From NCBI GenBank assembly GCA_027593235.1, contig JAQCIU010000040.1, positions 1 through 27,737 on the forward strand: 27,737 nucleotides of DNA, written 5' to 3'. A program made the position numbers and the translations under genes. The stretch's first letter is position 1, and each line of letters starts with the position of its first letter. This stretch comes from Chloroflexota bacterium. Lineage in GTDB: Bacteria > Chloroflexota > Dehalococcoidia > UBA2979. The notes below the pieces were generated by a model. That model worked only from the letters and a program-made list of their open reading frames with translations. It was not told the origin of the DNA and searched no databases. This document shows positions 1 through 27,737 of this stretch, one piece after another.

Positions 1-1
1 C

Positions 2-592
2 GCCGCCGGACCTCGGATGCTGCGCGCGGCAGGGCGGGTTGCCGACGGCGTCTTCATCCGCGCCGGCCGCAACGCGGCCGTCCTGCACGCCGCCGTCGCC
101 GCGGTGCACGCCGGCGCCGCGGAAGCGGGGCGCGATCCGGCCTCGATCGGGCTCGGCCTCGTGCTCCACACCATCCTCGAGGACGACACCGAGCGCGCGC
201 TGCTGATCGGGAAGTCGATGGCTGCTGGCTTCTACGAGTACTCGCCGCACCTCTTCGACGCCGCCGGGATCGAGTGGAGTGGTCCCGACGTGCACACGCT
301 CCAGGCCCAGGTGCACCCGGACTTCCACCACCACCCCGATCTGGTCGAGTCGGGCCGCCTCGTCGATTTCTTGCCGGCCACCGCCGCGGACGCCTTCACC
401 GCGCGTGGCGCCGCCTCGGACGTGGCGAGTCAGCTCATCGAGGTGCTGTCGCTGGGGATCCCGTTCGAGATCGTCGTGCCGCACCCGGTCCCGAACCCAC
501 CGCCGCCCGGCGCGTCCTCGCAAGCGACGTACATGGAGCGGATGGCGCGCGAGGTCTTCCCGCTGGTGCGCGCGGCACTCGGCTCGGCGTGA
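2..592 (+). CDS. LLM-class flavin/F420-dependent oxidoreductase (5'-truncated by window edge)
   Basis: The frame is open from base 2 and reads AAGPRMLRAAGRVADGV, the typical luciferase-like monooxygenase motif. The C-terminus MERMAREVFPLVR is also typical. Confidence 0.85.
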   Translation, partial: AAGPRMLRAAGRVADGVFIRAGRNAAVLHAAVAAVHAGAAEAGRDPASIGLGLVLHTILEDDTERALLIGKSMAAGFYEYSPHLFDAAGIEWSGPDVHTLQAQVHPDFHHHPDLVESGRLVDFLPATAADAFTARGAASDVASQLIEVLSLGIPFEIVVPHPVPNPPPPGASSQATYMERMAREVFPLVRAALGSA

Positions 593-705
593 CGCGCGGT
601 GTGGTTGCCGGGATCGAGAGCGCGCGAGTGCTCGTCACGGACATGCTGCTGCGTGGGCGGAGGTATCGCCCTCGGCCTCTGCCGCCCGCCGGTGACCAGC
701 AGGCC

Positions 706-714
706 TGCTAACGT
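706..714 (+). promoter_or_regulatory. Putative extended -10 promoter (TGcTAACGT) for the rhodanese gene
   Basis: TGn-TAnnnT about 25 nt upstream of ATG 739, with a GGAGG RBS in between. Confidence 0.4.
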
Positions 715-738
715 TCCCGCATCGATGGAGGCGCCCCA

Positions 739-1569
739 ATGGCAAACGCGACTGAGTCACAACATCCGCTGCTCGTCACCACCGAATGGCTGGCCGGGCA
801 GATCGACAGCCCGCCCTTCGTGCTCATCGATTGCAGCGATCCGGACGCGTATCGCCGGGCACACATCCCAGGCGCGGTTTCGATCGGTCCCACCCCGACG
901 CTGAAGAGCGCCGCCAACTCCCGACTGGTGATGGAGGCCGACCATTTCGAACCGCTGATGCGGCGCCTCGGCATCTCGAATGACACCCCGGTGATCGTCT
1001 ACGACGACAACTCGTCGCTGCAGGCCGCCCGCGTCTGGTGGGTATTCGAGCGCTTCGGACATCGCGACGTGCGCGTCCTCGATGGTGGCTTCAACGCCTG
1101 GCTGGCCGAGGGACGGCCGCTGACCTCGCGCGCCCCGCGCCCCGAGCCCGGCACCTTCACCGCCAGCATCGACGAGTCGCACCACTGCCGGCTCGAGGAC
1201 ATGCGCGCCCTCGTCGACGGCGGCGGCACACAGATCTGGGATGTGCGCTCGCAAGGCGAGTGGCTGGGCGAGAACGATCGAGGGAACAAGCGGGCGGGCC
1301 ACGTGCCCGGTGCGGTGTGGCTCGAGTGGACCGCACTCCTCGAGGGCCCGCCGATCGGCCGCTTCCGCCCGCTCGACGAAATTCGCCAGATCCTCGCTGC
1401 CGCGGGCATCAACCCCGAGGCCGAGACGGTCACCTACTGACAGGGTGGCATTCGCGCGGCGGTCGCCGCGTTCATCCTTCGACTGCTGGGGAACGACAAC
1501 GTCCGCAACTTCGACGGCTCGATGGGACTGTGGGCCAACCTCGACGACACGCCGCTCACCCTGGAGTGA
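739..1569 (+). CDS. Tandem-domain rhodanese/3-mercaptopyruvate sulfurtransferase (SseA-like), selenocysteine at codon 234 (TGA 1438-1440), 276 aa
   Basis: Motifs YRRAHIPGAV, LDGGFNAW, DVRS..EW and GHVPGA are present. Reading through the TGA gives VTY-U-QGGIRAA (active-site loop, normally YCxxGxRA), then NVRNFDGSMGLWAN (rhodanese C-terminal signature) to TGA 1567-1569. Confidence 0.9.
1442..1478 (+). promoter_or_regulatory. Candidate bacterial SECIS hairpin
   Basis: Lower stem AGGGTG(1442-47)/CATCCT(1473-78), upper stem CGCGGC(1455-60)/GCCGCG(1465-70), apical loop GGTC starting 21 nt after the UGA. Confidence 0.7.
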
Positions 1570-1629
1570 CGGGCGGGGCGGGTTCCACGTAGGCCACCCC
1601 TGGTCAGACTCTGAGCGACCAGACACGAA

Positions 1630-1654
1630 AACGGCGGGCTACTGGCCCGCCGTT
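1630..1654. terminator. Bidirectional intrinsic terminator between rhodanese and the tRNA cluster
   Basis: Perfect 10-bp inverted repeat AACGGCGGGC-tactg-GCCCGCCGTT between convergent units, with a T-tract on the minus strand. Confidence 0.75.
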
Positions 1655-1667
1655 GTTGCGATTCATC

Positions 1668-1742
1668 TGGAGCGGAAGACGAGATTCGAACTCGCGACCC
1701 TCTCCTTGGCAAGGAGATGCTCTACCACTGAGCTACTTCCGC
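1668..1742 (-). tRNA. tRNA-Gly(GCC)
   Basis: Reverse complement GCGGAAGTAGCTCAGTGGTAGAGCATCTCCTTGCCAAGGAGAGGGTCGCGAGTTCGAATCTCGTCTTCCGCTCCA; anticodon GCC; encoded CCA. Confidence 0.97.
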
Positions 1743-1771
1743 CCGGTCAAACCACCCCCTGAGGGATTGGA

Positions 1772-1858
1772 TGGTGCCCAGGATGAGACTCGAACTCATA
1801 CGCCCTTGCGAGCACTGCCCCCTCAAGACAGCGTGTCTGCCAATTCCACCACCTGGGC
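1772..1858 (-). tRNA. tRNA-Leu(GAG)
   Basis: Reverse complement GCCCAGGTGGTGGAATTGGCAGACACGCTGTCTTGAGGGGGCAG...GTTCGAGTCTCATCCTGGGCACCA; long variable arm; anticodon GAG. Confidence 0.97.
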
Positions 1859-1889
1859 CCGCGCCGTGCTGACAGGGTTGAGGCTGCAG

Positions 1890-1965
1890 TGGCAGGAGTG
1901 GAGGGACTCGAACCCCCGGCCCGCGGTTTTGGAGACCGCTGCTCTACCAACTGAGCTACACTCCT
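1890..1965 (-). tRNA. tRNA-Trp(CCA)
   Basis: Reverse complement AGGAGTGTAGCTCAGTTGGTAGAGCAGCGGTCTCCAAAACCGCGGGCCGGGGGTTCGAGTCCCTCCACTCCTGCCA; anticodon CCA. Confidence 0.97.
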
Positions 1966-1978
1966 TCGGCGAGCGCTC

Positions 1979-1987
1979 AGTGTAGCA
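1979..1987 (-). promoter_or_regulatory. Putative extended -10 promoter (TGcTACACT) for the Trp-Leu-Gly tRNA operon
   Basis: TGn-TACACT 13 nt upstream of the tRNA-Trp 5' end. Confidence 0.55.
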
Positions 1988-2024
1988 ATCAGCACCCCCC
2001 GATCAATCCCGAGCGATCCCGTCC

Positions 2025-2783
2025 TTACCCTTGGTGCGCCGCGCCACGACCCGCACGTCCCACCCGCCGGCGGATCGAGATCAGTTCCGCGATCACCCGC
2101 AACGCCGCCAACGGACCCACCCGGATGTGCGATCCGCCCACGTGCTGCCACTCCACCGGGAACTCCTCGACGACGAATCCCTCCCGCCGCGCCCGCGCCA
2201 GCAGCTCGACGTCGAAGGCCCAGCCCGAGGTCCGCACCGCCGGAAACAGCCGCTCAGCGGCGGCGCGGCTGAACAGCTTGAACGGGCACTGCGTGTCCCG
2301 GTACGGCAGCCCCACGATCACCCGCTGCAGCAGCGCGAACACGCGCCCGGAGAGCTGGCGCCGCAGCGGTTGCGTCCGCCGCGCGTCGCGGCCGTCCGAG
2401 GTCACGCGCGACCCGATCGCGACATCCGCACCGCCCTCGATCGCCGCGACCGCACGCGGAATGGCGTCCGGGGGAGCGGAGAGGTCGGCATCGAGGAAGA
2501 TGACATAATCACCGCGCGCTTCGGCGACCCCGGCACGCACCGCCGCACCCTTGCCACGATTGGTCGGTAGCGCGACCACGCGGATCGCCGTGCCCTTGGA
2601 TGCGACATAAGTATCGACGAGTTCGGGCGTCCCGTCGGTGCTCCCATCGTCGACCACCACGATCTCGAGGACGCCCAGACTCGGCGCTACGTGACGTAAC
2701 CGATCCAGCGATTGGGAGATGCGGTTGGCCTCGTTGAAGGCTGGGATGACCACCGTCACGCGTCCGGACGGTGGGGCGGTCAC
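2025..2783 (-). CDS. Glycosyltransferase family 2, dolichyl/polyprenyl-phosphate glycosyltransferase-like (~252 aa)
   Basis: Motifs VVIPAFNE, VVDDGSTD, NRGKGAAV, FLDADLS, DTQCPFKLF and WAFDVELL. The likely start GTG 2783 overlaps the GtrA stop (GTGA); the upstream part of the 451-aa ORF is a shadow of GtrA. Confidence 0.9.
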   Translation of the reverse strand: MTAPPSGRVTVVIPAFNEANRISQSLDRLRHVAPSLGVLEIVVVDDGSTDGTPELVDTYVASKGTAIRVVALPTNRGKGAAVRAGVAEARGDYVIFLDADLSAPPDAIPRAVAAIEGGADVAIGSRVTSDGRDARRTQPLRRQLSGRVFALLQRVIVGLPYRDTQCPFKLFSRAAAERLFPAVRTSGWAFDVELLARARREGFVVEEFPVEWQHVGGSHIRVGPLAALRVIAELISIRRRVGRAGRGAAHQG

Positions 2784-3211
2784 GGACGCTGGAACGCAAA
2801 CTGGCGATACCCGACGTAGTTCCAGAGCATCGAGACGCTCAGCGCGCCTGCCTTCGTCATGTTCAGCGCGACAAAGGTGTCCGGCGACAGCAACGATCGG
2901 AGCGCGAGCAACGCCGTGTTGTGAATCAGCACGCCCGCCAGCGCGATTGCGAAGTACCGGGTCAACGCCCGGTTGTCCCGCGGCGCCCGAAAGGTGAAGC
3001 GCGCGTTGAGCTGGTAGCTCGTATAGGTCGCCACCATGAACCCCGAACTGGCGGCGATCAGCAGGTGAGCGGTCGTCGGTTCGTATTCGCCGAGAAGCCC
3101 GAGGTTGAACAACCCGAAGTCGACGATCGTCGCGATGATCCCGACGAGCCCGAAGCGCACGTAGGAGGGAGCGATGCGGAGCCGCTGATCGATACTGACG
3201 AGGGTCGACAT
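2780..3211 (-). CDS. GtrA family membrane protein (lipid-linked sugar translocase-like)
   Basis: Four hydrophobic segments; RFGLVGIIATIVDFGLF, SYQLNARFTF and WNYVGYRQFAF are GtrA signatures. Confidence 0.9.
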   Translation of the reverse strand: MSTLVSIDQRLRIAPSYVRFGLVGIIATIVDFGLFNLGLLGEYEPTTAHLLIAASSGFMVATYTSYQLNARFTFRAPRDNRALTRYFAIALAGVLIHNTALLALRSLLSPDTFVALNMTKAGALSVSMLWNYVGYRQFAFQRP

Positions 3212-3219
3212 GGCGGCTA

Positions 3220-4116
3220 TTAGGTGTCCTGGCGCTGATCCTTGAGGAACCGCTCCAGATCAGTGAGCAGATCCTCGGCCGATGGCAGCTCCTGGGCGCG
3301 AGCCTCTCGTGGAGCCGGCAGCGGCGGCTGGTTGGTGTCGAACTGTTCCTCGAGTTGCCGCACGTATGCCGTGGCCTCATCTGAGTCCGCCAGCACGGAT
3401 TGCACCTGATCCTCGAACTGTTCGGCCTCTTCGCGCAGTGACGTCAGGTCGGTTGTGGTCCCGAATCCGCGATCGAGCAGCTCGATCAGCGAAATGGCCA
3501 CGTTTGGGTTCGGTCCCACGGAGATGTAGTGCGGCACCATCGCCCACAGCGACGCGTTACGCCAGCCACGCGCGCGCAGGCCGAGGTTGAGCACGCCGAC
3601 GATGCCAGTCTGCCCTTGGTACCGCGACGCGGGCGCACGGAGCCCGAACAGCTCCTCGAACGAGCTATCCGAGGCCGACAGCGACACCGGCACCGGACGC
3701 GTGTGCGGGACACCCGAGGGCTGCGCGCCCAGCGTGATGCTCATCGTCGATCCCACCGCCTCGGCCAGCTCGGCGATCACCGCGGTGAACCGGCGCCAGC
3801 GCAGGTGTGGCTCAATGCCGCTGAGCAGCACGAAGTCGCGCGTCGCGCCGGGCGGCCGTGCGACATAAAAGCGATTCTCCGGCCACTGGATCTCTCGCTC
3901 GCCGTCGACGAGCGCCACGCGCGGACGCTGAACCGTGAAGTCGAAGAACGGCTCCGGATCGATTTCCGCCAGTGGTTCGGCGCCCCAGACATCGATCAGG
4001 TGGTCGATTGCCACCTGTGCGGCGCCGGAACCGTCGGTGAAACCGCTCAACGACCCGATCAGGACTGGGTCGTCCAGGCGCTTGATGTCGCTGAGCTGGC
4101 GTAGCGCTTCGTCCAT
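3220..4116 (-). CDS. PAC2 family protein (proteasome assembly chaperone-like)
   Basis: DPEPFFDFTVQRP, GIEPHLRW, VPHTRP, YQGQTGIVGVL, LWAMVPHY and YVRQLEEQFD match actinobacterial-type PAC2 proteins. Confidence 0.88.
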   Translation of the reverse strand: MDEALRQLSDIKRLDDPVLIGSLSGFTDGSGAAQVAIDHLIDVWGAEPLAEIDPEPFFDFTVQRPRVALVDGEREIQWPENRFYVARPPGATRDFVLLSGIEPHLRWRRFTAVIAELAEAVGSTMSITLGAQPSGVPHTRPVPVSLSASDSSFEELFGLRAPASRYQGQTGIVGVLNLGLRARGWRNASLWAMVPHYISVGPNPNVAISLIELLDRGFGTTTDLTSLREEAEQFEDQVQSVLADSDEATAYVRQLEEQFDTNQPPLPAPREARAQELPSAEDLLTDLERFLKDQRQDT

Positions 4117-4183
4117 GACGTGCGCTTCCTCTTCTCCGCGCGGACGGCGAAGCTGCCGGTCCGCCTCTCGAAACCGATCGGGA

Positions 4184-5032
4184 TCAGATCTGAGAGTAGC
4201 CGGAACCTGTGCGATCGATCCCGGTGCCCTTGCCGTTCTCGATCCAGCCGAACTCCTGCAGGATCTGCTGGCTGTAGGTCACGCGCCCGCTCACGCGCTC
4301 CGCGCCCTCGGTCGCGAGCAGCAGCGTCGCCCGTGCCATGAACTCCGGCGCCTCGCCACGCGGGTCCTCGAGGCCGTCGACCAGCTTGTGGAAGACGGTC
4401 CCCGGCGTCGGTACGACCTGCGAGGGCGACAGCGCCGACACCGCGATGTTGTACGCCGAGACTTCCTGCGCGAGGCCCTGCGACATGCGCTCCAGCGCCG
4501 CCTTGGAAGCCCCGTACATCGTCCCACCACGCACGGCCTGGTCCTCGTACGGCCCGCGACCCGGGCCGATCGCCGCGCCCGAGGAGATGTTGACGATCGC
4601 GCCGCTGCGGCGCTCCATCATCTCCGGCAGCACCAGCTTTGACAGGATGAACGGGCCGTGCACGTTCACCGCGAACGATCGCACCCAGCGGCTCGTCGGG
4701 TAGTCCACGATCGGGATGTAGTAGTTCAGCGCCGCGTTGTTCACCAGCACGTCGACGGGACCAAAGATCTCGCGTGCGGTGTCGATCAGGTGGACGCATT
4801 CGTCCTCCTCCGACACGTTCGCCTGCACCATCGCCGCTTCGCCGCCGGCCGCCTTGATGTTCTCCACCGTGCGGTTCAGCGATCCCTCAAGCTGCCGGTG
4901 ATCGCCCTCGGCGATCGTGCGCGCCGCGCAGATCACCTTCGCGCCCTCCGAGGCGAACAGCTCCGCAATCGCCTGGCCGATGCCGCGGCTCGCGCCCGTG
5001 ACCACCGCCACCTTGCCGTCGAGCTTGCCCAT
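4184..5032 (-). CDS. SDR family NAD(P)-dependent oxidoreductase
   Basis: TGASRGIG, NNAA, NISS and YGASK motifs. Confidence 0.93.
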   Translation of the reverse strand: MGKLDGKVAVVTGASRGIGQAIAELFASEGAKVICAARTIAEGDHRQLEGSLNRTVENIKAAGGEAAMVQANVSEEDECVHLIDTAREIFGPVDVLVNNAALNYYIPIVDYPTSRWVRSFAVNVHGPFILSKLVLPEMMERRSGAIVNISSGAAIGPGRGPYEDQAVRGGTMYGASKAALERMSQGLAQEVSAYNIAVSALSPSQVVPTPGTVFHKLVDGLEDPRGEAPEFMARATLLLATEGAERVSGRVTYSQQILQEFGWIENGKGTGIDRTGSGYSQI

Positions 5033-5174
5033 TGTTCCCCCAGAGCGCGTTCACAGAGCCAATCAACGTGGGCCGAAGTGTAGGCGAACGCTCCCCTGTG
5101 TGCCCGAGCCAGCGGGCCTGAACCCGTATGATGCGGGGCGACCAAGACGGACCGATGACGGCGGGAGCAGTTCG

Positions 5175-6833
5175 ATGCAGATGACCGGCGGACAAGCCCT
5201 GGTGCAGTCGCTGAAGATCGAGGGCCTTGAGACGATCTTCGCGCTCCCGGGTATCCAGCTCGACTACGCGATCGACGCGTTCTGGGAAGAGCGCGACGCG
5301 ATCCGGATGATCCACCCGCGGCACGAACAGGCCACCGCGTACATGGCGGATGGCTTCGCCCGCACCACCGGCAAGATCGGGACCTGCCTCGTCGTCCCGG
5401 GCCCCGGCCTGCTCAATGCCGCCGCTGGCCTGAGCACCGCCTACGCCTGCAGCTCACCCGTCCTCTGCGTCACCGGCCAGATCGCCTCGAACCAGATCGG
5501 CAAGGGCCTCGGCGCCCTCCACGAGATCAACAACCAGCTCGAAACCATCTCCTCCGTCGTGAAATCCGCCGAGCGCGCGATGACCCCCGAGGAGATCCCG
5601 GGCATGGTCCGTCGCGCCTTCCAGGCGTTGCGCACCGGTCGCCCGCGCCCGGTCGAGATCGAGGTCCCGCCGGACGTCCTCGAGCGTGTCGCCGACATCA
5701 CGCTGCTTGAGCCCGACACCTCCGATCGATCCGAGGCGTCGCCCGGCGATCCGGATCTCCTCGCGCAGGCGGCCGCCATCCTCGGCAAGGCCGAGCGCCC
5801 GGTGATCTGGTCCGGCGGCGGCGTGCTCTCCGCCGGCGCCTGGGAGGAACTGCGCGAGCTGTCGCGCATCCTCGAGGCCCCCGTCGTCATGTCCGGCAAC
5901 GGCCGCGGCGCCGTCTCCGATCGCGACTACCGAGGTCTCACCGGCTTCCTGCCGACCCAGGAGCTGTTCGGCAGTGCGGACGCCGTCCTGATCGTCGGCT
6001 CGCGCTTCTTCCTCAACCCGCGGTTCGCCGTCTCGCTCCCGCCGGAGTTGCCGGTGATCCAGATCGACGTCGACCCCGATCAGATCGGCAAGACCGTCAC
6101 CCCGCACATCGGCATCGAGGCCGACGCCAAGTCCGCGCTCGGCCAGCTCGTGAACCTCGTGCCGTCCTCGAACCGGGCGCGCAGCTCCCGCGAGGCGGAA
6201 CTGACCGCGCTCAAGGAGCGCGCGCGCCAGGGCAACGCCCAGGCGGAGATGCAGGCGGCCTACGCCCTCACCATCCGCGAGGAGTTGCCCGACGACGGCA
6301 TCCTCGTCAGCGAGAGCACGCAGGTCGGGTACTGGGCGCAGATGGGCGGCTACCCCGTCTACGAGCCGCGCACCATGCTCACCTCGGGCTACCAGGGCAC
6401 GCTCGGCTACGGCTTCGCCACCGCGCTTGGCGCGCAGGTCGGCAACCCGGACAAGAAGGTCGTCTCCATCAACGGCGATGGCGGCTTCTTCTACAACGTC
6501 CAGGAACTCTCCACCCAGGCGCAGCAGCAGATCCCGCTCGTCACCGTCGTTTTCAACGACAACGGCTACGGCAACGTCCGCCGCATGCAGGTCCTGAAGT
6601 ACAACGGCCACAAGATCGCCACCGACCTGCAGAACCCGGACATGGTGAAGATGGCAGAGTCCTTCGGCGTCGCCGGCTTCCGCGCCGACACCCCCGAATC
6701 CTTCCGAGGCGTGCTCCGCGAAGCCCTCGCCAGCAACGCCCCGGCGCTCATCGAGGTACCTGTCCCGCCCGCCGAGGAGATCGGCACCTTCCCCATGGTC
6801 CAGGACGCACCTCGCCCGGTGCTCAACCTCTAG
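5175..6833 (+). CDS. Thiamine pyrophosphate-dependent enzyme (acetolactate synthase large subunit-like)
   Basis: Motifs RHEQATAYMADGFAR, PGPG and GDGGF...VVFND (ThDP binding). Start placed at ATG 5175 after a GGGAG RBS. Confidence 0.92.
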   Translation: MQMTGGQALVQSLKIEGLETIFALPGIQLDYAIDAFWEERDAIRMIHPRHEQATAYMADGFARTTGKIGTCLVVPGPGLLNAAAGLSTAYACSSPVLCVTGQIASNQIGKGLGALHEINNQLETISSVVKSAERAMTPEEIPGMVRRAFQALRTGRPRPVEIEVPPDVLERVADITLLEPDTSDRSEASPGDPDLLAQAAAILGKAERPVIWSGGGVLSAGAWEELRELSRILEAPVVMSGNGRGAVSDRDYRGLTGFLPTQELFGSADAVLIVGSRFFLNPRFAVSLPPELPVIQIDVDPDQIGKTVTPHIGIEADAKSALGQLVNLVPSSNRARSSREAELTALKERARQGNAQAEMQAAYALTIREELPDDGILVSESTQVGYWAQMGGYPVYEPRTMLTSGYQGTLGYGFATALGAQVGNPDKKVVSINGDGGFFYNVQELSTQAQQQIPLVTVVFNDNGYGNVRRMQVLKYNGHKIATDLQNPDMVKMAESFGVAGFRADTPESFRGVLREALASNAPALIEVPVPPAEEIGTFPMVQDAPRPVLNL

Positions 6834-7241
6834 GGAAGGCGCACCCGATCTCGCGAGGACAGCCCCGGACGTCCGAGTGACCCGACGTCGTCCGACGAAA
6901 GGCACTCGGCGCCGCGGCCACCGATTGGCAGCTCGGTTTGCCGATTCGGCCAGTGCCACCAGATCCTCGGTGCCGCGGCGTAACAGCTCTCGTGCCCGGC
7001 TCGTGGTTCCGGGCCTCCCGACAGGCGCTGACAGGCACGCTGTCTCTCCACGTTCGTCGCGCGAGCTGGGATGCCTTCGGCCGCACCGTGCTCGGAACGC
7101 GCCGTCGAACACGCGCCACCGGGCTGGTCTCCACCTGCAGCCGGGACTGGAACCGGCTGGGCGCCAGATGCGCGCGGCATCGGACGAGGTCGCGCGCCGC
7201 GTCGGCTAGCGCGAGTGGTTCATTGGGGGAGGGCGAGGAAG

Positions 7242-7315
7242 TGGCTGGGGATCAGGGATTCGAACCCCGACTGACGGATCCAGAATCCGCTGTCCTACCA
7301 TTAGACGAATCCCCA
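7242..7315 (-). tRNA. tRNA-Gln(CTG)
   Basis: Reverse complement TGGGGATTCGTCTAATGGTAGGACAGCGGATTCTGGATCCGTCAGTCGGGGTTCGAATCCCTGATCCCCAGCCA; anticodon CTG. Confidence 0.96.
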
Positions 7316-7428
7316 GCGGAAAAAACAGCCTAGCAAGCAGCCGCCCGAGCGTCACGAGGGTCATCCCCGAGTCAGTGTGCTTCCGGATTCCGAGGGCGCG
7401 CCCGTCCACGGTGCGCGACGGACGCGGC

Positions 7429-8925
7429 CTACGCGCGACCGAGCTGCTCCGCCGCCGCTTCGATCCGCTCGACAGAAAGCCCCTTGCCCACGATCTCCAT
7501 GCTTTCGAACAGCGGCGGAGAGATCGGGGTGCCTGTGATCGCGACTCGAATCAGCGAGAACAGATCGCCGGCTCGCACATCCAGCTCTTCGGCCGCGGTC
7601 CGCAGCGCGCCCTCGATCGCCTCCGTTGTCCAGTCGTCGACTGGCTCAAGGAACTTCAAGACGGTCCCCAGGGCCGCTGCTGCGTCGCCCCCGCGGTCTT
7701 TCCACTTCTTCGTCAGGAACGCCTCGTTCGCGGGCGTCGGAATGTCGCTGCGGAAGAAGAACTCGACCAGCGGGACCAGCTCCGTCAGCAGCTTCAGGCG
7801 CTCGCGGACGTGCGGCGTGAACGCCTCGATCAGCGAGTGGTCCAACGGCCGTGCGATGTCCGGCGGCAGCGCCTGCTCCAGGCGTCGCCGGAATACCTCG
7901 ACGAGCTGGTCTTCCGCCATCTCGCGCAGGTAGATGCCGTTCATCCACTCCAGCTTCGTCTGATCGAAGCCAGAAGGATTCTTGCTCAGGTTGCCAAGCT
8001 CGAAGACCTCGATCAGCCGCTCACGGGAGAAGATCTCCGTGTGGTCATCCAGCGCCCAACCGGTGATCGCCAGGAAGTTGAGCAGCGCGTCCGGCAGGTA
8101 GCCCTCGGATGCGTACTCCAGCACGAACTTCGCGCCGTGGCGCTTCGACAGCTTGCCGCCGTCCGGGCCGAGGATCACCGGGTAATGGATCCAGATCGGC
8201 TCGTCGTACCCCAGCGCCCGGAAGAGCTGCACGTGGCGTGGCGTCGAGGGAATCCACTCCTCCGCGCGCGTGACGTGGGAGATCTCCATCGCCGTGTCGT
8301 CCACCACGTGCGCCAGGTGGTACGTGGGGAACCCGTCCGACTTCAGGATCACGAAGTCGTCCAGCTCCTTGTTCTCGAACGTGATCTCACCGCGCAAGAG
8401 ATCGGTGAACGAGGTCGATCCATCCAGTGGCATCTTGAAGCGAACGACGTGCGACTCACCGGCCGTCGCGCGCGCCTCTGCCTCCGCCACCGGGTAGTCG
8501 CGGTAGCGCCCGTCGTAACGCGGCGGCTCTTTGCGCGCTTGCTGACCCTCGCGCATTTCGCGCAGCTCGTCTGGCGTCGCGAAGCAGCGGTAGGCCTTGC
8601 CCTCCGCGACCAGCCGCTGCGCCGCTTCCTGGTAACGCTCCTTGCGCTGTGACTGGTAGTACGGGCCGTACGCACCGCCGACGATTGGCCCCTCGTCCCA
8701 GTCGATGCCCAGCCACTCCAGCGATCGCTCGATCCCCTCGGTCGTCCCCTCCGCGAAGCGGGCGCGATCGGTGTCCTCGATGCGGAGGATGAACGTGCCG
8801 CCGGTGTGGCGCGCGTACAGCCAGGTCCAGAGCGCCGTACGCACGGCGCCGACGTGCAGGTCTCCGGTGGGGCTCGGCGCGAAGCGCACGCGCACGCGGC
8901 GGTCGGTCTCGGAAGCGGTCGTCAT
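7429..8925 (-). CDS. gltX: Glutamate--tRNA ligase
   Basis: RFAPSPTGDLHVG (HIGH motif), LRIEDTD, KLSKR (KMSKS motif) and a C-terminal anticodon-binding domain with SPPLFE. Confidence 0.97.
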   Translation of the reverse strand: MTTASETDRRVRVRFAPSPTGDLHVGAVRTALWTWLYARHTGGTFILRIEDTDRARFAEGTTEGIERSLEWLGIDWDEGPIVGGAYGPYYQSQRKERYQEAAQRLVAEGKAYRCFATPDELREMREGQQARKEPPRYDGRYRDYPVAEAEARATAGESHVVRFKMPLDGSTSFTDLLRGEITFENKELDDFVILKSDGFPTYHLAHVVDDTAMEISHVTRAEEWIPSTPRHVQLFRALGYDEPIWIHYPVILGPDGGKLSKRHGAKFVLEYASEGYLPDALLNFLAITGWALDDHTEIFSRERLIEVFELGNLSKNPSGFDQTKLEWMNGIYLREMAEDQLVEVFRRRLEQALPPDIARPLDHSLIEAFTPHVRERLKLLTELVPLVEFFFRSDIPTPANEAFLTKKWKDRGGDAAAALGTVLKFLEPVDDWTTEAIEGALRTAAEELDVRAGDLFSLIRVAITGTPISPPLFESMEIVGKGLSVERIEAAAEQLGRA

Positions 8926-8936
8926 CGCGGCTGGTC

Positions 8937-9875
8937 CTACTCGTTTGCGGTGTTGCTGGCCTGCGGATCGTGGCGGCGGCGCAACGTCTCCAGAAGCTGC
9001 TCGAAGTCGGAAGGCAAGCTCGCCTCGAACTCACGCCACTCACCCGTCGAGGGCAGATTCACCCCCAGCAGCCTCGCGTGCAACGCCTGCCGACCGATGT
9101 CCTCGGACCTGCGCCCGTACATATCGTCGCCGAGCACTGCGTGGCCGATCGCCGCCATGTGCACGCGAATCTGGTGCGTGCGCCCGGTGAAGATGCGCAC
9201 CGAGACCAGCGCGGCCTCGTCCCCGAACTGCTCCAGCACCTCGAACTCCGTGCGCGCGGACTGACCGCGCTCCACCACGGCCCGCCGTCGCGGGTCGTTC
9301 GGGTCGGGCCCCAGTTCCGCATCGATGATGCCGTGGGCGGGATCAACGAAGCCCTCCACCACCGCGAGGTAGCGCTTCAGCGTCTCGCGATCGCGCCACT
9401 GCTGTTTCAGCGCGTACTGCGCCGCCTCGGACTTCGCGAACGCGATCACCCCCGAGGTATCTCGATCCAGTCGGTGCACCACCCCGCCGCGACCGGAGTC
9501 GTCGATCTCGCGCACCTCGGGATAGCGCGCGCGCACCGCGTTGATCAGCGTCACGCCGTTCATCCCCGGGCGCGGGTGCACGATGATCCCCGTCGGCTTG
9601 TTCAGGATCAGCGTCTCTTCGTCCTCGAAGATGACGTCCAGCGGCACGTCGGCGGCCTGCCAGTCCATGTTCGGGACCACCGGTTCGGTCACCAGCAGTT
9701 CAATGCCTGCGTGCACTATCTGCGCTGGGCGCGTCGAAACCTCGCCGGCGACCAGTACCCCGCCATCCTCGACCAGGCGGCGAACTTGCGAGCGCGAGAG
9801 TTCCGGCATCGCCTGGACAACGGCTCGATCAAGGCGCGCGGCGTGTTCGACGATGAAGCGGCGAGCGTCGCTCAC
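8937..9875 (-). CDS. RluA/RluD family pseudouridine synthase with N-terminal S4 domain
   Basis: Motifs RLD...SRSQV, NKPTG, HRLDRDTSG, TGRTHQIRVH and RQALHA. Confidence 0.95.
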   Translation of the reverse strand: MSDARRFIVEHAARLDRAVVQAMPELSRSQVRRLVEDGGVLVAGEVSTRPAQIVHAGIELLVTEPVVPNMDWQAADVPLDVIFEDEETLILNKPTGIIVHPRPGMNGVTLINAVRARYPEVREIDDSGRGGVVHRLDRDTSGVIAFAKSEAAQYALKQQWRDRETLKRYLAVVEGFVDPAHGIIDAELGPDPNDPRRRAVVERGQSARTEFEVLEQFGDEAALVSVRIFTGRTHQIRVHMAAIGHAVLGDDMYGRRSEDIGRQALHARLLGVNLPSTGEWREFEASLPSDFEQLLETLRRRHDPQASNTANE

Positions 9876-10462
9876 TCGGCCCCACCCTCGGACGGTGCGC
9901 TCGTCTGTGCCACGTCCGATTCGGCGCCCGCCGGTTGCGCGGGCGCGTCTTCGTCATCGGTGTCCTCGAACAACGTCAGCAGCAGCAGCGCGCTGACGCC
10001 GATCACGATCGCCGAGTCGGCGATATTGAACGAGGGATAGTGGGTCGGATCGATGAAGTCGGTCACTGACCCACGTGCGATCCGGTCCGTCAGGTTGCCG
10101 ATCGCCCCGCCCAGGATCATCGCCAGCATGTAGAGGTGCGAACGCGGGTAACTCTCCGCTCGCAACATCGTCAGCGCGATCAACGCGATCGCCGCGCTGG
10201 TGGTCACGATCAGCAGCGGACCCGCGCCCTGCAGCATCCCGAACGCCGCGCCGCTGTTCTCCACGTGCGAGATCTGCAGCAGCGTGAAGTCGCTCGGCCA
10301 ACGCTCGCCTTCGGCCAGCCAGCCACGGATTAGCGCCTTCGTCACCTGGTCGATCGCGAACACCACCGCCGCGACGAGCAGCAGCGGCGCGAGTCGATCG
10401 GTGAGGCCGCGCGAATGCTTGCTGATCGCCGGTTGGGTTCGTTCCTCGATCGCTTGATTCAT
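9872..10462 (-). CDS. lspA: Lipoprotein signal peptidase II
   Basis: Motifs DQVTK, NSGAAFG, GAIGNLTDR, VTDF and FNIAD; classic lspA-rluD arrangement. Start placed at ATG 10462. Confidence 0.95.
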   Translation of the reverse strand: MNQAIEERTQPAISKHSRGLTDRLAPLLLVAAVVFAIDQVTKALIRGWLAEGERWPSDFTLLQISHVENSGAAFGMLQGAGPLLIVTTSAAIALIALTMLRAESYPRSHLYMLAMILGGAIGNLTDRIARGSVTDFIDPTHYPSFNIADSAIVIGVSALLLLTLFEDTDDEDAPAQPAGAESDVAQTSAPSEGGAE

Positions 10463-10628
10463 AGCTATTGAGGGTAGCCCAAGCTGCGCCCGCGGTCCGC
10501 CCATCGATCCGATGGGTATCCCCGCTCACTGTGATCGCCTCGGAGCAGCCTCGCGTTCGAGCACGATCCGGCCGAAACGCCGGCACCTGATCGCTACCCT
10601 AATTCGTAAGCCCGCGGCCAATCCGAAT

Positions 10629-10637
10629 TGGTACGAT
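10629..10637 (+). promoter_or_regulatory. Putative extended -10 promoter (TGgTACGAT)
   Basis: TGn-TACGAT about 32 nt upstream of GTG 10670. Confidence 0.45.
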
Positions 10638-10669
10638 CACGGTCCGCACGTCAGTGGAAGGGACCCGCT

Positions 10670-11287
10670 GTGGCATTTGGCGTCTTCGGTCGTGGCTCAA
10701 ACGCGCCGGTCGGCGACCAGCTACCGGATGGACGGCCACGCCTCCCACCGGGACAGCGACTCGTCGAGAACTGGCCGGTCCTCCACTACGGAGGCATGCC
10801 CCGGGTCGACCTCGCCTCGTGGGAATTGCGCGTCTTTGGCCTCGTCGGCAACGAGCTACGCTACGACTGGGATCAGCTCATGGCCCTCCCACAGACCAGC
10901 CTCCGCACGGACATCCACTGCGTCACCACCTGGAGCCGCTACGACAACGACTGGGTCGGCCTCTCTTTCCAGCACCTCATGGAACTCGCCCAGCCGAGCC
11001 CGGAGGCGAAGCACGTCATCTTCCACTGCTACGGCGGCTACACCACCAACGTCCCGATCGAGGAACTGGATCGCGAGGACGTCCTCTTGGTCCACACCCA
11101 CGACGGCGAGCCGCTGACCGCAGAGCATGGCGCTCCGCTCCGCGGCATGGTCCCGCAGCTCTACTTCTGGAAGAGCGCCAAGTGGATCAGCGGCATCGAG
11201 TTCGTCGCCCAGGATCGTCCCGGCTTCTGGGAGATGTACGGCTACCACATGCATGGGGACCCCTGGCGTGAAGAGCGCTACGGATAG
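10670..11287 (+). CDS. Molybdopterin-dependent sulfite oxidase-like oxidoreductase (YuiH/MsrP-like, no signal peptide seen)
   Basis: Motifs RLPPGQ, DIHCVTTWS (Mo-ligating Cys), HGAPLR, YFWKSAKW and GFWE..GYH..GDPW.EERY. Start GTG 10670 after GGAAGGGA. Confidence 0.92.
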   Translation: MAFGVFGRGSNAPVGDQLPDGRPRLPPGQRLVENWPVLHYGGMPRVDLASWELRVFGLVGNELRYDWDQLMALPQTSLRTDIHCVTTWSRYDNDWVGLSFQHLMELAQPSPEAKHVIFHCYGGYTTNVPIEELDREDVLLVHTHDGEPLTAEHGAPLRGMVPQLYFWKSAKWISGIEFVAQDRPGFWEMYGYHMHGDPWREERYG

Positions 11288-11308
11288 CACCGCACGAGGA
11301 GGACCGGG

Positions 11309-11574
11309 ATGGCGGCGAGCGGACTGCGGATCACGCTTCGGTACTGCGTTCCCTGAAACTACATGCAGCGCGCGACCTGAACGGCCGCCGAGATCCTAAG
11401 CGAGTACCAGCACGACGTCGCTTCGTTGGAGCTGCAGATGGGCGACGGCGGCGACTTCGAGTTCTCCGTCGATGACCGGCTCATCTACTCCAAGCCCAGG
11501 CCAGCGCGTACCCGGACATCAAGATCCTCAATCAGGCGGTCGTTGACGCCATCGAGGCGCGCGCCTTCGCCTGA
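11309..11574 (+). pseudogene. SelW/SelT/Rdx-family selenoprotein (CxxU), with a second in-frame TGA and a frameshift; possibly a pseudogene or a sequence error
   Basis: RBS GAGGAGG then MAASGLRITLRYCVP-U(11354-56)-NYMQRAT-*(11378-80)-TAAEILSEYQHDVASLELQMGDGGDFEFSVDDRLIYSK. The -1 frame continues ASAYPDIKILNQAVVDAIEARAFA to stop 11572-74. Confidence 0.85.
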
Positions 11575-11596
11575 CCGCGAACCATTGCCGGCACAA

Positions 11597-11630
11597 CGCA
11601 ACAGCCCCGCCATTCGGCGGGGCTGTTGCG
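11597..11630. terminator. Hairpin/terminator between convergent genes
   Basis: Perfect 15-bp inverted repeat CGCAACAGCCCCGCC-attc-GGCGGGGCTGTTGCG, 22 nt after the SelW-like stop. Confidence 0.75.
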
Positions 11631-11667
11631 ATCTCAAGGATTGGCCGATCGCCCTCGTGGGCGCGTA

Positions 11668-13155
11668 CTAGACGTAGACGCGAGGCCCGAACGTGCGCGT
11701 GTCGCCGGAACGGATCGCCTCTTCGCGAACTGCCGCTGCCACTCGCGCCGCCACCTCCGGGTTGAACGGCGACGGGAGGATGTAGTCCTCGTTGAGCTGG
11801 TCGTCCGGAATCACATCCGCGATCGCGCGTGCGGCCACGATCTTCATCTCCTCGGTGATGTTGCGCGCGTGCGCGTCCAACGCACCGCGGAACAGTCCGG
11901 GGAAGCAAAGCACGTTGTTGATCTGGTTCGGGTAGTCCGATCGCCCGGTCGCCACCACGCGGACCGCGCCCGGCGGGATTCGCTCTGGCAGGATCTCCGG
12001 CTCCGGGTTTGCCAGCGAGAACAGGATCGCGTCATCCGCCATCTTCGTGACCCACTCCGGCTCGATCAGCCGCGGACCGGAGAGGCCAAGGAACATGTCC
12101 GCGCCGACGAGCGCCTCGGCGATCGAGCCATCGAAGCCCTCGGGATTCGTGTGCTCAGCGAACCACTCCTTCGCAACGTTCAGGTTCGCGCGGCCCTGGT
12201 AGACCGCGCCCGTGCGGTCGAAGCCGATCACGTTCTTCACGCCGAAGTTCATCATGATTTTGGAGCAGGCCACGCCCGATGCGCCCACGCCCAGCACCAC
12301 GACCTTCAAGTCTTCCGGACGCTTCTTCACGATCTTCAGGCTGTTCATCAGCGCCGCAAGCACCACGACCGCGGTGCCATGCTGGTCGTCGTGGAAGACC
12401 GGGATGTCCAGGTCCTGTAGTCGTTCTTCAATCTCGAAGCAGCGCGGCGCCGAGATGTCTTCCAGCAGGATCCCGCCGAAGCCGGGCGCGATCGCGCGGC
12501 AGATCATCACGATCTCATCCGGGTCCTTCGTGTCCAGGCAGAGCGGCCACGCGTCGATGTCGGCGAAGGACTTGAAGAGCATCGACTTGCCCTCCATCAC
12601 CGGCATCGCCGCCTCCGGCCCGATGTCGCCGAGTCCGAGGACCGCCGTTCCGTCGGTGACAATCGCGACCGCGTTCGGCTTGATCGTCAGCGCCCAGACC
12701 GCGTCCGGGTTGTCGTGGATCGCCATCGAGACTCGACCGACGCCCGGCGTGTACACGTGGGCGAGTTCGGCGTTGGTGCGGATGTGCACCTTATTCTCGA
12801 TCTGAATCTTTCCGCGGCGATGAAGCTGGAACGTTCGGTCGGAAGCCAGTTCGATCACCACGCCGTCCAGCGCGCCAACCGCCTCCGCTACCAGCCCCGC
12901 GTGCTCTTCGCTGTCGCAGAGCACCCGGAAGTCGCGAACCATCCGGTCGGCGTGCGCCTCGCGAATGTCGATGTCCATGATGTTCGCGCCAGCGTCACCC
13001 AGCGTCGTCGTAATGCGACCCAGCATCCCGGGTAGCTGCTCGCTCGAGAGCCGGAGCAGTAGCTGATAGCCGGCCGACGAATAGCCCTGGGAAGGGTTGA
13101 GAAACTCTTCAACGACGTGCCGCTGGTTGCGGTCCTGCATCTCCTGCAGCGTCAT
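11668..13155 (-). CDS. NAD(P)-dependent malic enzyme with N-terminal ACT domain
   Basis: Motifs YTPGV, DGTAVLGLGDIG, MEGK, LEDISAPRCF, FHDDQHGT, GVGASG, LANPEPE and ATGRSDYPNQINN. ACT-like PGMLGRITTTLGDAGANI at the N-terminus; GGAGGT RBS. Confidence 0.95.
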   Translation of the reverse strand: MTLQEMQDRNQRHVVEEFLNPSQGYSSAGYQLLLRLSSEQLPGMLGRITTTLGDAGANIMDIDIREAHADRMVRDFRVLCDSEEHAGLVAEAVGALDGVVIELASDRTFQLHRRGKIQIENKVHIRTNAELAHVYTPGVGRVSMAIHDNPDAVWALTIKPNAVAIVTDGTAVLGLGDIGPEAAMPVMEGKSMLFKSFADIDAWPLCLDTKDPDEIVMICRAIAPGFGGILLEDISAPRCFEIEERLQDLDIPVFHDDQHGTAVVVLAALMNSLKIVKKRPEDLKVVVLGVGASGVACSKIMMNFGVKNVIGFDRTGAVYQGRANLNVAKEWFAEHTNPEGFDGSIAEALVGADMFLGLSGPRLIEPEWVTKMADDAILFSLANPEPEILPERIPPGAVRVVATGRSDYPNQINNVLCFPGLFRGALDAHARNITEEMKIVAARAIADVIPDDQLNEDYILPSPFNPEVAARVAAAVREEAIRSGDTRTFGPRVYV

Positions 13156-13181
13156 AATCCACCTCCCCGGGGGACTTCAGA

Positions 13182-13196
13182 ATAGTCAACGACTAT
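13182..13196. promoter_or_regulatory. AT-rich palindrome, candidate operator of the malic enzyme gene
   Basis: ATAGTC-aac-GACTAT, overlapping a minus-strand TATAGT -10-like hexamer. Confidence 0.4.
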
Positions 13197-13352
13197 AGCC
13201 TTCAATGCCCGTTAGGGCAGGTCGGCGCCCGTTCACAACCCCGCCGCCTCCCCCGCGCGCCCAGTTTGCGGTTCCCCGACCTTCTCGTCAGGCGGCCGTA
13301 CGCGGCGCCGCAGGCCCCGCCGAGGCCAGCGTCGGGACCGCGAAATCGCTTG

Positions 13353-13361
13353 TGCTAGAAT
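13353..13361 (+). promoter_or_regulatory. Putative extended -10 promoter (TGcTAGAAT)
   Basis: Near-consensus TGn-TAGAAT in the divergent intergenic region upstream of CDS 13465. Confidence 0.5.
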
Positions 13362-13464
13362 GCGGCGCTTCCGTCCCTTCGAGGAGATATCCACAAATTT
13401 TGCGGACCCTCGATTTGATCGAAGCGACCTCAGGATCCCCCGTCCGTCCCCGTTGGAGGTCGAT

Positions 13465-15915
13465 ATGAGAGCCCGTATCACTCTCAAACCACGCCTTCCC
13501 GGCATGCCGAAGATCGCACCCGCGCTCCGTCGCGGCCGCGGCAGAGCGAGCGCGCTCATCGGCGAGGACACACCCCTTGTTGACCGCAGCCGTGAAGCCG
13601 CCGCCTCGATGGCTGGCATCACGGATCGCGCTGCAGGGCGCCGTCGTCGCCGCCGTCGCGGCGCCGTAGCGGTGCTGCTGCTCCTTATCGCCGCGGGCGT
13701 TGCCCTCTGGCTGATGTGGCAGCGCCGTGACGACGAATACGCGCGCCTTGTGGGTGAGCCCGATCGACCGGATCTCTCCCCAACCCCCGCTCCGGAGCCT
13801 CCGCGCGCCCCCTTCGCCGACGATGATCGACCCGGTCCCGGCATCCCGGTGCCCTCGCGACCCAGTGAGCACGGCCGTGTCCCGCTGACCGCCGGCGGCT
13901 TCCCCGCGAGCGCCGTTCCACCGTCGTTGGTGGACACCGTCCGCTCCGAGTTCGAGACCGCGCGAGCCGTCCCGGTGCCGCCGGCCGAGCCCGAGGCCCC
14001 ACTCGCCGACATCGAGGTGGTTGAACCCGCTCCGACTCCGGTGACCAACACGCCCCCGGTCGATGAGGCGCCGCCGTTCACGATGCCGCGCAGTGAACTG
14101 CCCGCCGCTCTCGCGGAGCCACGCACGCCCTCGGTGCTAGTCGAGTCGCCTGCCGTCACCCCGGTGCCGCAGTCCGCGGTCCGTAGTGCCTACCCCTTTG
14201 GCAACGCCGCGGCGCCGCCCGCCCCGGCTTCCACCGCCACCGACCCAGCGACCGCCGAGGACGAAGCGGCGCTCGAGGACATCGAGGCGCCAGTCGCCGC
14301 CGCCCCCGTCGACGACGCGGCCGCGGTTGTCGATTCAATCGAATCGACCGTCGACGTCGACGTCGAGCCGGTAGCCGACCTCGTCGCTGAGTCGCCCGCC
14401 TCGATCGAAGCGAGCACTGCCGCGGAGACGCCGGAGTTGAACGCCGACGCCTCCGAACTGCCAGACGCAACGGAGGCCATCACCGCCGAAGCGATCACCG
14501 CCGAGGTAGTGGTTGCCGCGGAGGTTGTTGCCGCGGTGGCGCCAGTGGCCGCCGACGCCGCAGAGGTAGACGCACCCGAGTCCCTGCTCGCTCCCGCTGT
14601 CGAGGACGTCGATACCCTCGACGACGCTGAGTCCGCGATGCCTGCGACGCTCCAGGAGTCGGTCGCGACGATCGAAACGATCGAGGAGACGTCGTCGGCA
14701 ACGACTTCCGACGAGGACGATGAGTCCTCGGTCGCTGCCGTGATCGACCCTGAGCTCGCAGAACTGACCGTCCCGTCCGAAGTCGAGTTAATCGAGGCGG
14801 CCGTCTCTCCCGTCGTCGAAACCCCCACCCTCGAGACTCCCGTTGCGGAGACCTCGGTCGTGGAAATCGCGGACGAAGTGATCGATGTCGTCGCCGAGAC
14901 TCCCGAGGTCGCCCAGGCGGTAGTCGCCGAGGAGGTGGTCGAGGCACTCGCCACTGACGCGGCCGAGGCCGAGGCCCCGATCGCGGAGGCAGTCACCGAG
15001 GACGTCGTGGCATCCACGCCCGCCGTCTCCGCGGCTCCTGAGGCGGCGGTCTTCGGCGAGGTCGTCGAAGCAGTCGAGGTGGTCGAAGCCGTCAGCGAGC
15101 CGGAGCCCGTGTCCGCGATCGTCGAGGAGTTCACCGCTGTCGACGACATCGCCGCTTCCTCGACAGAAGCACGGGAGGACCTCGAGGCGACGGATGTCGC
15201 AATCGAGTTCCCCACCCTTGAGGCGTCCGACGTGGCCGAAGCGACCATGCCGAACCTTGAAGAAGCAGTCGAGGAACTGATCGCGGCTGACTCGATGCCG
15301 GTTGACGAGCCGACCGTGATCCTCGAGGACGAGCCGATTCAGCGCTGGACTGTCCCAGCCTCGCGCGGCATCCCGCCGCCAATCGGGCGACCGACATCCA
15401 CCGACGAGACCGTCGCCGAGGAGATGGTCGAACTCGAAGCGGCACTCGACGCAGTGGAACTCGAAGCAGCGGCACTCGATGTCGTCGAAGTCGATCTCGT
15501 TGAGCTCGAGAGCGAAGTCGCTGAGGTCGAGGAAGCAACGATCGAGGCGCCGGCTGCCGAAGTCGATCAGGTCACGGAAGCCTTGCGCGCGGTCACCGCG
15601 TCCACCGAGGCTGCGGACGCCCGCACCAACGAGGTCGAGACGACCTCCGGGGTGGAGGTCGATGATGAGCCAGCGCCTGCCGAGACTCGAGCGATTCCAT
15701 CGTGGCCCGCCACGGCGAACGCTCCAGAGCGGAACGCGCTGACCGCCACCGAGGCGCCCACAGCGCCGCCGCACCCGTCCGAAGCGGATCGGGGAGCGCC
15801 GCGGCCGAACCAGCCCTCGCGCGGTGGCCCGCCCTCGAACCCATCCGGCGCGCCGTTCCGGCCCGCCGGCGACCAGCTTCCAGCCGGCCGAAGCTGGCCC
15901 ACCCTCCCGCGGTAA
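13465..15915 (+). CDS. Hypothetical single-pass membrane protein with a long acidic, low-complexity (E/A/V/P/T) region, ~816 aa
   Basis: GGAGGT RBS before ATG 13465; Arg7 followed by one hydrophobic helix; strong GNN codon periodicity over more than 2 kb. Confidence 0.75.
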   Translation: MRARITLKPRLPGMPKIAPALRRGRGRASALIGEDTPLVDRSREAAASMAGITDRAAGRRRRRRRGAVAVLLLLIAAGVALWLMWQRRDDEYARLVGEPDRPDLSPTPAPEPPRAPFADDDRPGPGIPVPSRPSEHGRVPLTAGGFPASAVPPSLVDTVRSEFETARAVPVPPAEPEAPLADIEVVEPAPTPVTNTPPVDEAPPFTMPRSELPAALAEPRTPSVLVESPAVTPVPQSAVRSAYPFGNAAAPPAPASTATDPATAEDEAALEDIEAPVAAAPVDDAAAVVDSIESTVDVDVEPVADLVAESPASIEASTAAETPELNADASELPDATEAITAEAITAEVVVAAEVVAAVAPVAADAAEVDAPESLLAPAVEDVDTLDDAESAMPATLQESVATIETIEETSSATTSDEDDESSVAAVIDPELAELTVPSEVELIEAAVSPVVETPTLETPVAETSVVEIADEVIDVVAETPEVAQAVVAEEVVEALATDAAEAEAPIAEAVTEDVVASTPAVSAAPEAAVFGEVVEAVEVVEAVSEPEPVSAIVEEFTAVDDIAASSTEAREDLEATDVAIEFPTLEASDVAEATMPNLEEAVEELIAADSMPVDEPTVILEDEPIQRWTVPASRGIPPPIGRPTSTDETVAEEMVELEAALDAVELEAAALDVVEVDLVELESEVAEVEEATIEAPAAEVDQVTEALRAVTASTEAADARTNEVETTSGVEVDDEPAPAETRAIPSWPATANAPERNALTATEAPTAPPHPSEADRGAPRPNQPSRGGPPSNPSGAPFRPAGDQLPAGRSWPTLPR

Positions 15916-15987
15916 CCGCCGCGGCGAGCACGAACCCGGTCGCGCCACCCAACGGTGGCGCGACCGATTTCTCCCAACTTCCGCCGC

Positions 15988-15996
15988 TGGTATCCT
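15988..15996 (+). promoter_or_regulatory. Putative extended -10 promoter (TGgTATCCT) for tRNA-Glu
   Basis: TGn-TATCCT 40 nt upstream of the tRNA. Confidence 0.45.
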
Positions 15997-16036
15997 CGGA
16001 CCCGCTCGCGCCCAGGTGCGCGAACGTTCCGCTTCG

Positions 16037-16112
16037 GCCCCCATCGTCTAGTGGCCGAGGACGCCACCCTTTCAAGGTGGAAACGGGGGTTCAATTCCCC
16101 CTGGGGGCACCA
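16037..16112 (+). tRNA. tRNA-Glu(TTC)
   Basis: GCCCCCATCGTCTAGTGGCCGAGGACGCCACCCTTTCAAGGTGGAAACGGGGGTTCAATTCCCCCTGGGGGCACCA; anticodon TTC. Confidence 0.97.
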
Positions 16113-16319
16113 GCAAACACTGGATAGATCACGACGGCGCTGATCACCGACATGAGCAATTGGGGCCATGTCGAAGCCATTCACCGGTTGGAGCGACGTT
16201 GATGTCGGCGCGTCAGGGACGACCCCGAGTTGGTCTGCCGCGCCGAAGCCCTCGACCGTTGCCCGCGCGTCAGCGCCTCGGAGGCGGCGAGTTAGCCCCA
16301 ATCGGAGAGCGAGGGTCAC

Positions 16320-17489
16320 TCATCCCAGGAGGTGATCTAGCGCCTCAGCCGCCGCTTGTTGTTGGCCCGCCAGCAAGTGCCCGTACTGATCCATCGTGAA
16401 GCTTGCGGATGCGTGCCCGAGCCGTCTCGAAACGGTGAATACGTCGACGCCGGCCTTCAACCACAGGCTCGCCGCAGTGTGACGGAGGATGTGCCAGTTC
16501 ACCGTTGACGGAGCGTCGATTTCTGAGTGCTCGACAACTTCCTTGAACCCCCGATAGAAGGCCTGTCGAAACTGAGGGCTGCCCACACGGCCGGGGAAGA
16601 CGAGGTCCTGATCCTCCCAGATGGTCCCCAGTCGCAGTCGATCTTCGAGCTGCGTCGAGCGGTGGCGGCGCAGCAATCCGACCGTGCTGTCGCTGAGTTC
16701 AACCGTTCGCAGGGAGTTTCGCGTCTTCGGCGGTCGCATCGTGAACCGGCCCCGCAGCTGTGCCAGCGTCTGATGGATCTCGAACCTGCGCCGTTCGAGG
16801 TCTATCGCCTGCCACGTGGCGCCGAGCAACTCTGCCTGCCGGATCCCCGTCGCAAGTGAGAACCGAATCGGCACGTCGTACGGTGTACTGCGTGCTGCAT
16901 CGAGTAGCTGAGCGACCTCAGTCTCATCCAGCGCGCGTCGCTCCCGAACACCGGTCGTCAAGGACGGACTGGGTACCGCCATCGCCGGGTTTCGAACGAG
17001 TAACTGAGCAGCTACCGCCGCCGATAGTCCTTGCTTGACGAGCCCGAGGGCCTTCTTGACGGTCGCCGGTGCTAGGTCCTCGGAGAGTTGCTGCTTCAGC
17101 GTGAGGATGTGTTCGGTCCGAAGATCTTGGAGCCTCACCGAACCAATCGCCGGAACGACCCGTTTGGTCAAGATCGCACTGTAGTTCTCAGCTACGCGTG
17201 GCGAGACGGCCTGGTCAGCAACCCGCCGTTCGTGCCAACGTTGCAGCCACTCCGCCGTCGTTGTCCGGTTCGGGTCGACACCTCCGTGATCTCGCTCGTT
17301 CAACGAAGCGCGCAGGGCCTGGAGCGCGTCGCGCTTGCTCCCTTGGACGGTATACCGACGGCGACGTCGCTTCCCCGTAGTGGGATCCGGGCGCAGTTCG
17401 ACTGTGACTCGCCAGCGACCCGACGCGCGCTCTTCAACGGTTCCGCCACCGTAATCACGCCGAGCCATCATTGCGCCCTTCGGTGTCAT
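16320..17489 (-). CDS. Tyrosine recombinase/site-specific integrase (phage/ICE type)
   Basis: N-terminal arm-binding region (GGGTVEERASGRW). Catalytic residues R (TGIRQAE), K (PKT), HxxR (HILRH), LGH and Y (DQYGH) are all intact. Confidence 0.95.
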   Translation of the reverse strand: MTPKGAMMARRDYGGGTVEERASGRWRVTVELRPDPTTGKRRRRRYTVQGSKRDALQALRASLNERDHGGVDPNRTTTAEWLQRWHERRVADQAVSPRVAENYSAILTKRVVPAIGSVRLQDLRTEHILTLKQQLSEDLAPATVKKALGLVKQGLSAAVAAQLLVRNPAMAVPSPSLTTGVRERRALDETEVAQLLDAARSTPYDVPIRFSLATGIRQAELLGATWQAIDLERRRFEIHQTLAQLRGRFTMRPPKTRNSLRTVELSDSTVGLLRRHRSTQLEDRLRLGTIWEDQDLVFPGRVGSPQFRQAFYRGFKEVVEHSEIDAPSTVNWHILRHTAASLWLKAGVDVFTVSRRLGHASASFTMDQYGHLLAGQQQAAAEALDHLLG

Positions 17490-17914
17490 CGTTCGCGGCG
17501 GCGAGCCTCATCTTGTAGAAGTAAGGGAGTGGGGCCCATCGTCATATTCAGCGACTCCACGTCGAGCCGCTCATCTTCAGCGCCACGCCGCATCGTGCGG
17601 AACTTCACTAGGCGAAACGGGCGGCCACGCAGCCCAGCGCGTTGCTGACTGAAGAACACCCCGCCGGGAGAGTCAAGCAGGATCGCCACAGCGATCACGG
17701 CCATCAGCGGGCTGAGAACGACAAGGAGCATGACAGCGGCGACGAGGTCCAACAGGCGCTTGATGACCCGGTATCCCCGATGAGCGGTGGGCGCTGGCGT
17801 GGCCGCGCAGAACGCGGAGAGTCGGGACATATCGAACCCGGCGATGGGAGCGACGGCGTCGGGGCCGCTATCAAGGGCCGTGGAGTGATCACTCTGCAAT
17901 TCGCGATCCTCCAA
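17486..17914 (-). pseudogene. Truncated bacterial sugar transferase (WbaP/WcaJ-type phosphoglycosyltransferase fragment)
   Basis: KRLLD..., DSPGGVFFSQQRAGLRGRPFRLVKFRTM are present, but the ORF ends before the DPR.T..G..LR...DELPQ catalytic part. Confidence 0.8.
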
Positions 17915-18040
17915 GGCGTCCGGCAGTTGGCCGACAACGATCCCCGACGGGCAGAGCAGGCGGTGCGCATGAAAAACGCAGCCGGGCGCACATCACCGAA
18001 CAGAATCTAGCTGACCATAACCGATGCGTGTTGCGTTGAT

Positions 18041-18065
18041 GTTCCAAATCCCGCTGCGGGCGCCA
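18041..18065 (+). repeat. Degenerate direct repeat of the tRNA-Glu 3' end (candidate att site)
   Basis: GTTCCAAATCCCGCTGCGGGCGCCA vs GTTC-AATTCCCCCTGGGGGCACCA (16089-16112): 20 identities, 4 mismatches and 1 gap by manual alignment. Confidence 0.6.
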
Positions 18066-18118
18066 CCCACACCGTCGAGGAGCGCGCGCTGCGGGCGGGC
18101 TGCGGCATACTGCCGCGC

Positions 18119-19258
18119 ATGGCACTTCTACCGTTTCGCATCGAGTTCTCCGAGCGCGCGATCGCGGATCTGCACCGGCGCATAGATGCGACCCGTTGGC
18201 CCGAAGTCACTGTCGAGGAAGGCTGGGCGGCGGGGACCCGCGACGATGTGTTGCGCGACCTCGTCCGCTACTGGCGCAGCGACTACGACTGGTTCGCGCA
18301 GCAGGCGAAGCTGAACGCGCTGACCCACCTCCGAGGCCCAATCGAGGGCGAGGAGCTGCACTCGCTGCTGTACACGGGGCCGGGTGATGAGCAGCGGATC
18401 CCGTTGCTGTTGATCCACGGCTGGCCCGGTTCGATTGTGGAGTTCCTGGATGCCGCGGAACTGCTCGCGGCGGGGGTTGATGGCGGTCCGGGCTTTGACC
18501 TGGTGGTGCCGTCGCTGCCCGGGTTCGGCTTCTCGCAGGCGCCCAGCGCGCCGGGGATGCACCCGGGGGCGATCGCGGCGCGGTTGCACGCGTTGATGGG
18601 CGAACTGGGCTACGAGCGCTACGGCGTGCAGGGCGGCGACTGGGGCGCGATCACGGGCACGGCGCTGGCCCTGCAACAACCCGAGGCGGTGCTGGGGCTG
18701 CACCTCAACTTCGTGGGGGGCGGGCCACCACCGGCGGATGGCGAGATGAGCGAGGAGGAGCGCGCGTATCGCGAGCGCCAGCAGGCGTTCCAGGCGACGG
18801 AGACGGGCTACAGCCTGATCCAGGGGACGCGACCGCAGACGCTGGCCTACGCGCAGCAGGACTCACCGGTTGGGCTGCTGGCCTGGATCCTGGAGAAGTT
18901 CTGGGTCTGGTCCGATCACGAGGACGGGCTCTGGGAGACGTTCGATCGTGATCGGCTGCTGACCAACGTGATGCTGTACTGGCTGACCGGATCGGTGCTG
19001 TCCGCCGCGCGGATCTACTACGAGACGCGGCGGCCCGGGGTGGCGGCCTCGCTGGCCGGTCGGGTCACGGTGCCCACCGCGTACGCGCGATTCCCGGCGG
19101 AGCCGTGGGCGGCGCCGCGCGAGGTGGTGGAGCGGCGCTACCAGCTAGTGCGGATGACGGAGCCAGCGCGCGGCGGGCATTTTGCGGCACTCGAGCAGCC
19201 GGATCTGTACGCGCGGGAAGTCGCGTCGTTCTTCGCGAACCTTCCGGCGGGCGGGTAG
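18119..19258 (+). CDS. Epoxide hydrolase (microsomal EHN-type alpha/beta hydrolase)
   Basis: EHN N-terminus (YWRSDYDW), HGWPGS, PSLPGFGFS, GGDWG (nucleophile Asp), DSPVGL and GGHFAALEQP. Confidence 0.95.
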   Translation: MALLPFRIEFSERAIADLHRRIDATRWPEVTVEEGWAAGTRDDVLRDLVRYWRSDYDWFAQQAKLNALTHLRGPIEGEELHSLLYTGPGDEQRIPLLLIHGWPGSIVEFLDAAELLAAGVDGGPGFDLVVPSLPGFGFSQAPSAPGMHPGAIAARLHALMGELGYERYGVQGGDWGAITGTALALQQPEAVLGLHLNFVGGGPPPADGEMSEEERAYRERQQAFQATETGYSLIQGTRPQTLAYAQQDSPVGLLAWILEKFWVWSDHEDGLWETFDRDRLLTNVMLYWLTGSVLSAARIYYETRRPGVAASLAGRVTVPTAYARFPAEPWAAPREVVERRYQLVRMTEPARGGHFAALEQPDLYAREVASFFANLPAGG

Positions 19259-19348
19259 CACGGCGTGGCCGCTGATGGCGGCGACGATCGAGGTCAAACA
19301 CGCTGAGAATTGCGCCCCAGATCAGGCGGTCCGTACACTCCGAGTCGC

Positions 19349-19424
19349 GCCCTCGTAGCTCAGGGGATAGAGCACTGGCCTCCGGAGCCAGGTGTCGCAG
19401 GTTCGAATCCTGCCGAGGGTACCA
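19349..19424 (+). tRNA. tRNA-Arg(CCG)
   Basis: GCCCTCGTAGCTCAGGGGATAGAGCACTGGCCTCCGGAGCCAGGTGTCGCAGGTTCGAATCCTGCCGAGGGTACCA; anticodon CCG; TTGCGC-18 nt-TACACT promoter-like pair upstream. Confidence 0.97.
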
Positions 19425-19456
19425 GCGACGATTCCACTCTCCGGAGGACGCCGCTG

Positions 19457-19960
19457 ATGACGCTTCCAACGCCATACGACGAATCGATCCCCGCGCCACG
19501 CTGGCTGCTTGGCGTCGCCGCGGTCGCGGGGGTGGTGATGGTGATCGCCTCGGTGGTCGTGCTGCTTGCCGGGGAGATGCCGGCGCTGGGCCGGATTCCG
19601 CTCGCCGCGGTGCTGCTGCTGGCGGGCCTCGCGATGTTCTACGTGGTGCGGACGTTCGCGACGTTGCGCGTCCATGTGACGGCGGAGCGGCTGCAGTTCG
19701 GGTTCGGGCCGCTCGGGCGTGAGCTCGTGGCGGGCGCGATCCTCGATGCCGCGCCGGATCGCTATCCGTGGCTGCGCTACGGGGGCTGGGGCGTGCGGAT
19801 CTCCAGCGGCGGGCACCGCGCCTATTCGCAGGCCTTCCAGCGTGGCAGTGTGGTGATCCGTGCCGCGGACGACCATCGGTACCATGTATCGAGCAGACAG
19901 CCCGCCGCACTGGCCGAGGCGATCAACCGGATGGCGACTGGGGAATCGGCGAGTTCTTGA
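19457..19960 (+). CDS. Hypothetical membrane protein (2 TM helices plus a bacterial PH-like C-terminal domain), 167 aa
   Basis: GGAGGA RBS, ATG 19457, two hydrophobic helices, then YGGWGVR...VSSRQPAALAEAI. Confidence 0.75.
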   Translation: MTLPTPYDESIPAPRWLLGVAAVAGVVMVIASVVVLLAGEMPALGRIPLAAVLLLAGLAMFYVVRTFATLRVHVTAERLQFGFGPLGRELVAGAILDAAPDRYPWLRYGGWGVRISSGGHRAYSQAFQRGSVVIRAADDHRYHVSSRQPAALAEAINRMATGESASS

Positions 19961-20778
19961 GTAGCAACCGCAGACAACAGGAACGCGATCAGCGACGGCG
20001 ACAGCGCCGCGGCGAGCGACAGCGCGCACGGGTGCACAGCGGCGCTCCGGAACCGGCGGGGCACGTCGAGTTCACCGGGCCGATGGGATTCATGCAGCGC
20101 CACACGCGCGGCTTCTTCCTCGGCGGGATCATCGTGATGGTGCTGAGCCTCGGGAGTTTCTTCTTCGCGACGCAGGTCGGATCCACAGATCCGGCGGCGA
20201 ACGATCAGGCGACCGCGACGGCGACTGCCGAGAGCACTGCCGGCGCGGATCCGGACGGAACGATCGTGCGTTTCTACGCCGCTCCGCCAGAGATGACGAT
20301 CGACACCACCGCCAGCTACGAGGCGGTGATCCACCTCGATGGCGGCGACGTGCGGATCAAGCTCTTCGCGGACGAGGCGCCCGAGTACGTCAACAACTTC
20401 GTGTTCCTGGCGCAGAACCACTTCTACGACGGGCTGACCTTCCACCGGGTGATCCCGGGCTTCGTCGCTCAGGGCGGCGATCCCTCGGGTGGTGGCGCCG
20501 GCTCACCGGGCTATGCCCTGACGGAGGAGCTGAACTCACTGAAGTTCCTCCCGGGCGCGCTCTCGATGGCTAAGGACTCGGCGGGGCGGGTGAACGGCTC
20601 CCAGTTCTTCGTCACGCTGGGGCTGACGCCGCACCTCGATGGTGGCTTCACCGTCTTCGGCGAGGTGACAGAGGGGCTCGACATCCTCGAGGGCCTGACA
20701 CCGCGCGATCCGGACGAGGCGCCGGAGGCCGAAGGCGACACCATCATCGGCATCGAGATCATCGAGGGTGGGGCCTGA
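19957..20778 (+). CDS. Membrane-anchored cyclophilin-type peptidyl-prolyl isomerase
   Basis: Start TTG 19957 overlapping the upstream TGA; Arg-rich N-terminus and one TM helix; FYDGLTFHRVIPGFVAQGGDP and NGSQFF motifs. Confidence 0.9.
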   Translation: MSSNRRQQERDQRRRQRRGERQRARVHSGAPEPAGHVEFTGPMGFMQRHTRGFFLGGIIVMVLSLGSFFFATQVGSTDPAANDQATATATAESTAGADPDGTIVRFYAAPPEMTIDTTASYEAVIHLDGGDVRIKLFADEAPEYVNNFVFLAQNHFYDGLTFHRVIPGFVAQGGDPSGGGAGSPGYALTEELNSLKFLPGALSMAKDSAGRVNGSQFFVTLGLTPHLDGGFTVFGEVTEGLDILEGLTPRDPDEAPEAEGDTIIGIEIIEGGA

Positions 20779-21283
20779 GCTGCGAACGCAATACGAGGCG
20801 CCGCCAGCGATGCAGATCGAACTCGATCAGCCGCTGCGCGCGATCGTCCACACCGAACATGGCGACATCGCGATCGAATTGCTGCCCTCGATCGCACCGA
20901 TCGCGGTCAACAACTTCGTGTTCCTCGTGCGTGAGGGTTTCTACGAGGACACGACGTTCCACCGCGTGGTCGCGGGCTTCATCGCGCAGGCGGGGGATCC
21001 GGGCGGGAGCGGCCGTGGCGGGCCGGGGTACCGGTTTCCTGACGAAATTTCAGAAACGGCGATCGTTCGCGGGACGGTCGGGATGGCGAATGGCGGGCCG
21101 AATACCAACGGCTCGCAGTTCTTCATCGCGCTCCGTGATTCGCCGCAGTTGAACGGTCGCTACAGCGTCCTCGGTCGCGTGATCGAGGGCATCGAGGTCG
21201 CGGATGCGCTTGCTCCGCGTGATCCCGCGGTGGACTCCGATCCCGGCGATCACATCGATTCGATCGAGATCGTTTCGTCCTGA
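20768..21283 (+). CDS. Cyclophilin-type peptidyl-prolyl isomerase
   Basis: Motifs FYEDTTFHRVVAGFIAQAGDP and MANGGPNTNGSQFFI. Confidence 0.92.
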   Translation: MGPELRTQYEAPPAMQIELDQPLRAIVHTEHGDIAIELLPSIAPIAVNNFVFLVREGFYEDTTFHRVVAGFIAQAGDPGGSGRGGPGYRFPDEISETAIVRGTVGMANGGPNTNGSQFFIALRDSPQLNGRYSVLGRVIEGIEVADALAPRDPAVDSDPGDHIDSIEIVSS

Positions 21284-21303
21284 TCGGGAGATCCCCGCGA
21301 CTG

Positions 21304-21339
21304 CCTCAGTCGTGCACCTGAATTTGGTGCGGACTGAGG
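21304..21339. terminator. Hairpin downstream of the cyclophilins (terminator-like or regulatory)
   Basis: CCTCAGTC/GACTGAGG outer stem and GCACC/GGTGC inner stem around a TGAATTT loop; no clear U-tract. Confidence 0.4.
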
Positions 21340-21399
21340 GGCCACTCTCTCTGCTGATCGACCCCCTCTCGACCGAGAATTACAGGCGGAGGGCCATTT

Positions 21400-22437
21400 G
21401 TGACAGGTCGCCTACTCGTCACGCACGACGCCGAGGCAGATTGCTCTGACCTCGTGACCCGGCTTCACGATGCCGGCTATGAAGTCGATGTCGCGGATGG
21501 TGTAGGCCCGGCCTGCTTCATGCTCCGGCGGCACGACTATATGGCTGTCGTCGCGGACCTCCCGGGCGCGGATGCGGGCGCCCTGGCGATCCTGCGTGCG
21601 GCCGGGCGTAGCCGTCCTGCCGCGCGGGTGATTCTCACCCTTCCTGCCACCGCCGATACCCCTGAACCGGCGTTGCCGGAGTTGAGCCGGGTTGCGTTCC
21701 GCTGTGTCCGCCACCCGATTGACATCACCGCCGAGCTGGTACCGATGGTCCGCGAGGCGATCGCCGACTATCGCACCGAACGTGAGCGCCCGACGCGGAT
21801 CTCGCGGATGCGCCGCGCCAGCTCGACACGCCCGCTCGAAGACACGGTGGAGGGCGTGATTCGCGCCTTGCAGCTTGCCCTCGAGTTCCACGACCGATCC
21901 GCGGAGCGTCGGCCACGGCGGGTGATCGCGATGGCCAGCGAACTCGCACGTGCGTGCGGGATCATCGACGGCAGTCCGGAGATGGAGGACATCTACCGCG
22001 CGGCCGCGCTGTCGGACCTCGGCAAGCTCGGCGTGCCCGCGACGGTGCTGTCCAAACAGCAACCGCTCAACGACCTGGACTGGCAGGAACTCCGCCGGCA
22101 CCCGGAGCACAGTTGGCGGATTCTCAGGGAAGTCCCTGAATTACGGGGCGCTTCTGAACTGCTCTATGCCGCACGCGAGCGCTGGGATGGCAACGGCTAC
22201 CCTCGCCGCCTGGTGGGGGAACGGATCCCCGTTGGGGCCCGAATCGTCTCGGTCGCGGTGGCCTGGGACGCGATGACATCACAACGCGCCTACCGTCCGG
22301 CGCTTTCCGCGACGGCCGCGCAGGACGAGATCGCAGAAGGCAGCGGTTTGAGCTTCGATCCGGTCGTGATTGCGGCGTTTGAGCGGGTACTGCTGAGCTG
22401 GACGCCCGCGACCGGCCGCGCGGCTGACGCCGCCTAA
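21400..22437 (+). CDS. Receiver-like plus degenerate HD-GYP domain protein
   Basis: REC-like N-terminus (GYEVDVA, VVADLPG). HD-GYP fold motifs RRHPE, ERWDGNGYP, IPVGARI, DAMTSQRAYR and FDP are present, but HD is replaced by SD. Confidence 0.85.
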   Translation: MTGRLLVTHDAEADCSDLVTRLHDAGYEVDVADGVGPACFMLRRHDYMAVVADLPGADAGALAILRAAGRSRPAARVILTLPATADTPEPALPELSRVAFRCVRHPIDITAELVPMVREAIADYRTERERPTRISRMRRASSTRPLEDTVEGVIRALQLALEFHDRSAERRPRRVIAMASELARACGIIDGSPEMEDIYRAAALSDLGKLGVPATVLSKQQPLNDLDWQELRRHPEHSWRILREVPELRGASELLYAARERWDGNGYPRRLVGERIPVGARIVSVAVAWDAMTSQRAYRPALSATAAQDEIAEGSGLSFDPVVIAAFERVLLSWTPATGRAADAA

Positions 22438-22643
22438 CTTTCTGCCGCGTCGCTATCGACAGCAGCAAATCGTTCGATCATTACGAGTAAGCCAAATGAT
22501 GGGGCGAAGCATGCGAACGCGATCAGCGCGGGCAGGATCCAGCCGCCGATGAGCAGCAACAACCCGATCGCGAGGGCAAACGACATCCCCAGGATCGACA
22601 CGATCCGGACCACCAGGACATAGGGGGGGATTCCGTCAGGCAT
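22434..22643 (-). CDS. Small hypothetical membrane protein (69 aa, 2 TM helices)
   Basis: MPDGIPPYVLVVRIVSILGMSFALAIGLLLLIGGWILPALIAFACFAPSFGLLVMIERFAAVDSDAAES exactly fills the gap between the two c-di-GMP genes. Confidence 0.6.
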   Translation of the reverse strand: MPDGIPPYVLVVRIVSILGMSFALAIGLLLLIGGWILPALIAFACFAPSFGLLVMIERFAAVDSDAAES

Positions 22644-22686
22644 GTGGCGTGACCGATTTCTAGCTGCGCTGCTACTCCACGATAGC

Positions 22687-25600
22687 GTGGAACGCGATCC
22701 CGATCTGCAAGCGCGGGTCGATTCTTTCCGCGCGCCCTGGCTCGCGCGTCGGGGCTTGCTCGCACTCACGGCATTCGTGGTCCTGGGCGGCCTGATCGGT
22801 GCGCTGCCGGACTTCCTGATCTGGCCGGTGGTGCTGGTCGGTGGCGCGGCACTTTCGGAATCCGAGATCCGGGTCGGACGAGCGGCGAAGACGGTCCGGG
22901 ATTTCGACCTGCGGGTCACGGCCTTCCGCGTCTTCTTCCTGAGCCTGGTCGGTATCGGCGCCCCGCTGGTCGCCGGACCGACATGGATCATTCCGGTGGG
23001 ACTTGCCGTCCTCTTGAGCGCTAGCGCCGCGCAACTCCAGCGACAAGCGGTCGTGGTGATGCTGGCGTCCGCGATATCGAGCTACCTCGTGGGCTCCCTG
23101 CTCCTTGCGTCCGGTGTTGTCACGCCGCTTGATCCGAGCGGCCTGTCGGGAGCGATTTCGCTCGCCGGCTCATTCGTGATCGCGCTCGCGCTGTTCCCGA
23201 TCTGTGCGGGGTTCGTGTTCGTACGCGCGCGACGGGCTGCACAATCGCGCGCCGACCTGGAACGCTCCGTCGGTGAGCTGCGCCAGGCCCAGTCGCGCCT
23301 GAGCGCCTCCGAGGCCGAGGCGCAGCGGATCAGCGGCCGACTCGCCGCCGAGGTGGAGCGCAAGACCGAGGAGCTGGCGCGGCGCAACCGCGCGCTGTCG
23401 ATCGTCAACGCAATCTCCTTCGCCCTGAACGAACCGTTCGAGGATCTCACCGCGATTCGCCGCGCCGCGCGCCTGGTTGCGCGGCTGCTGGGCGTCGATT
23501 CGGTGCAGATCCGCGAACTGTTGCCAGCCGATCAGGGCGGCACCGACATCCTGGTCGGCCCCGTCCCCGACGTGGACGATCTGCCAGGCCTGCCGGCCGC
23601 CGTAATCGATGCCGCGATCGACGCGCACGAGGGCGTGACGCGTTCCGAGGATGGCGAGGACGCCGCCATCGATACGCCGGCCTACGTGATCGTGCCGATG
23701 GTCACCCAGGGCACGGTCCGTGGATCGCTCACCCTGGTTGGTGCGTCCTGCCGCGACTGGGGAGAGCAGGAGCTTCACCTGCTGACCTTGATCGTCCGCG
23801 AAATGGGAGCGGCGCTGGAGAGCGCGCGGCTCTACCGCGACGCGCTGGCACTGGCCGACCGCGAGCTGCTCGTCACCGAGGTGTCAGCGCTCCTTGGCAC
23901 CGACGCTCCGCTCCACCAGCAGCTCGATGAACTCCTCGCGAAGATTGGCGCCAGCCTCGGGCCGGTATTCGCCAGCGTGGTCAGCGTGGAAGGCGGCGCG
24001 ACCGGCCCGGAGCTTGCCCGCTGGCAGCAGGATGGCCGCCCGACGCTGACCGACGCGGAGCTGACGGCGTTGACCGCGCTCATTCCTCAGGGCGGCAAGT
24101 CGTCGTCCGCCACCCCACACCTCGCGCCCGCGGATCAGACGGGCGATCCGGTGTTGCGGGCTCGCTTCGGCGACATCGTCGTCGCGCCGATCCTCGCCGC
24201 CTCGCTCAGCGCCGTACCGGCGCCGGTCGGGTCGGACGCGGACGCCCCCTCCGACACCGGCGACACCCTTCCCGAGGCAAGCGATCGGACGAATCGCAGC
24301 CGTGCCGCCGTCCTGGTGCTGGCCGCCCCGGCCGACGCCGGCTGGGCGCCCCTGGACATCGAGGTGCTGGTCCGCGTGGCCAACGTGGTCGGACGTCGAC
24401 TGGAGGGCGAGCAGCTCGTTCAGCTCCAGCAGCGACGCTTCGATGAACTAGCCGCACTGGCCGAGATTGGCCGTGTCATCCAGAGCGGCGCCGACACTGA
24501 TCGGCTCTACTCGGACTTCGCCTCCGCGCTGTACCGACTGTTCCCGTACCAACAGGCGTACATCATCCGGGTGCGCGACGACACGCTCTCCGAGGTGATC
24601 GAGTTCTCGTCCGGCGGCCGCAGCCGCAACACGATCGCCGTCGATGGCGCAGACGCCGCCCACGGCTGGTTCAATGCGCGCTCCGCGACGACCTGGACCC
24701 GCGCCGTCGGCGGTGTGCCCAGCTTCATCGCAGCGGACGCGCAGGCCGGACTCACGCTGCCGATGCGACCGAAGGGACAACTGCTTGGCGCGGTGATCCT
24801 CGTTGCGGACGAGGCGCAATTGCTTTCCGCGCGTCTTGCGGAGCGTGCCGTCGAACAGCTCTCTTTGGCCCTCGATAGCGCCGAGTTGTACCGGCAGGCC
24901 ACCGAGCGCGCCTCCCGCATCGAGGCCCAGCGTAACCTCGCGAGCATCGTCGCCTCCGCGGTCGATCTGCGCGGTGCGTTCGACGCGTTCGCGGAGGAGA
25001 TTCGCTGGCTGATCCCGTTCGAGCGCGCAGTCATGCTGACGATCGACGAGGCCGGCGAGATCGCGGAACAGGTCGCGATCTACCCGCCCGCTCCGCACGC
25101 CGAACTGATCTCCGCCCCGCTCGCCGGTTCGGTGCTCGCGCGGGCGCTCAGCCACGGTGGTGCGGTTGCGCTGCCACGTTCCGATGAGTCGCTGGCCCGA
25201 CTGGACTGGTCGCTCGTTGGCGACGATGCCGCCGAGGTCGCCGCCGTCCCGATCGTTCACGGGCGTCAGCCCACCGCGATCTTCGCGCTCGTCAATTACG
25301 GCTTCGCCGACTACGAACAGTTCGATCTCCGCGCGCTCGAGGAAGTTGCCGGCCTGCTGGCCGTGACCATCGATCGCCTGCGCCTCTACGAGCGTGCCGA
25401 GCACGCCGCGCGCCACGACATGCTGACCGGCCTGCCGAACTATCGCTTCCTCCAGGAGCGCCTGAAAACGCTGCGGACCGAACTGGACGAGGGCCAACAC
25501 TCGGCCGTACTGGTCGTCGATATGGACGGGCTGAAGCTGTACAACGACACGCTGGGCCACGAAGCGGGCGACCGTGCGATTCAGCGCGTCGCGGAGGAGT

Positions 25601-26424
25601 TGCGCCGGGCGGTACGCGGTGAGGACCTCGTTGCTCGTACCGGCGGCGACGAGTTCGTCGTCGTGATGGAAGACGTGACCGAAGAAGGGGCGCTGATCGT
25701 CGCGCAGCGGATGCATGACTCGCTGCGCGATATTCACCACGAGTTTGGCAACGCGCCAGTGCCGGTCCGCATTTCGATTGGCCTCGCCCTCGCCCCCGAC
25801 GACGGGACCGGTGCATCAGAGCTGTTGGAGGCCGCCGACCGCGCGATGTACGCCGCGAAGTTCGGCGGCGGCGACCGTACCCGCGCCGCCAGTGGCGACC
25901 GGGTCAGCGCCAACGCACCACGCACGCTCCGCCGCCGAGGCAACCGCGTGATGGAGCTGCTGATTCGTACCGCCGTCGATGGCGCTTCCGGCTCGGAACG
26001 CCTGGCGGTCGCGCTTGCGCAGCGCTACGTCGTCGCGGTCGGCCTCGGACGAGGTTTGCCGATCGACACCGCGGATCCGCTGCGCATGCTGGTCGCGGCC
26101 GAGGCGGCTCACCACATCGCGATGCCGGAGGAGTACCGCGACCAGGAGACGGCGCTGATGCTCCTGGATGGCCTCCGCACCCAGTGGGACGAACAGATGA
26201 CGGCGGCCGATCTCCAGCTCGACGATCTCCTGGCGGCCGCCGTGCGGTTGGCCTGGGAGCAGATCCCCGCGCCGGAGGGGCCCGGCCTCACCGCCGAGCA
26301 GGCGCTGGCCATCGTGACCAACGATCCGGCCTACAACCTCTCTCCGGAGGTCCTCGATCTCCTCTCGCAGTCCGCGCAGACCGCTGAGTTCGAGCGACGG
26401 CGCTCCCGTCGCGACGCCGCCTAG
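22687..26424 (+). CDS. Membrane-bound multi-GAF diguanylate cyclase (GGDEF)
   Basis: About 5 TM helices, a coiled coil and about 4 GAF-like repeats (LESARLY, LDSAELY, IDRLRLY linkers), then DMLTGLPN, DMDGLKLYNDTLGH, RGED (I-site) and GGDEF. Start uncertain (ATG 22642 or GTG 22687). Confidence 0.92.
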   Translation: MERDPDLQARVDSFRAPWLARRGLLALTAFVVLGGLIGALPDFLIWPVVLVGGAALSESEIRVGRAAKTVRDFDLRVTAFRVFFLSLVGIGAPLVAGPTWIIPVGLAVLLSASAAQLQRQAVVVMLASAISSYLVGSLLLASGVVTPLDPSGLSGAISLAGSFVIALALFPICAGFVFVRARRAAQSRADLERSVGELRQAQSRLSASEAEAQRISGRLAAEVERKTEELARRNRALSIVNAISFALNEPFEDLTAIRRAARLVARLLGVDSVQIRELLPADQGGTDILVGPVPDVDDLPGLPAAVIDAAIDAHEGVTRSEDGEDAAIDTPAYVIVPMVTQGTVRGSLTLVGASCRDWGEQELHLLTLIVREMGAALESARLYRDALALADRELLVTEVSALLGTDAPLHQQLDELLAKIGASLGPVFASVVSVEGGATGPELARWQQDGRPTLTDAELTALTALIPQGGKSSSATPHLAPADQTGDPVLRARFGDIVVAPILAASLSAVPAPVGSDADAPSDTGDTLPEASDRTNRSRAAVLVLAAPADAGWAPLDIEVLVRVANVVGRRLEGEQLVQLQQRRFDELAALAEIGRVIQSGADTDRLYSDFASALYRLFPYQQAYIIRVRDDTLSEVIEFSSGGRSRNTIAVDGADAAHGWFNARSATTWTRAVGGVPSFIAADAQAGLTLPMRPKGQLLGAVILVADEAQLLSARLAERAVEQLSLALDSAELYRQATERASRIEAQRNLASIVASAVDLRGAFDAFAEEIRWLIPFERAVMLTIDEAGEIAEQVAIYPPAPHAELISAPLAGSVLARALSHGGAVALPRSDESLARLDWSLVGDDAAEVAAVPIVHGRQPTAIFALVNYGFADYEQFDLRALEEVAGLLAVTIDRLRLYERAEHAARHDMLTGLPNYRFLQERLKTLRTELDEGQHSAVLVVDMDGLKLYNDTLGHEAGDRAIQRVAEELRRAVRGEDLVARTGGDEFVVVMEDVTEEGALIVAQRMHDSLRDIHHEFGNAPVPVRISIGLALAPDDGTGASELLEAADRAMYAAKFGGGDRTRAASGDRVSANAPRTLRRRGNRVMELLIRTAVDGASGSERLAVALAQRYVVAVGLGRGLPIDTADPLRMLVAAEAAHHIAMPEEYRDQETALMLLDGLRTQWDEQMTAADLQLDDLLAAAVRLAWEQIPAPEGPGLTAEQALAIVTNDPAYNLSPEVLDLLSQSAQTAEFERRRSRRDAA

Positions 26425-26568
26425 ACAGGCTCGCGCCCACCCAATCGTCCGCTGCGGTCGACAACGCTGCAATGACTCCGCTATTCGGATCGCTTATTCT
26501 CCGGCGCGACAATCGAAGGCGCGCGGGTCACAGACCCGCGGCCCGGAGCGGCACGCGCCGAGGACCCT

Positions 26569-27528
26569 ATGAACATCGATCTCCTGCAAACGCTGGTGGC
26601 GGTTGCCGACGAAGGTGGCTATTCACGTGCCGCGCGCGTGCTCGCCGTGAGCCAGCCCGCCGTCTATCAACGGGTGCAACGACTGGAGTCGACGGTCGGG
26701 GCCTCGCTGCTCCAGCGCAATGGCCGGCGCGTCACGCTCACCCCGGAGGGGCAGGTTGTCTACCAGCACGCTCACAAGATCATCCGGCAGCTCCGCCTGC
26801 TGGATGACGCGATCGCCGAAGGGGGCGCACCGGCCGAGGGTGGCGCACTCTCCCTGCTGGTTGGACAGAGCCTCTGCGAGTTCCCGATTCCCGATATCTG
26901 CGTTGGGTTTCGAGGGGAGCATCCGGGCCTGGTCGTGGACTTCCGCGTCACGGCGCGGCCCTCCCGCGATATCGACCGGGAGATCAGCTACGGCCGCTCG
27001 GACATTGGGATTCATTCAGATCCCACGCCGGTCAGCGGCCTGTCGAAAGAGAAGTTCTACGACGAGGAATACGTCGCGCTGAGCTGGCCCGGGCACCGCT
27101 TCGCCGAGCTGGAGATCGTTGGCCCTCGCGACTTCGAGGATGAGCCGATCGTTGCGTACCGGGACGCCACGTTCACCTTCAGCCAGAGCCAGGTGGAGGG
27201 GTGGTTCGCGCGCGGTGGCGTTGAGCCTCGGCCGGAGTTCATCTCCAACAGCGTGATTGCGATCCGCGCGTTCGTGCAGCGTCGCGTCGGGGTGTCGATC
27301 GTGCCTCGGGATCATGCGGTGCAGACCGCTGGGCTGATCGTGCGGCCGCTGGTGGAGCCACCGCGTCGTACGCACTTCTTCGTGAGTCGGGTGACGCCAC
27401 ACGAAGCGCTGACCACCCGGCTGTTACGCTCGTATGCCATCTCCCAGGCGTGGGTGCGGTACGCCGCCGAACCGGTTGCGGCGATGAACGGGGAAATTAT
27501 GCCGACTGTGATGAAACCGGACCACTAA
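26569..27528 (+). CDS. LysR family transcriptional regulator
   Basis: N-terminal HTH (YSRAARVLAVSQPAVYQRVQRLE...LTPEG) followed by a substrate-binding domain; GAGGA RBS. Confidence 0.93.
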   Translation: MNIDLLQTLVAVADEGGYSRAARVLAVSQPAVYQRVQRLESTVGASLLQRNGRRVTLTPEGQVVYQHAHKIIRQLRLLDDAIAEGGAPAEGGALSLLVGQSLCEFPIPDICVGFRGEHPGLVVDFRVTARPSRDIDREISYGRSDIGIHSDPTPVSGLSKEKFYDEEYVALSWPGHRFAELEIVGPRDFEDEPIVAYRDATFTFSQSQVEGWFARGGVEPRPEFISNSVIAIRAFVQRRVGVSIVPRDHAVQTAGLIVRPLVEPPRRTHFFVSRVTPHEALTTRLLRSYAISQAWVRYAAEPVAAMNGEIMPTVMKPDH

Positions 27529-27737
27529 ATAAATTGAATAGCCGAACGATTCGACATGACATCGAACAAAGGTCATTGCGACCGTAATCTCGATGTGTAA
27601 TAGCCGGGCGTGACGGCCCGCGTATCCGCGGAGCCGTCTCAAACGCCCACCAGAGGGGACGCGTATGACATGGCGGATTCAAGCGGTCAGCGCAAGCAGC
27701 TCGGTGAGCTTCTCTGATGGTGTCATGGCGCCGAGCG

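Follow-up and report, generated by a model that had tools for sequence, protein, structure and literature searches.

Selenocysteine-containing rhodaneses have been predicted from sequence data for two decades. A family named "Rhodanese-related sulfurtransferase" (COG2897), represented by three sequences and with its SECIS element shown, is among the 15 new selenoprotein families that were reported from the Sargasso Sea (Zhang, Fomenko and Gladyshev 2005, PMC1088965). The same paper names a guanosine in an apical loop of small size as a feature of bacterial SECIS elements and states as its criterion for a selenoprotein family that at least two cysteine homologs exist and that TGA/Cys pairs predominate. 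Eight sequences under cd01449 and one under COG2897 are given in the GOS study of 2008 (PMC2398784), a review from 2022 still counts the rhodanese-related sulfurtransferase among the predicted selenoproteins (PMC9312934), and the table of a 2026 review assigns the family ("form 4") a UxxG motif. A literature search, with subscription journals and supplements outside its range, found no biochemical study of a selenocysteine-containing rhodanese. The gene analyzed here is a further member of the family predicted in 2005, in line with the statement in the first-pass annotation that the family is not new, and a specialist will not be surprised by it.

Gene, product and active site

The window (the whole stretch of DNA that was analyzed, 27,737 nucleotides) contains an open reading frame on the forward strand at positions 739–1440 that encodes 233 amino acids, ends with the residues ETVTY and is closed by a TGA at positions 1438–1440. 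If this TGA is read through, 42 further codons (QGGIRAAVAAFILRLLGNDNVRNFDGSMGLWANLDDTPLTLE) follow in the same frame before another TGA closes it at positions 1567–1569, and the product has a length of 233 + 1 + 42 = 276 amino acids, in agreement with the first-pass annotation, which had described an interrupted frame of this extent. The residues around the first TGA read Y-U-Q-G-G-I-R and match the CxxGxR pattern. The complete coding sequence (739–1569, forward strand) thus consists of 276 codons including the selenocysteine codon, plus the terminator; a Shine–Dalgarno-like GGAGG, identified by eye, lies at positions 727–731, 7 nt upstream of the ATG. A scan of positions 550–1750 for promoters and terminators found neither kind of site. 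A single RNA run (X20) yielded a 153-nt contig with a depth of 2 and four differences that spans positions 1285–1437; it is derived from a relative and is uninformative on expression and read-through.

We consider it very probable that positions 739–1569 encode a two-domain rhodanese-type sulfurtransferase in which the catalytic cysteine is replaced by selenocysteine from the in-frame UGA. The assignment of selenocysteine, which we hold with high confidence, is built on the open frame, the pairing of TGA with cysteine codons among homologs, selection downstream of the TGA, a conserved and covarying hairpin, and a complete selenocysteine-decoding machinery. The coding sequence as a whole is in addition delimited by two stretches of similarity to the rhodanese domain (Pfam PF00581, E 3e-39), by an alignment of residues 9–273 with the solved structure 1uar and by purifying selection that acts before as well as after the TGA.

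The closest solved structures are two-domain thiosulfate sulfurtransferases, namely 1uar from Thermus (E 1e-42), 3p3a and 3hzu from Mycobacterium, and RhdA from Azotobacter (1e0c). The N-terminal rhodanese domain (positions 778–1107, residues 14–123), delimited by the best Pfam stretch and the alignment with solved structures, is a non-catalytic repeat: its VIVYDD segment aligns with VVLYGD and VVIYGD of 1uar and 3p3a, and a cysteine is absent there in all of them. Residue 234, encoded by the UGA at positions 1438–1440 and part of the loop U-Q-G-G-I-R-A, falls on the catalytic cysteine of the solved enzymes (vvyCRiaeRs in 1uar and ivyCRigeRs in 3p3a). The earlier proposal that the TGA occupies the position of the catalytic cysteine is therefore borne out both by this alignment and by the corresponding column in the homologs described below. 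A second conserved cysteine, Cys150 (codon at positions 1186–1188), marks the start of the catalytic repeat; cysteine is found in this column in all 17 selenocysteine-containing (Sec) orthologs and in 23 out of 33 cysteine-containing (Cys) orthologs, and in one paralog (L152) the codon is itself a TGA. When the 60 nt downstream of this second TGA of L152 were folded no clear hairpin was obtained.

Public gene annotations end the protein at the TGA. Among the best 120 database relatives, 46 have a length of 223–241 amino acids and cover only 80–84% of the query, and all six of these short relatives that were inspected end with a tyrosine directly before the selenocysteine position, as was expected from the suggestion that annotation pipelines would call the gene truncated. 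NCBI records of 231–234 amino acids carry the name [quoted passage not shown]. Among named genomes, the nearest are metagenome-assembled genomes (MAGs) of Dehalococcoidia. With public records cut at about 233 amino acids and so deprived of the catalytic half of the active site, metabolic reconstructions and metaproteomic searches of the abundant aquatic Dehalococcoidia miss the enzyme.

The UGA codon, the downstream hairpin and the decoding machinery

The column of the TGA was followed through homologs in samples of increasing breadth. When 41 related genomes, the window's own among them, were searched in six frames, 35 of them gave matches, and several of the best matches contained exactly one in-frame TGA. 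In the whole of the bacterial family, with 99 genomes (threshold E ≤ 1e-60), 52 matches were found in 48 genomes, of which 17 carried one TGA, one carried a TAG and 34 were free of stop codons. The catalytic column was then mapped in 62 loci (the family matches and some more distant ones) that represent 60 distinct loci after the removal of two duplicates. The codon in this column is TGA in 25 and TGC or TGT in 35 of the distinct loci. Every one of the 25 TGA-bearing loci has its internal TGA in the catalytic column and the sole other internal TGA is the second one in L152, a concentration beyond what chance would produce. The same was seen in a wider sample of the class, where 20 TGA-bearing matches were hand-picked to span families: the TGA is in the catalytic column in 19, and the exception (G288) is a Cys form in which the TGA is the gene's own terminator.

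The 42 codons that follow the TGA evolve under constraint. For the 17 Sec orthologs, pairwise dN/dS has a median of 0.148 after the TGA (125 out of 136 pairs usable) and of 0.409 before it (120 out of 136 pairs usable), both rough figures since synonymous sites are near saturation in many pairs. Purifying selection is stronger after the TGA than before it and the read-through tail is clearly not decaying. Conservation beyond the TGA, together with TGA or a cysteine codon in its column, is what the first-pass annotation had expected of relatives, and both were observed.

A SECIS-like hairpin is located at positions 1454–1471 of the forward strand (+17 to +34, the U of the UGA being +1), with a 7-bp stem (1454–1460 paired with 1465–1471) and the apical loop GGUC (1461–1464). 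Folding of positions 1430–1510 as a single sequence predicts this hairpin with a z score of −1.02 and 35 out of 200 shuffled sequences are equally stable; the fold alone is thus no better than that of shuffles and the case for the hairpin is purely comparative. Each of the 17 Sec orthologs forms all seven stem pairs, as do only 2 out of 33 Cys orthologs (3 to 7 pairs among the latter; Mann–Whitney p 1.5e-8). The covariation score is 0.325 compared with 0.090 ± 0.028 in shuffles, and 0 out of 500 shuffles reach the observed value. Owing to the relatedness of the sequences, the p value and the shuffle counts both make the support look stronger than it is. In the alignment of the 17 sequences (16 distinct rows) 100% of the stem cells are paired, compared with 26–58% if the 3′ partner is slid by one to three columns. 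In two of the stem pairs third-codon positions face each other, and both partners change among the Sec orthologs: C:G (10 sequences) and G:C (7) occur at +18:+33, and G:C (6), A:U (1) and C:G (10) at +21:+30. The Cys forms are mixed at both pairs, with many non-pairs. The apical loops of the 17 Sec orthologs (GUUC in 9, GGUC in 3, AGUU in 3, GUUG in 2) contain a G in every case; the loop CUUC is found in 17 out of 33 Cys forms.

The hairpin lies within the coding sequence, over Ala-Ala-Val-Ala-Ala codons in this gene, and its pairing potential is therefore partly set by the protein sequence. The hairpin codons encode R-A-A-V/F-A-A-F in the Sec orthologs and R-G-A-F-G/A-x-F in most Cys forms, and the hairpin appears to be coupled to the protein sequence at this site. 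A search of positions 1380–1620 against Rfam with E values up to 10 gave no match, which carries little weight as the presence of a bacterial SECIS model in Rfam is uncertain; a scan of the whole window at the Rfam gathering thresholds returned six tRNAs and nothing else. We infer from the comparative data that the hairpin is a putative SECIS element to which SelB may bind.

The genome from which the window is taken is a draft of 78 contigs that is 89.7% complete. It contains a tRNA-Sec (72.7 bits, cut-off 47) with the anticodon tca according to ARAGORN, SelA (452.8 bits), the winged-helix domain of SelB at a contig end (61.5 bits) and SelD (359.3 bits), the latter with an in-frame TGA of its own in the sequence SCAGUAGK. 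A search of the genome for selA, selB, selC and selD had been proposed at the outset and all four were recovered by the profile and tRNA searches. Release factor RF2 is present as well (473.9 bits, cut-off 370), and TGA serves as terminator of the window gene and of several Sec orthologs; UGA is therefore an ordinary stop codon elsewhere in this organism.

Three other explanations of the interrupted frame can be weighed against these data. A sequencing or assembly error that turned TGC or TGT into TGA might be suspected in a draft genome of 78 contigs, and the possibility that raw reads would show a cysteine codon had been raised from the beginning. Independent DNA was available as contigs of three other public runs (X2, X3 and X4) that come from three studies, one of which possibly includes the source sample. 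The X2 contig (record 1) spans positions 600–1652 and the X4 contig (record 24) positions 600–1494, each with 0 differences to the window, and the X3 contig (record 17) spans positions 882–1697 with 12 listed differing letters that are found at position 945 and from position 1587 onward. All three, two of them from other studies, retain the TGA at 1438–1440, and the same column holds a TGA in 16 other genomes of the family; the chance of an error is practically nil. A nonsense mutation, leaving a pseudogene or a product of no more than 233 amino acids that lacks the catalytic loop, would agree with the public gene callers that stop at Y233, and a short product is in any case expected under selenium scarcity. 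Against a nonsense mutation stand the recurrence of the TGA in one column, seen in 17 orthologs of the family and most homologs across the class, the lower dN/dS in the 42 downstream codons and the covariation of the hairpin, which together make it very improbable. Decoding of the UGA as another amino acid, by a near-cognate tRNA or in a reassigned code (e.g., UGA as Trp or Gly), would give the same open frame and has no specific support of its own. Such decoding is highly improbable given that the UGA pairs only with cysteine codons among the homologs, that RF2 was found and the gene itself terminates with TGA, as do 12 out of 28 open frames of at least 250 codons in the window, that the window's tRNA-Trp carries the usual anticodon, cca, and that the selenocysteine machinery is complete in the genome. 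A genome-wide reassignment of UGA was rejected on the basis of RF2, the TGA terminators, the cca tRNA-Trp and the selenocysteine machinery.

Selenocysteine and cysteine forms across the Dehalococcoidia

The Dehalococcoidia are described as rich in selenoproteins in the BSepDB paper (PMC13326102), which reports MAGs of this class with 49 and 46 selenoproteins. An even sample of 301 Dehalococcoidia genomes (threshold E ≤ 1e-50) gave matches to the window protein in 140 genomes. Of the 156 matches 150 were listed, and among these 95 carry one TGA, one carries two TGA, two carry a TGA and a TAG, one carries a TAG only and 51 are without a stop codon, and the raw TGA count is slightly too high as judged from the false case of G288 among the 20 matches checked. 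Across the Dehalococcoidia the Sec form is commoner than the Cys form.

A careful tree of 59 sequences, from which the TAG-broken L031 was left out, requires four changes between the Sec and Cys states, three of which are forced by well-supported branches; the number of state changes alone cannot separate gain from loss. The data reject a single clade of the 33 family Cys orthologs (log-likelihood difference 196, p-AU 2e-75), a group that was named after inspection of the tree. In a quick tree of 84 sequences that was rooted with six Cys-type sequences from other phyla, the Sec form occupies all basal Dehalococcoidia branches and the Cys forms lie within them at six separate places, five of which are forced. 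The tree is biased toward such a result because the class-wide sequences added to it were chosen for carrying a TGA. The genomic neighborhood provides independent support for turnover between the two forms: the gene order DUF1684–CNNM/CorC–rhodanese–MFS is common to three Sec and two Cys loci, drawn from four genera, which places Sec and Cys genes in one syntenic slot. In the window's genome and in two congeners the Sec copy is accompanied by a Cys copy, with 59–62% identity to the window protein.

The hairpin exists in two registers within the class. A 6-bp stem (+15..+20 paired with +24..+29) with a GGC or GUC triloop is found in 21 out of the 27 Sec forms that lie outside the group of family orthologs; in most of them it reads CCGUGC-GGC-GCACGG, and three show a G..C variant that is compensatory. 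The 7-bp stem, shifted by 3 nt in the 3′ direction, is present in 17 out of 17 family orthologs, including the window gene, and in 0 out of 27 of the outside Sec forms.

A scenario that combines these observations would have selenocysteine as the ancestral state that is still the commoner one in the class, with several independent reversions from Sec to Cys in the window's family, at least one of them in the same syntenic slot, and with a remodeling of the hairpin from the 6-bp triloop form (+15..+29) to the 7-bp tetraloop form (+17..+34); the joint Sec and Cys copies might be a back-up for low selenium. As a whole this scenario may hold or fail with about equal chance. The 2026 review describes the replacement of selenocysteine by cysteine in bacteria as rare and documented mainly for FdhA and SelD, and recurrent reversion in the present family, if true, would run counter to that statement. 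Nested Cys forms together with a hairpin in two registers offer a compact case for the rise, shift and decay of a bacterial SECIS element within a coding sequence, and the natural Sec/Cys pairs, some of them in one genome, offer material on what selenium adds to a sulfurtransferase.

Proposed function and comparison with known systems

In the proposed mechanism, the mRNA hairpin at 1454–1471 would recruit SelB together with Sec-tRNA(Sec), the UGA at 1438–1440 would be decoded as selenocysteine and not as a stop, and translation would run on to the terminator at 1567–1569 to produce the two-domain sulfurtransferase of 276 amino acids. Within the C-terminal domain, Sec234 of the U-Q-G-G-I-R-A loop would stand where other rhodaneses have their persulfide-forming catalytic cysteine. 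The reaction would be a double displacement in which the selenolate accepts a sulfane sulfur from a donor such as thiosulfate or a persulfide to form an enzyme-bound Se–S(H) and the sulfur is then handed to a thiophilic acceptor. The binding of SelB and the sulfur chemistry are both predictions drawn from sequence, as are the Se–S or Se–Se intermediates suggested in the first-pass annotation. The column of the catalytic nucleophile and the loop of the C-terminal repeat align with thiosulfate sulfurtransferases, and a role of the Sec-rhodanese in sulfane-sulfur transfer is plausible, at a level of confidence midway between acceptance and doubt.

A different role for a true Sec-rhodanese would be selenium trafficking, in which a Se–Se (perselenide) adduct is delivered, for example, to SelD. 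In vitro, rhodanese is able to take up selenium in perselenide form, the fold is common to selenium-linked proteins, the genome makes selenophosphate (SelD), and the protein has a weak match to the NCBIfam model of ExtH, a rhodanese linked to the reduction of selenite and tellurite. The score of that match (60.6 bits) is far under the cut-off of 200, no selenium-metabolism gene adjoins the gene in the window or in the loci of 14 relatives, and cysteine replaces selenocysteine in the same syntenic slot, which a general sulfurtransferase fits at least equally well; selenium trafficking is a serious alternative, though the less likely one. In the window the neighbors are a fragment of a luciferase-like monooxygenase upstream and genes for tRNA-Gly, tRNA-Leu and tRNA-Trp, a GT2 glycosyltransferase, GtrA and PAC2 downstream, and in the relatives they are MFS, CNNM/CorC, DUF1684, SDR and GDPD genes. 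No sulfur- or selenium-linked gene was identified among the neighbors in the window or in the relatives' loci examined, and the gene context consequently gives no hint of function. Clusters of shadow frames that arise from ORF clustering in these high-GC loci were disregarded.

Several described families share features with the window protein. The rhodanese_LYCAU family (NF041203, CxU) and TsoB (NF045694) likewise have a selenocysteine-containing rhodanese domain; membership was rejected for both based on scores of 17.1 bits (cut-off 115) and 16.9 bits (cut-off 805), respectively, and their Sec motifs are different as well. The best NCBIfam model is 3-mercaptopyruvate sulfurtransferase SseA (NF008557, model length 281), which matches residues 11–274 with 131.6 bits; with an equivalog cut-off of 250 bits the protein was rejected as an SseA equivalog. 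The 3-mercaptopyruvate sulfurtransferases have the same two-domain fold (1urh, E 2.2e-28), but those with solved structures score below the thiosulfate sulfurtransferases against the window protein. Their active-site loop is CG[ST]GVT, unlike the UQGGIR found here, which is nearer to the thiosulfate-type loop.

Among the Cys-type thiosulfate sulfurtransferases (1uar of Thermus thermophilus, the Mycobacterium TST/SseA structures 3p3a and 3hzu, and Azotobacter RhdA 1e0c) the similarity extends over residues 9–274 (E 1e-42 to 2e-38) and includes an inactive N-terminal repeat and the catalytic cysteine in the column of U234. The differences are the cysteine in place of selenocysteine, the loop CRI[AG]ERS in place of UQGGIRA and a sequence identity that is only modest.

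With regard to the RNA signal, the textbook bacterial SECIS element is that of E. coli fdhF, which also has a GGUC loop at a similar distance. The window hairpin resembles bacterial SECIS elements in that it lies shortly 3′ of the UGA, within the coding sequence, and has a small apical loop that contains a G; it differs in the occurrence of two hairpin registers inside one protein family and in the missing Rfam match.

The closest described system is the COG2897 family from the Sargasso Sea. Both have two tandem rhodanese domains, a TGA in the column of the catalytic cysteine, a UxxG motif (U-Q-G-G in the window protein), many Cys homologs and an aquatic or marine origin, and both have a stem-loop 3′ of the UGA whose small apical loop contains a G, here a 7-bp stem with the tetraloops GGUC, GUUC, AGUU or GUUG in 17 out of 17 Sec orthologs. 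The assignment is based on architecture, selenocysteine position, motif and type of SECIS element. The accessions of five truncated relatives obtained from NCBI differ from those of the published exemplars AACY01016424, MQG53192.1 and MCY3690685.1. The window gene leaves the understanding of this kind of system unchanged. It belongs to a clade in which the hairpin is 3 nt off the class-wide register, in a family for which three sequences were published in 2005 and eight plus one in 2008 and whose Sec form is, in the present analysis, the commoner one across the Dehalococcoidia.

Selenocysteine decoding and the Sec/Cys change within one syntenic slot

The genome that contains the window (G000) encodes its own selenophosphate synthetase, SelD, on contig C16 (112734-113672, corresponding to 1501-2439 on the reverse strand of locus L012). 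Because the gene carries an in-frame TGA within the motif ...SCAGUAGK, SelD is a selenoprotein in its own right; this shows that the organism uses Sec decoding.

The gene order DUF1684 - CNNM/CorC transporter - rhodanese - MFS transporter is common to Sec forms (loci L157, L159, and L161) and Cys forms (loci L163 and L167) of the sulfurtransferase from different genera, with the gene at approximately 6001-6840 of each locus. Since the two forms occupy an identical gene order, the codon at the catalytic column changed in place. Within the window, the sulfurtransferase gene (739-1569) is preceded on the same, forward strand by a luciferase-like monooxygenase gene (2-592; PF00296, E = 4.4e-11), which is cut off by the left edge of the window. 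A cluster of tRNA genes (tRNA-Gly(gcc), tRNA-Leu(gag), and tRNA-Trp(cca), 1668-1965) begins approximately 100 nt past the stop of the sulfurtransferase gene on the opposite, reverse strand, and collects read depth from other organisms in every run examined.

Hairpin registers downstream of the TGA

Most Sec forms across the Dehalococcoidia share a nearly invariant hairpin (CCGUGC-GGC-GCACGG, coding for I-R-A-A-H) that is located 15-29 nt 3' of the TGA (comparison based on loci L171-L190, L033, and L147-L150). The family to which the window belongs carries a replacement hairpin 3 nt further downstream, where the protein sequence is I-R-A-A-V/F-A-A-F. Two homologs contain an in-frame TAG (L031, genome G019 contig C1:759252-760058; and L190, genome G371 contig C180:3549-4358, at approximately column 103). 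These may represent pseudogenes or sequencing errors and were excluded from the trees.

A second conserved cysteine and a Cys paralog

Cys150 (codon 1186-1188) lies where the catalytic repeat begins and might act as a partner residue for Sec234. Within the family, the column contains Cys in all 17 Sec orthologs versus 23 out of 33 Cys orthologs. A distant paralog (L152, G001 contig C7:415492-416692) carries a second TGA at this column, where its nearest relatives carry Cys. Folding of the downstream sequence displayed no clear hairpin 3' of this second TGA in L152.

The G000 genome also contains a full-length Cys paralog (L125, contig C75:62210-63016) that is 61% identical to the Sec form. A full-length Cys paralog is likewise present in two congeners (G002 contig C48 and G003 contig C64). 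The Cys copy may serve as a selenium-independent back-up, a role that has been reported for Sec/Cys isoenzymes in Methanococcus maripaludis (PMC11097638).
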